A stretch of DNA of 64,000 nucleotides from an uncultured Collinsella sp. (GTDB lineage Bacteria > Actinomycetota > Coriobacteriia > Coriobacteriales > Coriobacteriaceae), in contig UQNB01000001.1 in the NCBI GenBank assembly GCA_900542235.1, positions 3,838 through 67,837 of the forward strand, in the 5' to 3' direction. The notes beneath the pieces were generated by a model. The model was given only the letters and a program-made list of their open reading frames with translations, had not been told where the DNA came from and did not search any database. Positions 1 through 64,000 of the stretch are shown here, piece by piece. How positions within the stretch are numbered: the stretch's first letter is position 1; every line of letters starts with the position of its first letter. The translations under genes and the position numbers were made by a program.

Positions 1-1
1 G

Positions 2-1015
2 TTTGTTCCCCGCATTGGACTCAGCGAGGATGAGGCAGTCGAGAGCGTCGACGAAGAGGATGAGGCGCTGTTCGGCAACCACAGTAACCTGTACAACTCG
101 GGCAATACCTATTCGCCTGATTGGCCCCGCAACTCGCAGCGTGTCGCCGCGCTGTGGAAGTCCCAGTATGGACAGGACGTTGATGGCGTCATCGGTATCG
201 ACCCGGTGTTCCTGCAGTATCTGCTGGGCCTGGTCGGTAACGTGTCGCTGCCCGACGGAACGGTTGTCGACGGCACCAATGCCGCAAAGGTCCTCATGCA
301 CGATGTGTACTGGAACTATCCGGTCGAGGAGTCGGACGGCATCTTTGCATCTGTCGCCAGCGCTGCCTTCGACAAGATCCTTGGCGGTATCGGCGATGTC
401 GATGTTACGAAGCTTGTCAGCGCCGTTGAGCACGGTGCCGAAGAGGGCCGCCTGATCGCGTGGATGAGAAACGATGATGAGCAGAATGCCATCAAAGAGA
501 CGGGCATTGACGCTTCGCTGCCCGATCCGGATGATCCGAGTGCCGATCCCGTTGCCGGCGTTTACTTTAACAACCTGAGCTTCTCCAAGCTCGACTGGTA
601 TCTGAACGCCGATACGCAGATTGGTCAGGGCATCAAGAACGGTGACGGCACGTGCTCGTATCGCATCACCGTTACCCTGACGAACATCATGACGCAGGAG
701 GAGGCTGGCAAGCTGCCCGACTACGTTGCGGCGAGCGCACCCGATGCCGCGCGCGACGACGAACGCCTGAATGTCTCGTTGTTTGCCCCGACGGGTGGCA
801 ACATCAGTGACCTTACGGTTGAGGGTACCCAGTTTGGTCTTGGCGCCGCTACGTGGCATGGAATCCCCTTCTATTCGGGTACCGTTGACCTGCATGCTGG
901 CGAGACGACGACGATCACGTATACGCTGACCACGTCGGCCGAGGCGGGGGACAAGCCGCTTACGCTGCGTCAGACTCCTACATGCCAGGCGGCTCGCGAC
1001 AGCGCGTCGGCGTAG
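2..1015 (+). CDS. DUF4012 domain protein, C-terminal part (5' end outside window)
   Basis: Frame open from window start with no start codon. The GIDPVFLQYLLG motif is typical of DUF4012 proteins found in actinobacterial cell-envelope polysaccharide loci. Confidence 0.6.
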   Translation, partial: FVPRIGLSEDEAVESVDEEDEALFGNHSNLYNSGNTYSPDWPRNSQRVAALWKSQYGQDVDGVIGIDPVFLQYLLGLVGNVSLPDGTVVDGTNAAKVLMHDVYWNYPVEESDGIFASVASAAFDKILGGIGDVDVTKLVSAVEHGAEEGRLIAWMRNDDEQNAIKETGIDASLPDPDDPSADPVAGVYFNNLSFSKLDWYLNADTQIGQGIKNGDGTCSYRITVTLTNIMTQEEAGKLPDYVAASAPDAARDDERLNVSLFAPTGGNISDLTVEGTQFGLGAATWHGIPFYSGTVDLHAGETTTITYTLTTSAEAGDKPLTLRQTPTCQAARDSASA

Positions 1016-1098
1016 GGTTTTTCTGGTAGCGCAGATAATCGAGTACCATTTTGGGGCGGACAGGCAATCTGTCCGCCCCTATTTTGTAAGGAGAGCGC

Positions 1099-2430
1099 AT
1101 GAAGTACTTTGGCACCGACGGCTTTCGCGGTGAGGCCAACGTTGGGCTGACGGTAGAGCACGCTTATAAGATTGGCCGTTTTGTGGGCTGGTATTACGGC
1201 GCCAACCGCGAGCGCAAGGCGCGCGTCATCGTGGGCAAGGACACCCGTCGCTCGAGCTATATGTTTGAGGCGGCGCTGGTGAGTGGCTTGGTCGCGAGCG
1301 GTGCGGACGCCTATATGCTGCACGTGATCCCCACGCCGGGCGTGGCGCATCAGGCCGTGGAGGGCTGCTTCGATTGCGGCATCATGATCAGTGCGAGCCA
1401 CAACCCGTTTTGCGATAACGGCATTAAGCTCGTCAACAGCGACGGCTTTAAGATGGACGAGGACGTGCTGGAGCTCATCGAGGACTATATCGATGGCAAG
1501 AGCGAGGTGCCGCTGGCAACGGGCAATCACATCGGCGCCACGGTGGACTACATGCAGGGCCGCAACCGCTACATTGCTTCGCTCATCGCCAGCGCGAACT
1601 TTTCGCTGCAGGGCGTCAAGATCGGCATTGACTGCGCCAACGGCTCGGCTTCCTCGGTGGCCAAGCCGGTGTTTGACGCGCTGGGCGCCGACGTGCGCGT
1701 GATCAATGCTGCGCCCGATGGCTTTAACATCAACGTCGACTGCGGCTCCACGCATATGGAGCGCCTGCAGCGCCACGTGGTGGAGCAGGGGCTGGACGTG
1801 GGCTTTGCCTACGACGGCGATGCCGACCGCTGCCTGGCCGTGGATGAGCGCGGTCGCGTGGTAGACGGCGACCAGATCCTGTACGTGTGCGGCGTGTATC
1901 TGAACAAGCACGGGCGACTCTCGGGCGGTACCGTGGTGCCGACGATTGCCAGCAACTTTGGCCTGGTCAAGTCGCTGGAGCTTGCCGGTCTGAGCGCCGT
2001 GACCAGCGGCGTGGGCGACCGTCACGTGTATGCCAAGATGCGCGAGGGCGGCTACAGCCTGGGTGGCGAGCAGACGGGCCATACGATCTTTGGCGATATC
2101 GAGCGCACGGGCGACGGCATTATGACCTCGCTGCGCGTGATGGAAGTGATTCGTGCCGAGCGCGAGACGCTCTCGCAGCTCACGGCTCCGTGCAAGCTGC
2201 TGCCGCAGGCGCAGGTGGCCGTGCACGTGGCGGACAAGGACGCCGCGCTCGAGAACATGGGCGTGCAGAACGCCATCGCCGAGGCCGAGGCCGCGCTGGC
2301 AGGCGAGGGCCGCGTACTGGTGCGCAAGAGCGGAACCGAGTCGGTGATCCGCGTTTTGGCCGAAGCCCCCGACCAAGCCGCCGCCGACGCCGCCATGAAG
2401 CGCATCGCCAACGCGCTCGAGGCTCTGTAG
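1099..2430 (+). CDS. glmM: phosphoglucosamine mutase
   Basis: 443 aa, MKYFGTDGFRGEAN N-terminus and SASHNPFCDNGIK phosphoserine loop. RBS AAGGAGAG upstream. Confidence 0.93.
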   Translation: MKYFGTDGFRGEANVGLTVEHAYKIGRFVGWYYGANRERKARVIVGKDTRRSSYMFEAALVSGLVASGADAYMLHVIPTPGVAHQAVEGCFDCGIMISASHNPFCDNGIKLVNSDGFKMDEDVLELIEDYIDGKSEVPLATGNHIGATVDYMQGRNRYIASLIASANFSLQGVKIGIDCANGSASSVAKPVFDALGADVRVINAAPDGFNINVDCGSTHMERLQRHVVEQGLDVGFAYDGDADRCLAVDERGRVVDGDQILYVCGVYLNKHGRLSGGTVVPTIASNFGLVKSLELAGLSAVTSGVGDRHVYAKMREGGYSLGGEQTGHTIFGDIERTGDGIMTSLRVMEVIRAERETLSQLTAPCKLLPQAQVAVHVADKDAALENMGVQNAIAEAEAALAGEGRVLVRKSGTESVIRVLAEAPDQAAADAAMKRIANALEAL

Positions 2431-2640
2431 TTACGCGGTTTTACCAAACCGCGTAACTACTCGACGCTGCAAACGGCCCCAAGCGGCAATCTGACGTTCA
2501 ATTTCAAGGGCGCGACCAGAAGGTCAGGGCCCTTTCATTTCACGTCACCTTGCTCGCTTAGGGTCGTTTTCGCTGACGTTGCCAAGACATTAGCGTCAAC
2601 GAACTAGTCATTGGGTACCTAGTTATTGGGTGAAAAAAGG
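2431..2640 (-). repeat. ~200-bp structured intergenic repeat, copy R1 (hairpin-first orientation follows glmM)
   Basis: Reverse complement aligns with 59690-59885 and 62480-62705. Perfect palindrome ttacgcggtttt-acc-aaaaccgcgtaa lies 1 nt after the glmM stop. Confidence 0.75.
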
Positions 2641-2696
2641 GGACGCTGCGGATTGGTTCCGCGGCGTCCCCTTTGCGTTGGCGTGTCGGTTATGCC

Positions 2697-4271
2697 TTAC
2701 AGCTCGTAGAGCGTGGTGAACTTGTCCTGCAGGTAGCTGCAGTAGTAGCGGGCATCAAACGCCATGCCGCATGCGCCCTCGATAAGCTCCGGTGCGTCCT
2801 TGGCGCGGCCCCACTGCCAAATGTGCTCGCCCAGCCAGGCACGGACGGGTGCCAGATCGCCGCTCGCGCAGGCACCGGTAAGGTCGACGCCGTCGCGGCA
2901 CATGGCCGGCACAAACATGGCGTCGTAGGCACTGCCCAGCGCATAGGTGGGGAAGTAGCCAAACGAGCCGCCGCTCCAGTGCGTATCCTGCAGGCAGCCG
3001 CGCGTGTCGTCGGGAACGGGAATGCCCAGGTACTCATCCATAAAACGATTCCAAAGCGCGGGGATATCCTTGGCCGTGGCCTCGCCGGCAAACAGCATAC
3101 GTTCGATCTGGTAGCGCACCATAATATGCAGCGGGTAGGTGAGCTCGTCGGCCTCGGTGCGGATCAGCGACGGCTGCGCGATGTTCACGGCGCGGTAGAG
3201 CGTGTCCTCGTCGACGTCGCCGTAGACCTCGGGCGCGTGACGGCGCAGTACCTGCAGCAGCGGTCCCATAAAGGCGCGACTGCGACCCACGGTGTTCTCA
3301 AAGAAGCGGCTCTGGCTCTCGTGGATGCCCATGGAGGTGCCGCCCTCCAGGCAGGTGCGCGCATAGGCGGGATTGACGCCCAGCTCGTACATGGTGTGTC
3401 CCGCCTCGTGGATGATGCTGTAGACGTTGGAGATGCAGTCGTCTTCGTAGATGTGCGTCGCGATGCGCGCATCACCCACGGCAAAGCCCTCGCTAAACGG
3501 GTGCTCAGTAAAGGCAAGCGTGGTGTCGTTCAGGTCCAGGCCGACGAGCTTCATAAGGTCGAAGCTCATGGCGCGCTGGGCAGCCTCGGGCACGCGGGCG
3601 TGCAAAAAGTCGGCAGCTGGCTGCTGGCCGCGCTCGCCGATGGCGTGCACGAGCGGAACGACCGTGGCCTTGACCTCATCGCAAAACGCGTCGAAGCTCT
3701 TGGCGGAAAGGCCACGCTCGTACTGGTCGAGCCAAACATCGTATGGGTCGCGCTTGGGGTCCATGAGCTCGGCCTGATGCTTAAGTTGGGCGACGATTCT
3801 ATCCACATAGGTCTCAAAGCTCGCCCAGTCGTTGGCTGCCTTGGCCTTGCGCCACACGGCGTCCGCCTCGCAGGTGAGCCTGGTCCAGGCCTCGGCTTCT
3901 TCGGTGGGGATGGCACTGGCCTCACGTTGATCGCGGCCGAGCACACGGATCTCGTCGAGCAGCTGAGGGTCGTCGATTTTGCCGCCGGCGACGGTCTCGC
4001 GCGCTAACGAGCGTACGAGCTCAACGGACTTCTCGCTGGTCAGCAGCTTGTGATGCTCGCCGGCAAGCGTGCCCATGGCGTCGGCACGCGCTGCTGCGCC
4101 GTTGGCGGGGGCAATGGTCGCGCCGTCAAACTCGGCAATCTTGAGCAGGTACTCACGAGTCCACAGCTTGCCTTCGAGCTTGCGGAATTTTTTGACGGCC
4201 TTATCGACCTTCATGCCTTTGGATGTCTTGCCCGCTGCAGGCTCGGCCTTCTTATCGAGTTTCTTTCCCAT
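2697..4271 (-). CDS. M32 family carboxypeptidase (carboxypeptidase Taq-like)
   Basis: HEAGHTMYE zinc motif, HPFSEG...DARITT and HESQSRFFEN motifs of the M32 family. Rho-independent terminator 2648-2690 on the minus strand. Confidence 0.85.
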   Translation of the reverse strand: MGKKLDKKAEPAAGKTSKGMKVDKAVKKFRKLEGKLWTREYLLKIAEFDGATIAPANGAAARADAMGTLAGEHHKLLTSEKSVELVRSLARETVAGGKIDDPQLLDEIRVLGRDQREASAIPTEEAEAWTRLTCEADAVWRKAKAANDWASFETYVDRIVAQLKHQAELMDPKRDPYDVWLDQYERGLSAKSFDAFCDEVKATVVPLVHAIGERGQQPAADFLHARVPEAAQRAMSFDLMKLVGLDLNDTTLAFTEHPFSEGFAVGDARIATHIYEDDCISNVYSIIHEAGHTMYELGVNPAYARTCLEGGTSMGIHESQSRFFENTVGRSRAFMGPLLQVLRRHAPEVYGDVDEDTLYRAVNIAQPSLIRTEADELTYPLHIMVRYQIERMLFAGEATAKDIPALWNRFMDEYLGIPVPDDTRGCLQDTHWSGGSFGYFPTYALGSAYDAMFVPAMCRDGVDLTGACASGDLAPVRAWLGEHIWQWGRAKDAPELIEGACGMAFDARYYCSYLQDKFTTLYEL

Positions 4272-4439
4272 ACCATATCCTTGATCTCGTGAGCCGAGCG
4301 CTTCGGGTGGGCGCGCGGCCAGTTTGCACAGCTACCTGCCTTGTACCCAGTGCGAACAAAACGGAACGCGGCGATGCACACGCAGAATGTGTTATCCTAT
4401 AGCCCAATGCGTTGACGGAGAGGGTTTTGCCCGCCGCGT

Positions 4440-4692
4440 CGCCGGCAAGAGAGGGAAGGTCATGGGCTGCGAGCCTTCCTGCGGTGACAAGGGCCAAGCG
4501 TTCACTCCCGAGCAGCGACCTCAACGGGCACGCGGCCAGCGGCGGCGAAGCCCCAGTAGGGAAGCCGTGAGCCTCGCGACAAGGGGCACAGAGTGGGCGC
4601 GGCGGGCCAGACATCCGCCGGGTCAAACAAGGTGGTACCGCGGAATTCAACCGTCCTTGGGCAATGCACATGCCCGAGGGCGGTTTTTTTGT
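4440..4692 (+). promoter_or_regulatory. T-box leader (probable Phe specifier) upstream of pheS
   Basis: AGAGAGGG box near 4449. Canonical T-box sequence AACAAGGTGGTACCGCGG at 4625-4643. Hairpin plus T7 run at 4660-4690. TTCA candidate specifier near 4501. Confidence 0.65.
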
Positions 4693-4775
4693 TACCGAAC
4701 CGGGCCGCACATCCGCAGCTCCGGGTGGCTCCAGCCGCCGCGGCAAGTGGATGCGCGAGAGACGAAAGGGAAGAC

Positions 4776-5852
4776 ATGAGTCTGATTGATGATCTGGTCA
4801 AACTCGAGGAAGAGGCCAAGGAGCTCGTCGCAGGCGCCGATGACGCCGCCAAGCTCGAGGCTGCGCGTGTTGAGCTGCTCGGTCGCAAGGGTCGTATCAC
4901 CGGCTTGATGCGCATGATGGGCAAGCTCGCCCCCGAGGATCGTCCCGTGATGGGCAAGCGCGCCAACGAGATGCGCCAGCTGATCGAGGGCATGCTCGAC
5001 GAGCGAAACACCGAGATGAAGGCCGCCGCCCTCAAGCGCGCACTCGAGCACGACGCCGTCGACATCACGCTGCCGGGCATCCGTCCGCAGATCGGCCACC
5101 AGCACCTGATCAAGCAAATCATCGAGGAGGCCGAGGACATCTTCTGCGGCATCGGCTACACCGTCGAGTCCGGCCCCATGGTCGACACCTCTTACTACAA
5201 CTTCACCGCGCTCAACGCTCCCATGGATCACCCGAGCCGCTCGGCCCGCGATACCTTCTACGTGGTCGACAACAACCCCGGCAGCGTCGCGCACCCCGAG
5301 GCTCACGCCCACGGCGAGTCCGACGTGCTGCTGCGCACCCAGACTTCGGGCGTGCAGATCCACACTATGGAGTCGCAGAAGCCGCCCATCTACATGATCT
5401 GCCCGGGCACCGTCTACCGTCCCGACACGGCCGATGCCTGCCACCTGCCGCAGTTCAACCAGATCGAGGGCCTGGTCGTCGACGAGGGCATCACCTTTGG
5501 CGACCTGAAGGGCACGCTCGACTACTTTGTTAAGTGCATGTTTGGCGAGGATCGCAAGACGCGTTACCGCCCGCACTTCTTCCCCTTCACCGAGCCCAGC
5601 TGCGAGGTGGACGTGAGCTGCCACGTGTGCGGCGGCAAGGGCTGCAACTTCTGCAAGCACAGCGGCTGGATCGAGATCTTGGGCTGCGGCATGGTCGACC
5701 CCAACGTCCTGATCAACTGCGGCATCGATCCCGAGAAGTACACCGGCTTCGCCTTTGGCATTGGCGCCGAGCGCGTCGCGGCCCTGCGCTACGACCTGCC
5801 CGACCTGCGAACGCTCATGACGGGCGATATGAGGTTCCTCAATCAGTTCTAG
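4776..5852 (+). CDS. pheS: phenylalanine--tRNA ligase alpha subunit
   Basis: MSLIDDLVKLEEEAKEL N-terminus and class II aaRS motifs (FPFTEPS, GFAFGIGAERVA). RBS GAAAGGGAAG upstream. The upstream ORF extension 4593-4775 is rejected because it runs through the T-box leader. Confidence 0.9.
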   Translation: MSLIDDLVKLEEEAKELVAGADDAAKLEAARVELLGRKGRITGLMRMMGKLAPEDRPVMGKRANEMRQLIEGMLDERNTEMKAAALKRALEHDAVDITLPGIRPQIGHQHLIKQIIEEAEDIFCGIGYTVESGPMVDTSYYNFTALNAPMDHPSRSARDTFYVVDNNPGSVAHPEAHAHGESDVLLRTQTSGVQIHTMESQKPPIYMICPGTVYRPDTADACHLPQFNQIEGLVVDEGITFGDLKGTLDYFVKCMFGEDRKTRYRPHFFPFTEPSCEVDVSCHVCGGKGCNFCKHSGWIEILGCGMVDPNVLINCGIDPEKYTGFAFGIGAERVAALRYDLPDLRTLMTGDMRFLNQF

Positions 5853-6029
5853 GGCACCGTGTCCCGGCGGCTTTTCCAAGCACCGCACCTCGCCTTTCAA
5901 TCGTCGGTTGCGTACCTAAGTACGCTGCCCTCCTCTTTCAAGGCAATCTGCGGCACTTGGACACCCCTAAGGCGAACGTCTTCATTTGATATTCCTTTCT
6001 TTGCGGAGATTAAGAACTAGGAGAGCTAC

Positions 6030-8483
6030 ATGCGCGTTTCTTACGACTGGCTCAAGACCATGATCGATATTCCGGAGGATCCCAAGACCCTTTCGGACGA
6101 ATATATCCGTACCGGCACCGAGGTCGAGGCGATCGACACCGTGGGCGAGTCCTTCGACCACGTGGTGACCGCCAAGGTGCTCACCAAGACCCCGCACCCC
6201 GATAGCGACCACATGTATGTGTGCTCGGTCGACGTGGGTGACAAGAACCTCGACGCCGACGGCAATCCCGCTCCACTGCAAATCGTCTGCGGCGCGCAGA
6301 ACTTCGAGGCCGGCGACCACATCGTCACGGCCATGATCGGCGCCGTGCTTCCCGGCGACGTCAAGATCAAGAAGAGCAAGCTCCGCGGCGTCGTGTCCAT
6401 GGGCATGAACTGCTCCGCACGCGAGCTCGGCCTGGGCGGCGACCACTCCGGCATTATGATCCTGCCCGAGGATACGCCCTGCGGCATGCCGTTTGCCGAG
6501 TACGTGGGTTCGAGCGACACTGTGCTCGACTGCGAGATCACGCCCAACCGCCCCGACTGCCTGTCCATGATCGGCATGGCCCGCGAGACCGGCGCCATCT
6601 TCGACCGCGATTTCCACGTTGAGCTGCCCGCCATCAAGGCCGAGACCGGCCGCGCGACCGACGACGAGCTTTCCGTCGAGATTGCCGACGAGGGCCTGTG
6701 CGACCGCTACGTCGCCCGCATCGTACGTAACGTGAAGGTCGGCCCCTCGCCCGACTGGATGGTCAAGCGCCTTAACGCCCTGGGCGTGCGCCCGCACAAC
6801 AATATCGTCGACATCACCAACTATGTGATGATGCTCACCGGTCAGCCGCTGCACGCCTTTGACCTGGACACCTTTGCCGAGCGCGATGGCCACCGCCGCG
6901 TGGTGGTTCGCGCCGCCCAGCAGGATGAGAAGTTCACGACGCTCGACGGCGAGGAGCGTACGCTCGACGCCGGCATGGGCCTTATCACCGACGGCGAGCG
7001 CCCCGTGGCGCTGGCCGGCGTTATGGGCGGCATGGATTCCGAGATCGAGGACGATACCGTCGACGTGATGGTCGAGAGCGCCTGCTTCAACGCCGGTCGC
7101 ACCTCGCACACCAGCCGCGATCTGTCGCTGATCTCCGACGCCTCCATTCGCTTTGAGCGCCAGGTCGACGAGACCGGCTGCGTGGATGTCGCCAACGTTA
7201 CCTGCGCGCTGATCGAGGAGATCGCCGGCGGCGAGGTTGCTCCCGGCTATGTCGACGTTTTCCCCGCGCCCAAGACCATCGACAGCATTAAGCTGCGCCT
7301 GGCCCGCGTGCACGCCATCTGCGGTGCCGACATCGAGCCCGACTTTATCGAGCGTTCGCTCACCCGTCTGGGCTGCACCGTCGAGCGCGACGGCGAGGAC
7401 TTTATGGTTACCCCGCCGAGCTTCCGTCCCGACCTGCCGCGCGAGATCGACCTGATCGAGGAGGTCCTGCGCCTATGGGGCATGGGCCGTGTGGCGGCGA
7501 CCATCCCGGCCGCTAAGAACCACATCGGCGGCCTGACCCGCGAGCAGAAGCTCACCCGCAAGGTCGGCGAGATCCTGCGCGCCTGCGGCCTCAACGAGAC
7601 CACGACCTTTGGCTTTGCCGCCCCGGGCGACCTGGAGAAGATCGGCATGCCCACCGAGGGTCGCGGCTGCCCCGTGGTGCTCATGAACCCGCTGGTGGCC
7701 GAGCAGACCGAGATGCGCCGCTCGCTGCTGCCGGGCCTGCTGCAATCCGTGGCCTACAACGAGGCGCACGGTACGCCCAACGTGCACCTGTACGAGGTCG
7801 GCAGCCTGTTCCACGGTCGCGAGAACGCCAGCCTGCCCAAGGAGACCAAGTCCGTCGCGGGCGTGCTTTCGGGCCAGTGGAGCGAGCAGTCTTGGAACAT
7901 GAAGTACCGCAAGCTGCGCTTTTTCTTTGGCAAGGGCATCGTCGAGGAGCTGCTCGCCCAGCTGCGCATCGAGAAGGTTCGCTTCCGTCCCGTCGAGGGC
8001 GAGGGCTATGCCTTTTTGCAGCCGGGTCGTGCGGCCGAGGTTCTGTCCGGCGGCACCGTGCTGGGTTGGGTCGGCGAGATCCACCCCGAGGCGCGCGAGG
8101 CCTGCGGCATCGACGAGGTTGTCGTTGCCTTTGAGCTTGACCTGGACAAGCTGATCAAGGGCGCCCGCAACCAGGAGAACTACCGCGAGTTCTCGCAGTA
8201 CCCGGCCGTTGAGCACGACCTTGCCATTGTGGTCGACAATGCCGTGACCTGCGAGGATCTTGAGCGCCGTATTACCAGCGCCGGCGGCAAGCTGCTCGAG
8301 GGCGTGCGCCTGTTCGATGTCTACCGCGATCCGGTTCGTATCGGCAAGGGCAAGAAGTCCATGGCCTTTGCGCTTACATATCGCTCCGACGATCATACGC
8401 TTACCAGCGAAGAGGTCGAGAAGGCGCACCAAAAGATCGTCACCAAGGTATGCAAAGGCGTAAACGGCGAGGTCCGCGGCTAG
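6030..8483 (+). CDS. pheT: phenylalanine--tRNA ligase beta subunit
   Basis: 817 aa with tRNA-binding, B3/B4, B5 and FDX-ACB domain order. RBS AGGAGAG. Confidence 0.93.
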   Translation: MRVSYDWLKTMIDIPEDPKTLSDEYIRTGTEVEAIDTVGESFDHVVTAKVLTKTPHPDSDHMYVCSVDVGDKNLDADGNPAPLQIVCGAQNFEAGDHIVTAMIGAVLPGDVKIKKSKLRGVVSMGMNCSARELGLGGDHSGIMILPEDTPCGMPFAEYVGSSDTVLDCEITPNRPDCLSMIGMARETGAIFDRDFHVELPAIKAETGRATDDELSVEIADEGLCDRYVARIVRNVKVGPSPDWMVKRLNALGVRPHNNIVDITNYVMMLTGQPLHAFDLDTFAERDGHRRVVVRAAQQDEKFTTLDGEERTLDAGMGLITDGERPVALAGVMGGMDSEIEDDTVDVMVESACFNAGRTSHTSRDLSLISDASIRFERQVDETGCVDVANVTCALIEEIAGGEVAPGYVDVFPAPKTIDSIKLRLARVHAICGADIEPDFIERSLTRLGCTVERDGEDFMVTPPSFRPDLPREIDLIEEVLRLWGMGRVAATIPAAKNHIGGLTREQKLTRKVGEILRACGLNETTTFGFAAPGDLEKIGMPTEGRGCPVVLMNPLVAEQTEMRRSLLPGLLQSVAYNEAHGTPNVHLYEVGSLFHGRENASLPKETKSVAGVLSGQWSEQSWNMKYRKLRFFFGKGIVEELLAQLRIEKVRFRPVEGEGYAFLQPGRAAEVLSGGTVLGWVGEIHPEAREACGIDEVVVAFELDLDKLIKGARNQENYREFSQYPAVEHDLAIVVDNAVTCEDLERRITSAGGKLLEGVRLFDVYRDPVRIGKGKKSMAFALTYRSDDHTLTSEEVEKAHQKIVTKVCKGVNGEVRG

Positions 8484-8727
8484 GGCTTGCGATGGGTATA
8501 GGTCAGCGGTGGCTGCTGCCGATCCTGCGTGACTGCTATGCTCGGTATAACGCATCGCTGAGCCTGCATATATGACACGCGCATTACATAACGGCGTGCT
8601 GCTTTTGTGGCGGCGCGCCGTTTTGCTATCATAGCCTGCGGCGTGTTACGAATCATCTAGCTCGTAACACTGATGAAATGGTTCAAGCGGCGTTGCAATT
8701 CTGTGCGCCGACAACCGGGAGGCGTAT

Positions 8728-9810
8728 ATGCACATTCCAGATAATTATCTGTCCCCGCAGACCGATGCCGTTATGGCGGTGGCGATGGTGCCCGTATGGG
8801 TTCACTGCATCAAGAAAGTGCGCGCCACGCTCGATCGCGAGCATATGGCCTTTCTGGGTATTTGCGCTGCGTTCTCCTTTTTGCTCATGATGTTCAACGT
8901 GCCGCTGCCCGGCGGCACCACTGGTCACGCTGTTGGTGGCGCGCTCATCACGCTGCTGCTGGGCCCCGAGGCTGCTGCCATTGCAGTCTCGGTTGCACTC
9001 GCGCTGCAGGCGCTGCTGTTTGGCGACGGCGGCGTTCTGTCGTTTGGCGCCAACTGCTTTAACATGGCCTTTGTGCTGCCGTTTGTCGCTGCTATCGTGT
9101 TCCGTGCGCTCAACAGCCGTCTGCACGACAAGAGCTGGGGCACCTCGGTTTCTGCCATCGTGAGCGGTTGGGTCGGCCTGTGCCTGGCGGCCCTGTGCGC
9201 GGCAATCGAGTTTGGTATTCAGCCGATGCTCTTCACCAACGCTTCGGGCGCCCCTCTGTACTGCCCCTTCCCGCTGTCCGTGGCTATTCCGGCCATGTTG
9301 ATCCCGCATATGCTGGTTGCCGGCGTGATCGAGGGCGTGGCGACGGCCGCCATCTACGGCTTCATTAAGAAGACGGCGCCGAGCATTATCGTCGGCCCCG
9401 AAGCCGCCGATGGCCAGCTTGCCGCCGATGGTACCGCCAAGAAGACTTCCCTGATTCCCACGCTCATTCTGGTCGCCGTGCTTGTCGTGGCTACGCCGCT
9501 CGGCTTGCTCGCCACCGGTGACGCCTGGGGTGAGTGGGACGCCGAGGGCGCCGCGACCGCCGTTCAGGAGGCTGGCGACGACAGCCTGCAGGCTTCGGTC
9601 GGCCTCGATACCCCGACCTTTGCCGACGCCCTGCCCACGGGCGATTATCTGCAGGCCTATTCCGAGGAGCAGGGTCTTGGCTTTGCCGGCCAGGCTGCCA
9701 TGTATATCCTCTCGGGCGTGATTGGCGTGGCGGTGCTGACCATCGCATTCCGCCTGGTCTCGCTGACGGTCAAGGAAAGCGGTGCTCATGGCAATAGCCG
9801 AGCTGCCTAG
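8728..9810 (+). CDS. cbiM: ECF transporter substrate-capture component, CbiM/NikM fused to a CbiN-like C-terminal extension
   Basis: MHIPDNYLSP N-terminus is diagnostic of CbiM/NikM. ~120 extra C-terminal residues carry one TM helix and a GDAWGEWD motif like CbiN/NikN. Confidence 0.8.
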   Translation: MHIPDNYLSPQTDAVMAVAMVPVWVHCIKKVRATLDREHMAFLGICAAFSFLLMMFNVPLPGGTTGHAVGGALITLLLGPEAAAIAVSVALALQALLFGDGGVLSFGANCFNMAFVLPFVAAIVFRALNSRLHDKSWGTSVSAIVSGWVGLCLAALCAAIEFGIQPMLFTNASGAPLYCPFPLSVAIPAMLIPHMLVAGVIEGVATAAIYGFIKKTAPSIIVGPEAADGQLAADGTAKKTSLIPTLILVAVLVVATPLGLLATGDAWGEWDAEGAATAVQEAGDDSLQASVGLDTPTFADALPTGDYLQAYSEEQGLGFAGQAAMYILSGVIGVAVLTIAFRLVSLTVKESGAHGNSRAA

Positions 9811-10624
9811 CTGGCTTACGGTCGAGCAGCGTTACGAGCCCGCGGGGGCTCGACATCGTGTGATGCAAAAGAATGTCCTACACCTGGCGAGCCTGCTTGA
9901 GCGGGTTCGCCTGGGTGGAGGCGCACACGAGGGCGGGTCGATGGTCGACCGCGCCCTTTCTTGCGTTTCGGCGCCGGTGCGCCTGGTGGGGATGTTCGTC
10001 TGCGTTCTGTGCGTGTACCTGACACAGAGCCCGCTGTACCTCATGTTGATGGCGGCTATCGCGCTGGTGCTCGTTGCCGTGCGCCCCGTACGCGGGCTGC
10101 GGGCAACCTTTGTGCCGGCACTTGGCGCTGCGGGGCTCGCGGTGGTTTTGGCACTACCTGCCCTGCTGCTGGGCGCGTCTGCCACGGGCGCCATGCTCAA
10201 GATTGCGCTCAAGACGTTCATTAATGTGTCGCTGGTGCTGGGCGTTTCATGGACGCTTACCTGGAGCCGCATGTCGGCGGCGCTCAAAATGTTGCACCTG
10301 CCCGACGAGGTCATCTTTACGTTTGATATGGCGCTCAAGCATATCGAGGTGCTGGGACGCACGGCGCACGATCTGTGCGAATCGGTCATGCTGCGCAGCG
10401 TGGGTCGTGCGCCTGCGGGTTTTTCGCGCACCGACTCGCTGGCGGGTATCATGGGCATGACGTTTATCAAGGCGATGGAATGCAGCCACGCGATGGACGA
10501 GGCTATGCTTTGCCGCGGCTTTGCCGGTGCGTATCCGGCGCCCGCGCGCGCCGGGTTTGGCTGGCGCGATGCGGTCTATGCGGCCGGCGTGGCACTGCTG
10601 GCAGTGTTGTGCGCCGTGCTGTAG
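9782..10624 (+). CDS. cbiQ: ECF transporter transmembrane (T) component CbiQ
   Basis: Polytopic membrane protein adjacent to cbiM, with a CbiQ-like conserved C-terminal region. Start uncertain (overlaps cbiM by 29 nt). Confidence 0.7.
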   Translation: MLMAIAELPSWLTVEQRYEPAGARHRVMQKNVLHLASLLERVRLGGGAHEGGSMVDRALSCVSAPVRLVGMFVCVLCVYLTQSPLYLMLMAAIALVLVAVRPVRGLRATFVPALGAAGLAVVLALPALLLGASATGAMLKIALKTFINVSLVLGVSWTLTWSRMSAALKMLHLPDEVIFTFDMALKHIEVLGRTAHDLCESVMLRSVGRAPAGFSRTDSLAGIMGMTFIKAMECSHAMDEAMLCRGFAGAYPAPARAGFGWRDAVYAAGVALLAVLCAVL

Positions 10625-10646
10625 GCGCTGCTGGTTCTTGCTGGGG

Positions 10647-11438
10647 ATGCAAATAGGGAAGGGCGACGTTTTGACGATCGATATGAATAGTGCGGCGGGC
10701 ACGAACGGTGCGGGCAGCGAGGCCGCGCCGCTCATCGAGCTGCGCAACGTGGTGTTCTCATATACGGGGCATACGGTGGTCGACGTCGTTTCGCTGCAGG
10801 TCGATCGTGGTGAACTCGTTGCCCTGCTTGGTCCTAACGGTTGTGGCAAGACGACGATCATGCGCCTTATTAACGGCCTTGAGCTCACGGACGCGGGTGC
10901 GTACCTGTTCGATGGGCGCGTGGTCGATGCGACATATCTCAAGGATTCCGCAGCCGCTCAGCGTTTTCATCAGCGCGTGGGCTTTGTGTTCCAGAATGCC
11001 GACGCCCAGCTGTTCTGTGCCACGGTGGGCGAGGAAGTTGCTTTTGGTCCCGCGCAGATGGGGCTGCCGACAGACGAGCTCGAGCGCCGCGTCCGCGATG
11101 CCATGGAGCTGTTCCAGGTTGCCGATCTGGTCGATGCCTCGCCCTATCAGCTTTCGGGCGGGCAAAAGAAGCGCGTTGCGCTGGCGGCAGTCGTATCGAT
11201 GAACCCCGATATCCTAGTGCTCGATGAGCCCACCAACGGGCTCGATGAGGATTCGTGCGACATCGTAGTCAACTTTTTGCTGGCCTACGTTGCTGCCGGT
11301 AAGACGGTTTTGATGAGTACGCACCATCAAGATTTGGTGCGCCGCTTGGGGGCCCGTGCCATCTATATCGATCGATATCACCATGTGGTCGAGGCGCCTT
11401 CGCCGTCGTATGGAACCGAGAGCGGTGCTGCGGAATAG
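10647..11438 (+). CDS. cbiO: ECF transporter ATPase component CbiO
   Basis: Walker A GPNGCGKTT, ABC signature LSGGQKKRV and Walker B ILVLDEP. Alternative starts are TTG 10671 (after AGGGAAGGG) or ATG 10683. Confidence 0.85.
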   Translation: MQIGKGDVLTIDMNSAAGTNGAGSEAAPLIELRNVVFSYTGHTVVDVVSLQVDRGELVALLGPNGCGKTTIMRLINGLELTDAGAYLFDGRVVDATYLKDSAAAQRFHQRVGFVFQNADAQLFCATVGEEVAFGPAQMGLPTDELERRVRDAMELFQVADLVDASPYQLSGGQKKRVALAAVVSMNPDILVLDEPTNGLDEDSCDIVVNFLLAYVAAGKTVLMSTHHQDLVRRLGARAIYIDRYHHVVEAPSPSYGTESGAAE

Positions 11439-11506
11439 TTGCTGCGTAGAGGATGCGTAGCCGCCCGCGCGGCTTTGCCGTGATGGTATAGTTATCCAGG
11501 TTTTTT

Positions 11507-12367
11507 ATGGGGGTGGCTATGCCAAGCTGGAACATTCATATCGCTCAAACGGAGCGCTTGCTGACACGTGCTAGCGTGCTTGCCGATAGCGTGCGCGACC
11601 GCAATGCCTTTTTGTTTGGCTGCGTGGTTCCGGACATCTTTGTGGGCTACATGGTTCCCGGCATTGCCGATCCCATCCCGTACCGCATCACGCACTTTGC
11701 TAAGCCCGAGCCTATCCCCAAACCACGCGAGCACGAGTTCTGGGATACCTATGTGACGCCGCTGCTTAAAAGTTCGCCCACCGGTGCGCCAGCCGCGGCG
11801 ACCTCGATTATCGAGGAGCGCGAGCGACTGAACCGCGTGCACTATCCCCAACGCTACAAGGATGCCGAGCCGGTTGCCGGTCCCGGCGCCTGTGAGTTCT
11901 CGCTTGCGTCCGAAGATGTGGCGCAGTCGCTGCTCGATTTAACGCTGGGCGTCTGGTCGCATCTGGTGGCCGATACCGTATGGAATACGCGCGTGAATCA
12001 GTATCTGGAGGCGCACGGCGGCAAGCCGTGCGAGGAATTCCGCATTAAAAAGCAGGGCGATTTTGACTGGTTTGGTAAGACGCTCGGCATTGTTTCCATC
12101 CCGCGTGCGACCGATCGTCTGTATACCGCTGCGGCACGTTTTGGGCAGTATCCCATCCATAAGGAGTATGTGCTCAAGACCATCGGCGTTATGCACGAGA
12201 TTGTGCGCGAAAACCCCGGTGAGCCCGATCATCCGCCATACCGCCTGCTAACTGAGGAGTTTTTCGATGCAACGTTTACCGAGGTCATCGAGCTGACCGA
12301 GGCGGGATTTGCGGCTCGCGTTGCTGCTTCTGACGTTCCCGCAGTCCCCCTGATCGCTAGCTGCTAG
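11507..12367 (+). CDS. hypothetical protein (possible zinc-dependent phospholipase C / P1-nuclease-like fold)
   Basis: 286 aa. N-terminal W..H.I pattern and a WSHLVAD motif weakly recall Zn-dependent PLC proteins. Functional assignment is speculative. Confidence 0.55.
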   Translation: MGVAMPSWNIHIAQTERLLTRASVLADSVRDRNAFLFGCVVPDIFVGYMVPGIADPIPYRITHFAKPEPIPKPREHEFWDTYVTPLLKSSPTGAPAAATSIIEERERLNRVHYPQRYKDAEPVAGPGACEFSLASEDVAQSLLDLTLGVWSHLVADTVWNTRVNQYLEAHGGKPCEEFRIKKQGDFDWFGKTLGIVSIPRATDRLYTAAARFGQYPIHKEYVLKTIGVMHEIVRENPGEPDHPPYRLLTEEFFDATFTEVIELTEAGFAARVAASDVPAVPLIASC

Positions 12368-12503
12368 CCGGCCGGCTTAACGGTGAACAGTTCATTCCAA
12401 TTGACCAACGGCTCCCGTCGCAGGGCGTCTTCGGTGGTGCGCTCGGCATCGGAGAGGCTTGCGACTGAACACAAATCGATGATGCGGCATACGAAGAAGG
12501 TCT

Positions 12504-12541
12504 AAAAAGGGCCCGGAAGGCAAAGCCTTCCGGGCCCTTTT
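12504..12541. terminator. bidirectional rho-independent terminator
   Basis: gggcccggaagg-caaa-gccttccgggccc 12-bp stem flanked by A5/T4 runs, between convergent genes. Confidence 0.8.
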
Positions 12542-12569
12542 GCAATGCAAGCGTGCTTGCAAGTGCGAT

Positions 12570-14030
12570 TTAGCGCACCTGAGCGACGTAAGCGACGTTG
12601 GTCGAGGAGACCTTGTCCTCGAGCTGAACACTCATGCGGGGATCGCCGGCGGTAGCGACGGTCAGATCGCCGGCCTCGACGTAGCCGAGCTCCTTAGCGG
12701 TCTCGATCGCCTTGACGATCGTGCCGTTGACGGTGCCCTGGGTAATCTCGGCCTGGTGCGGGATAACGCCCCAGTACATGATCATCTGCTGGACGGCCCA
12801 CTCGTGGCGGGAGAACGCGCAGATCGGCATGTTGGGACGGAAGTGCGAGATCAGGCGTGCGGTACGACCGGTGGTCGTCGGCACGGTGATGCACTTGGCG
12901 CCAACGGTGGTGGCCATGTTCACAGCGGACATACCCACAACGTTGTTGACGACGCGGGTGCCGTGAGCGTCGGCCGGAACCTCGAGCGGAGCGTGGGCCG
13001 GGAGGTACTTCTCGGTCTCGAGAGCAATGCTGGCCTGCATCTTAACGGCCTCGACCGGGTACTTACCGGCAGCGGACTCGCCAGAGAGCATAACGGCGTC
13101 GGTGCCGTCGTAGATGGCGTTAGCAACGTCGGCAACCTCGGCGCGCGTCGGGCGCGGGTTCTGCTGCATGGAGTCGAGCATCTGCGTAGCGGTGATAACG
13201 GGCTTGTAGGCCGCGTTGCACTTGGCGATGATCTCCTTCTGGATGTGCGGAACGAGCTCGGGCTTGATCTCGATACCCAGGTCGCCACGGGCGACCATGA
13301 TGCCGTCGGAAGCCTCGAGGATCTCGTCGAAGTTCTCGACGCCCAGGGCGCACTCGATCTTCGGGAAGATCGTCACGTGCTCGCCACCGTTCTCGCGGCA
13401 AAGCTTGCGGATGCCGCGGACGGACTCGCCGTCACGGATGAAGGAAGCGGCGATGTAGTCGATGTTCTCGGTCAGGCCAAAGAGGATGTCCTGACGATCG
13501 CGCTCGGTGATGGCGGGCAGCGAGATGTTGACGTTGGGCATGTTGACGCCCTTGCGCTCGCCGATCAGGCCGTCGTTCTTAACGACGCAGGTCATGTCCT
13601 GGCCGCTGACGGACTCGACCTCGAGGGCAACCAGGCCGTCATCGATCAGGATGAGGGAGCCCTTCTCGACCTCGGAAGGCAGAGCCAGGTAGTCGAGGGA
13701 GATGTGCTCAGCGGTGCCGTGGAAATCCTCGGACGTGGGCTGAGCGGTGACGACGATCTTATCGCCGGTCTTGACGGCAACCTTCTTGCCGTCGACCAGA
13801 AGGCCGGTGCGGACCTCGGGGCCCTTGGTGTCGAGCAGGATGCCGACAGGCAGACCGAGCTCCTTGGAAATACGGCGGACGCGCTCGATGCGACCGTGGT
13901 GCTCGTCGTAGGAGCCGTGCGAGAAGTTAAAACGGGCGACGTTCATGCCCGCCTTGATCATCTCGCGGATGGTCTCGTCGCTATCGCAGGCGGGACCCAT
14001 GGTGCATACAATCTTAGTGCGCTTGTACAT
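12570..14030 (-). CDS. pyk: pyruvate kinase
   Basis: 486 aa with MYKRTKIVCTMGPA N-terminus and K+/Mg-binding motifs. RBS GGAGG 6 nt upstream. Confidence 0.93.
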   Translation of the reverse strand: MYKRTKIVCTMGPACDSDETIREMIKAGMNVARFNFSHGSYDEHHGRIERVRRISKELGLPVGILLDTKGPEVRTGLLVDGKKVAVKTGDKIVVTAQPTSEDFHGTAEHISLDYLALPSEVEKGSLILIDDGLVALEVESVSGQDMTCVVKNDGLIGERKGVNMPNVNISLPAITERDRQDILFGLTENIDYIAASFIRDGESVRGIRKLCRENGGEHVTIFPKIECALGVENFDEILEASDGIMVARGDLGIEIKPELVPHIQKEIIAKCNAAYKPVITATQMLDSMQQNPRPTRAEVADVANAIYDGTDAVMLSGESAAGKYPVEAVKMQASIALETEKYLPAHAPLEVPADAHGTRVVNNVVGMSAVNMATTVGAKCITVPTTTGRTARLISHFRPNMPICAFSRHEWAVQQMIMYWGVIPHQAEITQGTVNGTIVKAIETAKELGYVEAGDLTVATAGDPRMSVQLEDKVSSTNVAYVAQVR

Positions 14031-14472
14031 TCAGACCTCCATCTGACATCGTCTTGCGCTGATAGATAAACCATAAGAAATAAAACCGAGATGATTATAA
14101 CGAAATGCCGACCGAATACCCCAAAAAATCGACCGTATGCCGAAATGGAAGTTCATTTTTTGCGGGAAAAACGGTATATGAAAAATCTTTACCAACCACT
14201 CCAACCGCTGCTATCTGGGAGATATGTCAGTTTGGCGATGTGCCGAAGAAAAAACGTTTTACCAATGTTGAGCATCACACGGTCTGCACCGTTGCGTGCG
14301 GACCATATTTCCAAACCGATTGTTTTGGCTAGACGCGTCGCTTTGGGGTACCATAGCTCCACTATCAACTGCCGCTCAGCACGGCAGCCTTGATGAGCCC
14401 TTGCCCTTCTCCTGGGAATTATGATCGGGCATCAATCTGCTGAGTGGCCCGAATCCCAGGAGGGGACTCTAT

Positions 14473-17154
14473 ATGCAAAAGGAATACCTGTCCGCCGCGG
14501 CGGAGGTGCTCAGCGACCAAGGTGTCGATGAGAACCTCGGCCTGAGCAACGACGAGGCGTCTTCGCGCCTCGCCAAGACAGGCCCTAACAAGCTCGAGGA
14601 AGCCGAGAAGACACCGCTGTGGAAGCGTTTCTTTGAGCAGATGGCCGACCCCATGGTCATCATGCTGATCGTTGCCGCCGTCATCAGTGCGCTCACGGGC
14701 ATGGTCAAGGGCGAGCCCGACTTTGCCGATGTTGCCATCATCATGTTCGTCGTTATCGTCAACTCGGTGCTGGGCGTGGTCCAGGAAGCCAAGAGCGAGG
14801 AGGCCCTCGAGGCCCTGCAGGAGATGAGTGCGGCGCAGTCCAAGGTGCTGCGCGACGGCAAGCTCGTGCACCTGCCGAGCGCCGAGCTCGTGCCCGGCGA
14901 CGTGATCATGCTCGAGGCGGGCGACTCCGTCCCGGCCGACTGCCGCGTGCTCGAGAGCGCCACGATGAAGATCGAAGAGGCCGCGCTCACCGGCGAGTCC
15001 GTGCCCGTAGAGAAGCACGCCAACGTGATCGAGCTCGCTGCGGGCACCGATGACGTGCCGCTCGGCGACCGTAAGAACATGTGCTATATGGGCTCCACCG
15101 TCGTGTACGGCCGTGGTCGCGCCGTCGTGGTCGGCACCGGCATGAACACCGAGATGGGCAAGATCGCCGGCGCCCTGGCCGAGGCCAAGGAAGAGCTCAC
15201 GCCGTTGCAAGTGAAGCTCGCCGAGCTCAGCCGCATCCTTACCATTATGGTTATCGTCATCTGCGTCGTCATCTTTGGCGTTGATATCATCCGCCACGGC
15301 GTGGGCAACGTTCTTACCGACCCGACCGCCCTGCTCGATACCTTTATGGTCGCCGTCTCGCTCGCCGTCGCTGCCATCCCCGAGGGCCTGGTCGCCGTCG
15401 TGACCATCGTGCTATCGCTTGGCGTGACCAAGATGGCTAAGCGCCAGGCAATCATCCGCAAGCTCTCTGCCGTCGAGACTCTCGGCTGCACGCAGACCAT
15501 CTGCTCCGACAAGACCGGTACCCTTACCCAAAACAAGATGACCGTCGTCAAGCACGAGCTCGCTGCGCCCAAGGAGAAGTTCCTGGCCGGCATGGCGCTG
15601 TGCTCCGATGCTCAGTGGGACGAGGAGCTGGGCGAGGCCGTGGGCGAGCCGACTGAGTGCGCGCTCGTCAACGACGCCGGCAAGGCGGGCCTCACTGGCC
15701 TGACTGCCGAGCATCCGCGCGTGGGCGAGGCCCCGTTTGACTCGGGCCGCAAGATGATGTCCGTGGTCGTCGAGACCCTGGATGGCGAGTACGAGCAGTA
15801 CACCAAGGGTGCGCCCGACGTGGTGATCGGCCTGTGCACCCATATCTACGAGGGCGATAAGGTCGTCCCCCTGACCGAGGAGCGCCGCGCCGAGCTCGTG
15901 GCGGCCAACAAGGCCATGGCCGACGAGGCCCTGCGCGTACTGGCGCTGGCAAGCCGCACCTACACCGAGGTTCCCGACGACTGCAGCCCCGCTGCGCTCG
16001 AGCATGACCTGGTCTTCTGTGGCCTGTCCGGCATGATCGACCCGGTCCGTCCCGAGGTGGCCGACGCTATCCACGAGGCGCACGACGCCGGTATCCGCAC
16101 CGTCATGATCACGGGCGACCACATCGACACCGCCGTGGCCATCGCCAAGCAGCTGGGCATCGTCGCCGATCGCAGCCAGGCCATCACCGGTGCCGACCTC
16201 GATCGCATGAGCGACGAGGAACTCGACGCGCACATCGAGGACTACGGCGTGTACGCCCGCGTCCAGCCCGAGCACAAGACACGCATCGTCGAGGCTTGGA
16301 AGTCGCGCGACCAGATCGTGGCCATGACGGGCGATGGCGTCAACGACGCCCCGTCCATCAAGCGCGCCGACATTGGCGTTGGTATGGGCATCACCGGTAC
16401 CGACGTCACCAAGAACGTCGCCGACATGGTACTTGCCGATGACAACTTCGCTACCATCATCGGCGCCTGCGAAGAGGGTCGTCGCATCTACGACAACATC
16501 CGCAAGGTCATCCAGTTCCTGCTTTCGGCCAACCTTGCCGAGGTGTTCTCGGTGTTTATCGCCACGCTCATCGGCTTTACCATCTTCCAGCCGGTGCAGC
16601 TGCTGTGGGTGAACCTGGTCACCGACTGCTTCCCCGCGCTTGCGCTGGGCATGGAGGATGCCGAGGGCGACATCATGAAGCGCAAGCCGCGCAACGCCAA
16701 GGACGGTGTCTTTGCCGGACATATGGGTCTGGACTGCGTGGTCCAGGGCCTAATCATCACCGCGCTGGTGCTGGCGAGCTTCTTTGTGGGCGTGTACTTT
16801 GACATGGGCTACATCCACATCGCCGATATGATCGCCGGCAATGCCGACGAGGAAGGCGTGATGATGGCGTTCATCACGCTCAACATGGTCGAGATTTTCC
16901 ACTGCTTCAATATGCGCAGCCGTCGTGCGTCGCTGTTCACCATGAAGAAGCAGAACAAGTGGCTGTGGGCTTCCGCCGCGCTGGCACTGGTGCTGACGGT
17001 GATCGTGACCGTGCAGCCGACGCTTGCCGAGATGTTCTTTGGCCCCGTGACGCTTGAGCTCAAGGGCGTTGTCGCTGCCCTGGGCCTGGCCTTCCTGATC
17101 ATCCCGCTGATGGAGATCTACAAGGCGATCATGCGCGCGGTCGAGAAGGAGTAA
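14473..17154 (+). CDS. cation-transporting P-type ATPase (P2-type, Ca2+/SERCA-like)
   Basis: 893 aa with DKTGTLT phosphorylation site and TGDGVNDAPS hinge, plus a 10-TM layout. RBS AGGAGGGG. Confidence 0.9.
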   Translation: MQKEYLSAAAEVLSDQGVDENLGLSNDEASSRLAKTGPNKLEEAEKTPLWKRFFEQMADPMVIMLIVAAVISALTGMVKGEPDFADVAIIMFVVIVNSVLGVVQEAKSEEALEALQEMSAAQSKVLRDGKLVHLPSAELVPGDVIMLEAGDSVPADCRVLESATMKIEEAALTGESVPVEKHANVIELAAGTDDVPLGDRKNMCYMGSTVVYGRGRAVVVGTGMNTEMGKIAGALAEAKEELTPLQVKLAELSRILTIMVIVICVVIFGVDIIRHGVGNVLTDPTALLDTFMVAVSLAVAAIPEGLVAVVTIVLSLGVTKMAKRQAIIRKLSAVETLGCTQTICSDKTGTLTQNKMTVVKHELAAPKEKFLAGMALCSDAQWDEELGEAVGEPTECALVNDAGKAGLTGLTAEHPRVGEAPFDSGRKMMSVVVETLDGEYEQYTKGAPDVVIGLCTHIYEGDKVVPLTEERRAELVAANKAMADEALRVLALASRTYTEVPDDCSPAALEHDLVFCGLSGMIDPVRPEVADAIHEAHDAGIRTVMITGDHIDTAVAIAKQLGIVADRSQAITGADLDRMSDEELDAHIEDYGVYARVQPEHKTRIVEAWKSRDQIVAMTGDGVNDAPSIKRADIGVGMGITGTDVTKNVADMVLADDNFATIIGACEEGRRIYDNIRKVIQFLLSANLAEVFSVFIATLIGFTIFQPVQLLWVNLVTDCFPALALGMEDAEGDIMKRKPRNAKDGVFAGHMGLDCVVQGLIITALVLASFFVGVYFDMGYIHIADMIAGNADEEGVMMAFITLNMVEIFHCFNMRSRRASLFTMKKQNKWLWASAALALVLTVIVTVQPTLAEMFFGPVTLELKGVVAALGLAFLIIPLMEIYKAIMRAVEKE

Positions 17155-17392
17155 GTCGAAAGGCCATCCTTCCCACCGGCCCGACCGCCTGCGGGGTTTC
17201 TTCCTCGCTGGTCCTCGCGCTTCGCGCTGCGGGATCGCTCGGAAGAAACCCCTCCCGGCGGGCGGGCCTTCGGATAACCTCTCGGGACCATTGGCTGAGG
17301 GAAAGTTTGTGAGCTGGTCGGGCTTTGCCCGGCCAGCTCTTTTTGATTTAAAATACCTGCTCAGTTGTGATTTTTGGTGCTGGGAGGCGTTT

Positions 17393-18577
17393 GTGGCTAA
17401 GGCTAAGGCTAAGGCGAAGAAAAAGACGACGGGGGCGCGGGCTAAGCGTGATCGTCGTCGGAAGCTCGCGACCGAACCCCCTGCATCTGCTGAGGAGTTG
17501 CTGGCGAGTGTACCGGGGCTTGACGCGCTGCAGGATGTTCCGGCGTTTGATGACCTGCCGGTCGATGAAGCCCAGCAGGCTGCCTTTGATGATTTCTGCG
17601 CGCATGCCGAGGAGCCCGAGCAGATGCAGCTTGGCGCCGTGGTGCGCTTGGATCGTGGGTTTCCGCTGGTGGCGACTGCCGACGATACCTTCCGCGCCGA
17701 GCATGCCGTGGGATTTGCCAAGTCGCGCGGTGGGGACGAGGTCCTGCTGCCTGCCGTGGGCGATCGTGTGGCGGTGCGCCGCGCTCCCGGGCACGATATG
17801 GGCGTGATTGAATGCGTACTGCCGCGCCGTACGAGCTTTGAGCGTTGGCGCGGCCGTGCCCGCGGAGAGCGCCAGGTGCTCTGCTCCAACGTGGATAGCG
17901 TGCTAATCGTGCAGGCGCTCGGTGCCGGCGAGGTGCTGCTCGACCGTGTGGCGCGCTCGCTGGTGTTGGCGCTCGACTGCGATGCCGAGCCGGTGGTGGT
18001 GCTCACCAAGGCTGACCGCTGCGATGCCGGGGAGCTCGAGCGCGATCTGGACCGCGTGCGCCGCCTGGTGGGTCCGAACGTGCGCGTGATCGTGACGTCC
18101 TCTGCCGAGGGCCGCGGCCTGGACGAGGTCCGTGCCTGCGTGCCTGCCGGGAGCTGCGCCATGATTCTGGGCGAGTCGGGTGCCGGCAAGTCGACGCTGC
18201 TCAATGCACTGCTGGGCCACGATACGTTGGCGACCGGCGGTGTGCGCGAACGCGACGACCAGGGCCGTCACACTACCGTCGCGCGCGTGATGGTGGCGCT
18301 GCCGGGCGACGCCGGCGTGATCGCCGATGCCCCGGGTCTGCGCAGTTTGCCGCTCGTGGGTCACGAGCGGGGTCTGGCGCGCGCCTTCCCCGAGATTGTC
18401 GAGGCATCGCGCGCGTGCCGGTTTGGCGATTGCACGCACACCCATGAGCCGGGTTGCGCCGTTCGCGAGGCCGAGGACGCCGGGCAGATTGACAGCCTGC
18501 GTCTGGAAACGTTCCAAAACCTGGCGTCATCCATGCGCGTGAGTGCTCAAATGCTCGATCCCGATGTCCATCTGTAA
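17393..18577 (+). CDS. rsgA: ribosome small-subunit biogenesis GTPase RsgA
   Basis: GESGAGKSTLLNAL P-loop and C-terminal Zn-finger CRFGDC.H..EPGC, with a circularly permuted GTPase order. GTG start after GGGAGG is preferred; ATG 17291 is possible. Lys/Ala-rich N-terminal tail. Confidence 0.8.
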   Translation: MAKAKAKAKKKTTGARAKRDRRRKLATEPPASAEELLASVPGLDALQDVPAFDDLPVDEAQQAAFDDFCAHAEEPEQMQLGAVVRLDRGFPLVATADDTFRAEHAVGFAKSRGGDEVLLPAVGDRVAVRRAPGHDMGVIECVLPRRTSFERWRGRARGERQVLCSNVDSVLIVQALGAGEVLLDRVARSLVLALDCDAEPVVVLTKADRCDAGELERDLDRVRRLVGPNVRVIVTSSAEGRGLDEVRACVPAGSCAMILGESGAGKSTLLNALLGHDTLATGGVRERDDQGRHTTVARVMVALPGDAGVIADAPGLRSLPLVGHERGLARAFPEIVEASRACRFGDCTHTHEPGCAVREAEDAGQIDSLRLETFQNLASSMRVSAQMLDPDVHL

Positions 18578-18594
18578 TTGATTTTTCCTATGAC

Positions 18595-18631
18595 AGCCGT
18601 CTCCCAACTGTTCGGGAGACGGCTTTTTTGC
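18595..18631 (+). terminator. rho-independent terminator after rsgA
   Basis: gccgtctccc-aactgttc-gggagacggc followed by TTTTTT. Confidence 0.85.
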
Positions 18632-18829
18632 TGTGGAAAAGCCTCGAAACATGCAGTTTGCTGACGTGCTGACCAAAACCTTGCCACGAGCTTGACGGGC
18701 TGGTCAGTTTTTGGTCAACGATTGGTTTGACATCGAAAACCAAGATCGCGATTGTGCCGCTTTGCACTCTGACCGCCCAGACAATGGTGGTACGGGCATT
18801 CGCCCGGCACTGCCATGAGAGGAGCGGCC

Positions 18830-19489
18830 GTGAACAAGAGCAAGCGCATCGCCATCAGTCTGGTCGCGGGCGTGCTCGCTGCTCTGCTTTGCATGGTTTA
18901 CGGCTCGTCGATCCGCTCGCAAGCCGAACAGGTCCAGGCTGAGACCTTGGCCAAGTACGGTGGCGATCGCGTCGAGGTATGCGTCGCGGCGCGCGATATC
19001 GATGTGGGCGAGACCCTCGATGAGACCAATGTCATAACCCAGGAATGGCTGACGAGTCTGCTGCCGCGTGACGCGGCGACCGAGCTGCGCCAGGTGCGCG
19101 GCGACGCGACGACTTCGCGTATTCCCAAAAACGCCGTGATCTGCAATGTCTACACCAAGGCCGAGAGCCGCAAGCTCGAGGTGCCTAAGGGCAAGGTTGC
19201 CGTTTCGGTGGCGGTCGATGCCGAGCACTCGGTCGGCGGTGCCACGGGCGTGGGCAGCTACGTGGACGTGTACGTGCAAAAGGACGGCGTGACCGATCGG
19301 CTGTGCGGCGCGCACGTGATCGATACCAGTGAGGATTCCTGTGCCACGCGCGAGGGCAAGATCGAATGGGTGACGTTGGCGGCTGACCCCGAAGACGTCA
19401 AGGAACTGCTGGGAGCCTCGGGCAAGGGAACGGTCAGCTTGACGATTCCCGCCACGGCGCGCGGCAAAAAGAGCGGAGGCGACGAGTGA
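18830..19489 (+). CDS. cpaB: Flp pilus assembly protein CpaB/RcpC (SAF domain)
   Basis: N-terminal TM followed by a SAF/CpaB domain. First gene of the tad locus. GTG start after AGGAGC; ATG 18815 is the alternative. Confidence 0.8.
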   Translation: MNKSKRIAISLVAGVLAALLCMVYGSSIRSQAEQVQAETLAKYGGDRVEVCVAARDIDVGETLDETNVITQEWLTSLLPRDAATELRQVRGDATTSRIPKNAVICNVYTKAESRKLEVPKGKVAVSVAVDAEHSVGGATGVGSYVDVYVQKDGVTDRLCGAHVIDTSEDSCATREGKIEWVTLAADPEDVKELLGASGKGTVSLTIPATARGKKSGGDE

Positions 19490-21182
19490 TGAAGGCGATC
19501 TGGCTTGCGTGCTGCGCGTGCGGCGATTACGGGCTGTTGCAGCGGGAAGTCGAGGGCCGTGATGCGGGTGCACAGGTGCTTCGCGTGGGTGACCTGGACG
19601 GGCTGGTTTCCATGGCGCGGGCGTTTCCGTCGCGCCGCGGGGCTGCCATCATCGCGGCGTCTCTGTTTGATACCGAAGATGTGCGCAAGACTGTTGCGCG
19701 CCTGACGGCCGAAGGCCGCGTGAGTCGCGTGGTCGTGTTGATAGAAGCGCTCGATCCGTCGGATATCGAGGGGCTGTTTCGCGCGGGGGCGACCGAGGTC
19801 ATCGCTGCACACAGTATATGCGGCAACGGGCGCGCGGGCGAGGGAGCGGTTGATTCCGATCGGCGCATGACGATTGAGCCCGATGCTTTTGTTGATAGGG
19901 AACCCGGGGCGCCTCGCGCTACAAGAGGCCCGCGTGTTGATGATTATGGAAAAGCGGAAGCCGAGCATGGTCGGCGCCCCCGGAACCCCCTTGTATACGA
20001 TGACGCTGGAGGGCCGGCGCAGCATGCTGGCGACTCCCCGGCAGTAGATATGGGATACGTGCACGGCGTGAATCTGGCGGATGAACTCGACGAAGTTGAG
20101 GGCCTTGCCGGGTGCGGCGAGTTGTCGCTGATGCAGCATGAGCAGATTGCGCAGAACGAGCCTGCCTCGCAGACCGAACAAGCAGCCATGCCGGCTTGGA
20201 CGCAGCACGTGGTTGCGGCGGGGGAGACGGGGACGCTGTCACCGACGCCCGCCCCGCCGCCTCCGCTGCCGCCAGACGCTACCGCTCCGCCGCATCGAGT
20301 TCCAGTCATCTGCGCTATTTCGGGTTCGGGCGGTTGCGGCAAGTCGACGATCGTTGCCACCATGGCACACACATCGTCGCTGTTGGGCTTGCGTGCCGCC
20401 GTGCTCGACCTGGACCTGATGTTTGGAAACCTTTACGACTTGTTAGGCGTCGATGCTCCGTGCGATATGGCGGGACTTATTCAGCCCGCCGCGGGGGGCC
20501 GCCGCATCCAGATGGGGCGGCATTTAGGGAGCCGTCGGCGGCGGGCATGCTCACCGAGCCGGATATCGTAGCCGCTTCGATGCGCGTGGCGCCGGGCGTT
20601 ACGCTCTGGGGTCCCGTCGCGGCGCCCGAGCAAGCCGAGCTCATGGCACGTCCGGTGGAGCTACTGCTTGATGTTCTGCGTCGCGAATCCGACGTGGTCT
20701 TTATCGATACCTCGGTCTTTTGGGGCGACGCCGTGGCGGCTGCGGTGGCGGCGAGCGACCGTTGCCTGGTCGTTGGCGATGCGGCGGTGTCGTCCGCGGC
20801 ATCGGCATCGCGCGTCATTGAACTGGCAGGTCGAGTAGGTGTGCCGCGCACGCGCATGAGCGCCGTGTTCAACCGGTTCGGTGCGCGCGGGGCAGACGAG
20901 GACGTCGCCATGCGCTTTGAGATTGCCTGTGCGTTAAGCTCCAAGATTCGTATCGCCGATGGCGGGCAGGATCTCGCCGCGCTCATGGCGTTTGGGCGCG
21001 CTGACGAGGCAGTGGGGCAGACCAGCGCTTTTGCGACTAGCGTGCGCGAGGCCACGCGCGAGATGCTCGTGGAACTGGGGTGCGCCGTCGGCCCTTGGAG
21101 CGATATGGTCGCCGACCGTGCAACGCGCACCGAACGCCCACGTATCCGCCTTCCCTGGTCGCGCGAGGGTGATCAGCGATGA
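19486..21182 (+). pseudogene. cpaE: CpaE/TadZ-like pilus-assembly ATPase (receiver-like N-domain plus MinD/ParA P-loop), disrupted by a -1 frameshift near 20493-20500
   Basis: The P-loop ISGSGGCGKST and following ~60 aa lie in one frame. The rest of the ATPase domain (SDVVFIDTS, LVVGDAAVSS) continues in the -1 frame. The junction sits at a G6 run, and adding one base restores ...PAAGGPPHPDG...MLTEPDIV. Confidence 0.75.
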
Positions 21183-22507
21183 GCCTGCAAACGAGGATTA
21201 AGGCTGCCGGCGCTGCGGCGGCGGCAGCGCCTGTAGATGTGGGGCGTCGCCGCGCCGTGAAACGACGCACCAAGCGCGCCGTGATGGACCGCATGGGTTA
21301 CGACGAAGTGGCGCGTATCAGCGCCTATATCGACCCGGCACTTGCCCGCTCGGAATTGCGTCCTGCGGTGGAGGCGGCGCTCAATGTTGAGGAGCCGACC
21401 GATCTCGCGACGCCCGAGCGCGAGACCATCATCGACGAGATTTTGGATGACGTGGTGGGCTTGGGGCCGTTGCAGCCGCTCATCGAGGACGACACCGTTA
21501 CCGAGATCATGATCAACGGCTGCCGCTCGGCTTTCTTTGAACGCGGCGGCGTCTTGTACCCCATCGAGCATGCGTTTGAGGATGATGAGCAGATCCGTGT
21601 GCTTATCGACCGTATTATCTCGCCACTTGGCCGCCGTATCGACGAGCGCAGCCCCATCGTCAACGCCCGCCTCAAAACGGGCTATCGCGTCAACGCGGTG
21701 ATTCCGCCTGTGGCGATTGACGGACCGATTCTCACCATCCGAAAGTTCTCGGACCGTATCTGCTCGCTGGACGAGCTCGTGGGGTTGGGATCGCTGCCGC
21801 TTTGGTATGCGCAGCTGCTGTCGTGTGCGGTGTCGCTGCGACAGGACCTGGCGGTTGCGGGAGGCACGGGATCTGGTAAGACCACCCTGCTCAACGCGTT
21901 GTCATGTGAGATTTCCACCGGCGAGCGCATCGTGACGATCGAGGACTCTGCCGAGCTCAAGTTTGCGCATCATCCGCACGTGGTGCGCCTAGAGGCGCGC
22001 GAGGCTTCAATTGAGGGCGAGGGCGCGGTGACGATCCGCGACCTGGTGACTAATGCCCTGCGCATGCGCCCCGACCGCATCGTGGTGGGCGAGGTGCGCG
22101 GTGCCGAGTGCTGCGACATGTTGCAGGCCATGAACACGGGCCACGACGGGTCGCTTACCACGCTTCATGCGGGTTCAGAACAGGAGACCGTGGTGCGTCT
22201 GACGTTGCTTGCACGTTATGGCATCGATCTGCCGAGCGAGCTCATCGAGGAGCAGATTGCCATGGCACTCGACGGTATCGTGATGTCCGAGCGCCACGCC
22301 GATGGCAGGCGCTTCGTCTCCTCGTATTCGGGGGTGCGACGCGCCGCATCGGGCGGCGTAGAGCTCGAGCGCTATGTGACGTTCGATGCCGCCGAGCGCA
22401 CCTGGACGCTTGACCGCGAGCCGCCGTTTATCGCAGAAGGCCTGCGGTCGGGGACGCTCACACAAGAGGAGGTGGACGAATGGAGATCACTGTGCCCCTC
22501 GTCGTAG
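21179..22507 (+). CDS. cpaF: Flp pilus assembly ATPase CpaF/TadA
   Basis: Secretion NTPase with Walker [10 protein letters not shown], Asp box and His box. ATGA overlap with cpaE. Confidence 0.9.
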
Positions 22508-23406
22508 GGGGCTTGGCAGGGCTTTCTGTCGCGACGGCGTGCGGGGCGGAACCTCGTGTGCCGCAGGTACCGCCGGCGGAGCTGGCACGTCAGGCGCTCG
22601 AGACGGTGGCAGAGAAGCTGCCGCGTGAGCTGGTGGAAAACGATCTGCTGAAAAAGATCGCCCGTTCGTGGGCATCGCTGGCTCCGGCGCATCGCCTTGG
22701 CCTCGTGATCGAAGATGCTTCGGGACGTTTGGCGTTTCTGCTGCTATCGAGCGGTGTCTGCTGCGTTTTACTAACGATGGTGTCGTTATCGCCCCTCGGA
22801 TTTGCCTTGGGACTTGTTGCTCCGTTTGCCGTTGGTGCCGCTCGGGATGGCTTTGAGAGCCGGCGCGAGCAACACGATGCAGAAGAGGCAATGCCCGAGG
22901 CGTTTACCGCACTTTCCATGTCGCTTGCCTCGGGACATTCGCTGGCCCAGGGCATGCGCTTTGTGGGCGCTCATGCGCAAGAGCCAGTGCATACCGAGTT
23001 TTTGCGGGTGGCGGCGGCGATCGATTGCGGCATCTCGGCGACCGACGCGCTCGATGACTTGCTCGTGCGTATCGACGCCCCCGGTCTTTCGCTTGTGACC
23101 TTGGCGCTTAAGGTGTCTCAGCGCACCGGCGCTCCGCTTGCCGACTTACTGTCCGAGGCGTCGAGCATGGTGGGGGAGCGCATTGAGCTCAAGCGCCGCC
23201 TGGATGTTAAGACGTCGCAGGCTCGCATGTCTGCGCATATGGTCGCGGCGATGCCGGCGGGCATGTGCGCGGTGTTGGCGCTGCTTTCGGCAGATTTTCG
23301 TCGCGGTCTTGCGACGCCTGCCGGCGCGGGCGCTGTGGTGCTGGGTCTTGCCCTCAACGCCGTTGCCCTGGTGGTTATCCGGCGCATTATGCGGGTGGAG
23401 CTATGA
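22480..23406 (+). CDS. tadB: Tad secretion system inner-membrane protein TadB (GspF-like)
   Basis: 308 aa polytopic membrane protein of T2SS-F family topology, immediately after cpaF. Confidence 0.8.
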   Translation: MEITVPLVVGGLAGLSVATACGAEPRVPQVPPAELARQALETVAEKLPRELVENDLLKKIARSWASLAPAHRLGLVIEDASGRLAFLLLSSGVCCVLLTMVSLSPLGFALGLVAPFAVGAARDGFESRREQHDAEEAMPEAFTALSMSLASGHSLAQGMRFVGAHAQEPVHTEFLRVAAAIDCGISATDALDDLLVRIDAPGLSLVTLALKVSQRTGAPLADLLSEASSMVGERIELKRRLDVKTSQARMSAHMVAAMPAGMCAVLALLSADFRRGLATPAGAGAVVLGLALNAVALVVIRRIMRVEL

Positions 23407-24055
23407 GCGCCCCGGTTGCAGTTGCGGCTTGCCTGTGCGCCCTGAGTGTATTTGTCGCGACGGGTTTGGATCGGGCGGATGCACGCAAGATCGCAGGGGC
23501 CTGCAAGCGCGAGGCGGTGCTGGTCGCTGCCGCGGGTCGCTCGGTGGTCGATGCTCTGACCGCGCGAGTGAAGGGCGCGGTTGGAGCGGGCGGCCCGGCG
23601 CGAGTGTCGCTCGGCGAAGTGTCCGAGATGATCGATGTTGTGCGCTTGGGTCTTTCGGCCGGTCTTTCGTTTGATGCGGCGCTTGAGATTTTCTGCGCCA
23701 ACCGCCGGTCAGTGCTGGCTCTTCGCCTTGAGCGCGCCTGCATGGCGTGGCAGGTGGGCGTGGGCACGCGTGAGGACGAGTTGTTGGCCGCCGCGCGCGA
23801 CCTGGACGTGCGAGCGCTCGAGACCTTTGCCATCACGGTGGGGCAGGCGCTCGCGCCGGGCCGGCGTTGGTTCCCCCTTTTGCGGAGACGCTGGCCGCTC
23901 AAAGTCGCGAGATCCGTGCGGCTCATCGCGCCGCGGTCGAGCGCGAGATCGAGCGTGCACCCGTCAAGCTGCTGATTCCCACCGGCACGCTCATCTTGCC
24001 GGCGTTGCTTCTGTCCATATTGGGCCCGCTGCTGGGGGCAGGCGGGATGATGTAG
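23403..24055 (+). pseudogene. tadC: TadC (GspF-like) disrupted by a -1 frameshift near 23855-23866
   Basis: Starts MSAPVAVAACL with ATGA overlap on tadB. Frame 0 runs to ...ITVGQALAPG. The conserved TadC C-terminus (PPFAETLAAQSREIRA...KLLIPTGTLILPALLL) continues in frame -1. Adding one base at GGGCCGG restores APGPALVPPFAE. Confidence 0.75.
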
Positions 24056-24065
24056 GGAGGAATAC

Positions 24066-24299
24066 ATGAACACGATGACTGACGCTGCTGGCAAGGTCCA
24101 GGGCTGGGCGTTTTGCCGGGCGGCACATGTTCGTCAGCGCGCCAAGGAACTATTGCAGGAGGAGAGTGCACAGGGTACCACCGAGTATGCCATCTTGGTC
24201 GGCGTGCTCGTGGTGATCGCGATTATCGCCATCGTCGCATTTAAGGGCAAGGTCCAAGATCTATGGAACGCTATCAGCGAGGGCATCAACAGCCTGTAG
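24066..24299 (+). CDS. flp: Flp family type IVb pilin
   Basis: 77 aa. Flp motif GTTEYAILVGVLVVIAII after a charged leader. RBS GGGAGGA. Confidence 0.88.
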   Translation: MNTMTDAAGKVQGWAFCRAAHVRQRAKELLQEESAQGTTEYAILVGVLVVIAIIAIVAFKGKVQDLWNAISEGINSL

Positions 24300-24826
24300 A
24301 GGGCGAGCGCCCCGTCGGGGTGCTGCTGGTGTTTGCTTGCCTGACCGTGGCGATAGCGGCGGTGCTTTGGGGGCTTAACGCCGCGCGGCAGCAGCGTCCT
24401 GGGACCGCCTCCGATTTGGGCTCAGATTCGGCGGTGGCGTCTCAAAAAGATGAGATGCGAGATGCGGACGATTCGGATGTCGCTGTCACGGCGCAAACCT
24501 TTCTGCGGACGCTCGACAAGCGGTCTGGCATTGCGACGGATTCGCCTGAGGGCAACGCGATTGCGGTCCGGCTTGCATGGTCCGAGGACCGACCGATGAC
24601 CGAAGCGGCGGCGGATATGCTGCGTGCCTATCGCGAGGTACCCACGGCGCAACTTGCTCTGAGCGGCTATCTCGACATCAAGGGAAACGTGTGGGGCGCC
24701 ATCGTGCGCGACGGACGCGGCTGGGTCGATATGGTGACAATTGCCGCGGATGCTGGCGACGCTTCGTGTCGTCTGCGCGCCGTGCGCCTGAGCCCGCAGG
24801 CAACGGACTCAAAGGAGGGATCGTGA
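24263..24826 (+). CDS. hypothetical membrane-anchored protein of the tad locus
   Basis: One N-terminal TM (VLLVFACLTVAIAAVLW) and an acidic extracytoplasmic domain. Start uncertain; GTG 24320 is also possible. Confidence 0.55.
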   Translation: MERYQRGHQQPVEGERPVGVLLVFACLTVAIAAVLWGLNAARQQRPGTASDLGSDSAVASQKDEMRDADDSDVAVTAQTFLRTLDKRSGIATDSPEGNAIAVRLAWSEDRPMTEAAADMLRAYREVPTAQLALSGYLDIKGNVWGAIVRDGRGWVDMVTIAADAGDASCRLRAVRLSPQATDSKEGS

Positions 24827-24827
24827 A

Positions 24828-25046
24828 ATGCATGGCGTTCTGCGTGAGGAATCTGCCCAGGCGACGGTCGAATACGCCATCGTCACGGTGGCGCTGTTAT
24901 CGATCGTGCTGGCGATCGCGGGACTTTGGCGTGCCGGCACCGATGGGCGCTTGGCGGCGCTGGTTGAGCGGGCGGCATCCCATGGCGTTGCCTCGACGTC
25001 GGTTATCGACGCCGCTGCGGCCGCTAAGGACATCGCGTTGTATTGA
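24828..25046 (+). CDS. second Flp-like pilin / pseudopilin
   Basis: 72 aa. The REESAQATVEYAIVTVALLSIVLAI prepilin-like segment is a TadV cleavage-type motif. Confidence 0.7.
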   Translation: MHGVLREESAQATVEYAIVTVALLSIVLAIAGLWRAGTDGRLAALVERAASHGVASTSVIDAAAAAKDIALY

Positions 25047-25518
25047 TGCCGCGCGCGAGGACCGGGCGCAGTCTACGGTCGAGGCCGCTTTTTTGCTGCC
25101 GACGTTTCTGGCACTCATCCTTCTCGCGCTGCAACCGGTGTGCCTGCTCTATACGCGCGCGGTCATGGAGTCTGCCGCCGCCGAGACCGAGCGGCTCATG
25201 ACCACGACGACGGCGGAGGACGACGATCTTAAGGAGTTCGCCCGCCGCCGACTTGCCGCAGTGCCCAACGTTTCGATCTTTCATGCCGGCGGGCCGTTGT
25301 CGTGGGATATCGAGCTTGGCCGGGCCGGTGCGGGTGGCGTCTCGTCCGTGTCCGTTTCCGGCGAGGTCAAGCCGTTGCCTGTGATCGGTGCGTTTGCGCA
25401 GGCTATGGGTGGTACCGCCGAGGGCGGCTACGTTGAGCTCAAAGTCGATGTCTCGTATCAATCGCGTCCCGAATGGCTGGAGGGAGATTATGATTCGTGG
25501 ATTGCTGCATGGGATTAA
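24982..25518 (+). CDS. TadE-like pseudopilin
   Basis: TadE motif REDRAQSTVEAAFLLPTFLALILLA. Start uncertain (ATG 24982 overlaps the previous gene by 65 nt; TTG 24988 is the alternative). Confidence 0.65.
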   Translation: MALPRRRLSTPLRPLRTSRCIDAAREDRAQSTVEAAFLLPTFLALILLALQPVCLLYTRAVMESAAAETERLMTTTTAEDDDLKEFARRRLAAVPNVSIFHAGGPLSWDIELGRAGAGGVSSVSVSGEVKPLPVIGAFAQAMGGTAEGGYVELKVDVSYQSRPEWLEGDYDSWIAAWD

Positions 25519-27643
25519 GCGTTTCTGGTCTAGACGCGTTTTGACGCACCGTCCGAGCTGCCATCGCAAGCGAGGCGGCTTTATGGGTCGAGCCGGTGTC
25601 GATCTGTTTATCGAAGACGGCGCCTATACCACGCTTTCTTCTGCCGTGGTCATCCTAGTGGTGCTCACATTGTTGTTTTCGTCGACCGCGGCGATATGGA
25701 GCATGTCGCGTGCCGGGGATACCCAGGTGGCGGCTGATAGTGGCGCGCTGGCGGGTGCCAACGTAGTGTCGTCCTATCACACGGCTGCCACGGTGGTTGA
25801 TGCGAGCATCTTGAGTCTGGGGCTGGCGGGGTTTGCCACGATCGGGACGGGCCTGGTCGCCATCCTCATCCCGGGTGCCGAGCCGGTTGCCGGCAATATG
25901 GTCGACACCGGGATTGAGATCATTAAAACGCGCAACAAGTTTGCCAAAAGCGCATCGGAAGGCTTACAGAAAATCGAGACGGCCCTGCCGTATCTGATTG
26001 CCGCGCGTGCCACGCAGGCGGTGTCGGCGCAGGATACCGATAGTGTGACCTATACCGGTACGGCGCTTGCCGTGCCCAGGACATCCGAGTCTGACTTCGC
26101 TGCGCTCAAAGGATCAGAGATCTCGACCGATACCATTAAAGACACATCAGATGATTTAGAGGGTGCGGCCGAGGAGCTGCGGAAGGCTTCTGAGGACACG
26201 GCGAAGGCTAAAGAGCGTGCTTGGCTGGCGGATTGTGGTGGGTCTGACAAGGGCTCGGTCGGCAGCTGTTCTTGCATGTGGGAGCGTGCGAAAAGCCTAA
26301 CGGATCTCTCCGGTGTTCAAAATCCGCATTACTCATCGAGCGTTACGTGGGAGCCCCAAGTTGCCCTTGATCGCGCGAAGGACTACTACCATTGGCGTCT
26401 GACAAATGAGAAGCCCCACGGCTCGAGTGTCGAGATGAAGGCAGAGTCTGCGGCGCGTAAGGCGTTTTATACCTATGCGAGCGCGGAGGTCGATCGGGCA
26501 CATATAACCGAGAACGGAGACGGGGTTTCCTCCTATATTCCGCTGCTGCCGCGCAACTCTGATGAGGTTCGGGCGACGGAACTCTATACCGATGCGGTGT
26601 GGCCGACTAGCGTGAACGATGACAAGGCGTATCTGCATTACGGGACGACCTGCCCTAACTATAAGAAAGGGACGCCGAGCGGATTTGCTTCGGTTGCCGA
26701 TTACGATGGACAGGATAAATGCAGCAAATGCCATTTTGGCGTTTTGTCGCTTGGTGCTGTTGCGGCGCCTTCAACCTCTATCGAAAACGGCTTCGAGTAT
26801 CACTTTGACAAGTTTAAAGACGCCCTGGAGGACTACGTCGACTGTCGCAACAAGGAGCTCGAGCTCGAGCGTCAGACCGAGGACGAAGCCGACCGTGCGG
26901 GCAATGCGTTCGATACCGCCATCAAAGAACTTTCCGGTGAGCGCCCGCGTATCGCTCCGCCCGGTCGCAACGGCGTGGTTGCCTTTGCGGTTTCGGGTGC
27001 CATCTCGAGCTCCGATGAACTCAACTCTTCGTTTAACACGGCAGTCAGACTTGGCGATCGCGGTGCCATCTCTGCCGCGGTGCTGGCGCCCGATGGGGCG
27101 ACGGCGCAAAACAACGTGCTTTCGCGATTTTTCTCGACATTGAAGGAACGCTCGGGCGGCGTTGCCGGCGTGCTCGACGGCGTCATGGATGTTTGGGGAC
27201 GGCTGCTTGTGGGATACGGTGATATCCAAGGTTCGGCCGACGAACTTATGGGCGAGATGATTAAAGGCCTAGGAGGGGGCAGCGGCGCATTGGGCTCCAT
27301 CGCATCGTGGCTCGGCGATACCGTTTCGGCGTCCGTGGCGGCGTTGGGTCTGGAACCGTGCGACTTGCGCCTGCGAAAGCCGGTGCTGACCGATTCCGCC
27401 AACGTCATTAAGAGTCCGGGGTCTGACATTGCTGGTTTCTCTCAAGCGCAAGACAAGCTGCGAAGTATTCCGTTGGGCGTGACCGATCCCAAGGCGCTTT
27501 GCGAGGCGTTGGAATATCAAGTCGAACGCACCATTAGCGGTACGGTGTTCACGCTTGCGGAGATTCCTCTGCCCGGCGGCGGCTCCATCCCGCTCACCGT
27601 CGATGTCGCCACGCTGGTTGGCGCTCTGGGCGGTGGGTCGTAA
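25490..27643 (+). CDS. large TadG-like pilus-associated protein (Tad N-terminal domain)
   Basis: 717 aa. RBS GGAGGGAGA. N-terminal TM plus QVAADSGALAGAN, the TadE/G N-domain signature. Cys-rich segments (CGGSDKGSVGSCSC; CPNYKKG...CSKC) lie in the extracellular part. Confidence 0.7.
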   Translation: MIRGLLHGIKRFWSRRVLTHRPSCHRKRGGFMGRAGVDLFIEDGAYTTLSSAVVILVVLTLLFSSTAAIWSMSRAGDTQVAADSGALAGANVVSSYHTAATVVDASILSLGLAGFATIGTGLVAILIPGAEPVAGNMVDTGIEIIKTRNKFAKSASEGLQKIETALPYLIAARATQAVSAQDTDSVTYTGTALAVPRTSESDFAALKGSEISTDTIKDTSDDLEGAAEELRKASEDTAKAKERAWLADCGGSDKGSVGSCSCMWERAKSLTDLSGVQNPHYSSSVTWEPQVALDRAKDYYHWRLTNEKPHGSSVEMKAESAARKAFYTYASAEVDRAHITENGDGVSSYIPLLPRNSDEVRATELYTDAVWPTSVNDDKAYLHYGTTCPNYKKGTPSGFASVADYDGQDKCSKCHFGVLSLGAVAAPSTSIENGFEYHFDKFKDALEDYVDCRNKELELERQTEDEADRAGNAFDTAIKELSGERPRIAPPGRNGVVAFAVSGAISSSDELNSSFNTAVRLGDRGAISAAVLAPDGATAQNNVLSRFFSTLKERSGGVAGVLDGVMDVWGRLLVGYGDIQGSADELMGEMIKGLGGGSGALGSIASWLGDTVSASVAALGLEPCDLRLRKPVLTDSANVIKSPGSDIAGFSQAQDKLRSIPLGVTDPKALCEALEYQVERTISGTVFTLAEIPLPGGGSIPLTVDVATLVGALGGGS

Positions 27644-28119
27644 TGAGTATCCGCATGCGTCTGCGCGAGGAGCGCGCCCAAGCGACGGTGGAGATGGCGG
27701 TGGTTACGCCCGTTTTGCTGGTGCTGGCACTCATCGTGTACAACGTCATGATCTTTGCCAGCGCTGTCGCGCGCTTCGACCGCGTGGTACCCGACATCGT
27801 GTTGGCGCACGCCGTGGCGTCGGAGGGGGAGGGCGACGAAAGCTCTGCCGATGCCTCGGCGACGGTTCAGACTCAAATTCTGAATGCCATGGAAGGCTAT
27901 GACTTGCGGATCGAAGTGTCGAGCGAGCAAGGCGCGGAGGCATCGGATGGTGGCCTGCTCTCCCTATCCGGTACGTTTAGGACCTACACCTGCACCATGC
28001 ACTATGAGCCGTGGCCGACTTCTCTCAGCATCGCTGGCGTTTCGCTGGGGGCGCCGACAACGTTGTCGCACGAGCGCGCGGTGACGGTCGATCCATGGCG
28101 TCCGGGGGTGGTCATGTGA
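27643..28119 (+). CDS. TadE-like pseudopilin 2
   Basis: REERAQATVEMAVVTPVLLVLALIVYNV TadE motif. TAATG overlap with the previous gene. Confidence 0.75.
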   Translation: MSIRMRLREERAQATVEMAVVTPVLLVLALIVYNVMIFASAVARFDRVVPDIVLAHAVASEGEGDESSADASATVQTQILNAMEGYDLRIEVSSEQGAEASDGGLLSLSGTFRTYTCTMHYEPWPTSLSIAGVSLGAPTTLSHERAVTVDPWRPGVVM

Positions 28120-28475
28120 CCGCGGTCTCGTCCTACATCGCCTACGCGCGGGCACTCAACAGGCTGGGTTGGACGCCGGCCGAGTTTGCGGTGGCGGAGT
28201 CGTTTGTCGTGCGCCTGCGCGGCATGCTGGGACGGCGTCCGGTTGCCGCCAACGGCCTGCCGCTCGTCATGGCGTTTCCACGCTGCTCTTCGGTCCATAC
28301 GTGTTTTATGGCCTATCCCATCGACATCGCCTTCATCGATCGCGACGGCAATATCCTCGCGCGCTACGAAAACGTTCGTCCTTGGCGCATGTGCTCCTGC
28401 CCCGGCGCCTGGGCCGTACTAGAGCGTCCTTCAATCATTGTTTCGACCCCTGCTCTCCAACGCGTGCCGGCTTAA
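28095..28475 (+). CDS. DUF192 domain protein
   Basis: FPRCSSVHTCFMAYPIDIAFIDRDGNIL matches the DUF192/COG1430 core. Start uncertain (ATG 28095 or GTG 28116). Confidence 0.65.
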   Translation: MASGGGHVTAVSSYIAYARALNRLGWTPAEFAVAESFVVRLRGMLGRRPVAANGLPLVMAFPRCSSVHTCFMAYPIDIAFIDRDGNILARYENVRPWRMCSCPGAWAVLERPSIIVSTPALQRVPA

Positions 28476-28572
28476 GGGACTGAGCGAAAAACTTCTTGCT
28501 GCCGGCTGATGCCTCTGACGTGCCGATTTATAGAACCGAGGCTGTGCTCAAAAACTTTTTTAAAATTCTCGG

Positions 28573-28600
28573 TTGACCGGAACGCGTCCTTGGTTATACT
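28573..28600 (+). promoter_or_regulatory. sigma-70-like promoter for tRNA-Phe
   Basis: TTGACC, 16-nt spacer, TATACT, ~32 nt upstream of the tRNA. Confidence 0.55.
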
Positions 28601-28632
28601 AATCAAGCCTTGAAACAAGGCACACCTCAAAT

Positions 28633-28705
<73 letters not shown>

Positions 28706-29001
28706 CCTTGAATTGACTAGGACCTCTGCAAAGGGGTCCTTTTCTTTTATGTAGGGTTCTGCGGAAACTGCGTCCCAGAATAAGGGCTCAGAACGGGACA
28801 CACTTTCCGGTGCCTGCCTTTGGCGCGCGTACACACCTCGTCGCACCATTCCGAGCCCGCCCGCCCCAGACATTCCTCCCACTTTCGCGTCACTTTGCAG
28901 ACCGTTCGGTCGCCTGTCCGCACACGCGGGTATACTCAAAACGATACTTATCCTATGCAATACGATGCAGGCTCGACCTGCATGATTCGAAGGGGGCAGT
29001 G

Positions 29002-30063
29002 ATGGAGAGGATACTCGGCGTTAATCTCTCTGGCTGGTTTATTCCCGAGCCTTGGGTGACCCCGTCGCTGTATGCAGCGACCGGTGCATCCAACGCGGCC
29101 GAGCTGCAGGAGGCTATGGGCACCGCCGCCTATAACGAGCGCATGCGCCGTCATTACGAAACGTTTGTGAGCGAGGACGATTTTCGCCGCATGGCGCAGA
29201 TTGGCCTCAATGCCGTGCGTCTGCCGGTGCCCTGGTATGCCTTCGGCTCGCAGGAGTCCGATGCGTCCTACATCTCGGTTGTCGACTACATCGATCGCGC
29301 AATTGAGTGGGCCGCCAAGTACAACATCCGTGTTCTGCTCGACCTGGCGACAGTGCCAGGTGGTCAGGGCGATTCCAACGATTCGCCCACCACGCCGGAG
29401 GCTGTTGCCGAGTGGCATTCGTCCACCAACGGCCGTCATGTCGCGCTCGACGTGCTCGAGCGCTTGGCCGAGCGTTACGGCGAGGCCGAGAGCCTGCTGG
29501 GCATCGAGCTGCTGGACACGCCGCAGATGAGCGTCCGCAAGAGCCTCTTTACCATGGCGGATGGCATTCCGGCTCACTACCTGCGCAACTTCTATCGCGA
29601 TGCCTATGAGCTCGTCCGTTCGTATATGCCAGAGGACAAGATCGTCGTCTTCTCGTCTTCGGGGTATCCCAGCGAGTGGAAGCATTTTATGCGCGGCGCC
29701 AAGTACAAGAACGTCTATATGGACCTTCACCTGTACCATTACCGCGACGAGCATGCGCTCGACATCACGAGCCCCCGCGGGCTGACGACGGCGATTTCGC
29801 GTAACAAGCGCGAGCTCAAAGAGGCGATTTCGACGGGGTTCCCCGTGCTGGTGGGCGAATGGTCGGGTGCGGCAATCTTTGCCAACTCGTCGGTTACGCC
29901 CGAGGGCCGCAATGCCTACGAGCGCGTGTTTATCGCCAACCAGCTGGCTTCGTTTGCGCCGGCTGCCGGTTGGTTCTTCCAAACGTGGAAGACCGAGAAG
30001 CGCATTGCAGCATGGGACGCCCGCGCGGCGCTCGGTACGCTCGAGCGCGGCATGATTGAATAG
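29002..30063 (+). CDS. glycoside hydrolase family 5 protein (exo-beta-1,3-glucanase-like)
   Basis: 353 aa. GH5 pattern with NEP acid/base and GEWS nucleophile regions. RBS AAGGGGG. The upstream ORF extension 28810- is rejected. Confidence 0.75.
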   Translation: MERILGVNLSGWFIPEPWVTPSLYAATGASNAAELQEAMGTAAYNERMRRHYETFVSEDDFRRMAQIGLNAVRLPVPWYAFGSQESDASYISVVDYIDRAIEWAAKYNIRVLLDLATVPGGQGDSNDSPTTPEAVAEWHSSTNGRHVALDVLERLAERYGEAESLLGIELLDTPQMSVRKSLFTMADGIPAHYLRNFYRDAYELVRSYMPEDKIVVFSSSGYPSEWKHFMRGAKYKNVYMDLHLYHYRDEHALDITSPRGLTTAISRNKRELKEAISTGFPVLVGEWSGAAIFANSSVTPEGRNAYERVFIANQLASFAPAAGWFFQTWKTEKRIAAWDARAALGTLERGMIE

Positions 30064-30069
30064 GTTGAT

Positions 30070-30948
30070 ATGACGCAAAACAGCGCCCATACGGGCAAAC
30101 TCTATGTGGTCGGCACGCCCATCGGCAACCTGGGTGACCTGTCCCCGCGCGTTGGCGAGGCCTTTGCCGCTGCCGATGTCATCTGCTGCGAAGACACGCG
30201 TGTGACGTCAAAGCTGCTGATGCACCTGGGCATTTCCAAGCCGCTTGTCCGTTGCGACGAGAATGTGATCGCTAGCCGCGCTGCCGGCCTGGTCGACCGT
30301 CTGCTGGCGGGGGAGACCCTCGCCTTTGCCTCGGACGCCGGCATGCCGAGCGTGTCCGATCCCGGCCAGGCGCTGGTCGAGGCGGCGCGTGAGGCCGATT
30401 TGCCCGTCGAAGTTATTCCCGGGCCCTCTGCTTGCGTCACGGCGCTTGTTTCGTCCGGCATTCCCTGCGAGCATTTTTTCTTCGAGGGCTTTTTGGGCCG
30501 AAAGCACGGCGACCGTGTGCGCCGTTTGCAGCGCCTTGCCGTGGTGCCCGGCGCACTCATCTTCTACGAGTCTCCACATCGCATCGTGGCGACGCTCGAG
30601 GCCGTGGCGGAGGTCTTTCCCCAGCGTGAGGTTGCCGTCTGCCGCGAACTCACCAAGCTGCACGAGGAGGTCTTGCGCGGGCCCGCTGACCAGCTTGCCG
30701 AGGAGCTGCGTGCTCGCGGCGAGGTAAAGGGCGAGATTGCGCTGGTCATCGCGCCGCCGAGCGAGGATGAGGAGGCCGGCATCGCGCCGGTTGGCGCTGC
30801 GGTAGCGGATCCCGACGAGGCCCTGCGCGAGGATATCCGCGCCGCGCTCGAGGAGGGGGAGCCCGCGTCTGCGGTGGCCAAGCGCCTGTCTCAGAAGTAT
30901 TCGCGCCGCAAGCGCGATGTCTATGCCATGGTGCTCGATATGCAATAG
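30070..30948 (+). CDS. rsmI: 16S rRNA (cytidine1402-2'-O)-methyltransferase
   Basis: LYVVGTPIGNLGDLSPR tetrapyrrole-methylase-fold N-terminus typical of RsmI. Confidence 0.88.
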   Translation: MTQNSAHTGKLYVVGTPIGNLGDLSPRVGEAFAAADVICCEDTRVTSKLLMHLGISKPLVRCDENVIASRAAGLVDRLLAGETLAFASDAGMPSVSDPGQALVEAAREADLPVEVIPGPSACVTALVSSGIPCEHFFFEGFLGRKHGDRVRRLQRLAVVPGALIFYESPHRIVATLEAVAEVFPQREVAVCRELTKLHEEVLRGPADQLAEELRARGEVKGEIALVIAPPSEDEEAGIAPVGAAVADPDEALREDIRAALEEGEPASAVAKRLSQKYSRRKRDVYAMVLDMQ

Positions 30949-31017
30949 ATGGAGGATATCCAGCCCTTGCGCTAGAATCATCCTCTGTATGCAACGTTTT
31001 TCTGGAGGACAAACCCC

Positions 31018-32619
31018 ATGGATCAAAGCAAGCCTTCGTTCTTTATCACGACGCCCATCTACTACGTCAACGCCGATCCGCACCTGGGCACGGCTTATTC
31101 CACCATCATCGCCGACGTTCAGGCTCGCTATCGCCGTTCCGCCGGCTATAACGTCAAGTTCCTGACCGGCATGGACGAGCACGGCGAGAAGGTCGCCGAG
31201 GCCGCAGCCAAGCATGGCATGACGCCGCAGGAGTGGACCGATAGCCAGGCCCCGCACTTCAAGGAGCTTTGGAGCAAGCTCGAGATTTCCAACGACGACT
31301 TCATCCGCACCACCGAGCCGCGCCAGCATCATGCCGTGCAGTATCTGTGGGAGCGCATGAAGGAGTCCGGTTACCTGTATAAGGGCAGCTACGACGGTTG
31401 GTATTGCGTGCCTGACGAGACCTACTTCACTGATACGCAGGTCCAGAAGGGCGACGAGGAGTACGGCAGCGTCGGCCAGCATCTATGCCCCGACTGCCAC
31501 CGTCCGCTTGAGCGCGTGCAGGAGGAGTCCTACTTCTTTAAGCTTTCCGCCTTCCAGGACAAGCTTCTCAAGCTCTATGACGAGCACCCCGACTTTGTCG
31601 AGCCTGCGTTCCGCATGAACGAGGTACGTAGCTTTGTCGAGGGCGGCCTTAACGACCTTTCCGTGAGCCGCACGAGCTTTGACTGGGGCATTCAGGTCCC
31701 GTTTGACGAGGGTCACGTGACCTACGTGTGGTTCGATGCGCTGCTCAACTATATGACGGCCGTCGGCTACGGTGTCGACACCGACGAGGCGCGTGCCGAG
31801 CTGGCCTATCGCTGGCCCGCGCAGTTCCACATCGTGGGTAAGGACATCATCCGCTTCCACTGCGTCATTTGGCCCGCCATGCTCATGGCCATCGGCGAGG
31901 CCCTGCCCGAGCACGTCTTTGCCCACGGCTTCCTGACCGTGCGCAATGCCGAGACCGGCAAGGCCGAGAAGATGTCCAAGAGCCGCGGTAACGCCATCGC
32001 TCCGCAGGACGTTATCGACATGCTGGGCGTTGAGGGCTATCGCTATTACTTTATGACCGACGTGGTCCCCGGCACCGACGGCGCCATCAGCTTCGATCGC
32101 ATGGAGCAGGTCTACAACGCCGATCTGGCCAACAGCTGGGGCAACCTCATTTCGCGCTCGCTCAACATGAGCGCAAAGTACTTTGACGGCTGCGCCCCGG
32201 CTAAACCGGCGTCTGCCGACGCGTTCGATAACCCGCTGGCAAAGATTGCCGACGGTTTGGTCGAGCGCTACATGGCCAAGATGGACATGCTCGATTACGG
32301 CGGAGCCAAGGATGAGGTCATGGAGCTCATCCATGCCGCCAACCACTACATCGAGGACTCCGAGCCCTGGGCGCTTGCCAAGGACGAGGCCAAGGCTGAC
32401 GAGCTGGCATTTGTGATTTACAACCTGCTCGAGGCCATCCGCATCGCCGCCCACCTGCTGATGCCGCTCATGCCCCAGACTTCTGTCGAGGCTCTGCGCC
32501 GCCTGTCCTGTGAGGGCGAGGCCGCGAGCGACGACCTCAAGGGCATTTGCGCTTGGGGCCTGCTTGCTGGTGGTCAGCCCGTCGAGAAGGGCGATCCGCT
32601 GTTCCCGCGTCTGGCGTAG
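31018..32619 (+). CDS. metG: methionine--tRNA ligase
   Basis: Class I HIGH-type P(I)YYVNADPHLGT and KMSKS motifs. 533 aa (no C-terminal EMAP domain). Confidence 0.93.
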   Translation: MDQSKPSFFITTPIYYVNADPHLGTAYSTIIADVQARYRRSAGYNVKFLTGMDEHGEKVAEAAAKHGMTPQEWTDSQAPHFKELWSKLEISNDDFIRTTEPRQHHAVQYLWERMKESGYLYKGSYDGWYCVPDETYFTDTQVQKGDEEYGSVGQHLCPDCHRPLERVQEESYFFKLSAFQDKLLKLYDEHPDFVEPAFRMNEVRSFVEGGLNDLSVSRTSFDWGIQVPFDEGHVTYVWFDALLNYMTAVGYGVDTDEARAELAYRWPAQFHIVGKDIIRFHCVIWPAMLMAIGEALPEHVFAHGFLTVRNAETGKAEKMSKSRGNAIAPQDVIDMLGVEGYRYYFMTDVVPGTDGAISFDRMEQVYNADLANSWGNLISRSLNMSAKYFDGCAPAKPASADAFDNPLAKIADGLVERYMAKMDMLDYGGAKDEVMELIHAANHYIEDSEPWALAKDEAKADELAFVIYNLLEAIRIAAHLLMPLMPQTSVEALRRLSCEGEAASDDLKGICAWGLLAGGQPVEKGDPLFPRLA

Positions 32620-32729
32620 AGACCGCGCGAGCGCCATATCGGCAATTTGCTGTTTAGCTGTAAGGGCATGGCCGCCACGGTCCATGCCCTTTTGTTTCAA
32701 GACGCCGCCATCATGCTAAGGAGGCAACC

Positions 32730-33590
32730 ATGACAACTTCGCCTTTGGCAAACCCCACGGCCACCAGGGAGCTGCTGGAGGAGTTTGGCCTTGCGACCAA
32801 GCATCGCCTGGGCCAGAACTTTCTAATCGACAATCATGTGATCGAGCGTATCTGCGAGCTTGCCGAGCTTGCAGGTGACGAGCGCGTACTCGAGGTGGGT
32901 CCGGGTTGTGGAACGTTGACACTTGCGTTACTGCAGGAAGCGGCGTGCGTTACGTCCATTGAGGCCGATCCCGAGCTTGAGCCGGTGCTCGATGCCCACG
33001 CCGCCGACTATGCCAACTTCCGCTTTATCATGGGCGATGCGCTCAAGGTGACGCCGGAGCAGATTGAGCAGGCCGCCGGTGGTGAACCCACGGTGTTTGT
33101 CGCGAATCTGCCCTATAACGTGGCGGCGACGATCATTCTTCAGTTCTTCCAGACGATGCCCGCGCTTAAGCGCGCTATCGTCATGGTGCAAAAGGAGGTT
33201 GCCGATCGCATTGCCGCAGTGCCGGGCAACAAGACCTATGGCGGCTATACGGCAAAGCTCGGCCTGTATGCGCAGGTGACGGGTCGCTTTGAGGTGCCGC
33301 CGCGTTGCTTTATGCCGGCGCCGCACGTGGACTCGACCGTCGTGCGTATCGACCGTGTTGACGGCGTGGCGCCCGAAGGACTCGATCGCGAGTTTGTGGC
33401 CCGCGTGATTGATGCTGCATTTGCTCAGCGCCGCAAGACCATCCGCAATTCCATGAGCGCCAACGGCTTTGCCAAGGACGTGCTCGACGCCGCCTTTGAG
33501 GCTTGCGGTATCGCACCCACCACGCGCGCAGAAACGCTTGATGTTGCCGACTTTATCCGCCTGGCTCAGGAGCTCATCCATGATGCCTAA
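32730..33590 (+). CDS. rsmA: 16S rRNA (adenine1518/1519-N6)-dimethyltransferase
   Basis: GQNFLIDNHVIERI and SAM-binding LEVGPGCGTLT motifs. RBS AAGGAGG. Confidence 0.9.
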   Translation: MTTSPLANPTATRELLEEFGLATKHRLGQNFLIDNHVIERICELAELAGDERVLEVGPGCGTLTLALLQEAACVTSIEADPELEPVLDAHAADYANFRFIMGDALKVTPEQIEQAAGGEPTVFVANLPYNVAATIILQFFQTMPALKRAIVMVQKEVADRIAAVPGNKTYGGYTAKLGLYAQVTGRFEVPPRCFMPAPHVDSTVVRIDRVDGVAPEGLDREFVARVIDAAFAQRRKTIRNSMSANGFAKDVLDAAFEACGIAPTTRAETLDVADFIRLAQELIHDA

Positions 33591-34497
33591 TGCCGAACGC
33601 GTGACGTTTACCAAGAAAAAGAAGACGGTTGCTTGTCCCGTGCCCTTGGCACCGCTTGCTGACACGCATGCGCATCTGCTTTCGTTTTGGGGGAAAGAAG
33701 TGCCCGAGACGCTCGTGCGCGCCAAAGCCGCGGGCGTCGACCTGTTGGTGACGATGCTCGACCCCATCGCCGACAAGCGCAGCGTGACGGACTATAGCGA
33801 CTGGCTCGTGCGCGAAATTCTGCCGATGCGGGATATTCCGCAGATCAAGTATCTCGCTGGCGTTCACCCCTATGGCGCGCCGGATTATACCGATGACATT
33901 CACGCGCAGGTTGTTGCTGCGCTCGATGACCCTTTGTGCGCCGGTATCGGCGAGATCGGTCTGGACTACCACATGGATTACGACGACGACATCGCGCCGG
34001 CGCCCCACAGTGTGCAGATTGATTGCATGGCGCGTCAGCTCGAAGTTGCCGTGCGCCGCAATGTGCCGGTGGAGCTGCACCTGCGGCACGAGGACTCGGA
34101 TGGGGAGCGCACCTCGCATATGGATGCGTACAACGTGCTGCGCGAGGTGGGTGTGCCTCAGGCCGGTTGCGTGCTGCACTGCTTTGGCGAGGACCGCGCC
34201 ACGATGGAGCGCTTTGTGGAACTGGGCTGCTATATCGCCTATGGTGGTGCGGCCACCTTTAAGCGCAACGACGACGTGCGCGAGGCATTTGCGGCGACCC
34301 CGCTCGACCGCATTTTGTTCGAGACGGATTGCCCGTATATGGCGCCGGAGCCCATTCGCGGTCTTGAATGCGAGCCAGCAATGATCTCCATTACGGCAAA
34401 CGCGCTGGTTAACGACCGTGTCGATCGCATTGGTGAGGACGCCGAAACAATCGCGCATGCCGCTTGGGAAAATGCCTGCAAACTTTTTCAAAAATAG
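33580..34497 (+). CDS. tatD: TatD family metal-dependent hydrolase
   Basis: DTHAHL N-terminal motif with conserved His/Glu/Asp TIM-barrel ligands. Overlaps rsmA by 11 nt. Confidence 0.85.
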   Translation: MMPNAERVTFTKKKKTVACPVPLAPLADTHAHLLSFWGKEVPETLVRAKAAGVDLLVTMLDPIADKRSVTDYSDWLVREILPMRDIPQIKYLAGVHPYGAPDYTDDIHAQVVAALDDPLCAGIGEIGLDYHMDYDDDIAPAPHSVQIDCMARQLEVAVRRNVPVELHLRHEDSDGERTSHMDAYNVLREVGVPQAGCVLHCFGEDRATMERFVELGCYIAYGGAATFKRNDDVREAFAATPLDRILFETDCPYMAPEPIRGLECEPAMISITANALVNDRVDRIGEDAETIAHAAWENACKLFQK

Positions 34498-34540
34498 TTC
34501 TTGCGTTCGCGGTGGCGCTCCGTTATTCTAATTCCTGCAC

Positions 34541-34627
34541 GCGGGCGTGGCGGAATTGGCAGACGCGTACGGTTCAGGTCCGTATGGGGGCAACCCCATG
34601 AAGGTTCAAGTCCTTTCGCCCGCACCA
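34541..34627 (+). tRNA. tRNA-Leu (CAG), class II with long variable arm
   Basis: Acceptor GCGGGCG/CGCCCGC, anticodon loop UUCAGGU, extra-arm hairpin, encoded CCA. Terminator follows. Confidence 0.85.
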
Positions 34628-34726
34628 TTGATTGAAAGAGCTCCCAGCAATGGGAGCTTTTTTGTTATGCACGATCTCCTTGGACGGGTATCCTAATGCC
34701 AACGTGTGCCTATCAGAGGAGAGACC

Positions 34727-35665
34727 ATGCTGTTTTCCGGTATCATCGCCGCCCTTACCAGCCTTTTGATTCCCATCATCATCCTGTTGTTGCTGCTCCC
34801 CAACGCCTGCTACGTCGTTGAGCAGCAGCACGCTGTGATCATCGAGCGCTTGGGTAAGTTCAATCGTATCGTCAACGCGGGCTTCCACGTGAAGGTGCCC
34901 GTGATTGACCGCAAGGCCGCCACGGTGAGTCTGCGCACCATGAAAAATGGTTTTGGCATCGACGTTAAGACCCAGGACAACGTGACCATCGGCCTTGAGG
35001 TCTCCGCTCAGTACCACGTGAGCTACGACATGGGCGCCGGCCCGGCAGATTCGGGCATCTACAAGAGCTACTACATGCTGCAGGAGCCCGTCGACCAGAT
35101 GCGTGACTTCATCACCGACGCCCTGCGCTCTTCGATTCCCGTCTACACACTCGATGAGGTCTTTGCCAAGAAGGATGACATCGCCAAGGATGTCAACGCT
35201 ACCGTTTCCGAGCAGATGGCCGCCTACGGCTTCACCCTCGTGTCGACGCTCATCACCAAAATCGCACTGCCGACCGAGGTTGAGAACTCCATGAACGACA
35301 TCAACGCCGCCCAGCGCAAGCGCGCTGCGGCACAGGAGCTCGCCGAGGCAGACCGCATCAAGCGCGTCACCGAGGCGACCGCCGAGGCTGAGGCGATGGA
35401 AAAGGCAGGCGAAGGCATCGCCAACCAGCGCAAAGCTATCGCGCTGGGTATCAAAGATTCGCTCGAGATCATCCAGGAGACGGGTGTCGGCAATGACGAG
35501 GCCAACCAACTGTTCATGTTTACGCAGTGGTCCGAGATGATGACGGAGTTCGCTCGCACGGGTAAAACCTCGACGGTCGTGCTGCCGAGCGACTTTTCGC
35601 AGTCGGCCTCTATGTTCGAGCAGATGCTGGCTGCCGGTAAGGTTCAGAACGAGTCAAAGGAGTAG
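34727..35665 (+). CDS. SPFH/band-7 (stomatin/HflC-like) membrane protein
   Basis: N-terminal TM plus an SPFH domain and a coiled-coil/Ala-rich C-terminus. RBS GAGGAGAG. ATG 34706 is the alternative start. Confidence 0.8.
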   Translation: MLFSGIIAALTSLLIPIIILLLLLPNACYVVEQQHAVIIERLGKFNRIVNAGFHVKVPVIDRKAATVSLRTMKNGFGIDVKTQDNVTIGLEVSAQYHVSYDMGAGPADSGIYKSYYMLQEPVDQMRDFITDALRSSIPVYTLDEVFAKKDDIAKDVNATVSEQMAAYGFTLVSTLITKIALPTEVENSMNDINAAQRKRAAAQELAEADRIKRVTEATAEAEAMEKAGEGIANQRKAIALGIKDSLEIIQETGVGNDEANQLFMFTQWSEMMTEFARTGKTSTVVLPSDFSQSASMFEQMLAAGKVQNESKE

Positions 35666-35671
35666 ACACGC

Positions 35672-36142
35672 GTGAAATACACCGTCGTTTGTGTCGGTAA
35701 GCTCAAGGAGCGCTTTTGGAAGGACGCCTGCGCTGAGTACACCAAGCGCCTGGGTGCCTATGCCAAGGTTGATATCCGCGAGGTGGCCGATATCGACCCG
35801 GCTAAGGCGGGCGGCGTGGATGCCGCGCGCGACAAGGAGGGGGCGGCGATTCTTGCTGCCTTGCCGTCTCGAGCGCATGTGATCCTGCTGGCCATTGAGG
35901 GCAAAGAGCGCTCGAGCGAGGAGTTTTCGGCGCGGCTCGATGATCTTATGCTGCGTGGTAACAGCGACATCGCCTTTGTGATTGGCGGATCGGACGGCGT
36001 GAGCGATGACGTGCGAGCACGAGCCGACGAGATGCTCAGCTTTGGACGTATTACCTTGCCGCATAACTTGGCGCGCGTGGTGCTGCTGGAGCAAATCTAC
36101 CGCGCCTGCAAGATCAGCCGAGGCGAGCCGTATCACAAATAG
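35672..36142 (+). CDS. rlmH: 23S rRNA (pseudouridine1915-N3)-methyltransferase
   Basis: 156 aa SPOUT protein with MKYTVVCVGK N-terminus and conserved C-terminus. GTG start. Confidence 0.85.
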   Translation: MKYTVVCVGKLKERFWKDACAEYTKRLGAYAKVDIREVADIDPAKAGGVDAARDKEGAAILAALPSRAHVILLAIEGKERSSEEFSARLDDLMLRGNSDIAFVIGGSDGVSDDVRARADEMLSFGRITLPHNLARVVLLEQIYRACKISRGEPYHK

Positions 36143-36215
36143 GTCGGCAATACGAAACAATGGCGTGGGACAATACCTTTCGTTTCGAGGAATGTGTCTG
36201 AAAGGACTATGTGAT

Positions 36216-36986
36216 ATGAAGATTGGATTTGTCGGTTTTGGCAATATGGCGAGCGCTATGGCCGATGGCTGGATCGCTGCCGGTGTAGCTGCGAGCGACA
36301 TGTGCGCCTGCGCGGGCCGCTACGATGCACTGGTTGAGCGCTGCGAGGCGCGCGGCATGGTCGCCTGCCACGATGCCGCCGAGGCTGTCGCCGCATCCGA
36401 TATCGTGGTCGCTGCGGTCAAACCGTACATGATCGAGAAGGTATTCGCCCCGCTCAAGGATGCTCTTGCCAAAAAGGTCGTTCTGTCGGTTGCCTGGACC
36501 TGGGACAGTGCCAAGTGGGAGCAGGTCCTGCCGGGTGTCGCGCACATCTCGACGGTGCCCAACACGCCGGTTTCGGTGGGCGAGGGCGTCATCGCCTGCG
36601 AGAAATCCTCTACGCTCAGCGACGAGCAGCGTGCTGTTGTGCTCGACCTGCTCGGTAAGCTTGGCGCTGTCGTCGAGCTCGATACGAGCCTGCTGTTTGT
36701 GGGTGGCACGGTGGGTGGTTGCGCTCCGGCATTCGTTGCCATGGCGATCGAGGCCCTGGGCGATGCGGCGGTCAAGCACGGTATCCCGCGTGCCGATGCC
36801 TATCGCATTGTGAGCCAGATGGTGCTGGGTACGGCAAAGCTGCAGCTTGCAACTGGCCAGCATCCTGCGGCGATGAAGGATGCCGTGTGCTCGCCCGGCG
36901 GTGCCACCATCAAGGGCGTCGTTGCGCTCGAGGACGCCGGCATGCGCAGCGCCCTAGTCAAGGCAATCGACGCAACCCTCCAGTAA
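36216..36986 (+). CDS. proC: pyrroline-5-carboxylate reductase
   Basis: MKIGFVGFGNMASAM Rossmann N-terminus and ProC C-terminal dimerisation domain. RBS GAAAGGA. Confidence 0.85.
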   Translation: MKIGFVGFGNMASAMADGWIAAGVAASDMCACAGRYDALVERCEARGMVACHDAAEAVAASDIVVAAVKPYMIEKVFAPLKDALAKKVVLSVAWTWDSAKWEQVLPGVAHISTVPNTPVSVGEGVIACEKSSTLSDEQRAVVLDLLGKLGAVVELDTSLLFVGGTVGGCAPAFVAMAIEALGDAAVKHGIPRADAYRIVSQMVLGTAKLQLATGQHPAAMKDAVCSPGGATIKGVVALEDAGMRSALVKAIDATLQ

Positions 36987-36988
36987 AA

Positions 36989-37146
36989 ACCGACCAAAAA
37001 GGGACAGGTTTATTTTGGCAGGTTTTTCCTGCGGTTTTGTCCCTTGAGCGAAAAGCGCCCCGCAACTGGCTCAATTCCAGTTGCGGGGCGCTTACATTTG
37101 CCCAGATAAAACCGACCAAAATAAACCTGTCCCTTTTTGGCAGGTT
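36989..37146. repeat. inverted pair of a ~35-nt hairpin-containing repeat (A 36989-37025, B 37111-37146) flanking a strong bidirectional terminator hairpin (37055-37091)
   Basis: ccaaaaagggacaggtttattttgg versus ccaaaataaacctgtccctttttgg is a perfect 25-nt inverted repeat. The central stem gcgccccgcaactgg/ccagttgcggggcgc is 15 bp. A third copy lies at 61488-61522. Confidence 0.8.
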
Positions 37147-37318
37147 AGTCCCAGAAGCTGTCTTCCTCGTCCTCGGATTTGGGACCGCGGTCGACGTACA
37201 TCTTATGGGTGCGCTTCTCCATTACAAAGGCAAGAATCGCAAACAGCAGGATGCCGCCGGCGAAAAGGATGGCAAAACCGGTGCGGGTGCCAAACAAAAA
37301 GGAAAAAACTGCGTCCAT
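37145..37318 (-). CDS. small hydrophobic membrane protein (57 aa), absent from the supplied ORF track
   Basis: ATG at 37318 through TAA at 37145. Product MDAVFSFLFGTRTGFAILFAGGILLFAILAFVMEKRTHKMYVDRGPKSEDEEDSFWD has one TM and an acidic tail. Terminated by the 37055-37091 hairpin plus T-run on the minus strand. Confidence 0.45.
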   Translation of the reverse strand: MDAVFSFLFGTRTGFAILFAGGILLFAILAFVMEKRTHKMYVDRGPKSEDEEDSFWD

Positions 37319-37429
37319 TGGGTGCCTTCTTGCGTAGTTGAGTTGGGTCGTAGACGCTCATAAGTATATACTTGCCCATACATGTACAAGGTTGCAACCT
37401 AAATGGAATGTATATCGCCGGAGGATCTA

Positions 37430-38713
37430 ATGCTTGATATCAAGTTTGTTCGCGAGAACCCCGATGCCATCGATGTCGCCATGGCTAACCGCCAGACGTC
37501 TTGGGATCGCGAGAAGTTCTTTGAGCTCGACGACGAGCGTCGTGCCGTCATCACTGAGGTTGAGGAACTTCAAGCCACGCGCAATGCCGAGTCCAAGAAG
37601 ATCGGCGCCCTGATGAAGGAGGGCAAGAAGGACGAGGCCGAGGCCGCCAAAGAGGCCGTGCGCGCCGTCAACGAGAAGATTGACGGTCTGGCCGAGCGCC
37701 GCACCGCCCTCGAGCAGGAGCAGTACGACTTCATGGCTCACCTGCCCAACATTCCTTGCGAGGCCACGCCGTACGGCAAGGACGAGGACGAGAACATCGA
37801 GCGCCGTCGTTGGGGCACCCCGCGCGAGTTTGACTTCGACTTTAAGCCGCATTGGGATCTGGGCACCGACCTCGACATCCTTGACTTCGAGCGCGGCAAC
37901 AAGCTCTCCGGCAGCCGCTTCACCGTTCTCGGTGGCGCCGGCGCCCGTCTTGAGCGCGCCCTCATCAACTTCTTCCTCGATACGCACACCAGCCGTGGTT
38001 TTAAGGAGTGGTGGCCGCCCATCGTCGTCAAGCGTCAGACCATGTTCGGCACGGGCCAGCTGCCCAAGTTCGAGGACGACGCCTATCACGTCTCGGGCGA
38101 CAACTTCCTGATCCCCACCGCCGAGGTCGTGCTCACCAACCTGCACGCCGGTGAGGTCCTCGACGCCGATACCCTGCCGCGCCGCTACACCGCCTTCACC
38201 CCCTGCTTCCGCGAGGAGGCCGGCTCCGCTGGTCGCGATACCCGCGGCATCATTCGCCAGCACGAGTTCGACAAGGTCGAGATGGTAAAGTTTGCCAAGC
38301 CGGAGGAGTCCGACGAGGAGCTCGAGAGCATGACCGCCGAGGCCGAGTTCCTGCTGCAGCAGCTGGGTCTTCCGTATCGCGTGATTAGCCTGTGCACCGG
38401 CGACCTGGGCTTCTCTGCCCGTCAGACCTACGACGTCGAGGTCTGGCTGCCGAGCTACAACGCCTACAAGGAGATCAGCTCCTGCTCCAACTGCGGTGAC
38501 TTCCAGGCCCGTCGCGCCAACATCAAGTATCGCGACCCCGAGAACTTCAAGGGTTCGCGCTATCTGCACACCCTCAACGGTTCCGGTCTGCCGGCTGGCC
38601 GCACGATGGCCGCCATTCTGGAGAACTACCAGAACGCTGACGGCACCATCACGATCCCCGAGGTTCTGCGTCCCTACATGGGCGGCCTCGAGAAGATCGA
38701 GCCGGTCGCGTAG
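37430..38713 (+). CDS. serS: serine--tRNA ligase
   Basis: [13 protein letters not shown]-terminus, coiled-coil arm and class II motifs. RBS GGAGGA. ATG 37403 is rejected. Confidence 0.92.
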
Positions 38714-38884
38714 ATTGGCTGCATAAGCGATTTGCTAGGGCACTCCTTTTTGGGGTGCCCTTTTTGTGTGCGGCCATACCATGCCGTGCGGACAGCTCAA
38801 TAGAAAACACACGAACAACTGTTCTGTATACAGCCATCTACCTGCTATGCTTTTGCTAAATAAGAGCGAGAGAAAGGGGACGCG

Positions 38885-39262
38885 ATGGAGCTGTTTGATG
38901 AGCGGGTAGTTATGTTCGAGAGCGATGAAGGCGGTGAGTACCTGCTGGTAACGTGCGAGCCGTCTGGTATGGGTGGCCTGGTGGTTCGGCAGACGAGCGA
39001 GGGACCATTGACGCAATGGTGCTATGAGGAGTCGCCGCATGTGGTCGAGACGTTTGTAGCGTATGAGGGGCTTGTTGCCCTTGAGCACTTCTATGGCGTT
39101 GGAACTTCTAACCAGGTGGCTCGAATGTTGAGCATCTCGTTTGCCGACTACGATTGTGCCCAGCGGGTGCGGTCGCTCTTGGGGGAGCTTGGCGCCGGGT
39201 TCGATGTGATTGAAAAGCCAATCGATCGTACGGGAAGCGTTGGTGCCCGCGGCGCAGCGTGA
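38885..39262 (+). CDS. hypothetical protein
   Basis: 125 aa acidic cytoplasmic protein with RBS AAAGGGGA. No recognisable motif. Confidence 0.5.
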   Translation: MELFDERVVMFESDEGGEYLLVTCEPSGMGGLVVRQTSEGPLTQWCYEESPHVVETFVAYEGLVALEHFYGVGTSNQVARMLSISFADYDCAQRVRSLLGELGAGFDVIEKPIDRTGSVGARGAA

Positions 39263-39340
39263 CAAATATCTGCCTGGAGAAAAAAGTTTGAGATTGTGCT
39301 TGACTCTAATGAACTAAAGTGGTTTTATATGTCTTGCGCT

Positions 39341-39417
39341 GCGGCGTTACCTCAGCTGGATAGAGGGTCTGACTACGAATCAGAACGTCATAGGTTCGAA
39401 TCCTATACGCCGCACCA
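39341..39417 (+). tRNA. tRNA-Arg (ACG)
   Basis: Acceptor GCGGCGT/ACGCCGC, anticodon loop CUACGAA, T-loop GGTTCGAATCC, encoded CCA. Terminator follows. Confidence 0.85.
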
Positions 39418-39469
39418 ATTGAGATTAAAGCCTCCGGCAACGGGGGCTTTTCTTTTACGTAAACACCGC

Positions 39470-39646
39470 ATGGATTCGAACCTCGGTCGAGGCGCGGGCG
39501 TAAGGAAAACGCGGAGCGTTTTTAGCCCGCGGGCGAGCACGCCGGCAGGCGGCCGAAGCCGGTGCGGATCCGCGAAGCGGATACGCGGAATCCTATACGC
39601 CGCACCAATTGAAATTGAAGCCTCCGGCAACGGGGGCTTTTTTGTT
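39470..39646 (+). mobile_element. tRNA-Arg-linked structured insert (~118 nt) plus a 57-nt direct repeat of the tRNA-Arg 3' end and terminator
   Basis: 39588-39646 repeats 39398-39454 with 3 mismatches. The insert begins with GGATTCGAACC, the reverse complement of the tRNA T-loop, and is ~70% identical to the insert after tRNA-Ser. Confidence 0.6.
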
Positions 39647-39731
39647 ATTGACTCGTGTAAGATTCCGAGTAAGCGTCTCGGTGCACCTGGGGCGCGCCCT
39701 TTCTTTAGACGACCGATCAGGGTGATATTTC

Positions 39732-42173
39732 GTGGCAGAGCGTCCGACTTATAAGCTCAAGTTTCTCGATCCCAAGAAGCGCTTTCCGGTGATGCCCGAG
39801 CAGCCTGCAGGGCGCTCGTATGGCGTTGTTTGGAAACTCTTTGGCGACGATCCGCACGAATCATGCTACGCCGTTGAATTCGTCGGCAAGAGCCATGTGT
39901 CACTTTTAGGCTACGTGAGCGTTTCGGGCGAAGTGTACAAGGTGGACCGCCCCGTTAGCGAGGCGCCGTTGCCCGATGATCCCGATATGCAACTGGTTCT
40001 TGATGAGTCCGACTCCAGCATTGGCGAGATTGCGGTAAGGGGCGCCGATGGGACGATGCGTCCCCGGGCGCGGGTCATCGGCTCTCCAAAAGGCCCTATG
40101 CGCGAGCAGTCCGACCGCGAGACATGGAATTCGGCCCGCAGCCTCCCTTACGGTGAGTTCATGGCATCTATGTTCTTGCGCTACGTGATATTTGCCGACT
40201 CCGAAAATGCTATTGCGACCACGGCAGACACCCATAGGCTCGACGAGAGCATGCACAATGTCGTCGACAAGATCAAACTCGTCAAGCTGCCCGAGCCAGT
40301 CGAAGTGCTGCTGGGCTTTGATTCGACGCCGCTTCCCGATGCCATCGAGACGTTGCTCTACCGCATTGACCATACGGATAATCCGAGCGGCATCGAGCGC
40401 TATGCCGCGGCCTTGATGGGCGAAGTCAATCTGCCTCGTCTGCGTACCATAGCGACAAAAACCGAAATGAGCTTGGCCCGTATCGACCGTTCAAAGCTCT
40501 TTTACCTCAATTTCGATCGCAGCCTGCTGGATCAGGACGAGATCGACACCTTGCTTGCCATTGAGTGCCGCCTGAACCGCCTCTCGGGCATTCTTGAGCG
40601 TATCGGAGCCGGATTGGCCCCTGTCGCCTCATCGCCAAGCTTTGAGGGTTGCTCGCTCTTTGATCTGTGGCACATCTCTAAGACGACCAACGATGTTCCT
40701 CGCTTGCTCGAAACGCTGTCGAGAGACAACCCGTGGGCCAAGCCGGGAACCGTTTCGTGCCAGCCGGGTGGCGAGTGGGACGTGCGCACCCGCTTTGCAC
40801 GAATTGTCGAGGCGCTCAACGTGGTCACGCGACTCGACTATACCTATCGTGTCAACGTTGCCGAGGGGATTATGCGCGTCCAGTTTGGGCACTCTGTCGT
40901 TGGTGCCATGCCGCAGCGTGAATATGACGCTCAGGATGACGCCTGGCGCGAACTGGACGAGGACGTGCGTGCGGCGTGGGCCGCGGAGCACGACGCGCGC
41001 GTGGCGCTTACGCTTGCAGCGGCTTGCTTTGCCGCGGGTGCCTGCATCACGCGCTGCTATGTGCAGATTGAGGCTCCCGACAACGAGCGGGATGTGAACA
41101 TCGTCGCAACGTATTCCTTTGCCCGTGCCGAGTATTTTGCCGATTGTGTTCCCGTCGCCAAGGATCTTGAGAGCATGGGTATGGACGATATGCCGTGCAA
41201 GCGCATGCTTGAGGCATATGAGGCGACCACGCCGGATATGATTGAGCCTGCTGAGGTCCACGCTCGCCCGCGTGACGACCATCGTCCGCTGCCGCCGGCG
41301 TTGCGCGACCTGTTGCTTGCCGATACGGCTGACGAGTTGGAAGTTATGGAAGAGGATGGCGACCCGTACGTGGCGCGCGTCGTTGAATTGCGCGAGCAGT
41401 CTAAAACTGACCGTGCAGGTGCATTCGAGGGCTTTTCTCGTTTGGCCGAGGAGCTGGAGGCCAAGTGTGCCGTTGCCGAGCTCTTGGCAACGGGGCCGGT
41501 CCAAACGCAGTTCTGCGACAACCAGTTGGTACGCATGGTGCTGCCGGTGATGGAGGAGGATCGTTCCGTGCGCATTCTGCGCGCGCCCGATGCGCTGTAC
41601 TTTGCCCAGCACGAGATTTGCAGCTTTTATGCCGAACAGGAAGATTTTGAGCGCGCGTTGCCCGAGGTGCGCCGCCTTTACGATTTGGCGCGCTCGTCCA
41701 TGCAATCGCATTTTGCGCTGATTAACGTGCTGGCGCGCCTGGAGCGTTTTGACGAGGTTATCGAGGTGGCCCGTCACGGTTTGCGCATCGCGAGCGATCG
41801 TCCCTCGATCGGCTACCTGTTTTACCGTTTGGCATTTGCATACTGGAACTGCGATCAGCTCGAGCTGGCGCTGGCGTGCTACCGCCTCGTGCCGCGCGGC
41901 GAGGAGTCGGGCAGCAGCGCGCTGGAGGAAATGCAGGGCCTCATGAACGAGATGGGCATCAATGAGCCTCCGACGTTCGATGATGCGGTTGAGACCATCC
42001 GCAAGGCGGGGCTCGAGTTGCCGCCGGTGCCCGCCGTGACCAACCAGCTGGCGGATGCTGCCGTACAACTCGTTGATAACGGTTTCTTCTTCCTGGCGCG
42101 CGGTTGCATCTTCCAAATGTGGCGTACCATGGGTAACGACGAGCTCGGCTCCCTCAACCGCTCGCTGGGGTAG
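39732..42173 (+). CDS. large hypothetical cytoplasmic protein (813 aa), TPR-like C-terminal region
   Basis: Long ORF with coding-like codon usage. GTG start after GGGTGA; ATG 39792 is the alternative. No catalytic motif recognised. Confidence 0.6.
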   Translation: MAERPTYKLKFLDPKKRFPVMPEQPAGRSYGVVWKLFGDDPHESCYAVEFVGKSHVSLLGYVSVSGEVYKVDRPVSEAPLPDDPDMQLVLDESDSSIGEIAVRGADGTMRPRARVIGSPKGPMREQSDRETWNSARSLPYGEFMASMFLRYVIFADSENAIATTADTHRLDESMHNVVDKIKLVKLPEPVEVLLGFDSTPLPDAIETLLYRIDHTDNPSGIERYAAALMGEVNLPRLRTIATKTEMSLARIDRSKLFYLNFDRSLLDQDEIDTLLAIECRLNRLSGILERIGAGLAPVASSPSFEGCSLFDLWHISKTTNDVPRLLETLSRDNPWAKPGTVSCQPGGEWDVRTRFARIVEALNVVTRLDYTYRVNVAEGIMRVQFGHSVVGAMPQREYDAQDDAWRELDEDVRAAWAAEHDARVALTLAAACFAAGACITRCYVQIEAPDNERDVNIVATYSFARAEYFADCVPVAKDLESMGMDDMPCKRMLEAYEATTPDMIEPAEVHARPRDDHRPLPPALRDLLLADTADELEVMEEDGDPYVARVVELREQSKTDRAGAFEGFSRLAEELEAKCAVAELLATGPVQTQFCDNQLVRMVLPVMEEDRSVRILRAPDALYFAQHEICSFYAEQEDFERALPEVRRLYDLARSSMQSHFALINVLARLERFDEVIEVARHGLRIASDRPSIGYLFYRLAFAYWNCDQLELALACYRLVPRGEESGSSALEEMQGLMNEMGINEPPTFDDAVETIRKAGLELPPVPAVTNQLADAAVQLVDNGFFFLARGCIFQMWRTMGNDELGSLNRSLG

Positions 42174-42265
42174 GCGAAGCTTCCAAGGAGGAAAGGATGC
42201 TAGGCAATTAGAAAATTTCCTCTTGCCCATCCTTGGCTGTTTGGTTACTATAGAACGGCTGTTAC

Positions 42266-42356
42266 GGAGAGCTGACCGAGAGGCCGAAGGTGCTCGCCTG
42301 CTAAGCGAGTATGCCCCAAAAGGGCATCTGGGGTTCGAATCCCCAGCTCTCCGCCA
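42266..42356 (+). tRNA. tRNA-Ser (GCT), class II
   Basis: Acceptor GGAGAGC/GCTCTCC, anticodon loop CUGCUAA, long variable-arm hairpin, T-loop GGTTCGAATCC, encoded CCA. Confidence 0.85.
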
Positions 42357-42407
42357 GTATGACTTGAAAGAAGGGTCCCATTTGGGGCCCTTTTTTGTGC
42401 GGAGAAA

Positions 42408-42620
42408 GGAGGCTGGGGATTCGAACCCGAGAGGGCACGGGCGTTAAGCAAACGCGAAAGCGTTTGTAGCCCGTGGGCGAAAAGCCGCCAGGCTTTGAAG
42501 CCGGAGGGCATGCGCAGCATGCCCGGACATCCCCAGCTCTCCGCCAGTACGAATTTGAAGAAGGGTCCCATTTGGGGCCCTTTTTATTATCAAGAATGGC
42601 GGCTGGGGATTCGAACCCTC
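42408..42620 (+). mobile_element. tRNA-Ser-linked structured insert (~121 nt) plus a 57-nt direct repeat of the tRNA-Ser 3' end and terminator, plus a 21-nt partial third copy
   Basis: 42529-42585 repeats 42339-42396. The insert begins with CTGGGGATTCGAACCC, the reverse complement of the tRNA T-arm/acceptor. Homologous to the Arg-linked insert. 42598-42618 repeats the insert's 5' end. Confidence 0.6.
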
Positions 42621-42677
42621 AAAAAAGGAGGCATCCTTTCGGACGCCTCCTTTCAGTGGGCTTATTATTCTTGCGCC

Positions 42678-44087
42678 CTACACCTCGGGCGCCTTGGCGA
42701 CGGTCTCGCTTTCTGCTGTGAGTGGGCGGTTGTCGATGCGACGGCCCAAGCGATCGAGCTTCACGAGTAGCCATTCAATGGGATTCGGCTCCGAGCCTTC
42801 CTCGTCGGCAACCAGGTCCATGACGGCGATCTTGGTGCCGTCCTGCTTAAGCGTAACGCTGCCCACCTTGTCGCCCACATGCACCGTGCCCGAAAGATCG
42901 TCGTAGCTAACCTTTTCGGTCACCTCGCCGGCAAGAGAAAACACGGTCGCTTGCGCCGTGGGATCGGCGAGCGTGGCGTCGATTGTCTTATCCGTCCAGT
43001 CGGTTTGACTAATGCGCGCCATAAGCGGGTTGCCGTTGGCGGTCTTTTCTTGCGTGTTGGCGATTGCGACCGTCACCTTGTGGTCGTAGTACCAGTTGGC
43101 AAGGGTGGCGGTATCGGTAAAGCGCTGATCGGTGGTGGTGGAGTTCAAAATAACGGTGTAGATCTCGTCGCCGTCGCGGTTGTAGGCGCTCGTAAAGCAA
43201 TAGCCCGCGTCGTCGGTGGTGCCGGTCTTGCCGCCGATGTTGCCATCTTGGCCCAGCAAATAGTTATGCGTGTCCATGGAATGCGAATGGTCGGTGCCGT
43301 CGGCGCCCGTGACTTCGATCCAGGAATCCTCGCTCGCTACGACCTCGCGGATCGTGTCGTTTTTCATGGCCTCCTGCATCATCAGCGCCACGTCGTGTGC
43401 GGTTGAGTGCATATCGCCAGCCCACTCATCAAAGTCCAGACCATGCGGGTTTTCAAAAAGCGTACCGGTGCAGCCGAGCTTCTTAGCGCGCTCGTTCATG
43501 GCCTTCACAAATGTGGCCTCGGCGTCTTTGGTCTTAGGGTCGATCTTCTTGCCCACATATTCGGCGAGCACGATGGCGGCGTCGTTGCCCGAGGGAATCA
43601 TCAGGCCGCGCAGCGCCTGCTCCACGGTAAGCTTGTCGCCTTCGAGCAAGCCGGCGGTCGAATTGCCCACGGTGGCTGCGGCGTTGCTCACCGTGACCTT
43701 CTCGTCCATCTTGCAATTCTCGACGGTTAGGATTGCGGTCATGACCTTGGTGATCGAGGCAATCTTGACCTGCTCATCGGCGTCGCGGGCATAGTAGACG
43801 GTGCCGTCTTTGCCCATGACGAGGGCATTGGTCGCATCGATATCGGGCAGGTTTTCGGCCGTGATACCGCGCACATCGGCGGTTTTGCCGCAAACATTGT
43901 CGGTCGTGAGCACTTGGGCGCCGGCGACGGTGGGCACGCCGGCGGCAAGGGCGATAGCGCAGACAAAGCCGGCGGCAAGCTGGGCTGAGCGCTTTGCAAA
44001 AGGGGTGAGGGACTTCACGGATTTCGCTTTCGACGGGATGGTCTCTTCTGGAACTAGAGTATATCGTTTGCCGGCGTCGGCGATCAT
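42678..44087 (-). CDS. D-alanyl-D-alanine carboxypeptidase (S11, PBP5/DacA-like) with C-terminal domain
   Basis: SITK (SxxK), SGN and KTG motifs with a signal peptide. Start uncertain (ATG 44087 or TTG 44129). Strong terminator hairpin 42622-42655 on the minus strand. Confidence 0.8.
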   Translation of the reverse strand: MIADAGKRYTLVPEETIPSKAKSVKSLTPFAKRSAQLAAGFVCAIALAAGVPTVAGAQVLTTDNVCGKTADVRGITAENLPDIDATNALVMGKDGTVYYARDADEQVKIASITKVMTAILTVENCKMDEKVTVSNAAATVGNSTAGLLEGDKLTVEQALRGLMIPSGNDAAIVLAEYVGKKIDPKTKDAEATFVKAMNERAKKLGCTGTLFENPHGLDFDEWAGDMHSTAHDVALMMQEAMKNDTIREVVASEDSWIEVTGADGTDHSHSMDTHNYLLGQDGNIGGKTGTTDDAGYCFTSAYNRDGDEIYTVILNSTTTDQRFTDTATLANWYYDHKVTVAIANTQEKTANGNPLMARISQTDWTDKTIDATLADPTAQATVFSLAGEVTEKVSYDDLSGTVHVGDKVGSVTLKQDGTKIAVMDLVADEEGSEPNPIEWLLVKLDRLGRRIDNRPLTAESETVAKAPEV

Positions 44088-44215
44088 CGCGTGCGTGCGT
44101 GGCCCACATCCGCACCCGAACGGGCACAAGGGTGCTTAAGGCCGACTTAATCGCCCGCGCTTGTTGTGTGTGGTGCGCGCTGCCTCGGGCATAATGGAGC
44201 GCGAGAGGAGCACGC

Positions 44216-44911
44216 ATGAACGAGCGCATTTTGGTAGTCGATGACGAGAAGGCCATCGCCGATCTGGTTGGTATCTACCTTACAAAAGAGGGCTTTGATG
44301 TTCAGATTGCCTATAGCGGAGCAGATGCTGCCAAGGCGATTTTGGAGCAGGAGTTCGATCTGGCGCTGCTGGACGTCATGCTGCCCGATATCGACGGCTT
44401 TGAGCTGCTGCGCACCATCCGCGCCGGCCATACCTATCCCGTTATTATGCTGACGGCGCGCGATGCCCAACATGACAAGATCGAGGGCCTCTCGTTGGGC
44501 GCAGACGATTACGTGGTCAAGCCGTTCCGTCCGCTGGAGCTCATTGCGCGCGTTCATGCTCAGCTCCGTCGTTACACTAGCTACGGCAGCCGCGCACAGG
44601 CGGTCGAGTCGCCGACCATTCAGCTCGACGGCCTCGAGATCAACCGCGATGCTCGTTGTGTGACGGTGGACGGTGCACCGGTGCGTCTCACGCCCATCGA
44701 GTATTCCATCTTGCTGTATCTGGTCGAGCATCGTGGCAGCGTGGTGGCCGTGGGGGACCTGTTCCGCGCGGTGTGGAACGAGGACTTTATGCCTGGCTCC
44801 AACAATACGGTGATGGTGCACATCCGCCATCTGCGCGAAAAGATCGGCGACGATGCTCAAAATCCGCGCTTCATCAAAAACGTCTGGGGCGTCGGCTACA
44901 TCATCGAATAA
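44216..44911 (+). CDS. OmpR-family response regulator
   Basis: Receiver domain (VVDDE, D at position 55, K105) plus winged-helix output domain. Confidence 0.88.
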   Translation: MNERILVVDDEKAIADLVGIYLTKEGFDVQIAYSGADAAKAILEQEFDLALLDVMLPDIDGFELLRTIRAGHTYPVIMLTARDAQHDKIEGLSLGADDYVVKPFRPLELIARVHAQLRRYTSYGSRAQAVESPTIQLDGLEINRDARCVTVDGAPVRLTPIEYSILLYLVEHRGSVVAVGDLFRAVWNEDFMPGSNNTVMVHIRHLREKIGDDAQNPRFIKNVWGVGYIIE

Positions 44912-44937
44912 CGCTTTTCGCTTGTGAGGATCTTGAT

Positions 44938-46176
44938 ATGACAAAAGACGATAGGCAAGCGTTCGAGGTGCCCGATCGACTCTTTGAATACGTGAGGTCA
45001 GTCGTCGACAACCGCGCGCTTGCAACGGTGCTGCTCTTTTTGCTGAGCCTGCTGCTGATTGGCATCGATAACATCGCTGGAATCTTGGCGGTGCTGCTTG
45101 TTGGCTTTTTGCTGATTGATCGATTTGAGATCGTGTGCCGCTGCGTGGTGATTGGCGGCGCCGCGTGGGCCATGACGTTGGCGATTGGCGCCATGGCGCT
45201 CGGCGGCATCGAAGGGCCGGTGTTGTTCGATGCCGGCTTTGTATTCAACATGCTTGGCTTTGTGCTGGCGCTTGCCGCGTGCGTGCTGTTCTTGTGCGGC
45301 CGCGCCCTGTACTACCAGGGCTACGAGCAGGGCGAGCAGCATGCCGATTGTGTGCTGGCTGCTCGTATTCAAGATCGCCTGATCGATCACCCCGACACCT
45401 GGGACAACATCGACGGCGACTTCTTGGAGGTCGAGGGCGCCCTTAACCGCGTGCGTGACCGTGAGCGCAAGGTGCAACAGGCCTTGCGTGACGAATCTCA
45501 TCGCAAGGACGATCTGGTCACGTACTTGGCACATGACCTACGCACCCCGCTTGCCAGTGTGGTGGGCTATCTTTCGCTGCTGCAAGAGGCTCCCGAGCTG
45601 CCGGTTGAGCAACGTGCGCACTTTACGGGCGTGGCTCTCGACAAAGCGCACCGGCTCGATGCGCTCATCGAAGAGTTCTTCGATATCACGCGCTTTGACT
45701 TCCACGATATCGTGCTCACGCGCGGCTATGTTGATCTGGGGTTGCTGCTGGCTCAGGTGGCTGACGAGTTCTATCCCATCCTCAACGAGCAGCATAAGGA
45801 AGCCCAAGTTGATATTCGCGAGGACCTGACGGTGCTCGTGGATGGCGACAAGATGGCTCGCGTGTTCAACAACATCATGAAAAACGCCGTTGCCTATAGC
45901 TATGAGGGCTCGACCATCACGATCGAGGCCAGACGCCGGGACGGCGGTGGCGTGCGCGTGCGCTTTATCAATCAGGGCGATCCCATCCCTGAGGCAAAGC
46001 TCAAGGAGATCTTTGAGAAGTTCTATCGCCTGGATGCGGCGCGTGCGACCAATCGCGGCGGCGCTGGACTGGGGCTTGCCATCGCCAAGGAGATCGTATG
46101 CGCGCACGGCGGTACCGTTGCATGTGAATCGACGCCCGAACACACGATATTCACCATCGAGCTGCCCGCCGCATAG
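44938..46176 (+). CDS. sensor histidine kinase (HisKA + HATPase_c), two N-terminal TM helices
   Basis: H-box AHDLRTPL and N, G1 (DQGDPIP) and G2 (GGAGLGL) boxes. RBS GAGGAT. The long upstream ORF extension is rejected. Confidence 0.85.
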   Translation: MTKDDRQAFEVPDRLFEYVRSVVDNRALATVLLFLLSLLLIGIDNIAGILAVLLVGFLLIDRFEIVCRCVVIGGAAWAMTLAIGAMALGGIEGPVLFDAGFVFNMLGFVLALAACVLFLCGRALYYQGYEQGEQHADCVLAARIQDRLIDHPDTWDNIDGDFLEVEGALNRVRDRERKVQQALRDESHRKDDLVTYLAHDLRTPLASVVGYLSLLQEAPELPVEQRAHFTGVALDKAHRLDALIEEFFDITRFDFHDIVLTRGYVDLGLLLAQVADEFYPILNEQHKEAQVDIREDLTVLVDGDKMARVFNNIMKNAVAYSYEGSTITIEARRRDGGGVRVRFINQGDPIPEAKLKEIFEKFYRLDAARATNRGGAGLGLAIAKEIVCAHGGTVACESTPEHTIFTIELPAA

Positions 46177-46279
46177 CCAGTGTGCCCTTACAAACACTTG
46201 ACAATGCGCTCACGTGCATATGAGCCGCGATTCCTACTATCGATACTGCTGAATTGATATCGATGTGGAGGTATGCGGT

Positions 46280-47155
46280 ATGACGGCTGCTGCGGCTGTG
46301 GAGCCCACGGAGCTTGAAGAACTCATGAAAGCGCAGGCCGAGGCCGCGCGCGAGCGCGAGGTTGGGGATGCGACTCGCCCCACGGCAGAGGATCTTGCCG
46401 CCTCGCCGACGCGCATCGATGTTGAGGGCCTCGACCTGTTCTATGGCGACCATCATGCGCTCAAGGACGTGAATATCAAGATCCGCGACAAGCAGATCAC
46501 CTCGTTCATCGGTCCATCGGGCTGCGGCAAGTCGACGTTGCTGCGCTGCTTTAACCGCATGAACGACGGCATCAAGGATTGCCGCATCGAGGGCAAGATT
46601 GCGCTCGATGGTCAAGATATCCTGGGCGATTACGACATTTGCCGCCTTCGCCAGCGCGTGGGCATGGTGTTCCAGCGCCCCAACCCGTTTCCCATGAGCA
46701 TCTACGACAACGTCGCGTATGGTCCGCGCGGCATGGGTGTGCGCGATCGCGCTGTGCTGGATGAGCTGGTCGAGGACTCCCTTCGTCGTGCTGCGCTATG
46801 GGATGAGGTCAAGGACAAGCTCAAAGAGTCGGGCCTGGGTCTTTCGGGTGGACAGCAGCAGCGCCTGTGCATCGCCCGCGCGCTTGCCGTGCAGCCCGAC
46901 ATTCTGCTGATGGACGAGCCGACCTCGGCACTCGACCCCGTGTCGACGCTGGTGGTTGAGCAGCTGGCCTGCGAGCTCAAGGAGGTCTGTACGCTCGTGG
47001 TCGTTACGCACAATATGCAGCAGGCGGCGCGTATCTCCGACTCGGTCGCGTTTTTCTTGCTGGGTGAGTTGGTGGAGCACGCGCCCACCGCGCAACTCTT
47101 CAAGAATCCGACCGATCCGCGCACGGCGGATTATTTGACGGGACGTTTTGGCTGA
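46280..47155 (+). CDS. pstB: phosphate ABC transporter ATP-binding protein PstB-like (orphan)
   Basis: [12 protein letters not shown]...[19 protein letters not shown] is the PstB signature, with [14 protein letters not shown]. Carries a ~40-aa N-terminal extension. RBS GGAGG. No pstSCA in the window. Confidence 0.8.
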
Positions 47156-47219
47156 TACCATCTAGTAAAGGTACCTTTAGGGTTAAGATGCGGTCATGCC
47201 GGCCGCAAAGGGGTTCAAC

Positions 47220-47948
47220 ATGATCTATTACGTCGAGGACGATGACAACATCAGGGATTTGACGGTCTATGCGCTGCGCAAGCAGGGGATTGAGGCCGAA
47301 GGCTTTTCGTGCGACGGTGAGTTTAAGGCTGCCGTGGCGCGACGGGTACCCGATGCCGTCCTGCTCGACATCATGCTGCCCGATACCGATGGCTTGGCGA
47401 TTATGCGTCGACTGCGTGCCGATCGCCTGACGGCGACGGTGCCCATCATGATGCTTACCGCCAAGGATACCGAGCTCGACAAGGTGATGGCGCTCGATGG
47501 CGGTGCCGACGATTACCTGACTAAGCCGTTTTCGCTCATGGAGCTTGCGAGCCGCTGCCGCGCACTGCTGCGTCGCGGCGGCATGGTCAAGCAGGCGAGC
47601 GATGTGCTCAGCGTGGGCGACATCGTGCTCTCGCCCAGCCATCGCGAGGTGACCGTTGCCGGCGAGCCGCTTAAGCTCACCCTGCGCGAGTTCGACCTGC
47701 TCGAGTACCTCATGCGCAAGCCCGGCGTGGTTTTTACCCGCGAGTCGTTGCTGCAGAGCGTGTGGGGCTGGGACTTCGACGGCGGTTCGCGCACCGTTGA
47801 CGTGCACGTGCAGACGCTTCGCCAAAAACTGGGCGAGCATGCCAGCGCCATCGAGACCGTGCGCGGCGTGGGCTACCGCTTGGCCGAGCCTTCTGCCGGT
47901 GATGGTGCCGAAGGTGACGACACCGCGGCCACCGCATCGGAGGAGTAA
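47220..47948 (+). CDS. OmpR-family response regulator (PhoP/PhoB-like)
   Basis: Receiver domain plus winged helix. Adjacent to pstB and a PhoR-like kinase. Confidence 0.85.
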   Translation: MIYYVEDDDNIRDLTVYALRKQGIEAEGFSCDGEFKAAVARRVPDAVLLDIMLPDTDGLAIMRRLRADRLTATVPIMMLTAKDTELDKVMALDGGADDYLTKPFSLMELASRCRALLRRGGMVKQASDVLSVGDIVLSPSHREVTVAGEPLKLTLREFDLLEYLMRKPGVVFTRESLLQSVWGWDFDGGSRTVDVHVQTLRQKLGEHASAIETVRGVGYRLAEPSAGDGAEGDDTAATASEE

Positions 47949-47951
47949 CCC

Positions 47952-49376
47952 GTGGTCTTCGCCCCCCAGGGAAAACATACGCTGTCGCACCGCGTTTTTG
48001 TGACGATCTTTGTCTGCGCCATGGCGGTTATCGTGGCGTTTACGGTGCTGGGTGCGTTCTTTGTGCAAAACACCTTGGCGGATGCCACGAGTGCCAACCT
48101 GGCGCAAGAAACCGAGCTCATTGCTGCCGCCCTCGACGAGCAGCAGGAGCCCATCCCGTTCTTGCGTAGCCTCGATCGAGAGGACTTGCGCATCACGCTG
48201 ATTAACAAGGATGGATCGGTTGCCTACGACAACGAGGCGTCGCCTTCCACACTGCCCAACCATGGCGATCGCCCCGAGGTCATCGAGGCCTTTGAGAGTG
48301 GTTCGGGTTCCGCGGAGCGCGCAAGCTCTACGCTCGACGAGATTATGCTGTATCGCGCCGTCGCCCTTGATAACGGCCAGGTTGTCCGCTTGGCGCAGGC
48401 TCAGCCTGGCGTTGCGGCGATTTTGCTGTCGATGGTGGCGCCGATGCTGCTTATCGCAGCAGCGGGTGCGGTACTCTCGTTTTTTATGGCGCGCCGCGAG
48501 TCCCGTGCCATCATCGCGCCTTTGCAAGAGGTGGATTTGGACCACCCACGCCGTAGCTATGAGCACGCCTATGCCGAGATGGTCCCCATGCTTGAGCGTA
48601 TTGAGTCGCAGCGCCAGGAGCTCAAGCGCCAAATGGCGGTGCTGGCGGACAACGACCGTATGCGCCGCGAGTTCACGGCGAATATCACCCATGAGCTCAA
48701 GACGCCGCTTACGGCGATTTCGGGCTATGCCGAGCTCATCGCAAACGGCATGGTCGAGGGCGAGGGCGACCTGCGCAACTTTGGCGGTCGCATCTATCGT
48801 GAGGCGGGCCGCTTGGCAGCGCTTGTCAACGATATCCTTACGCTGTCTAACTTGGACGAGGCCGAGCGTGCAACTGAGGGCGAGGCGGTGCCCATTGGTT
48901 CCACGGAGCCTATTGAGCTCTCGCGTGCCATCTACGCGGTTGAGCAGCGTCTTGAACAGGTCGCCCGTCAGGCGAATGTGACGATAAGTCATGAGACCAA
49001 GCCTGTGGTCATCGAAGGCGTGTCGCGCTTGATTGACGAGCTCATCTATAATCTGGCGAGCAACGCCATCCGCTACAATCGACCCGGCGGTGCGGTTACG
49101 CTGCAGTGCGGCACCAACGACGAAGGCCATCCGTTCCTTGCGGTCGCCGACACGGGAATCGGTATCGCGCCTGAAGAACAGGGCAAGGTATTTGAGCGGT
49201 TCTATCGCGTGGACAAGAGTAGGTCCAAGGCGCGCGGCGGAACCGGTCTGGGGCTTGCAATTGTCAAGCATGCGGCCCTGTATCATCACGCCACGCTCGA
49301 TTTGTCGAGCGAGTTGGGCGTGGGAACCACCATTACGGTGACGTTTCCCATACAGCAGGACGAGCCATTCGCATAG
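47952..49376 (+). CDS. sensor histidine kinase (PhoR/SenX3-like)
   Basis: 2 TM plus extracytoplasmic domain. H-box THELKTPLTAI and N/G boxes. GTG start after GGAGGAG. Confidence 0.85.
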   Translation: MVFAPQGKHTLSHRVFVTIFVCAMAVIVAFTVLGAFFVQNTLADATSANLAQETELIAAALDEQQEPIPFLRSLDREDLRITLINKDGSVAYDNEASPSTLPNHGDRPEVIEAFESGSGSAERASSTLDEIMLYRAVALDNGQVVRLAQAQPGVAAILLSMVAPMLLIAAAGAVLSFFMARRESRAIIAPLQEVDLDHPRRSYEHAYAEMVPMLERIESQRQELKRQMAVLADNDRMRREFTANITHELKTPLTAISGYAELIANGMVEGEGDLRNFGGRIYREAGRLAALVNDILTLSNLDEAERATEGEAVPIGSTEPIELSRAIYAVEQRLEQVARQANVTISHETKPVVIEGVSRLIDELIYNLASNAIRYNRPGGAVTLQCGTNDEGHPFLAVADTGIGIAPEEQGKVFERFYRVDKSRSKARGGTGLGLAIVKHAALYHHATLDLSSELGVGTTITVTFPIQQDEPFA

Positions 49377-49571
49377 CGATACAACATAGATATTGATGTA
49401 GACGCCGCATTTGACTTTCGGGTGCGGCGTTGTTGTGCAATTTTACGATTGCTTCCGACATTTTTACAGGAGAGCCTGTTTCTTATGTATAGAGTTTGGT
49501 CTCGGTAAAAAGATGCGATAACATACGGACAGTTTTGTCAATCCGAACTGGGGAAATGAAAGGCAAGCTGC

Positions 49572-50228
49572 ATGACCCTTCTCGAACTGTTCCAGCTGCT
49601 CAAAAAGCACCTCAAGCTGGTCATCACCCTTCCGGTGGTCTGCGCGATCGCCATGGGCATCGTGTCCTTCGTTGCGATGGACAACACCTACACCGCGACG
49701 ACGAGCATGTACATTCTCGCCAAGACCGACGATAGCGGTCAGATGAGCTACAACGATCTCTCGGCGAGTCAGATGCTTTCCAACGATATCGCCACGCTGC
49801 TGGATAGTGATAGCGTTAAGAGCGGCGCCGCCAATGAACTGGGCCTCACCGATCTGGATGACTACAAGGTGTCTGTTTCCTCCGAGACCACCACGCGTGT
49901 CATTACGCTTTCGGTTACCGGCACCGATGCCAAGGAGACGGCTAAGGTCGCAAAGGCCATAGCTAGCTCGGTGAGTACGGTCGCTCAGAACGTCGGCGCT
50001 GCCCAGAGCATCAACGTTATCGACGAGGCTAAGACCCCCGAAGCCCCCAGCGGCCCCAAGCGTATGCTGTACGTTGCTGTCGCGTTCCTCGCGGGCATCT
50101 TTATCGCAGTTGCCTATGTCGTTTTGGCAGACATGCTCAACACCCGCATCCGCGGTGCCGAAGAGGCAGAAGAGCTCCTGGGCATTCCCGTTGTTGGCCG
50201 AATTCCGGCTATGAAAGGTGGTAAATAG
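49572..50228 (+). CDS. polysaccharide chain-length determinant (Wzz/CpsC-like) protein
   Basis: N- and C-terminal TMs with a Wzz N-domain, paired with a downstream BY-kinase. Confidence 0.8.
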   Translation: MTLLELFQLLKKHLKLVITLPVVCAIAMGIVSFVAMDNTYTATTSMYILAKTDDSGQMSYNDLSASQMLSNDIATLLDSDSVKSGAANELGLTDLDDYKVSVSSETTTRVITLSVTGTDAKETAKVAKAIASSVSTVAQNVGAAQSINVIDEAKTPEAPSGPKRMLYVAVAFLAGIFIAVAYVVLADMLNTRIRGAEEAEELLGIPVVGRIPAMKGGK

Positions 50229-50230
50229 GC

Positions 50231-50968
50231 ATGGCTAAGGCAAAGAACACCGATAAGCTCGTTGTACAGAATGCCGCCAAGACCCTTCTGGCCAACATCC
50301 GCTTTGCGAGCGTGGACGACCCCATTCGCACCATCACCGTTACCTCCTCGATTCCCAACGAGGGCAAGTCTACGGTTTCCATTAACCTTGCTCAGGCAAT
50401 TGCCACGAGTGGCAAGTCCGTGCTCCTGGTTGAGGCCGATATGCGCCGCAGGTCCCTTTCCGATATGCTCGGCGTTCGTTCGCGCGGCGGACTCTATGCG
50501 GTTCTTTCCGAGCAGATCTCCATTGACCAGGCAATTGTCGAGACGGGTCAGAAGAACTTCTACTTCCTTGATGCCGAGCCGCATATTCCCAATCCTGCCG
50601 ACATCATCGTCTCTCACCGCTTTGCCAAGCTGGTAAAGGCACTGTCTGCTAAGTTCCAGTACGTCATCTTCGACGCTCCCCCGGTCGGCACCTTCATCGA
50701 TGCTGCCGAGATTGCCAGCCTGACCGACGGCACGCTGTTCGTGGTGCGCGAGGACTTCACCAAGCGCGAGGAGGCGCTCAACGCCATCGGTCAGCTTAAG
50801 AAGTCCGAGAAGGTCAAGCTCATCGGTACCGTTATGAACTACTGCGAGACCGAGACCAGCGAGTACTACTACTCCTACTACACCAAGGACGGTAAGAAGG
50901 TTAAGAAGGGCTCCGACGATCAGGGGACTTCCAAAAAGGGCATCTTCACCAACCGAGCAAACGTTTAG
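50231..50968 (+). CDS. CpsD/CapB-type tyrosine-protein kinase (BY-kinase)
   Basis: Walker A SSIPNEGKST, A' and B motifs, and a C-terminal Tyr cluster YYYSYYTKDG. Confidence 0.85.
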   Translation: MAKAKNTDKLVVQNAAKTLLANIRFASVDDPIRTITVTSSIPNEGKSTVSINLAQAIATSGKSVLLVEADMRRRSLSDMLGVRSRGGLYAVLSEQISIDQAIVETGQKNFYFLDAEPHIPNPADIIVSHRFAKLVKALSAKFQYVIFDAPPVGTFIDAAEIASLTDGTLFVVREDFTKREEALNAIGQLKKSEKVKLIGTVMNYCETETSEYYYSYYTKDGKKVKKGSDDQGTSKKGIFTNRANV

Positions 50969-50985
50969 TTGATTAAGGCTGACCT

Positions 50986-51636
50986 ATGCGTGACATTCAT
51001 TGCCATATCTTGCCGGGTGTAGACGACGGCGCCGCCGATCTCGATGAGAGCTTGGCGATGCTCGAGGCTGCCAAGCGGGCCGGTGTAACCAGAATCGTTT
51101 GCACTCCTCACTGCCGTGATCCCTATTTTGATTACGACAAGATGTGGGATGCCTTTGAGCTGCTGCGCGATAACGCTGACGGTTTTCCGCTCCAGATGGG
51201 CTTCGAGGTCAACCATCGAAAGCTCGTTGAGCTTGGTATCGATGCCGCGGAGCACTTGCATTTCGATGGGACCAACGAGTTTCTGCTCGAGCTTTCGACG
51301 CATGCCGATGCGTATGCGTTTAGAGAGTACGAGAACACGATTTACGATTTGCAGTGCCGTGGCTACCAGGTGATCATCGCTCATCCTGAGCGCTATCGTG
51401 CGGTTCAAAAGGATGTAAGCGTGGCGGAGCGCCTGGTCGATATGGGCTGCAAGCTGCAGGCTTCGGCGGACTTTATTGCCGGCGGTCGCTTTGGTCGCGA
51501 GAAAAAGCCGGCACAGCGCCTGTTCGATCAGAACCTGTACAGCTTCATCGCGAGCGATGCCCATAACGTGGGTCATTACGATTGCCTGGCGAAGGCTCGC
51601 GCGAAGTTTAGCGTGCGCGGAGCTCATTTTCGCTAA
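50986..51636 (+). CDS. PHP-family protein-tyrosine phosphatase (CpsB/YwqE-like)
   Basis: MRDIHCHILPGVDDG metal-binding N-terminus typical of CpsB. Confidence 0.85.
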   Translation: MRDIHCHILPGVDDGAADLDESLAMLEAAKRAGVTRIVCTPHCRDPYFDYDKMWDAFELLRDNADGFPLQMGFEVNHRKLVELGIDAAEHLHFDGTNEFLLELSTHADAYAFREYENTIYDLQCRGYQVIIAHPERYRAVQKDVSVAERLVDMGCKLQASADFIAGGRFGREKKPAQRLFDQNLYSFIASDAHNVGHYDCLAKARAKFSVRGAHFR

Positions 51637-51657
51637 AATCTGTCCCTAACGTTCGCA

Positions 51658-52176
51658 TTGAATGAAAGGGCAGCCATGGATATCCAACTTAAGACGGGAT
51701 GCTTTGATGACGCGGCGTTGGTGCGCCGCGTCATTTTTATGGACGAGCAGGGCTACGAGAATGAGTTCGACGCTATCGACGAGGATCCGAACTGCATTCA
51801 TGTGACGCTCTATGTAGACGGCGAGCTTGCCGGTTGCTCGCGCGTGTTTCCCGAAGAGCTTGAGCGCGCGGCTGACGCAGAGGCTCCGGTGTCGCCGGCG
51901 TGCGACTTGGACGAAGGTGTCGCGGCGGGGGAGACCTACATTATGGGGCGCGTGGCCGTGCTGCCGGCTATGCGTCGTCGCGGACTGGCGAGTGCGATCG
52001 TGGAGACCAGTGCTTCGTGTGCACGCGATGCCGGCGCCAAGCTTATTAAGCTGCATGCGCAGGAATACGTGCTGCCGCTCTATGTAAAGGCGGGCTACAC
52101 GCAAATTGCCCCGGTAGATTACGAAGACGAGGGCCAGCCCCATGTCTGGATGGCCAAGCGCGTAGATGGCAGATAG
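51658..52176 (+). CDS. GNAT family N-acetyltransferase
   Basis: 172 aa with acetyl-CoA binding motif VLPAMRRRGLASAIV. Confidence 0.75.
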   Translation: MNERAAMDIQLKTGCFDDAALVRRVIFMDEQGYENEFDAIDEDPNCIHVTLYVDGELAGCSRVFPEELERAADAEAPVSPACDLDEGVAAGETYIMGRVAVLPAMRRRGLASAIVETSASCARDAGAKLIKLHAQEYVLPLYVKAGYTQIAPVDYEDEGQPHVWMAKRVDGR

Positions 52177-52378
52177 GGACGTTCCTTTTCTGCCGGCAGC
52201 TGGGGACACTCCTTGGCAATTGACGCATTGGAGCGCTCGGACATACAGTTTTTCGATTCCGTATGTATATATGCGCGCTATTGGGTTATAAAATCTAAGT
52301 CTGAACATAGCAGGTCTGCGATGCGGCTCGGGCAACCGGGCCGTTTTTGCGGACGGGGGTAGCGCGAAAGGACTGCAC

Positions 52379-54403
52379 ATGCGTCAATTTAAGACCGAGA
52401 GCAAAAAACTGCTCGACCTCATGATCAACTCCATCTACACCAATAAGGAAATCTTCCTGCGCGAGCTTATCTCTAACGCGAGCGACGCCGTCGACAAGCT
52501 CAACTTTAAGAGCCTGCAGGATCCGAGCGTCAAGATCAACCAGGGCGACCTGGCCATTCGCGTCTCCTTTGATAAAGACGCCCGCACCATTACCATCTCG
52601 GATAACGGCATTGGCATGACCGCCGAGGAGCTCGAGCGCAATCTGGGCACCATCGCCCATTCCGGCTCCGAGGAGTTTAAGACCGAGAACGCCGAGCAGC
52701 AGGGCTCCGATGTCGACATCATCGGCCAGTTTGGCGTGGGCTTCTACTCTGCCTTTATGGTTGCCAGCCATGTGAAGGTCGTCAGCCGCGCCTATGGCGA
52801 GGATGTCGCCCATGTGTGGGAATCCGACGGTCTTGAGGGCTACACCATCGAGGACGGTGAGCGCGCCGAGCACGGCACCGATGTCATCCTGACGCTGCGC
52901 GAGAACGAGAAGCTCGATGCCGACGGCGAGGCCGAGACCTACGATCGCTTCCTGACCGAGTGGGGTCTCAAGAGTCTGATTCAGCAGTACAGCAACTATG
53001 TGCGCTACCCGATTCAGATGATGGTGTCCAAGAGCCGCCAGAAACCCAAGCCCGAGGACGCCGGCGACGATTACAAGCCCGAGTACGAGGACTACCAGGA
53101 GCTCGAGACCGTCAATTCCATGACACCGATCTGGAAGAAGCGCAGCTCCGATGTCGAGCAGAAGGACTACGACGAGTTCTACAAGTCCACGTTCCACGAC
53201 TTTGACGATCCTGCGCGCACCATCAGCTTCCATGCCGAGGGCACGCTCGAGTACGATGCCCTGCTGTTTGTGCCGGGCCGCGCGCCGTTCGATCTGTACA
53301 GCAAGGATTACGAGAAGGGTCTGGCACTCTACAGCTCCAACGTCCTGATCATGGAGAAGTGCGACGACCTGCTGCCCGACTACTACAACTTTGTCCGCGG
53401 CGTCGTGGATTCCGCCGATGTGTCGCTCAACATCTCGCGTGAGACGCTGCAGCAGAACCGTCAGCTCAAGGCCATCGCCAAGCGTGTGGAAAAGAAGATC
53501 ACCGCCGACCTTGAGGATATGCGTGACAACGACCGCGAGGCCTACGAGAAGTTCTTTGAGAACTTTGGCCGCGGTCTTAAGTACGGCATCTACTCGAGCT
53601 ATGGCATGAAGGCCGATGAGCTCGCCGATCTGTTGCTGTTCTGGTCTGCCAAGGAACAGAAGATGATTACCCTGGCCGAGTATGCCAAGGGCATGCCCGA
53701 GGATCAGAAGGCCATCTACTACGCCGCCGGCGACTCGCGTGAGCGCTTGGCCAAGATGCCCGTGGTAAAGGGCGTGCTCGACCGCGGCTATGACGTGCTG
53801 CTGCTGACGCAGGACGTGGATGAGTTCACCTTCCAGGCTATGCGTGAGTACGTTGCCGCCGATATGCCCAAGATCTACGAGGACGATGCCGCCCGCGAGG
53901 CTGCCGAGAAGGCCGTGGCCGATGGTGCCGAGCCCGAGGTTGAGGATCGTCACCTGGAGCTCAAGAACGTCGCAACCGGTGATCTTGACCTGGCGACCGA
54001 GGACGAGAAAAAGGAGGCCGAGGACGCCACCAAGGAGAACGAGGACCTCTTTAACGCCATGAAGGAGGCACTCGGCGACAAGGTCGAGAAGGTTGCCGTC
54101 TCTGCGCGCCTGACCGATGCTCCCGCGTGCATCACCACCGAGGGCCCGCTTTCGCTCGAGATGGAGAAGGTGCTCCAGAAGGGTCCCGAGGGCGCGCCCG
54201 ACGGTATGCCCAAGAGCCAGCGCGTGCTCGAGCTCAACGCCAAGCACCCGGTCTTTTCCAAGCTCGTCGCCGCTCAGAAGGCGGGCGACGCCGACAAGAT
54301 CAAGCAGTACTCCGGTTTGCTCTATGACCAGGCCCTGCTGGTCGAGGGCATCCTCCCCGAGGATCCCGTAGCCTTCGCGGCGGCTGTTTGCAACTTGATG
54401 TAG
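52379..54403 (+). CDS. htpG: molecular chaperone HtpG (Hsp90)
   Basis: 674 aa. GHKL N-domain ELISNASDA...GQFGVGFYS with middle and C-terminal domains. Confidence 0.93.
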   Translation: MRQFKTESKKLLDLMINSIYTNKEIFLRELISNASDAVDKLNFKSLQDPSVKINQGDLAIRVSFDKDARTITISDNGIGMTAEELERNLGTIAHSGSEEFKTENAEQQGSDVDIIGQFGVGFYSAFMVASHVKVVSRAYGEDVAHVWESDGLEGYTIEDGERAEHGTDVILTLRENEKLDADGEAETYDRFLTEWGLKSLIQQYSNYVRYPIQMMVSKSRQKPKPEDAGDDYKPEYEDYQELETVNSMTPIWKKRSSDVEQKDYDEFYKSTFHDFDDPARTISFHAEGTLEYDALLFVPGRAPFDLYSKDYEKGLALYSSNVLIMEKCDDLLPDYYNFVRGVVDSADVSLNISRETLQQNRQLKAIAKRVEKKITADLEDMRDNDREAYEKFFENFGRGLKYGIYSSYGMKADELADLLLFWSAKEQKMITLAEYAKGMPEDQKAIYYAAGDSRERLAKMPVVKGVLDRGYDVLLLTQDVDEFTFQAMREYVAADMPKIYEDDAAREAAEKAVADGAEPEVEDRHLELKNVATGDLDLATEDEKKEAEDATKENEDLFNAMKEALGDKVEKVAVSARLTDAPACITTEGPLSLEMEKVLQKGPEGAPDGMPKSQRVLELNAKHPVFSKLVAAQKAGDADKIKQYSGLLYDQALLVEGILPEDPVAFAAAVCNLM

Positions 54404-54435
54404 TTCGGGGATACGGCACCGTAACTAGATTAGAA

Positions 54436-54511
54436 CGAGAGTGGATAATCTCCCACTTTTGGCTCGAATGCGGGCTTGAAGTGGGAGATTTTCCACTCTC
54501 GTTTCCTTTTG
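54436..54511 (+). terminator. long hairpin terminator after htpG
   Basis: 23-nt arms cgagagtggataatctcccactt / aagtgggagattttccactctcg (1 mismatch) followed by tttccttttg. Confidence 0.7.
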
Positions 54512-54715
54512 AATGATTCCTCCGTCCCCAAGGGATCAATTATTTGTCGGGGTTGTGGTTTTGTGACCTGCTGAAATTAAAGATACTGTACAACTGTACG
54601 TTAATTCGTCTTCGTAGTATATTGCTACCCGCAAAACTCAATACCATTGTGCTCTGAGACGCTAAAGCGCCTACGTACAATGGTTATCAATAGTACGATT
54701 CGATTCAACGACAGG

Positions 54716-57496
54716 ATGGATGGTCCAAGCGTGAGTCTCGGCAGCAAACTATCCAATGCAAAGGTCTCCTTTGCGATATTTAAGCGCGACATTAAGCGAC
54801 TGCTTGTGAACCCCGTCGCCTTGGTGGTTACCCTTGGCGTGTGCGTTATTCCCTCGCTGTATGCCTGGTACAACATCGTGGCCAACTGGGATCCGTACGG
54901 AAACACCCAGGGCATCAAGATTGCCATCGCCAACAACGATCGGGGCACCCAAAACGACCTGGTGGGCGAGCTCAACGCGGGCGATCAGGTCGTCGATCAG
55001 CTCAAGGAGAACGATCAGCTGGGCTGGACCTTCGTCGATTCTGCGGCCGATGCCAAAGAGGGCGTCGAGAGCGGTGAGTACTATGCGGCCATCGTAGTCC
55101 CCAAGAACTTCTCGGATAACCTGGTTTCGATGCTCGACGGCAACTACCATCAGCCCAAGCTTACGTACTACGTCAATGAGAAGAAGAGCGCTATTGCGCC
55201 CAAGGTTACCGACACCGGTGCAAACACCATCGAGGAGCAGATCAACTCGGAATTTGTCTCCACGGTGGGCGAGACCGTTGCCAGTATTGCCAAGGATGCC
55301 GGAGTCGATTTAAAGGACAAGGCAACCCAGACTCAGGATTCGTTGGCCGGTTCGGTATCAGAGGCTTCCGATACGTTGGGCGAAGTGCGTGATTCGATTG
55401 GCGACATGAATGCCGCCATCGATAAGACGAGTGGTTCCATTGCCTCGGCAGATGCGGCACTTGCCGGTCTGCAGGGTCAGGCGCCGTCGCTGACGCAGGC
55501 GATCTCCCAGGGCAATGACCTGCTGAGCGAGGCTCGCGCCACGGCGGGCAACTCTGTCGCCTCGCTCTCCAAGGCGCTCTCGGAAGGCAGCCTTGCGCTC
55601 ACCAAGACGTCAGCCTCCGCAAACGCTGCGATTGGCAAGCTGACGGGCACGGTCGCATCTACGACTACCCGTATCGACAACTCGCTTGAGTCTCTCCAAG
55701 CGACGATCGACCACAATAAGGCCGTTATCGGGCACTTGGAAATTCTCGTCAATGACACGTCGACAGGTTCCAAGGAAATTGACGCGCGCATTGTATCGAT
55801 CATCGATTTGCTCCGCGAGCAGAATGAAAAGCTTCAGAGCATCAAGGACGGTCTGTCTGCGCAGTCGAGCGCCATGGCGAATGACGCTGCGGCTGTCTCG
55901 GGTGCCAGCGACGCTATCAATAATGCAATTCAGACCGGTGCGACCAACCTTGGCCAGGCTCAGACGGACCTGGGTCAAAACGCGCTGCCGAAGGTCTCGA
56001 GCGCACTTGATTCGTTTGCCGCCGTCTCGGGTGATCTGACGGGAATCGTGTCTGGCCTCACGCCTACTATTGCAAGTGCGCGCGGTACACTTTCGCAACT
56101 CAACGCCACGCTCGGTCAGGCCAAGACCACGCTGTCCCAGACCGATGCCTCGCTTGCCAAGGTCCAGGACAAGCTCGCAACCGCCGCCAACGACATCGCG
56201 GCGCTACAGACCTCCGAGTCCATGGGCGAGCTGGCCGGCCTGATGGGCGTCGACGTCGATGATGTTGCAGACTTCATGGCATCTCCGGTCGAGCTGACCT
56301 CAAAGTCAATTTACCCGGTCAAGAGCTTTGGTTCGGGCATTGCCCCGTTCTATACCAATCTGGCGCTGTGGGTGGGCGGCTACGTGCTTATCGCCATCTA
56401 CAAGCTCGAGGTCGACCGCGAAGGCATCGGCAGCTTTACCGCGCGTCAGGGCTACTTTGGCCGCTGGTTGCTCCTGGTGATCCTGGGCGCGTTGCAGGCC
56501 ATCATCGTTACGGTAGGCGATCTGGTGATCGGCGTGCAGTGCGTCAGCCCGCTGCTGTTCGTGCTGGGCGGCATCGCCATCTCGTTCACCTACGTCAATA
56601 TCATCTATGCGCTGTCCACCACGTTTAAGCATATCGGCAAGGCTATCGGCGTCATTCTGGTTATCGTGCAGATCCCGGGTTCGTCGGGCATGTACCCCAT
56701 CGAGATGATGCCAGGCTTCTTCCAGTGGCTGCACCCGCTGCTGCCCTTTACCTACGGCATCAATCTGCTGCGCGAGACGGTCGGCGGCATGTATTCGTTC
56801 AACTACCTGTTTAACCTGTGCATTCTGGGCGTGTTCTTGATCGTGGCGCTCTTTATCGGTCTGCAGCTGCGTCCGCTGCTGCTCAACCTTAACCTGCTCT
56901 TTGATAAACAGCTTTCCACGACCGGTATGATGATTTGCGAGTCCAACGACCTGCCGCGCCAGCGCTACTCGCTGCGCACGGCCATGCGTGTCATGCTCGA
57001 TTCCGATTCGTACCGTCGCGAACTGCTCGATCATGCGGTCGCCTTTGAACATCGCTACCCGTACTACATCAAGGGCGGTTTTGCCGCCGTGGTGGGCGTT
57101 CAGGTCCTGCTCTTTGTCCTGTCGACGGTTCTCGATATCGACAATAACGGCAAGATCATCCTGCTTGTCATTTGGATCATCTCGGTTATTGCCATCTGCG
57201 GCTGGCTTATCAATATCGAATATATCCGCGCGAGCCTCAATACCCAGATGCGCATCTCGGCGCTTTCGGATGAGGACCTGCGTCGCGAGATGCGCGAACA
57301 CACGGCCGCCATTCCTGCCGCCCGCCACATGTTTGGCCTCAACGCCAGCGAGCGTGGTGCCAAGGGCGGCGATCAGTCCACGGGCCGCTTGCCGCATATC
57401 GGCTCGCACCATAAATCTCAGGGCAGCGACAGCACAGCCACAAATGATGGAGATACCACCGCGCTTGGCAAGCACTCCAAAGGAGGTGAGGCATAA
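54716..57496 (+). CDS. YhgE/Pip domain membrane protein (paralog 1)
   Basis: N-terminal FKRDIKRL...PSLYAWYNI..WDPYGNT YhgE/Pip motif, a long extracellular coiled-coil/Ala-rich region and a C-terminal 5-TM bundle. Start uncertain (54680 and 54647 are upstream candidates). Confidence 0.8.
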   Translation: MDGPSVSLGSKLSNAKVSFAIFKRDIKRLLVNPVALVVTLGVCVIPSLYAWYNIVANWDPYGNTQGIKIAIANNDRGTQNDLVGELNAGDQVVDQLKENDQLGWTFVDSAADAKEGVESGEYYAAIVVPKNFSDNLVSMLDGNYHQPKLTYYVNEKKSAIAPKVTDTGANTIEEQINSEFVSTVGETVASIAKDAGVDLKDKATQTQDSLAGSVSEASDTLGEVRDSIGDMNAAIDKTSGSIASADAALAGLQGQAPSLTQAISQGNDLLSEARATAGNSVASLSKALSEGSLALTKTSASANAAIGKLTGTVASTTTRIDNSLESLQATIDHNKAVIGHLEILVNDTSTGSKEIDARIVSIIDLLREQNEKLQSIKDGLSAQSSAMANDAAAVSGASDAINNAIQTGATNLGQAQTDLGQNALPKVSSALDSFAAVSGDLTGIVSGLTPTIASARGTLSQLNATLGQAKTTLSQTDASLAKVQDKLATAANDIAALQTSESMGELAGLMGVDVDDVADFMASPVELTSKSIYPVKSFGSGIAPFYTNLALWVGGYVLIAIYKLEVDREGIGSFTARQGYFGRWLLLVILGALQAIIVTVGDLVIGVQCVSPLLFVLGGIAISFTYVNIIYALSTTFKHIGKAIGVILVIVQIPGSSGMYPIEMMPGFFQWLHPLLPFTYGINLLRETVGGMYSFNYLFNLCILGVFLIVALFIGLQLRPLLLNLNLLFDKQLSTTGMMICESNDLPRQRYSLRTAMRVMLDSDSYRRELLDHAVAFEHRYPYYIKGGFAAVVGVQVLLFVLSTVLDIDNNGKIILLVIWIISVIAICGWLINIEYIRASLNTQMRISALSDEDLRREMREHTAAIPAARHMFGLNASERGAKGGDQSTGRLPHIGSHHKSQGSDSTATNDGDTTALGKHSKGGEA

Positions 57497-59686
57497 ATGA
57501 AGAACATCCTGCATCTGTTTAAGCGCGATGTCCAAAACGTGTCTCGCTCCGTGATCGGCTTGGTTGTCGTGATGGGCCTCATTATCGTACCGTGTCTGTA
57601 CGCGTGGTTTAACATCGCCGGCAGCTGGGATCCGTACGGCAACACCGGCAATCTTAAGATCGCCGTGGTCAACACCGACGAGGGCTACGAGAGCGATTTG
57701 ATTCCCGTCGAGGTCAACGTGGGCGAAAACGTAACCGCCACCCTGCGCGGCAACGAGAGCTTCGATTGGGTTGTGCTCAACAATCGCGAAAAGGCTATCG
57801 AGGGCGTTAAGTCGGGCGCGTACTATGCTGCCGTCGTTATCCCCAAAACGTTTAGCGCTGACATGATGACGCTTTTCTCGACCGACGTGAAACACGCTGA
57901 TATCGAGTTCTATGAGAACCAGAAAGCCAACGCCATCGCGCAGATCGTGACCGAGAAGGGTTCGAGCGCCGTTCAAAGCCAGGTTAACGAAACTTTTACC
58001 GAGACCATTACGAGCATCGGTCTTAAGACGGTGTCCAGCCTGCTCGATTACATGAGCACCGACCAGGTCAGCAACTTTATCGCCAACCTGTCCTCGACGC
58101 TCGGCGATTCGGTCCAGGACCTGCAGGACGTTCAGGCCAGCGCAACGTCGCTTGCGGGCATTTTGAGCTCCACGTCCGATTCGCTGACGTCGGCGAGCGG
58201 TATGCTCCAGCAGACGGGTACGGTCGATGAGTCGACAAAGCAGCTCATGGAACATGCCAAAAGCGGCATCGATGATTCCAAAGAAGCGCTTAAGGCGGCA
58301 AACGATGCCATCGATGCCGCAATCGATGGAAGTGCGGGTTCGTTCGACAATGTGTCTGCCGAGTTCGCGAAGGCGTTCGACACCGCAAACCAGCATGTCG
58401 ACCTTACGGTGTCCCAACTCAACGATGCCGCTGCGGCCCTCAATGCGCGCGCCAAGGATATCGATACGGTGGCCGATCAGCTCCGCAGCCTTGCCGACCA
58501 GGTGAGCGATGAGAATTTGAAGGACGGCCTCAAGTCCGCCGCGACGTCGCTGGGCAGAATCGCCGTTGAGTACCGCAACAATGCCAAGGATCTGGCGGCC
58601 ACCGCGAAGTCTCTCTCCGATAGCATGGCCGAGGTCAACAACTCGCGTGCCGAGGTCGATCAGGCCATCGCCGATGCCAAGGCCGGCATCGCGGGTGCCA
58701 AATCCGATTACGATTCCACGTTCTCGGTTAAGGCCAAGGAGCTCAAGAAGACGGTTTCGGGCATTTTGGACTCGCTTGATGGCATCTCGGGCGATCTTGA
58801 TAGCGCTGTTGCCGGTCTAACCGATGCATCCGGTTCGCTGGCAAAGGGCCTCTCCAAGGCTGCAAAGCTGGTCAACAAGGCTTCCGATCAGCTGGGTGAA
58901 GCGTCCGATAAGATCAGTGCCTTTAAGGACGAGCTCGACGGTGCCCTTATGTCGGACGATCTGGCCACGATCAAGACGATGATTGGCAATGATCCCGAGG
59001 GTCTGGCCGTGTCGCTTTCCGGTCCCGTCGCGCTCGATCGCAAGCCGGTCTATCCGATCCGCAATTACGGTTCGGCCATGGCGCCGTTCTATACGATCCT
59101 GTCGCTGTGGGTGGGCTCGATCGTGCTGGCAGCCATGATGAAGGTCTCGGTTGACGATGAGCTCATCAACGAGCTCATCCCCGTGCGCCTGCACGAGATC
59201 TACCTGGGCCGCTACCTGTTCTTTGGAGGTCTGGCCCTGCTGCAGGCGACACTCGTGTGCGCGGGCGACATCCTGTTCTTTGGCATCCAATGCGACAACC
59301 CGCTGCAGTTTGTGCTGGCGGGCTGGGTCGCGAGTCTCGTGTTCTCCAATATCGTCTACACGCTTACGGTTTCGTTTGGCGATATCGGCAAGGCTTTGGC
59401 CGTTGTGCTGCTGGTCATGCAGGTCGGCGGTTCGGGCGGTACGTTCCCCATCGAGATGACCGGCCCTGTGTTCCAGGCGATCTATCCGTTCCTGCCGTTT
59501 ACCCATGGCATTAACGCCATGCATGCCGCCATGGCTGGCGCCTACCATATGGAGTACTGGGTTGAGCTGGGCATTCTGGCGAGCTATCTGATTCCGTCGC
59601 TGGCACTGGGCGTCGTCTTCCGCCGTCCGGTCATCAAGGCCAACGACTGGATTATCGAAAAGCTGGAGAGTACTAAATTAATCTAG
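57497..59686 (+). CDS. YhgE/Pip domain membrane protein (paralog 2)
   Basis: MKNILHLFKRDVQNV...PCLYAWFNIAGSWDPYGNTG with the same architecture. TAAATG junction with paralog 1. RBS AAAGGAGGTGAGG. Confidence 0.85.
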   Translation: MKNILHLFKRDVQNVSRSVIGLVVVMGLIIVPCLYAWFNIAGSWDPYGNTGNLKIAVVNTDEGYESDLIPVEVNVGENVTATLRGNESFDWVVLNNREKAIEGVKSGAYYAAVVIPKTFSADMMTLFSTDVKHADIEFYENQKANAIAQIVTEKGSSAVQSQVNETFTETITSIGLKTVSSLLDYMSTDQVSNFIANLSSTLGDSVQDLQDVQASATSLAGILSSTSDSLTSASGMLQQTGTVDESTKQLMEHAKSGIDDSKEALKAANDAIDAAIDGSAGSFDNVSAEFAKAFDTANQHVDLTVSQLNDAAAALNARAKDIDTVADQLRSLADQVSDENLKDGLKSAATSLGRIAVEYRNNAKDLAATAKSLSDSMAEVNNSRAEVDQAIADAKAGIAGAKSDYDSTFSVKAKELKKTVSGILDSLDGISGDLDSAVAGLTDASGSLAKGLSKAAKLVNKASDQLGEASDKISAFKDELDGALMSDDLATIKTMIGNDPEGLAVSLSGPVALDRKPVYPIRNYGSAMAPFYTILSLWVGSIVLAAMMKVSVDDELINELIPVRLHEIYLGRYLFFGGLALLQATLVCAGDILFFGIQCDNPLQFVLAGWVASLVFSNIVYTLTVSFGDIGKALAVVLLVMQVGGSGGTFPIEMTGPVFQAIYPFLPFTHGINAMHAAMAGAYHMEYWVELGILASYLIPSLALGVVFRRPVIKANDWIIEKLESTKLI

Positions 59687-59689
59687 CGC

Positions 59690-59885
59690 AACAATGTAAA
59701 CGCTGATACTGCGGCAATGTCAGCGAGCGAGCCGCATTTGCGCCAAGGTGACGTGAAATGAAAGGGCGCTGACCTTCTGGTCGCGCCCTTGAAATTGAAC
59801 GTCAGATTGCCGCTTAGGGGCGTTTGCAGCGTCGAGCAGTTGCGGCGTTTGGTAAAACGCCGCAACGAACTACCGCGTAACTCCC
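59690..59885 (+). repeat. ~200-bp structured intergenic repeat, copy R2
   Basis: Aligns with R3 and the reverse complement of R1. Palindrome gttgcggcgttt-ggta-aaacgccgcaac ends 13 nt from the lipoprotein gene 3' end. Confidence 0.75.
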
Positions 59886-60443
59886 CTAGTTCATCATTGC
59901 ATTCATCATCTCGGTGGTTGCGGAATCGTCAGCAGACCACTCGCCATCGTCATTGGCGGTGTACTTGAAGGTAACCTTGGTGTCCTTGGTCTTAGCGGCC
60001 TTGGTCACGTCGACCATGACCTGGCCGGCCATCTTGTACAGGTCGTCCTCGGAAGGCATCGTATCGAGCGCCGCGATCTTCTCCTGATACTGGGTGGCGA
60101 AATCTTCAACGATCTTGTTCATGGACTTGCAGGTAATGGTGACATCGGCAGTCGCGGTGCCCTTGTCCTCGTCGACCGTCACATCGCCGATCTTGTAGTC
60201 AAAACCCTCGAGATAGCTCTTGGCGTACTCCTTGGGATCGATGCCCAGCTGCTCGAACTCGTCGCCCGAGGCCTCTTCCAGGCCGGCGAGGAAGTCGTCG
60301 CCGCCGTTCTTGACCTCGTCAAACTGCGTCGTAAGATCCTCGGTGATGAGCTCCTCAACCGAAGGACCTCCGCAGCCGGAAAGCACAACCACGCACGCGA
60401 CCAGAACAGCCATCAGGGGCGCAAGCAGCAGCTTCTTCTTCAT
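59886..60443 (-). CDS. lipoprotein (signal peptide with LSGC lipobox)
   Basis: MKKKLLLAPLMAVLVACVVVLSGCGG. RBS GGGAGG. The 60467 upstream start is rejected. Confidence 0.75.
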   Translation of the reverse strand: MKKKLLLAPLMAVLVACVVVLSGCGGPSVEELITEDLTTQFDEVKNGGDDFLAGLEEASGDEFEQLGIDPKEYAKSYLEGFDYKIGDVTVDEDKGTATADVTITCKSMNKIVEDFATQYQEKIAALDTMPSEDDLYKMAGQVMVDVTKAAKTKDTKVTFKYTANDDGEWSADDSATTEMMNAMMN

Positions 60444-60678
60444 GACATTCCTCCCAACAAGCGGCACCGCGCTTCCCGACGCGGTGCGCGTCGTAACAAT
60501 AAGGCCATACTAGCCGATAACGAACACCCCCGGCAAAGCAAAGGCGCAGTCGGCTCGATTTAACGTCCGAACGGTTTACCGGTCCGCCCAACGCGCAATA
60601 AAACGTTCCGCCGCATTGCAATAAAAAAGGGCGGCCGGATAACCCGACCACCCCAAAACACCCTTATGTTGCCGCAGA

Positions 60679-61215
60679 CTACTTGCGGACGACCTTGACG
60701 ATGGCATCGCCAGCGGAGACAGCGGAGTCAGCCCCGACGGCGAGCTCGACGTCGGCGAACTCGGCGGTGTTGGACACAGCCACGACGACGCAGTCCTTGT
60801 AGCCGGCAGCGGCGATCTTGGCGCGGTCGATCTTGAGCATGGGCTGGCCAGCCTTAACGACATCGTCGGCCTTGACGAAGCCCTCGAAGCCGTCGCCGTT
60901 CATGTTGACGGTATCGACGCCAACGTGCACCAGAACCTCAATGCCGCTATCGGACTGCAGGCCCACGGCGTGACCCATGGTGACGGTCACCTTACCGTCG
61001 CAGGGAGCGTAGACCAGATCGTCCTCGGGCCACACGGCACAGCCCTTGCCCAGAACCTCGCCACCAAAGACGGGATCGGGCACGTCGGCCATCTTGATGA
61101 CCTTGCCCTTGACGGGCGAGCACAGCACGTCGGCGCCAGCAGAAGCAGAGATGGAGGCCGGAGCAGCGGCAGCCGCGGGCTCAGCCTTCTTCTTGAACAT
61201 GTCAAACAGACCCAT
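60679..61215 (-). CDS. crr: PTS glucose-family EIIA component (Crr-like)
   Basis: 178 aa with the EIIA-Glc fold, conserved His-containing VHVGVDTV region and PVF. RBS AGGAGA. The long 61389 extension is rejected. Confidence 0.8.
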   Translation of the reverse strand: MGLFDMFKKKAEPAAAAAPASISASAGADVLCSPVKGKVIKMADVPDPVFGGEVLGKGCAVWPEDDLVYAPCDGKVTVTMGHAVGLQSDSGIEVLVHVGVDTVNMNGDGFEGFVKADDVVKAGQPMLKIDRAKIAAAGYKDCVVVAVSNTAEFADVELAVGADSAVSAGDAIVKVVRK

Positions 61216-61487
61216 ACGTTTTCTCCTCTTGATTAAGCGCAACGTTGTGCGCATGCCTACGGTAATTATAGTGCCAAATGGTTCAAATGCTAAGGTGGGG
61301 ACTCGAATCGCGAGCCCTTCCCGGTAGTGCTCGTGGAACGAGCATCTCCTTTGCATCGCGGGTCGATAAGCCGAGTATCGCCTGCGCACGGGACGGGCAG
61401 AAGCGGGCGCACCAAACCCGATACTTCTTTTCGCCCTTGCGCCCCGTCACCGCCCCGCCCCTGACACTTCCTGATACTGACCGAAAC

Positions 61488-61522
61488 GTGCCAAAATGAA
61501 CCTGTCCCTTTTTGGCAGGTTT
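61488..61522 (+). repeat. third copy of the ~35-nt hairpin repeat (ccaaaatgaacctgtccctttttggcaggtt)
   Basis: 31/32 identical to copy B at 37111-37146. Sits 20 nt upstream of the rpiR-like start codon. Confidence 0.75.
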
Positions 61523-61541
61523 GGCGAGTGTGGGAGTTCGC

Positions 61542-62477
61542 ATGGATATCAAACGCAAGATCACCGAAGCGCAGGGCCTCACCCCCACCGAGCAACAGCT
61601 CGGCATTGCAGCCTTTGCTATCGGCGAGGACATCCGCGGACTTTCTATTAAGGAATTTGCCACGCGCGCCAACGTTTCGGTCGCGAGCGTCCACCGTTTT
61701 TGCAAAAAGCTCGGCCTCGAGGGCTTCAAAGATCTCAAGGTCGAGCTTATTCGCTTAGCAACCGAGACGGGAAACCGGCGCGACGTGGATATCAACTTTC
61801 CCTTCGACGCCACGTCCACCCCTGCGCAGGTTATGGAGCGCATGGAGGGACTCTACCAGACCACGCTGGCCGAAACGCAGGAGCTGCTCGACCCCACGCA
61901 ACTTGACCATGCCGCCAAGCTCATCGCGAACGCCCGACAGGTCGACATCTACACGGGCTCGCACAACCTCTATCCGGCTGGCATGTTCCGCGATCGCCTG
62001 CTCTCCGCCGGCAAGAGCGCCACATGCTACGGCAACATCGAGGCACAGGTGCGCACGGCGCTTACCTCGGATTCAGACCGCGCGGCGATCGTTATCTCCT
62101 ACAGCGGCCTTGCGCCCAACCTCAAGGACATCTTGCCGACCCTCAGCAGCCGGCATGTCCTGGTCATCATCATCGGCACGCCCTACTGCGCGCGCATTCA
62201 CCCCGGCTTTGCCGCCTACCTTACGGTGAGTGACCATGAGAGCATGACGCACCGCATTACGCAGTTCGCCAGCCACATCGCCGTGCAATACGTGCTCGAT
62301 TCGCTCTACAGCAGCTACTTCGCCAAAGACTACGCCCGCTGCGCCGAATTCCTGGAGCGCTCGTTCCCCCTGCACCCGCCTGCCCGGACTCAAGTAGCGA
62401 CGAGCGTGTATAATCTCCCACTTTCAACCCGCACACAGGTCAAAACCGGAAGATTATCCACGCTCACTTCTAACTAG
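61542..62477 (+). CDS. RpiR/MurR-family transcriptional regulator (HTH + SIS)
   Basis: N-terminal HTH_6 (SIKEFATRANVSVASVHRFCKKLGLEGF) and a SIS domain. RBS GGGAG. ATG 61512 is the alternative. Confidence 0.8.
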   Translation: MDIKRKITEAQGLTPTEQQLGIAAFAIGEDIRGLSIKEFATRANVSVASVHRFCKKLGLEGFKDLKVELIRLATETGNRRDVDINFPFDATSTPAQVMERMEGLYQTTLAETQELLDPTQLDHAAKLIANARQVDIYTGSHNLYPAGMFRDRLLSAGKSATCYGNIEAQVRTALTSDSDRAAIVISYSGLAPNLKDILPTLSSRHVLVIIIGTPYCARIHPGFAAYLTVSDHESMTHRITQFASHIAVQYVLDSLYSSYFAKDYARCAEFLERSFPLHPPARTQVATSVYNLPLSTRTQVKTGRLSTLTSN

Positions 62478-62479
62478 TC

Positions 62480-62705
62480 ATTGAGGACGTTCTTAAACGA
62501 CTAGTCAAACAAGAACGTCCCCAATGACTACTACGGCAACACCGATGTTTTGGCAACGCCAGCGAGCGGGTCGCATTTGTGACAAGGTGACGTGAAACGA
62601 AAGGGCGCTGACCTTCCGGTCGCGCCCTTGAAGTTGAACGTCAGATTGTCCAAATGCGGCCCGCGCAGCGTCGAGCTGTTACGGCGTTTGGTAAAACGCC
62701 GTAAC
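62480..62705 (+). repeat. ~200-bp structured intergenic repeat, copy R3 (with an extra 20-bp inverted repeat at its 5' end)
   Basis: Aligns with R2. Palindrome gttacggcgttt-ggta-aaacgccgtaac ends 5 nt from the pyrE 3' end. IR tagtcattgaggacgttctt/aagaacgtccccaatgacta at 62476-62530. Confidence 0.75.
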
Positions 62706-63385
62706 TAACGAGCTCCGTACTGCTCGTAGTAGGCATCGATGGCGGCCTTGAGCTCGTCATCGATGACAACCTTGCCGTCGATCTCGTGGTTGTAGAGGGT
62801 CTCGACGACCTCGGCCATGGAAACGATGCTCGCGACGGGGAAACCGTACTTGGCCTCGATCTCCTTCTGAGCGGTGGTCACGCCACCCTTGCCGACCTCC
62901 ATGCGGTTGAGAGACACGATCAGGCCCTTGATCTCGACATCGGCAGCAGCCTTAACCTTGGGATAGGTCTCGTCGATGGACTTGCCGCTGGTGGTGACGT
63001 CCTCGACCATGATCACACGGTCGCCGTCCTTGGGCTCGTAACCCAGCAGGTTGCCCTTATCGGCACCGTGGTCCTTGGCCTCCTTGCGGTCGCAGCAGTA
63101 CTTGACCTCCTTGCCGTACAGCTCGTGGTAGGCAATTGCGGTAACAACAGCCAGCGGAATACCCTTGTAGGCCGGCCCAAACAGGACGTCAAAGTCGTCG
63201 CCAAAGTTATCGTGGATGGCCTGGGCGTAATACTCTCCCAGCTTCTTGAGCTGATAGCCCGTCACGTAAGCGCCGGCGTTCATAAAAAACGGGGACTGGC
63301 GGCCGCTCTTGAGCGTAAAGCTGCCGAACTTAAGAACGTCGGACTCAACCATAAACTTGATGAACTCTTGCTTGTAAGCCTCCAT
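62705..63385 (-). CDS. pyrE: orotate phosphoribosyltransferase
   Basis: 226 aa with PRPP-binding motif VIMVEDVTTSGKS, of the long-type OPRTase found in Actinobacteria. Confidence 0.85.
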   Translation of the reverse strand: MEAYKQEFIKFMVESDVLKFGSFTLKSGRQSPFFMNAGAYVTGYQLKKLGEYYAQAIHDNFGDDFDVLFGPAYKGIPLAVVTAIAYHELYGKEVKYCCDRKEAKDHGADKGNLLGYEPKDGDRVIMVEDVTTSGKSIDETYPKVKAAADVEIKGLIVSLNRMEVGKGGVTTAQKEIEAKYGFPVASIVSMAEVVETLYNHEIDGKVVIDDELKAAIDAYYEQYGAR

Positions 63386-63506
63386 GCGGGCTCCTCTCGT
63401 AATTGCGTACGTGCTCTTCAGTTTAGCGCAGGCGAGGCGTCGATGTAGGCGTGCTTTGAGGCCACATCCCTCCGTTAGAGTAAGGGACTGGGCGGCGGCT
63501 CATACG

Positions 63507-64000
63507 CTAGTCCTTGGGTGTCCAGGACCAGAAGAAATTGATAAGGGCCACGAGCGACTCGGCACCGGTCTTTTTATTGATCGAGGCGATATGGCGGTAG
63601 AGCGTGGAGCGCGAAAGGAAGAGCTTTGCGGCGATGTCCTGAACGCTCTCGTGCGATGCGACCAAGGCCTCCAAAATATCGCGCTCGCGCTCTGTAAGCT
63701 CAAAGGCGGCGACAAAGGCATCAAGCCGCTCGCCGAGCGTGAGCTCCGGAACCTCCGCGAAATCGGGCTCGCTCTGAGCAGACGCGCGGTCCGCACCAAG
63801 ATCATCGGCAGCCAACGGCATCCCCGCGGGCGCCCCAGCGTCATCGGCCCGATGCCCAGACTGTCCCAGCAGCGAGATCGCAATGCCCACAAGCAGCACA
63901 AGCCCCACGCCCATCGCCAGCAGCACGTTCTGGCTCGAAACAATCACCGCTGCCGGTGCCATCACGAGCATCGCGCAAACGTTGTTGATGACGCGGCCCA
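63507..64000 (-). CDS. LuxR-family transcriptional regulator with N-terminal membrane segment (5' end may lie outside window)
   Basis: C-terminal HTH LTERERDILEALVASHESVQDIAAKLFLSRSTLYRHI. Reading frame is open to the window edge. Confidence 0.6.
   Translation of the reverse strand, partial: GRVINNVCAMLVMAPAAVIVSSQNVLLAMGVGLVLLVGIAISLLGQSGHRADDAGAPAGMPLAADDLGADRASAQSEPDFAEVPELTLGERLDAFVAAFELTERERDILEALVASHESVQDIAAKLFLSRSTLYRHIASINKKTGAESLVALINFFWSWTPKD

Follow-up and report, generated by a model that had tools for sequence, protein, structure and literature searches.

A Collinsella-specific structured repeat that abuts stop codons and carries a predicted terminator

The SPRITE elements of Streptococcus pneumoniae, of which there are ~30 copies, consist of a long hairpin with a U-rich tract, are enriched near the 3' ends of coding sequences and have been proposed to be co-opted terminators (PMC3049150). 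Compared by description only, SPRITE seems to be the nearest described counterpart to the repeat family of Collinsella that we report here. Both elements are interspersed, ~100 to 200 bp long, terminator-like in their fold, located at gene 3' ends and present in tens of copies, and for neither has a target-site duplication or a parent been identified. However, the two are unrelated in sequence and come from different phyla, and the Collinsella element is G+C-rich, with a much longer compensated rod, a separate hairpin that abuts the stop codon at 0 to 5 nt, REP-like units on its 5' side and several subfamilies with wholly replaced stems, whereas SPRITE obeys no strict rule of distance or orientation to the stop codon.

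The REP and BIME sequences of enterobacteria and Pseudomonas are also short GC-rich palindromes that lie past genes and form mosaics with conserved linkers; like the Collinsella element, they are found between convergent or tandem genes, where both would be co-transcribed. The small units of the Collinsella element resemble REPs further in having been struck by an IS110-family element, but there are tens of copies rather than hundreds, no RAYT gene was found in a 0.9-Mb Collinsella record (described below) and BIMEs have no counterpart of the 105-nt rod core. In a survey of tagged REPs, the stems were 8 to 9 bp long and adjoined by a GTAG or CGTC tag; no transposase is dedicated to the CGTC-tagged REPs, and the survey reported none of them from the Actinomycetota (Di Nocera et al. 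2013, PMC3733652). The Collinsella element likewise has a nearly invariant CGTC close to its terminal palindrome, but a gap of 5 nt separates this upstream tag from the stem, and the palindrome, 28 nt long, has a stem of 12 bp instead of 8 to 9 bp. The BOX elements of S. pneumoniae (boxA-boxB(n)-boxC) share with it a modular build, a variable number of internal units, a long hairpin, a non-autonomous character and a location within transcription units; they are unrelated in sequence, however, and have terminal inverted repeats and target-site duplications with neither terminator polarity nor stop codon anchoring. ERIC and Correia-type elements are imperfect palindromes of ~130 to 160 bp at gene 3' ends, with TA-associated ends, and co-transcription and effects on mRNA processing would be further features in common, but the Collinsella core has no demonstrable terminal repeats or TA duplication and keeps a strict orientation to the upstream gene. 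What is new is that a separate hairpin is anchored at 0 to 5 nt to the stop codon, that orientation is strict and that compensation runs so deep; the near-zero hairpin-stop spacing is stricter than that reported for REP, BOX or SPRITE.

The window, by which we mean the whole 64-kb stretch of DNA that was analyzed (G+C content, 60.5%), holds three copies of the element, at approximately 2430-2630 (minus strand), 59687-59866 and 62477-62705, which match a shared model with E values of 1e-26 to 1e-71. An earlier note on this DNA had pointed to these three repeats, each ending in a 12-bp perfect palindrome with compensated arms, and reading and alignment bore out both points. An nhmmer profile of the three copies matched them with E values of 6e-65 to 2e-71 over 194 to 214 nt and found no further convincing copy in the 64-kb window. 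A covariance model built on 76 distinct copies scored the three at 133 to 173 bits (E = 3e-26 to 7e-35), although these are training members that match by construction. The copies are alike from the terminal palindrome to ~40 to 100 nt upstream of the motif CAGCGA, with mutual identity of only 75 to 85%. They are flanked by glmM (TIGR01455) and an M32 carboxypeptidase gene (copy 1), by genes for a YhgE/Pip-family membrane protein and a DUF5105 lipoprotein (copy 2) and by an RpiR-family regulator gene and pyrE (TIGR00336) (copy 3). As these flanking genes are unrelated, segmental duplication, which the note had raised as an alternative, does not account for the copies. We refer to the strand that reads 5'-CAGCGA...GTTACGCGGTTTGGTAAAACCGCGTAAC-3' as the E strand; it is antisense to the abutted gene and is the minus strand in copy 1. 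The parts of the three copies are as follows.

2428-2430, plus strand: TAG stop codon of glmM; base 2430 is its G and is common to the terminal hairpin of copy 1
2430-2457, minus strand: 12-bp terminal hairpin of copy 1, GTTACGCGGTTTGGTAAAACCGCGTAAC in the minus-strand reading, with arms GTTACGCGG/CCGCGTAAC
2466-2573, minus strand: long rod of copy 1, with a 14-bp outer stem (variant B), the inner stem TGACGT/ACGTCA and tandem G.A loops
2506-2534, minus strand: apical hairpin of copy 1, within the rod
2533-2543, plus strand: terminator-like part of copy 1, the T-rich tract TTTCATTTCAC, which comes after the apical hairpin on the strand of glmM
2577-2630, minus strand: 5' leader TTCGTTGACGCTAATGTCTTGGCAACG of copy 1 with degenerate remnants of small units, CCAATGACTAG
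2632-2674: terminator of the M32 carboxypeptidase gene, at which the leader/unit stretch of copy 1 stops
59687-59719, plus strand: 5' leader of copy 2, directly after the TAG stop codon (59684-59686) of the YhgE/Pip-family gene
59720-59866, plus strand: core of copy 2, with a rod whose 5' arm is D-type and whose 3' arm is B-type, the tail GCAGCGTCGAG and the terminal hairpin
59839-59866, plus strand: terminal hairpin of copy 2, with arms GTTGCGGCG/CGCCGCAAC
59873-59888, plus strand: remnant half-palindrome CCGCGTAAC (59873-59881), then CTA (59886-59888), the reverse-complement stop codon of the DUF5105 lipoprotein gene
62475-62477: TAG stop codon of the RpiR-family gene, the G of which is the first base of unit 1 of copy 3
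62477-62530, plus strand: two small hairpin units of copy 3 in opposite orientations (62477-62501 and 62504-62528), with TA between and after them
62531-62558, plus strand: leader CTACGGCAACACCGATGTTTTGGCAACG of copy 3
62559-62705, plus strand: core of copy 3, with rod (variant A outer stem), tail and terminal hairpin
62601-62629, plus strand: apical hairpin of copy 3
62678-62705, plus strand: terminal hairpin of copy 3, with arms GTTACGGCG/CGCCGTAAC
62705-62707: stop codon of pyrE (CTA); base 62705 is common to the terminal hairpin of copy 3

Copy 2 is a chimera of subfamilies in which a D-type 5' arm sits on a B-type 3' arm and the outer stem has been lost; it is a recombinant of two neighboring copies, each of which is intact in other genomes. 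Beside copy 3, the RpiR-family open reading frame (window positions 61512-62477) passes a TAG in another frame and, ~80 nt on, ends exactly at the TAG that supplies the first G of the first unit, so that its C-terminal tail may have been shaped by the insertion. An apparent fourth copy at 32625-32706 (nhmmer E = 4e-6, but covariance-model E = 0.49) was rejected as an ordinary terminator. This intrinsic terminator (AAGGGCATGG...CCATGCCCTTTTGTTTC), which follows the gene at 31018-32619, is weakly similar to the apical hairpin in matching orientation, a likeness hinting that the center of the element may have been derived from a normal terminator. A small open reading frame or a toxin-antitoxin locus was ruled out, as there is no conserved open reading frame.

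The element is a structured cassette of ~150 to 250 bp and a mosaic of several modules, rather than the single repeat that had been described. On the E strand, the order is 0 to 4 small REP-like hairpin units, a leader, the 105-nt rod, a CGTC-containing tail (GCAGCGTCGAG) and the 12-bp terminal hairpin. The small units are ~25 nt each, occur in either orientation and have the conserved loop AAGRAACGTCCCCAA; their stems covary (GTCATT/AATGAC, CTCATT/AATGAG, GGCAC/GTGCC and GGCAG/CTGCC), and those of the GTCATT type have 5- to 6-bp inverted ends with TA on both sides. The leader (~30 nt) reads GGCAACGCCGATGTTTTGGCAACG or variants of it. The rod starts with CAGCGA and comprises a 14-bp outer stem, CAAGG, the inner stem TGACGT/ACGTCA and two G.A-rich internal loops, and it is capped by the GC-rich apical hairpin. 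Modules are duplicated at loci L103, L065 and L071 and deleted at L089 and in the proB copy. An AGGGCGC...GCGCCCT internal hairpin, as noted earlier, is present in all three window copies, with one C.C mismatch in copy 1.

The compensatory changes first seen in the terminal palindrome proved to extend over the whole element. Across the rod in a 76-sequence alignment (A2), 98.5% of cells are standard pairs and 21 pairs have changed on both sides; none of 500 shuffled controls attained the observed pairing and covariation, and slid controls paired at only 30 to 44%. At least four wholly different, fully complementary versions (A to D) of the outer stem occur, and in the wider family the inner stem has been swapped as a whole for TGCCTT/AAGGCA and TGGCAT/ATGACA. 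Some subfamilies have a Shine-Dalgarno-like GAGGAGG 5' of the apical hairpin (GAAAGAGGAGGG...), which on the gene strand is the pyrimidine tract CCCTCCTCTTTC (examples at L121:3100-3170 and at 242,255-242,305 and 681,2xx of NZ_OY725717.1); since no start codon follows it, it is probably just the complement of the T/C tract.

A pattern scan with one genome per species detected the family in at least 120 Collinsella genomes and at ~25 gene ends among the matches listed, nearly all of which are from Collinsella. For an unbiased census, we applied the covariance model to NZ_OY725717.1, a PGAP-annotated 0.9-Mb record of Collinsella aerofaciens, and found 13 copies, which follow proB, a gene for an M20 peptidase, a gene for an SDR oxidoreductase, queA, tyrS, map, rpoC, lysS, a gene for a 2-hydroxyacid dehydrogenase, a DAHP synthase gene, a hexose kinase gene, lacB and hisF. 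Thirteen copies in 0.9 Mb suggests ~35 copies per genome. The record, the one entry for C. aerofaciens in the plasmid collection, is named "plasmid 6" (PLSDB/RefSeq), yet it carries rpoBC, most of the ribosomal-protein operons, recA, ftsK, dnaE and many aminoacyl-tRNA synthetase genes, and with these chromosomal core genes it must be a fragment of the chromosome and no plasmid. Functional enrichment for translation genes was hinted at by the biased locus sample, but only 4 or 5 of the 13 census copies fit it, and we do not claim it.

At gathering thresholds, Rfam 15 identified only three tRNAs in the whole window; with copies 2 and 3 at E values up to 10, it returned chance-level matches far under threshold, and the Collinsella-1 motif was not among them. 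Searches of a phage collection gave no match to the family, and the literature on Collinsella yielded no description of such a repeat, so the possibility left by the earlier note, that the element belongs to a described family, finds no match in either Rfam or the literature. The family is a real, conserved, previously undescribed and genus-specific repeat of Collinsella. The pattern scan of IMG/VR found one contig, which is orthologous to the lipoprotein site of the window (copy 2). On that contig (L207:5252-6760), a 502-aa reverse transcriptase (RVT_1) adjoins a PTS EIIA gene; the window has the RpiR-family gene there.

The position of the element relative to genes follows strict rules. The same end of the element lies -1 to +5 nt from an annotated stop codon on the opposite strand in all 13 census copies, and for the 12 that have a terminal hairpin (the 13th is without one) this distance applies to the hairpin itself. 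At the listed Collinsella loci, for which genes were called with our own codon-usage gene caller, a convergent gene lies past the terminal hairpin in 91 of 104 instances, and in 83 of these 91 the distance between the end of the hairpin and the first base of the stop codon is -1 to +3 nt (among the matches listed, 120 loci). The earlier note had taken the element for a 3'-UTR-like sequence or a small non-autonomous REP- or MITE-like repeat past the stop codon in the orientation of the gene, and this description holds for the census as a whole. It had also placed the palindrome 1 to 13 nt past the stop on the strand of the gene; placement and strand stand, but the distances are -1 nt at glmM and pyrE and 19 nt at the lipoprotein gene, where the gap contains the remnant half-palindrome CCGCGTAAC. 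In the census, all nine copies between tandem genes have the same orientation (9:0), in the order upstream stop codon, hairpin, rod, units and next gene, and the remaining four lie between convergent genes, with none in the opposite orientation; the ratio for tandem genes at the other listed loci is 44:5. At its other end, the element lacks a constant neighbor (45 co-oriented gene ends versus 44 divergent starts at the listed loci). Convergent spacers are often filled from stop to stop by the mosaic, as for copies 2 and 3, the proB copy and L131.

Stop codon usage in the 120 loci plus the window, as given by the same gene caller, is 59% TAG, 38% TAA and 3% TGA (in the window alone, 8/46), which is unusual at 60% G+C. 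The idea that the element supplies the stop codon was dropped, as the frequency of TAG at abutted stops (73% versus the 59% background) is too weak a signal. There is an association with G+C skew, in that the C-rich strand is the E strand at 19 of 25 sites, but the strong gene-strand bias of this genome explains this, and we rejected a replication-strand bias as an independent signal.

The earlier note had argued that the element is not a canonical terminator since no U-run follows. That is true of the terminal palindrome only: on the gene strand, the apical hairpin (ΔG of about -20 kcal/mol) is directly followed by TTTCATTTC or TTTCGTTTC, a site that a generic scanner missed because of a bulge in the stem. 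With a test that called for a hairpin with a ΔG of -10 or lower followed by at least 5 T's in 8 nt, the gene strand was positive in 76 of 76 copies and the E strand in none (0/76). Among the census copies, subfamilies of which differ in sequence, the gene strand was positive in 10 of 13, the other 3 failing the strict T-tract test, and the E strand in 2 of 13 (the rpoC and lysS copies), both of which are bidirectional. For calibration, 360 ordinary gene ends gave 142 positives in the sense and 81 in the antisense direction, with a median ΔG of -21.8. At L131, the element is the whole spacer between the convergent glmM and M32 peptidase genes, and there is no other terminator; in related genera, ordinary terminators follow glmM. 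By sequence criteria, the element thus carries a predicted intrinsic (Rho-independent) terminator that points in the direction of the abutted gene.

Comparison of orthologous copies revealed purifying selection. At eight sites, divergence relative to the third codon positions of the adjacent gene was 0.15 to 0.36 (the eighth site, with only 4 sequences, gave 0.61), such that the elements diverge 3 to 6 times more slowly than third codon positions; the glmM set, which was gathered via the protein rather than the element, gave 0.052 versus 0.144. Site-specific variants are common to different species. This slow divergence of orthologues, together with the 75 to 85% identity of paralogues, indicates old, constrained insertions that are neither a recent burst nor homogenized. 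Signs of past movement are nonetheless seen in the occurrence of the element at ~25 unrelated sites among the matches listed, in the chimeric copy and in a nested or truncated pair (L013 and L082). Furthermore, the YhgE/Pip spacer contains an element of opposite orientation and different subfamily in L075 and L119 compared with L004, L070 and L110, and different subfamilies lie behind the same release-factor gene. In three metagenomic contigs (L127, L152 and L153) with glmM 99% identical, the core is absent and one small unit is kept, and L138 retains a deletion remnant, TAGTTACGCGG. The empty and filled glmM sites read TA-AGG-TA and TA-[element]-TA, which fits no simple target-duplication model; target-site duplications at the ends of the copies, suggested by the earlier note, were sought for the core, and neither a clear one nor a consistent terminal repeat could be defined from these sites. 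No autonomous parent with the same ends was found in 886 kb of listed loci, the 0.9-Mb record or the window. Two candidate origins were discarded. Unrelated hairpins flank both of the IS200/IS605 tnpA genes in the 0.9-Mb record, which speaks against a RAYT/IS200 parent there, and a palindrome element derived from IS200/IS605 fails for want of a conserved flanking motif and because its hairpin arrangement differs. How the element was mobilized in the past we can only infer. The traits of a MITE that it does display are presence/absence polymorphism at orthologous sites, many unrelated sites and a lack of coding capacity.

On balance, we lean toward the view that the family is a formerly mobile, non-autonomous repeat that selection now keeps as a terminator or 3'-boundary module of transcription units, and we hold this view with some reserve. 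A transcript of the abutted gene would present, in order, the stop codon, a 12-bp GC-rich hairpin within 0 to 5 nt, a linker of ~25 nt, a GC-rich hairpin and the T-rich tract. RNA polymerase leaving the gene would then terminate at the internal hairpin and U-tract, and the stop-proximal hairpin would shield the trimmed 3' end of the mRNA; since a ribosome that terminates at the stop codon would cover that hairpin with its footprint, there may be coupling to translation termination as well. Both stems of the rod, inner and outer, would be a legacy of the mobile past, as would the REP-like units upstream, unless these parts have a second role, for instance in protein binding or in the processing of RNA from read-through or antisense transcription. 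Several observations count against a gene-strand terminator. The 0- to 5-nt spacing is not needed for termination, the T-tract test fails in 3 of the 13 census copies, and three diverged copies lie within operons (hisF-hisI, map-infA and lacB-epimerase), in which polar effects would be expected of a strong terminator. Moreover, termination at the apical hairpin would leave the distal half of the rod out of the sense transcript, yet it is the inner and outer stems that covary most, so the covariation of the rod needs another cause, candidates for which are read-through or antisense RNA, single-stranded DNA and template-switch correction of palindromes.

The E strand shows an excess of G.U over A.C in stems (59 versus 11) and a fold stabler by ~9 kcal/mol in 76 of 76 copies, both of which also speak against the gene-strand reading and would suit a functional molecule that is a structured noncoding RNA of ~150 to 300 nt transcribed from that strand, with the units at its start, the rod in the middle and the terminal hairpin at its end. 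Such RNAs would form a multicopy family with a 3' end that abuts the convergent gene and perhaps continues as antisense to the 3' end of that gene. The conserved internal loops are tandem G.A on the E strand, the inner stem keeps pairing despite its full replacement, the 21 pairs changed on both sides speak for the same fold, and conservation is near that of first and second codon positions. We nevertheless consider this unlikely. There is no sigma-70 promoter-like sequence at a conserved upstream distance, the upstream context being half co-oriented gene ends and half divergent starts; transcription would run head-on into rpoC, lysS, tyrS and map; part of the fold asymmetry is merely the A-rich complement of the gene-strand T-tract; the zero spacing to the stop codon is left unaccounted for; and there is no match to an Rfam family. 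The stop position and orientation rules, the T-tract, the lack of an antisense promoter and the head-on placement at rpoC and lysS all favor the gene strand instead. A purely selfish miniature transposable element, with hairpins that serve transposition by way of single-stranded DNA or terminal inverted repeats, strikes us as less probable again. It would explain the multitude of sites, some of them empty or reduced to remnants, the chimeric, nested and flipped copies and the TA flanks of the GTCATT-type units, and would make of the TA-containing stops (TAG and TAA are 97% of stop codons) safe targets in a compact genome of 60% G+C, the more so as the ends of the element open with G, so that TA plus G restores a TAG stop. 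The core, however, is without a clear target-site duplication or terminal inverted repeats, no transposase is linked to it (the hairpins flanking the tnpA genes of the 0.9-Mb record being unrelated), a 9:0 orientation bias is unexpected for symmetric insertion at TA and the combination of diverged paralogues with site-specific, slowly evolving orthologues is that of old, constrained copies and not of a recent burst.

The E. coli BIMEs provide a precedent for binding of gyrase and nucleoid protein. A protein-binding module that acts as DNA at operon ends, with gyrase, a nucleoid protein or a recombinase site as candidates, would accord with AACGTC-type motifs that recur from the units and leader to the rod and tail, with the presence of small units in either orientation, with the 11+6+11 layout of the terminal palindrome and with the presence of copies where highly expressed operons end (rpoBC, lysS and tyrS, for example). 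We regard it as the least credible of these explanations, since the stem sequences are free to vary while pairing is kept and G.U is preferred, which suggests that a single strand folds and not that a duplex is recognized, and since no candidate protein has been identified. It is also rather improbable, in our estimate, that the rod and the stop-abutting hairpin form an RNA device recognized in trans, or that an antisense RNA constitutes a new multicopy class of structured RNA. In the former case, each genome would have ~35 housekeeping genes (for aminoacyl-tRNA synthetases, rpoC, map, queA, glmM, pyrE and genes of amino acid biosynthesis) that share a 3'-end element read by a dedicated protein, an RNase or the terminating ribosome, and a genus-wide posttranscriptional regulon would have arisen from a domesticated mobile element. 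T-box-like RNAs, retrons, integron attC sites, Xer/dif sites, omega RNA and bridge RNA were dropped on anatomy alone: neither a reverse transcriptase nor an integrase nor TnpB is linked to the element, its loops are conserved and of small size, and none of the models matched.

Collinsella is an abundant genus of the human gut with links to health, and to our knowledge almost nothing has been described of its RNA biology. Because the family marks the 3' ends of ~35 core genes per genome, it provides a handle for the mapping of transcription unit ends and an entry to termination and mRNA decay in the Coriobacteriia, and it bears on how a mobile palindrome turns into a host terminator. REPs within 15 nt of stop codons reportedly affect translation (a finding attributed to Liang, Rudd and Deutscher in 2015), and the near-zero spacing seen here makes the element a direct testbed for coupling to translation termination. 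Annotation and strain-typing pipelines should mask or model the family.

A further observation concerns the small units. An IS110-family insertion sequence adjacent to the element was rejected as its parent, as it is an insertion into a unit: it splits one unit inside the conserved loop (GAACGTCC^CCAACGAC) at 457,880-459,300 of NZ_OY725717.1 (L211/L212), and its right-hand junction recurs at a different locus of another genome (L078:1-480). IS110 and IS1111 elements target REPs in other bacteria, and from these junctions the IS110-family element of Collinsella appears to target the ~25-nt small units.

Follow-up and report, generated by a model that had tools for sequence, protein, structure and literature searches.

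In the integrative elements of actinomycetes, a direct repeat of the tRNA 3' end begins at the T-loop and the tRNA is left intact (PMC2440964). In Streptococcus salivarius, gene-less, att-flanked units of 130-220 bp have been described as microCIMEs, and the most decayed copies of them lie farthest from the target gene (PMC7563491). Among the named concepts, the microCIME is the closest to the family of Collinsella loci described here. In both, direct repeats of the att type mark the target gene's 3' end (a 60-nt repeat at tRNA-Arg and repeats at six other genes), the unit contains no integrase, relaxase or other signature gene, arrays are tandem with decay strongest in the distal copy, and enzymes given in trans are presumably required. 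On the other hand, microCIMEs are the decay products of identifiable ICEs or IMEs and occur in tandem with them, whereas neither a parent nor a companion was found at the Collinsella loci. Furthermore, the Collinsella module, unlike a microCIME, has a conserved and covarying multi-hairpin interior, occurs at seven targets and carries an antisense copy of its target. AICEs (pSAM2/SLP1) and temperate phages resemble the Collinsella loci in the integration at a tRNA 3' end, the restored gene, the 3'-end repeat and the tandem integration, but the Collinsella unit is ~190 bp long and encodes neither an integrase nor an excisionase nor anything else, its repeat usually extends through the trailer and terminator, and its right junction lacks the full T-loop overlap. 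The initial annotation had proposed an undescribed family; we found no match to it in Rfam or in the phage and plasmid collections, albeit the general idea of a gene-less, att-flanked element already bears the name microCIME.

The window is a 64,000-nt stretch of contig UQNB01000001.1 (assembly GCA_900542235.1) of an uncultured Collinsella sp. As annotated initially, the tRNA-Arg(ACG) gene is followed by a structured insert and then by a duplicate of the gene's own 3' end (ARAGORN, Rfam and repeat search). The features of this locus are as follows.

39341..39417, + strand: the whole tRNA-Arg(ACG) (ARAGORN; Rfam, 66 bits; sequence)
39395-39401: T-loop T54-T60 of tRNA-Arg(ACG), with nt 58/59 at 39399/39400
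39400..39457, + strand: Arg B1, tRNA nt 59-76 with trailer and terminator 1, copy 1 of the direct repeat (repeat search)
39427-39450: hairpin of terminator 1 (terminator scan)
39464-39589: Arg module of ~126 nt, between terminator 1 and the second tRNA 3' end
39464..39484, + strand: left module end, conserved CACCGC (39464-39469) followed by antisense arm C (inverted-repeat search)
39472-39483: GGATTCGAACCT inside arm C, exact reverse complement of tRNA nt ~51-62
39472..39477, + strand: 5' strand GGATTC of the closing helix P0, partner GAATCC at 39588-39593 (folds, sequence)
39481..39492, + strand: P1, hairpin CCTC-GGTC-GAGG (helix 1 of the covariation test)
39493..39531, + strand: P2, nested helix, CGCGGGC/GCCCGCG around AAAACGC-GGA-GCGTTTT (helices 2 and 3)
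39532..39560, + strand: P3, GGC/GCC enclosing CGCC-GGCA-GGCG (helices 4 and 5)
39564..39586, + strand: P4, 10-bp hairpin GCGGATCCGC-GAA-GCGGATACGC (helix 6)
39587..39589, + strand: conserved module end GGA, with tRNA nt 59 directly next to it (junction comparison)
39590..39647, + strand: Arg B2, second tRNA nt 59-76 (39590-39607) with trailer and terminator 2
39617-39640: hairpin of terminator 2 (terminator scan)
39654..39680, + strand: possibly a very old decayed remnant (GTGTAAGATTCCGAG...), a weak inverted repeat called with low confidence

The direct repeat had been recognized correctly, but with coordinates 1-2 nt off and 3 mismatches instead of 4: it comprises 39398-39457 and 39588-39647 (60 nt, 93% identity). 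The true tRNA identity begins at nt 59 (39400 and 39590), the preceding GA being the conserved module end as well. A terminator was called in both repeats, as claimed, and the nested stems noticed in the insert do exist and are supported by covariation (see below). The insert does begin with the reverse complement of the T-loop, not at 39470 as annotated but as a perfect 12-mer starting at 39472 (AGGTTCGAATCC at 39392-39403 against GGATTCGAACCT). GGATTCGAACC would be expected 0.06 times in the window but occurs 5 times, each time at the Arg or the Ser locus; where the insert begins, it belongs to the antisense arm of a conserved functional module, which pairs with the duplicated nt 59-67. The left end of CACCGC plus arm is common to the Arg, Leu and tmRNA types among the copies compared. 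The flank at 39654..39680 is common to all Arg loci and is conserved 3' of truncated copies in other genomes.

The layout is repeated at tRNA-Ser(GCU), as the initial annotation had stated, with a module ~75% identical to that of Arg, and a third tRNA gene in the window represents a site of the same family with no cassette in it.

42266..42356, + strand: intact tRNA-Ser(GCU), with nt 58/59 at 42338/42339 (ARAGORN, Rfam)
42339..42399, + strand: Ser B1, tRNA nt 59-76, trailer and terminator (hairpin 42373-42390 and T-run; sequence, alignment)
42412..42528, + strand: Ser-type module (sequence, alignment, fold, pi, covariation)
42412-42428: Ser antisense arm GCTGGGGATTCGAACCC, 17-nt exact reverse complement of the T-arm
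42426-42435: Ser P1, CCC-GAGA-GGG, with P2-P4 next and the end GGAC at 42525-42528
42529..42590, + strand: Ser B2, tRNA nt 59-76 (42529-42546), trailer and terminator
42529-42537: 3' strand of P0 at Ser
42602..42618, + strand: solo antisense arm C2 (GCTGGGGATTCGAACCC) with no module (pi 0.06)
34541..34670, + strand: tRNA-Leu(CAG) and its terminator, an empty family site in the present genome

The solo arm C2 is a remnant of an older unit.

Altogether, ~300 module copies were detected in 240 loci of Collinsella genomes and gut metagenomes, as anticipated by the proposal of a family with further copies beside tRNA 3' ends. The target genes are at least seven, namely tRNA-Arg(ACG), Ser(GCU), Leu(CAG), Leu(UAA), Gly(GCC), Gly(CCC) and tmRNA. 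All copies lie downstream of the target gene and are joined to a second copy of that gene's own 3' end. The conserved module is ~125-135 nt in length and comprises four hairpins (P1-P4) closed by P0, a helix of the module's 5' arm with nt 59-67 of the duplicated tRNA 3' end; the whole unit occupies ~190 bp. Its arm is a 12-17 nt reverse complement of the neighbouring gene's own T-arm, and the arm and the duplicate both match the cognate gene in ~270 of the 300 copies. Since TTCGAA is palindromic, the arm could there also be read as repeating the 5' half of the T-arm in direct orientation. This reading was ruled out because the arms at the non-palindromic loops of Leu(CAG) and tmRNA, ACTTGAA and AATCGAA, are unambiguously the T-loop reverse complements. 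The Leu(CAG) module is nearly identical to one Arg variant except for a replaced segment of ~25 nt covering the arm and P1, which represents a swap of specificity.

In every type, the module meets the duplicate at T-loop nt 58/59. The module ends in GGAC or GGAT in the non-Arg types, a variable additional C or T being found at the position of nt 58. The right junction retains 2-4 nt of the 7-nt T-loop; identity of the repeats sets in at nt 59 (at nt 57 for Arg and tmRNA), and a crossover overlap could lie inside nt 59-66. The length of the duplicated segment depends on the locus (12, 18 or 57-80 nt). In most types it spans the local trailer and terminator and thus looks like a target duplication; it is exactly the 18 nt 59-76 at the Gly(CCC) loci of the aerofaciens group, and most tmRNA copies, with 12 nt retained, have no tRNA-derived 3' tail. 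As nt 59-76, usually with the trailer and terminator, are present twice, the tRNA gene stays intact. Which of the duplicates is native is ambiguous: the proximal terminator of L243 resembles the native terminator of L241, the two terminators are unrelated in Gly(GCC), and they differ in the L094 tmRNA. The trailer alleles of Leu gave contradictory answers as to the native copy (L015 versus L023).

The initial annotation had allowed for relatives that all show the same arrangement with neither empty sites nor further copies, and for an insert matching a described RNA family; none of these was observed. The tRNA-Leu(CAG) site is occupied in 28 of the 31 loci scored, being empty in the present window and in L031 and filled elsewhere with clean boundaries. 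The module is absent from 13-15 of the 61 tRNA-Ser loci scored, and a solo antisense arm is retained at 13/13 of these 'empty' sites. A search for other genera via PurB recovered L241, where the Gly(CCC) site is empty, and L243, where a diverged homolog occupies it; no tRNA-Gly(CCC) was found upstream of purB in L242 and L244, the two contigs scanned among the others recovered (L242 and L244-L247). Deletion between the two 3' ends could give the same pattern of filled and empty sites, which is therefore no proof of ongoing mobility; strictly, only about seven founding events are required.

Tandem arrays have a period of ~190 nt. Where intact and truncated copies occur together, the intact one adjoins the gene, as in the Arg arrays of L034, L063, L095 and L119, the tmRNA arrays of L049, L071, L079, L083 and L117, and the Gly(CCC) arrays of L144 and L154. 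Some distal Gly(CCC) copies are 5'-truncated, and 3'-truncated copies are at least as common. It had been suggested that the repeat might be an assembly duplication, and a few chimeric copies, in which arm and duplicate are of different types, do reside on MAG and metagenome contigs that are short or of low coverage. The same architecture is however found in many independent isolate genomes of C. aerofaciens, in MAGs and on long contigs, and the two repeat copies differ in sequence. [quoted passage not shown]

The fold of the module was examined by covariation: 94.1% of the cells are paired and 16 of the 39 pairs are changed on both sides (0/500 shuffles), while the slid alignments used as controls are 26-43% paired. 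Helix 1 (P1) is 100% paired, with 2 pairs changed on both sides; such pairs number 5 in helices 2 and 3 (P2, of which a variant with tandem G.A exists), 4 in helices 4 and 5 (P3) and 5 in helix 6 (P4). The Ser-type module folds with a z of -6.4. P0 has a length of 9-11 bp at Ser and tmRNA, and the sequences at its ends derive from the target (GGATTC/GAATCC and GCTGGGGAT/ATCCCCAGC). An alternative closing helix of CACCG and CGGTG showed no covariation. All one-sided changes in pairs are G.U/G.T and none is A.C, indicating that the tRNA-sense strand is the folded one; the positive GC skew suggests that this strand is on the lagging-strand template. GNRA loops cap P1 (GAGA, GAAA, GCGA, GTGA and GTAA) and the inner helix of P2 (GAAA, GTAA, GTGA and GGAA). 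The diverged homolog of L243 retains the fold.

Nucleotide diversity follows the same units. The pi values of the arm, the module and nt 59-76 are 0.009-0.020 (0.013-0.020 in the Ser-type module), compared with 0.055 in the neighbouring coding sequences and 0.10-0.43 in the trailers and spacers, and the module (pi 0.013) is about tenfold less diverse than its flanks. Where terminator 1 meets the arm, the sequence is hypervariable (pi ~0.4), and the conserved block stops at the CCA of the duplicate. The tmRNA loci show the same pattern, the truncated second copy decaying and the complete copy alone being conserved. Thus, the arm, the module and nt 59-76 are under purifying selection, and the module is conserved, unlike a decaying footprint.

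Because of the strong covariation and the purifying selection, the tRNA-linked structured RNA raised in the initial annotation is still to be considered, and it is a serious rival to the cassette reading that we set out below. According to this explanation, which is possible but which we hold to be less probable than not, the module is part of a host-functional ncRNA, read through from the tRNA or tmRNA promoter to the duplicated CCA or the second terminator, with a function such as handling tRNA 3' ends, sensing T-arms or acting as a guide to counter elements that share the tRNA segment; it would have reached the seven loci rarely and long ago, and mobility would not be its present function. 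The restriction of one-sided changes to G.U on the tRNA strand, the GNRA loops, the fold kept in a diverged species, the low diversity confined to the complete copy, the gene-like terminator after each unit (terminator scan) and the end of the conserved block at the duplicate's CCA are all consistent with such an RNA. Moreover, a diversity tenfold below that of the neutral flanks in single-copy and apparently vertically inherited loci suits host-level selection, as on an RNA gene, better than selfish maintenance. Nevertheless, no promoter of the module's own was found and a terminator lies directly upstream, and the module is dispensable, being absent from the above-mentioned Ser loci and from Leu in the present genome. 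The tRNA-derived tail is lost in most tmRNA copies, and an RNA function leaves the cognate placement, the nt 58/59 junction and the arrays unexplained. C(GNA)G loops, GCGAAGC included, are just as characteristic of stable hairpins in single-stranded DNA. Finally, Rfam 15, both at the gathering threshold and at E<=10, returned only tRNA matches and noise and nothing credible on the module, in agreement with the initial claim that no described RNA family is matched.

No gene lies within the cassette, the ORFs spanning it being spurious overlaps. By Pfam, the 10 neighbouring proteins include housekeeping genes and no integron integrase. Downstream lies an 813-aa protein without any Pfam domain, a hypothetical/TPR protein specific to Collinsella; when other genera were sought via this neighbour, the homologs were all of Collinsella. 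No integrase, transposase or reverse transcriptase was detected in the neighbourhood in the window or in the loci examined, confirming the lack of a nearby integrase noted initially. A larger autonomous relative was absent from the 240 loci, all ~300 copies being of the short form. No match was obtained in a pattern scan of IMG/VR or by blastn against INPHARED phages and PLSDB plasmids, and the module showed no homology to tmRNA or to the remaining window. Several candidates were rejected. The 1.4-1.9 kb insertion between Arg and Ser in some genomes contains AAA-ATPase genes rather than an autonomous element, and the island 3' of the tmRNA arrays consists only of REP-like repeats and a patatin-like gene. 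ARAGORN detected neither a tRNA-like gene nor a CCA end on the minus strand, the apparent 'TGG' being flank sequence.

The initial annotation had interpreted the architecture as the footprint of a tyrosine recombinase. If so, the loci would be inert scars of the microCIME type, namely prophage or AICE-like islands reduced to attL, attR and some attP-arm DNA. Repeats of the tRNA 3' end from the T-loop with an intact tRNA are what actinomycete elements produce (PMC2440964), and gene-less microCIMEs with the most decayed copies in distal positions are known in S. salivarius (PMC7563491). We regard this explanation as very improbable: the module is strongly conserved and has the same internal boundaries at seven targets, the 7-nt T-loop is not shared in full at the right junction, the duplicate mostly comes with the local trailer and terminator, and neither a parent element, an integrase nor a phage or plasmid homolog was found in the loci and collections searched. 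It is to be noted in its favour that tmRNA and the Arg, Leu, Ser and Gly tRNAs are preferred integrase targets.

The primer-binding site of retroviruses and LTR elements consists of the 18 nt of a tRNA that are copied up to m1A58, and R2 is co-transcribed with its rRNA target. The Collinsella segment likewise begins at exactly nt 59 (covering exactly 59-76 in one type) within the target transcript, and, as no promoter of its own was found, the module would be co-transcribed with its target as R2 is. A SINE-like retro-cassette can be conceived on this basis, in which an RNA of the arm, the module and nt 59 to the transcript end anneals to a nicked T-loop and is copied by target-primed reverse transcription, the RNA:DNA hybrid setting the long target duplication from nt 59 to the terminator. 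The locus-dependent length of the duplication and its end at the terminator, the duplicate of exactly nt 59-76 at the Gly(CCC) loci of the aerofaciens group, the extra C/T at nt 58 (the m1A58 stop point of retroviral tRNA primers), the hypervariable junction of terminator 1 and the arm, and the 5'-truncated distal copies at Gly(CCC) fit this scenario. It is nonetheless unlikely in our view, as the loci examined hold no candidate reverse transcriptase or endonuclease, 3'-truncated copies are at least as frequent as 5'-truncated ones, and the Gly(GCC) terminators are unrelated. The segment is in the sense orientation, in contrast to a primer-binding site, and mostly runs into the trailer and terminator. 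To our knowledge, no system of this kind exists in bacteria, and a retron or other RT-linked ncRNA differs in that no RT gene is present in the Collinsella neighbourhood.

The explanation that we tentatively prefer, with a confidence falling somewhat short of even, is a family of gene-less, non-autonomous cassettes in Collinsella that are specific for tRNA/tmRNA T-loops and carry a module that folds and acts in cis. As the substrate in cis, the single strand would be used in its folded form, either as DNA or as RNA; the antisense arm would recognize the target T-arm by pairing and rebuild the target duplex, and an enzyme supplied in trans would put the cassette in at nt 58/59. A candidate for the latter is a site-specific recombinase for which the folded strand serves as att site, as at an integron attC or in CTX-phi; alternatively, a nick-and-copy (target-primed) enzyme might duplicate the segment from the T-loop to the transcript end. 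Repeated insertion beside the gene together with unequal crossing-over could yield tandem arrays with intact proximal and decaying distal copies, and recombination between the duplicated 3' ends could restore empty sites.

In the integron attC and the attP(+) hairpin of CTX-phi, one strand folds into an imperfect palindrome, the stem of which is the duplex recombination site; in integron-type arrays, new cassettes enter beside a fixed site and older ones are distal, an order that the Collinsella cassettes would share. One strand of the Collinsella module similarly folds, with compensatory changes and one-sided changes of the G.T type on the + strand, but no R/L-box GTTRRRY, RYYYAAC...GTTRRRY core, dif-like site or integron integrase was found, the target is a tRNA T-loop, and the stem is target-specific whereas that of attC is family-wide. 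An element-borne guide pairing with the target is known from the group I IGS, the group II EBS, the IS110 bridge RNA and the IS605 ends. The Collinsella arm spans the insertion point in a comparable manner (5'-[pairs nt 59-67][pairs nt 51-58]-3', as in P10/P1), and its specificity appears to be altered by swapping the arm segment. In contrast to introns, IS110 and IS605, the Collinsella unit has no catalytic core (Rfam, E<=10) and no associated recombinase gene, and the tRNA is uninterrupted; its end GGA(C/T) has no terminal G, and GUGYG/AY ends are absent. A MITE, as a DDE-transposon derivative, has terminal inverted repeats common to its family and a short target duplication of fixed length, whereas here the 'inverted repeat' depends on the target and the duplication varies in length. 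The likeness to guides may be carried further, to a programmable gene-less mobile cassette whose antisense T-arm guide on the folded strand would select the T-loop of a particular tRNA or tmRNA gene by pairing and be re-written on each move to another tRNA; the cassette would insert at nt 58/59 and the gene's 3' end be duplicated to the transcript end; it may be RNA- or ssDNA-based and possibly ribozyme- or RT-assisted. We consider this more specific proposal rather unlikely.

Altogether, Collinsella harbours an apparently undescribed family of hairpin-rich, gene-less and strongly conserved cassettes. IMEX, which use the host XerCD, and CALIN are elements with no integrase gene of their own. 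If the cassette reading is true, the Collinsella family would add a new site-specific type to the integrase-less class (IMEX, CIME and CALIN), in which an element of <200 bp enters tRNA genes at a fixed nucleotide with no harm and the choice of the target is encoded in ~17 nt; it could also indicate a new trans-acting enzyme with guide-like programmability. The programmable version, if true, would amount to nucleic-acid-guided, tRNA-safe integration in a dominant genus of the human gut. If instead the RNA rival is true, an abundant gut bacterium would possess a new constrained five-helix RNA family coupled to tRNA 3' ends. In addition, the family explains much of the structural variation at the tRNA loci of Collinsella, including the tRNA-Arg copy number and the breaks and chimeras in assemblies.

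The tRNA-Arg(ACG) and tRNA-Ser(GCU) genes of the window are followed by the same layout, in which a gene-less module of four hairpins (P1-P4) separates the gene from a second copy of its own 3' end, the duplicate. At the Arg locus, a 60-nt direct repeat (39398-39457 and 39588-39647, 93% identity) carries the T-loop to CCA, the trailer and the intrinsic terminator. The Arg and Ser modules are ~75% identical to each other, and no module was found after tRNA-Phe or tRNA-Leu(CAG) in the window.

Features of the two module-bearing loci in the window
39341-39417: tRNA-Arg(ACG), T-loop T54-T60 at 39395-39401
39427-39450 and 39617-39640: terminator hairpins of the Arg locus
39464-39469: left end of the Arg module, CACCGC, between the two repeat copies
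39472-39483: Arg antisense arm, GGATTCGAACCT, perfect reverse complement of the T-arm
39481-39492: Arg hairpin P1
39493-39531: Arg hairpin P2
39532-39560: Arg hairpin P3
39564-39586: Arg hairpin P4
39587-39589: end of the Arg module, GGA, directly abutting tRNA nt 59
42266-42356: tRNA-Ser(GCU)
42412-42428: Ser antisense arm, GCTGGGGATTCGAACCC
42412-42528: Ser module, beginning with the arm
42529-42546: Ser duplicate of nt 59-76, then trailer and terminator
42602-42618: solo antisense arm, further downstream of tRNA-Ser

The module pattern matched at least 120 genome loci, and the matches listed were all of Collinsella or Coriobacteriaceae, including many isolates of C. aerofaciens, which the window resembles; a looser pattern matched at least 120 human-gut metagenome contigs. 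The ~300 copies lie downstream of seven tRNA or tmRNA genes. Types are named after the adjoining gene; each has a 5' arm that is reverse-complementary to 12-17 nt of the cognate T-arm, and a module end, GCGGA(C/T), that directly abuts tRNA nt 59. Because Leu(CAG) and tmRNA have non-palindromic loops, the inversion of the arm is proven. The extent of the duplicate differs between loci (L numbers denote the Collinsella genome or gut-metagenome loci compared).

Module copies, cognate arm and extent of the duplicate by gene
tmRNA: 80 copies; CGCGGAGAATCGAACTC; only 12 nt at most loci, nt 59-76 plus an unrelated terminator in L094
tRNA-Arg(ACG): 57 copies, plus 21 with a variant arm; GGATTCGAACCT; nt 59-76 plus local trailer and terminator
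tRNA-Ser(GCU): 48 copies; GCTGGGGATTCGAACCC; as Arg
tRNA-Leu(CAG): 26 copies; GGACTTGAACCT; as Arg
tRNA-Gly(CCC): 26 copies; CGGGACTCGAACCCG; exactly nt 59-76 in the aerofaciens group, as Arg in L243
tRNA-Gly(GCC): 9 copies; GGGCTCGAACCCG; nt 59-76 plus an unrelated terminator
tRNA-Leu(UAA): 1 copy; 16/17 nt match with one G.T; as Arg

Seven targets sharing a module and a junction position, each with its cognate arm and duplicate, are not a coincidence but require a dedicated insertion process. The ~9 copies whose arm and duplicate belong to different types were all on short or low-coverage contigs (L053, L058, L135, L189 and L215, short MAG or metagenome contigs, among them), and are probably assembly chimeras formed via the shared ~100-nt module; genuine recombination among cassettes of separate loci is possible.

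The sites are polymorphic. The tRNA-Leu(CAG) site is empty in the window and L031 and filled with clean boundaries in most other genomes. Thirteen loci have tRNA-Ser without a module, and the solo antisense arm is still present there after the terminator. At tRNA-Gly(CCC), a C. intestinalis-like contig (L241) has the tRNA and terminator followed directly by purB, and another Collinsella species (L243) has a strongly diverged module homolog in the unchanged architecture. Tandem arrays with a period of ~190 nt occur at the Arg and tmRNA loci, and where intact and truncated copies are found together, the intact one adjoins the gene (Arg in L034, L063, L095 and L119; tmRNA in L049, L071, L079, L083 and L117; Gly(CCC) in L144 and L154). 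In L131 and L198, the Gly(GCC) cassette follows the last gene of a Gly-Cys-Gly run, which is the second tRNA-Gly(GCC) and lies just after tRNA-Cys; L131 has a third copy further downstream, then tRNA-Val, and the cassette is at neither the third nor the first copy. Collinsella genomes carry one to three tRNA-Arg(ACG) genes (L007, L009, L012, L031 and L103, among others; one in the window), the extra genes each having a distinct promoter region. One of them lies directly 3' of a truncated cassette (arm and first ~21 nt of the module), so that cassettes and tRNA gene duplication seem linked. Separately, L031 and L006 carry an AT-rich insertion of ~300-370 nt just 3' of the tRNA-Leu(CAG) terminator, absent at window 34665-34700. 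Its terminal inverted repeats are long (TGGTCAAAAAGTGGCATATATGAGTACTG ... CAGTACTCATATTTGGCCTTTTTTGACCA); the insertion resembles a MITE and is unrelated to the cassette family.

We tested covariation in a 28-sequence alignment of four types against a P1-P4 model of 39 pairs. Standard pairs made up 94.1%, 16 pairs had changed on both sides (97 cells), none of 500 shuffles reached the observed values, and slid controls paired at only 26-43%. One-sided changes all led to G.U/G.T and never to A.C, indicating that the folding strand is the tRNA-sense strand. A subset has tandem G.A in place of two G-C pairs in P2. In predicted folds, a closing helix (P0) between the antisense arm and duplicate nt 59-67 encloses the four hairpins, with fold z-scores of -6.4 (Ser), -4.3 (tmRNA), -3.0 (Leu), -1.7 (Arg) and -3.4 (the L243 homolog). 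GNRA loops cap P1 in the Ser and Leu types and, frequently, the P2 inner helix; C(GNA)G triloops, GCGAAGC included, occur in P4 and the P2 inner helix. Such triloops are very stable in single-stranded DNA and acceptable in RNA too; thus, the loops do not decide between the two. In one tmRNA-type unit (tm_L022, L022 around 6235), the P4 loop is inverted (TTC for GAA) with its stem intact, which a flip of the palindromic hairpin would explain.

Nucleotide diversity (pi) across 38 Ser loci was 0.000 in the tRNA, 0.020 in the antisense arm, 0.013 in the module and 0.009 in duplicated nt 59-76, against 0.055 in the neighbouring CDS, 0.06 in the solo distal arm, 0.10-0.16 in trailers and terminators and 0.39-0.43 in spacers. 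The tmRNA type is similar, its truncated second copy decaying. Thus, the complete unit is under purifying selection and is not a decaying scar. Inert integrase scars are highly improbable, being contradicted by this conservation and by the lack of a parent element among the loci compared. The main rival, which we regard as rather unlikely, is a host-functional RNA that shares a transcript with the tRNA. It best accounts for conservation this strong at loci that are single-copy and, apparently, inherited vertically; it leaves the location rule, the junction and the arrays unexplained.

The window loci have housekeeping neighbours (MetRS, TatD, an SPFH protein, ProC, SerRS, a DD-carboxypeptidase and a histidine kinase). 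The Arg and Ser cassette loci always flank an 813-aa gene (window 39732-42173, + strand), whose Collinsella-specific product is 91-99% identical across the genus, has no Pfam domain found and is annotated by one source as hypothetical/TPR. Neither the window neighbourhood, nor the additional DNA that some other genomes carry, nor the sequence 3' of the tmRNA arrays showed an integrase, transposase or reverse transcriptase. That additional DNA, 1.4-1.9 kb between positions corresponding to window 42174 and 42212 (L009, L012, L034, L038, L088, L092 and L111), encodes an AAA-type ATPase in two unrelated versions on either strand, with short inverted repeats (CTGTTACAGATTGAGA) on both sides. Upstream of the module, a terminator is present at a distance of ~14-20 nt (Arg, Ser), and no promoter-like site was found ahead of the module. 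The + strand shows a positive GC skew, by which the folded strand would be the lagging-strand template. Units of a separate REP-like palindromic repeat family (GGGACGCGCTTTCC...GGAAAGCGCGTCCCGGAATC, ~60-65-nt period), as many as ~8 in tandem, separate tmRNA cassettes from a patatin-like gene (L003, L011, L017 and L045, among others), and one copy lies downstream of tRNA-Phe (window 28757-28812).

No module match was found in Rfam, IMG/VR, phages or plasmids. The nearest named objects are the microCIMEs of S. salivarius, gene-less att-flanked remnants of 130-220 bp that are most decayed farthest from the target gene (PMC7563491), and actinomycete elements with classical tRNA integration (PMC2440964) are also close. 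The Collinsella family shares the microCIME outline but neither the derivation from a parent ICE/IME nor the decay, and has three new features: a conserved five-helix fold, a target-antisense arm and a single module for seven targets.

Much of the arm specificity is accounted for by P0 pairing with the duplicate and by T-stem self-complementarity. The Leu(CAG) arm also follows A57 of its target, and the Leu(CAG) module differs from an Arg variant in little more than a replaced ~25-nt arm/P1 segment, which points to swapped specificity and not to gradual co-evolution. We tentatively propose, at somewhat less than even confidence, that the module is a non-autonomous T-loop-specific cassette, of which the folded sense strand serves as a cis-acting substrate and the arm pairs with the target to recognise it. 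A recombinase might act on the folded att site, in analogy to integron attC and CTX-phi; new copies would then enter beside the gene, the stem would rebuild the target duplex, and no element-borne integrase gene would be needed. Alternatively, nick-and-copy could duplicate nt 59 to the transcript end, as suggested by the duplicated local trailer and terminator, the hypervariable left junction, the exact 18-nt duplicate of one type and the resemblance of the L243 proximal terminator to the native L241 terminator. We place the family among integrase-less, site-specific elements. A new RNA family is a serious alternative, and there is a smaller, slim chance that it represents a genuinely new guide-bearing insertion system.

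Follow-up and report, generated by a model that had tools for sequence, protein, structure and literature searches.

We identified a hairpin-rich, non-coding element of ~120 nt, named X, that lies behind tRNA and tmRNA genes and is apparently undescribed. With moderate confidence, we interpret the X family as miniature, non-coding and non-autonomous insertion elements of Collinsella that are specific for the T-loop of tRNA and tmRNA genes. These genes are the chief landing sites of mobile DNA, their known occupants being multi-gene islands with an integrase, and a gene-free, target-matched unit of 190 nt escapes Islander-like pipelines. Whether it is a mobile element or a host RNA, X is strongly conserved in a genus that is among the commonest of the human gut; in practice, it gives rise to misassemblies, in the form of chimeric copies, and to copy-number differences between strains.

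The window, i.e. the whole 64,000-nt stretch analyzed, is Collinsella aerofaciens-like DNA. At both tRNA-Arg and tRNA-Ser, the X core is bracketed by two copies (T#1 and T#2) of the tRNA 3' end with its terminator, and the distance from repeat to repeat is exactly 190 nt at each locus. A repeat search delineated direct repeat D1 at the Ser locus (42339-42428 = 42529-42618, 90 nt, 87% identity) and direct repeat D2 at the Arg locus (39398-39457 = 39588-39647, 60 nt, 93% identity). The original prediction had described the Ser repeat as 57 nt long; the repeat is present but longer, as the 17-nt inverted T-arm is also part of it. The ~120-nt insert that was then taken for the element corresponds to the core X, and the repeating unit is larger, ~190 nt, comprising the tRNA 3' end, the terminator, a spacer and X. 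The proposed homology of the Arg and Ser inserts was borne out by 76% identity by column between their downstream regions. The target genes, repeats and X copies of the window are as follows.

28633..28707, + strand: tRNA-Phe(GAA), unoccupied site of the Phe class (subfamily II); filled and empty alleles in gut metagenome contigs
34541..34690, + strand: tRNA-Leu(CAG) with terminator, unoccupied site of the Leu class; filled in other strains
39341..39417, + strand: tRNA-Arg(ACG), target gene of the Arg class (ARAGORN; Rfam tRNA, 66 bits)
39398..39457, + strand: Arg T#1, GAATCC...CCA from the T-loop, trailer and intrinsic terminator (D2)
39427-39450, + strand: intrinsic terminator of Arg T#1
39464..39587, + strand: X of the Arg class (nhmmer match 39464-39597, E 6.5e-41; folds; covariation)
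39588..39647, + strand: Arg T#2, tRNA 3' part and terminator again (D2)
39617-39640, + strand: intrinsic terminator of Arg T#2
42266..42356, + strand: tRNA-Ser(GCU), target gene of the Ser class (ARAGORN; Rfam)
42339..42411, + strand: Ser T#1, tRNA from T-loop position 59, trailer, terminator hairpin and variable spacer (D1)
42412..42528, + strand: X of the Ser class (inverted repeat I1; fold z-scores; core identity)
42529..42601, + strand: Ser T#2, tRNA positions 59-76 again (ATCCCCAGCTCTCCGCCA) with trailer, terminator and spacer (D1)
42602..42618, + strand: stump of a further Ser unit, GCTGGGGATTCGAACCC without core, abutting the dacA terminator (inverted repeat I3, 100%)

The stump accounts for a 21-nt fragment (42598-42618) previously read as a repeat of the 5' end of the insert: it does contain the inverted T-arm, and it is the remnant of a further truncated unit. 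Region 42412-42432 is 95% complementary to 42327-42347, and 42602-42618 is 100% complementary to 42331-42347. The motif GGATTCGAACC occurs 6 times in the window versus 1.0 expected, namely in the T-arms of three of the four window tRNAs (Phe, Arg, Ser) and in three inverted copies. A search of the window revealed no X match at its tRNA-Leu(CAG) and tRNA-Phe genes; other strains carry X with a 60-nt duplication precisely at the tRNA-Leu(CAG) site that is empty here.

Far from being limited to two loci, X was found behind at least nine genes in related Collinsella genomes and gut metagenomes (tRNA-Arg, Ser, Leu(CAG), Leu(UAA), Gly(GCC), Gly(CCC), Phe, Lys and tmRNA), as a check of other tRNA genes for the insert revealed. 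Among the matches listed, X is known from Collinsella only, and 275 of 324 full-length copies lie directly 3' of a tRNA or tmRNA gene, with 14 more directly 3' of another X; 12 apparent exceptions are attR fragments of prophages or islands, or follow tRNAs missed by ARAGORN. The sole match in a non-Collinsella genome (L069, Erythrobacteraceae) is a chance similarity within a coding region. Eight of the nine classes have units of 186-199 nt, and the Lys unit measures 176 nt. The Phe and Lys copies form subfamily II, which has the same architecture and ~55-60% identity (by eye).

Occupancy is polymorphic. Among the matches listed, full copies and no copy were found 89 and 35 times, respectively, at the Arg gene and 44 and 14 times at the Ser gene, and clean pairs of filled and empty alleles exist for Leu(CAG) and Phe. 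Copies per gene range from 0 to 3, tandem arrays of up to three units being found at Arg. Truncated stumps, which retain the 5' part of X, and chimeric copies are common; all Ser loci, including the 'empty' ones, retain the stump of a truncated unit, and distal T copies are decayed. From the presence/absence alleles and arrays we infer that X is mobile, possibly to this day. The empty alleles could all be deletions via the 60-90-nt T repeats, in which case no recent insertion would be proven.

In every class, the 5' end of X is the reverse complement of the T-arm of its own gene, at best over positions 51-67. Ser and tmRNA copies match over 17 nt; Leu(UAA) matches at 16 of 17 nt, position 60 forming a G·U, and the remaining classes match over 12-15 nt. 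Hence the earlier claim that each insert begins with the inverse of the adjacent T-arm holds for all classes and is perfect for Ser, but the Arg match is just GGATTCGAACCT (12 nt), mostly generic T-loop, past which one deletion and one mismatch leave it degenerate. One tRNA-Gly(CCC) allele with A59 is followed by an X that carries the matching base change 73 nt away, and the distal T copy of the same locus still has G59.

The duplicated tRNA part begins at or beside T-loop position 58|59 in all classes; every class is compatible with a 58|59 junction, and every junction lies directly 3' of TTCRA. In Gly(GCC), Gly(CCC) and one tmRNA locus, exactly positions 59-76/77 are duplicated, and in Phe, Lys, Arg and tmRNA the repeat identity reaches positions 56-57. 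In the Leu(CAG), Phe, Arg and Ser classes, both T copies share one locus-specific terminator together with up to 17 nt past it, and in five classes the duplication extends 11-17 nt beyond the terminator hairpin. The shared locus terminator thus resembles a long target duplication and not an element-borne module; a T module carried by the element fits poorly to Leu(CAG) and Phe, where the repeat is the local allele. On the other side, a simple target duplication by staggered cuts does not agree with Gly(GCC) and Gly(CCC), where the terminators of the two T copies are unrelated.

The plus strand of X is predicted to fold into five helices (P1 and hairpins hpA to hpD), a fold supported by the aligned copies. 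The positions of its parts in the window are the following.

39472-39477, + strand: Arg X, 5' strand of P1, inverted T-loop GGATTC
39481-39492, + strand: Arg X, hpA
39493-39499 / 39525-39531, + strand: Arg X, outer hpB
39505-39523, + strand: Arg X, inner hpB
39532-39560, + strand: Arg X, hpC
39564-39586, + strand: Arg X, hpD
39588-39593, + strand: 3' strand of P1 (Arg), the first 6 nt of T#2, GAATCC
42412-42428, + strand: Ser X, inverted T-arm GCTGGGGATTCGAACCC
42412-42420, + strand: Ser X, 5' strand of P1
42421-42425, + strand: Ser X, unpaired TCGAA
42426-42435, + strand: Ser X, hpA
42436-42442 / 42469-42475, + strand: Ser X, outer hpB
42448-42467, + strand: Ser X, inner hpB, loop GAAA
42476-42502, + strand: Ser X, hpC
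42506-42524, + strand: Ser X, hpD, loop GCA
42525-42528, + strand: Ser X, terminal GGAC
42529-42537, + strand: 3' strand of P1 (Ser), within T#2

The fold pairs 89.1% of cells, compared with 29-44% for slid controls. Fourteen pairs have changes on both sides, pair 31/70 being present as CG, AU, GC and UA, and the covariation score is 0.241 versus 0.094, with none of 500 shuffles as high. Compensatory helix changes above controls mark X as a structured single-stranded nucleic acid. The stem covariation first seen between the two window copies (cgcgggc/gcccgcg versus cacgggc/gcccgtg) holds up, and additional copies provide more of it; instead of vanishing as copies were added to the alignment, covariation increased, which supports the initial view of a conserved RNA or ssDNA structure as opposed to decaying junk. 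The internal helices contain 151 G·U and 7 A·C pairs, a bias that favors the plus strand. A tRNA-like gene on the minus strand was rejected, given that none was found by ARAGORN or Rfam and that its T-stem is unpaired. By GC skew, the plus strand is here the lagging-strand template. The Ser X fold has z-scores of -8.8 with RNA and -6.6 with DNA parameters, and DNA-parameter folds reproduce the same architecture. Loops are of the types c(GNA)g and c(GNNA)g and include GCGAAGC and GCGAAAGC, which we take to be classic, very stable DNA mini-hairpins. GNRA tetraloops (94 in the X copies) and tandem G·A pairs within hpB (22-23 copies) fit RNA as well.

In the mechanism that we propose, the unit of ~190 nt would open with a replacement for the tRNA 3' end (position 59 onward), continue with a terminator and a short, variable spacer, and close with X, the core of ~120 nt. 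Placed between T-loop positions 58 and 59, it leaves the gene intact, and the displaced native 3' end would be found after X as T#2; younger units would adjoin the gene and older ones would decay distally. X would act as a folded single plus (tRNA-sense) strand, probably through a ssDNA intermediate, with the segment complementary to target positions 51-67 divided three ways. Helix P1 would form between the part complementary to 59-67 and the tRNA 3' copy after X, the 51-53 complement would be shut in its own hairpin, hpA, and the five nucleotides complementary to T-loop 54-58 would stay unpaired, three more hairpins (hpB, hpC and hpD) lying in between. Such a fold would recreate the T-arm duplex of the target with an open 'toehold'. 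In this way, a trans-acting enzyme may pair element and tRNA gene and swap strands at 58|59. It could be a tyrosine recombinase that works on folded ssDNA, as those of integron attC and CTX-phage attP do, or a HUH nuclease nicking a hairpin loop. Homologous recombination between T repeats would lead to unit loss or to amplification into arrays. If the complementary segment truly selects the target, X would represent a compact, natural, base-pairing-directed and gene-sparing insertion.

Several known systems share parts of this architecture. When integrative elements insert, the split tDNA is made whole again and a displaced fragment stays behind; the T loop is one of their known crossover subsites, along with the anticodon loop and the T/acceptor junction (PMC4383910). 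Like these tRNA/tmRNA integrative elements (tyrosine-integrase prophages, ICEs, AICEs and Islander islands), X uses the 3' part of the gene at the T-loop subsite, supplies a new 3' end and displaces the native one as a direct repeat in all nine classes, and shows successive or tandem insertions at one gene (PMC4383910). Unlike them, the X unit has only 190 nt and no integrase or other gene, its core is a conserved multi-hairpin fold with an inverted target copy, and its repeat includes the locus's own terminator in several classes. Islander-type searches need an integrase gene and would therefore discard the X unit.

With integron attC and CTX-phage attP(+), X shares strand-specific imperfect hairpins of ~60-150 nt, a structure kept by compensatory change, arrays of units and a folded strand that recreates a duplex site resembling the double-stranded target. 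It differs in lacking the R/L box consensus RYYYAAC / GTTRRRY (X ends read by eye) and in having no intI/attI platform, no dif-like site and no ORF in the unit; its target is a tRNA T-arm, and the role of a recombinase is putative. MITEs, REP/BIME/REPIN and PATEs are likewise small, non-coding, hairpin-forming and multi-copy in a genus, and their movement, like that of X, would need supply in trans; X, however, is strictly confined to one kind of target, the tRNA/tmRNA T-loop. In contrast to MITEs, its ends (..CACCGCATGG / ..ACGCGGA) are not inverted repeats and its duplication is 18-90 nt versus 2-10 bp. With respect to the PATE criteria, X has junctions after TTCRA and hairpins near both unit ends, and it has a long target repeat. 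IS200/IS605 elements, too, select their targets through base pairing to a guide within the element and integrate on the 3' side of a short motif, but the complementary segment of X is 12-17 nt compared with 4-5 nt. Finally, as in guide-bearing mobile RNAs (group I IGS, group II EBS and IS110 bridge RNA), the X segment is antisense across the insertion point, covering 8 nt to its left and 9 nt to its right, a layout that matches a group I internal guide paired with both exons. Unlike these systems, the X element itself encodes neither a recombinase nor an RT; it lacks the ribozyme core of group I/II introns (nothing with Rfam models at E<=10), and its guide is one continuous stretch, as opposed to the split loops of bridge RNAs.

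Sequence searches gave no known family or enzyme for X. Rfam 15 at E<=10 returned tRNAs alone and nothing overlapping X for the Arg, Ser, Phe and Gly(CCC) classes, and the Rfam models of group I/II introns, tmRNA, YrlA and Collinsella-1 had no X match at the same threshold; accordingly, the alternative that X is an annotated tRNA-adjacent element found no annotated family covering it. The element has no ORF. Among the scanned window ORFs we saw neither a recombinase, which is also absent from the L244 gene list, nor an RT gene, and no Y1 transposase was seen in the window.

The strongest competitor, somewhat unlikely but serious, is that X is chiefly a host non-coding RNA, possibly a domesticated element. 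Transcription running past the tRNA terminator would produce this RNA, which would extend to the second terminator. Its antisense segment would bind the T-arm of the cognate tRNA or of its precursor, in cis or in trans, e.g. in control of tRNA processing or quality, and P1 together with a tRNA-like 3' tail with CCA would confer tRNA-type 3' processing; its copies at nine genes would be ancient duplications under selection. In 39 species genomes the Ser core shows 98.8% identity and is nearly as conserved as the tRNA, whereas the flanks are 77-86% identical in the same genomes (the trailer just 77%), and the second tRNA 3' copy is exact in 39 of 44 Ser loci. The compensatory changes and this identity mean that the core is not decaying, and its conservation exceeds the need of a passive parasite, which points to a host function or constant turnover. 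A host RNA also accords with the common sense of X and tRNA, the G·U excess, the GNRA tetraloops and tandem G·A pairs, and the intrinsic terminator that closes each unit; X covaries with position 59 of the functional tRNA copy, as an RNA that pairs with the tRNA would have to. However, no promoter-like site was found upstream of X, which sits behind a canonical terminator, and no RNA family matches it. X is missing at a given gene in many genomes, so that no single copy is essential, and its copy number of 0 to 3 per gene and frequent truncated stumps and chimeras also speak against a host RNA. In addition, the hpD loops c(GNA)g with any N, together with a few GNYA loops, suit DNA mini-hairpins better than RNA tetraloops. 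If X is a host RNA, a tRNA-specific antisense partner would be encoded behind each tRNA gene, which would be likewise unusual.

More speculatively, X may be the cis-acting half of a so far unrecognized guide-directed insertion system, a possibility to which we give a rather low probability. Here a 17-nt guide would select the tRNA T-arm by base pairing, and a trans-acting enzyme would insert the unit at 58|59 with the gene restored. The guide would be a folded DNA or RNA strand with a 5-nt open toehold opposite T-loop 54-58, and guide changes would have retargeted it to nine tRNA/tmRNA genes. Such a system would amount to naturally programmable, gene-sparing integration.

A retro-element is improbable. 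In this scenario an RT would copy the tRNA precursor back to m1A58 and switch template to X RNA. TrmI, the maker of m1A58, is present in Actinobacteria, and m1A58 blocks reverse transcriptases; the scenario would account for the 58|59-compatible junction in all classes and for the 18-nt copy of positions 59-76, as seen in the exact 59-76/77 duplications. An RT stop as the cause of the junction is nevertheless weakened by the identity to positions 56-57 in four classes, which means that a stop at 58 is not required, and by the five classes whose repeats run past the terminator hairpin, beyond the normal transcript end. Truncated copies keep the 5' part of X, the opposite of abortive reverse transcription from the 3' end, and no RT gene was seen in the window.

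Least probable, and largely refuted, is the view of the inserts as inert scars of integrase-mediated prophage or island integration, with X as a leftover attP arm whose interior was lost: tRNA/tmRNA genes are classic integration sites with a displaced 3' fragment as hallmark (PMC4383910, PMC9897764), and a real prophage or island has its attR at tmRNA in L121-L124 and an island occupies tRNA-Gly(CCC) in L224, but independent interior deletions cannot yield an identical 120-nt core with identical boundaries at nine genes, the compensatory changes and 98.8% conservation do not suit a scar, and X was absent from the phage and plasmid collections searched (blastn), and four viral-contig matches are host DNA past the prophage end at tmRNA.

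Gene-bearing insertions near tRNA-Ser in L108 and L244 carry unrelated cargo without a recombinase. The best 120 matches of an 813-aa neighbor protein are all >=91% identical and are apparently just Collinsella orthologs.

We studied X, a non-coding core of about 120 nt behind tRNA and tmRNA genes, at the two genes of the window that carry it. At both loci X lies between two copies of the tRNA 3' part plus terminator (T#1 before X and T#2 behind it), which start exactly 190 nt apart, and opens with an inverted copy of the T-arm.

Features of the two occupied loci (window positions)
39341-39417: tRNA-Arg(ACG) gene with X
39398-39457 and 39588-39647: Arg repeat, tRNA 3' end plus terminator (93%)
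42266-42356: tRNA-Ser(GCU) gene with X
42339-42428 and 42529-42618: Ser repeat, tRNA 3' end plus terminator (87%)
42412-42432: inverted T-arm in the Ser insert, 95% complementary to 42327-42347
42602-42618: third inverted T-arm copy, perfect over 17 nt

The original prediction described a core between duplicated tRNA-Ser 3' ends, an inverted T-arm at its 5' end, a further fragment of that end and homology between the Arg and Ser inserts; each of these was recovered, the downstream regions of the two genes being 76% identical by column. The sequence GGATTCGAACC occurs 6 times in the window (about 1 expected), whose G+C content is about 60%. The two occupied genes enclose a gene (39732-42173, + strand) for an 813-aa protein with no Pfam domain, named a tetratricopeptide repeat protein in one source and hypothetical in another, which is 91-99% conserved in many Collinsella and shares 98-99% identity with proteins of Collinsella aerofaciens.

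Scanning a single genome for each species with a sequence pattern yielded at least 120 matching stretches, and all those listed belong to Collinsella or Coriobacteriaceae except one, a chance match within a coding region. With a second, looser pattern, at least 119 stretches were found in a metagenome collection; those listed come from human gut assemblies wherever the record name states the source. By mapping X over 245 sequences with BLAST, nhmmer and ARAGORN, we confirmed that other tRNA genes carry it as well: copies stand behind at least nine genes, namely tRNA-Arg(ACG), Ser(GCU), Leu(CAG), Leu(UAA), Gly(GCC), Gly(CCC), Phe(GAA), Lys(UUU) and tmRNA. Full-length copies number 324: 275 stand directly behind such a gene, 14 come after another X and 23 lie at contig ends; the 12 seeming orphans trace to attR fragments of prophages or islands, or to tRNAs missed by ARAGORN. 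Subfamily I includes the Arg, tmRNA, Leu, Gly and a divergent Ser class, and subfamily II (Phe and Lys) has the same architecture at only ∼55-60% identity to subfamily I, as judged by eye.

No Rfam family and no entry of the phage and plasmid collections matches X, and the element contains no ORF. Recombinase, transposase and reverse transcriptase genes were found neither among the window ORFs scanned, which are housekeeping (pheST, Tad-pilus genes, serS, dacA, Hsp90, ABC transporters), nor in 22 kb of syntenic DNA from a complete genome. The literature search returned the general principle of tDNA integration and no description of an X-like element. The Tad/type IV pilus-like genes (19486-23406, + strand), upstream of the tRNA-Phe region, encode a ParA/CpaE-like ATPase, a T2SSE ATPase and a T2SSF membrane protein.

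In every class, defined by the gene that X follows, the T-arm of that gene recurs within X as its reverse complement. The target T-loops vary (TTCGAAT, TTCGATT, TTCAAGT, TTCGAGC, TTCGAGT, TTCGAAC) and X tracks each of them, so the predicted match of insert to target is specific, beyond a generic T-loop. Unit length, taken as the distance between successive T starts, is similar in most classes.

T-arm match, unit length and occupancy (loci in the 245 sequences mapped) by class
Arg: positions 51-62, degenerate beyond; 190 nt; 89 with full-length X, 35 without X
Ser: positions 51-67, perfect; 190 nt; 44 with, 14 without
Leu(CAG): positions 51-62; 189 nt; 34 with, 3 without
Leu(UAA): 16/17, the sole mismatch a G·U; 195 nt
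Gly(GCC): positions 51-62, degenerate beyond; 187 nt; 11 with, 13 without
Gly(CCC): positions 51-64; 192 nt
Phe: positions 51-62, degenerate beyond; 186 nt
Lys: 176 nt
tmRNA: positions 51-67, perfect; 198-199 nt; 45 with, 0 without

The start of T#2 is compatible with the T-loop junction between positions 58 and 59 in every class. No position further left is possible in the Ser, both Leu and both Gly classes, and identity extends by happenstance 2-3 nt further left in Arg, tmRNA, Lys and Phe. Arg, Ser, Leu(CAG), Leu(UAA), Phe and Lys have a duplication of ∼60-90 nt that takes in the terminator and spacer; for Gly(GCC), for Gly(CCC) and at tmRNA in a divergent species it comprises positions 59-76/77 only, and the two terminators are unrelated.

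With DNA parameters, both window copies adopt the same fold, which consists of P1 (pairing the 5' segment of X with T#2), hpA, hpB (outer and inner), hpC and hpD. Under RNA parameters this common fold is recovered for Ser, but the minimum-energy structure of the Arg copy closes in another way. For the + strand, Ser has z-scores of -8.8 (RNA) and -6.6 (DNA), and Arg of -1.2 (RNA) and -2.8 (DNA). The stem covariation first seen between two copies grew when a hand-drawn structure was applied to an alignment of 21 sequences from all nine classes: 14 pairs are changed on both sides, 89.1% of cells are paired compared with 29-44% after sliding the partners by 1-3 columns, and the covariation score is 0.241 versus 0.094 after shuffling (0/500 shuffles as high). 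Pair 31/70 appears as C-G, A-U, G-C and U-A, and hpD is wholly re-written by class (ATCCGC/GCGGAT, ATTTGC/GCAAAT, GGTTCGC/GCGAAC, GGGCATGC/GCATGCCC, GTCCGCGC/GCGCGGAC, GCCTGC/GCAGGC). Internal helices of 94 subfamily I copies contain 151 G·U versus 7 A·C cells, thus the folding strand is the + strand (tRNA sense), which by GC skew in the window is also the lagging-strand template. In P1 the complement of positions 59-67 is paired with the T copy behind X, the 5' strand of hpA is the complement of positions 51-53, and the complement of T-loop positions 54-58 (TCGAA or TTGAA) stays unpaired.

The + strand loops are nearly all c(GNA)g or c(GNNA)g (hpB inner loop: GGA 158, GAA 74, GAAA 44, GTAA 37, GTGA 8, GCAA 5; hpD loop: GAA 163, GCA 98, GTA 15, GGA 7). 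GCGAAGC and GCGAAAGC are reportedly classic extraordinarily stable DNA mini-hairpins (Hirao, Yoshizawa and colleagues). The GNA triloops, in which N can be any base, match the DNA mini-hairpin rule, as do a few GNYA loops; the GNRA tetraloops and tandem G·A pairs in hpB suit RNA equally well.

Both tRNA-Leu(CAG) and tRNA-Phe are empty in the window and have filled alleles elsewhere. The empty Leu(CAG) allele reads ...ttttttgttatg directly followed by cacgat, and in other strains exactly this point is filled by X together with a duplicate of the 60 nt that run from the T-loop to gttatg. Recombination between T repeats would delete a unit precisely, therefore empty alleles alone are not proof of recent insertion. 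The Arg locus has 1-3 tRNA-Arg genes with 0-3 units apiece; 'empty' Ser loci retain the terminator and the 17-nt inverted T-arm, and arrays at Arg, tmRNA and Lys end in comparable stumps left from the 5' part of X. Decay is seen in distal T copies, such as gtccccatggccgctcca at Gly(CCC), which fits newer units adjoining the gene. Chimeric copies, with the left end of one gene and the right end and T copy of another, were found in L051, L047 and metagenomes (tmRNA-left/Arg-right, Arg-left/Leu-right, Arg-variant-left/Gly(CCC)-right, tmRNA-left/Gly(GCC)-right); either copies at different loci have recombined or the repeat was misassembled.

We favor, with about even confidence, the reading that the X family comprises miniature, non-autonomous, T-loop-specific insertion units. 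The folded + strand would re-form the target T-arm with a five-base toehold open, and the gene would survive because the unit brings a tRNA 3' end with it or re-creates one. By analogy, the enzyme and intermediate could be those of folded-ssDNA recombination, as for integron attC and CTX attP, or alternatively of hairpin-loop nicking by HUH proteins.

At the Ser locus, mean pairwise identity over 39 species-representative genomes is 98.8% for the 100-nt X core, compared with 77% and 78% for trailers 1 and 2 inside the unit, 86% for the upstream and 77% for the downstream 60 nt; the core is thus strongly constrained and, as predicted, not decaying. Such extreme conservation argues for the main rival, that X is, or became, a host RNA pairing with its own tRNA, which is compatible with an insertion unit and which we consider possible but less probable. 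Against it, copy number varies, each single copy is dispensable and a canonical terminator precedes X; since no sigma-70-like promoter was found before X either, any X RNA would be read-through. Trailers of both positions are drawn from one common allele pool and are no more alike within a genome than between genomes, so units are under constant reassortment. A tRNA-Gly(CCC) allele found in three contigs has A59 in its functional 3' end; X, at a distance of 73 nt, has the matching C-to-T change, and the distal T copy still has G59, now in a G·T pair. Pairing of the complementary segment with the gene's T-arm (or the unit's T) is therefore maintained.

A retro-element with an m1A58 stop is very improbable given its poor fit to the data. 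Integration into a tDNA restores the gene and displaces a fragment (PMC4383910; see also PMC9897764); known crossover subsites are the anticodon loop, T loop and T/acceptor junction, and Islander needs an integrase gene (PMC4383910). That X is a scar of ordinary island integration likewise fits the data poorly and is very improbable.

An island with its crossover in the anticodon loop does occur in tRNA-Gly(CCC) of L224 (345-419 and ∼5900-6000), with the intact gene at one end and, at the other, a partial gene from the anticodon loop, a terminator and X. Prophages occupy the extreme 3' end of the tmRNA gene in IMG/VR contigs L121-L124 and in L022 and L033, where attR (..agctccacca plus terminator) is followed by tmRNA-class X; these viral contigs thus overshoot into host DNA, and their matches were rejected as viral X. 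Strain-specific insertions without a recombinase surround tRNA-Ser in L108 (1756-2976, minus strand), where a gene for a 406-aa protein comes immediately after the inverted T-arm stump, and in L244 (12798-15527), with an AAA ATPase (360 aa) upstream of tRNA-Ser and a 165-aa ORF downstream.

REP-like palindrome arrays (GGGACGCGCTTTCC...GGAAAGCGCGTCCCGGAATC, period ∼50 nt), a separate Collinsella repeat family, lie downstream of tmRNA (L002, minus strand, ∼2200-2860; L010; L016), where they break a second X copy after 47 nt, and of tRNA-Phe (L133, L175, L188). A second element, Y (∼95 nt), was observed at tRNA-Gly(CCC) loci (L142 ∼2590-2720, L149, L129, L168), flanked by two 18-nt copies of tRNA positions 59-76. 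Its 5' end is a degenerate inverted copy of these positions abutting the CCA end to form a near-palindrome, and all it has in common with X is the hpD module, its final ∼40 nt.
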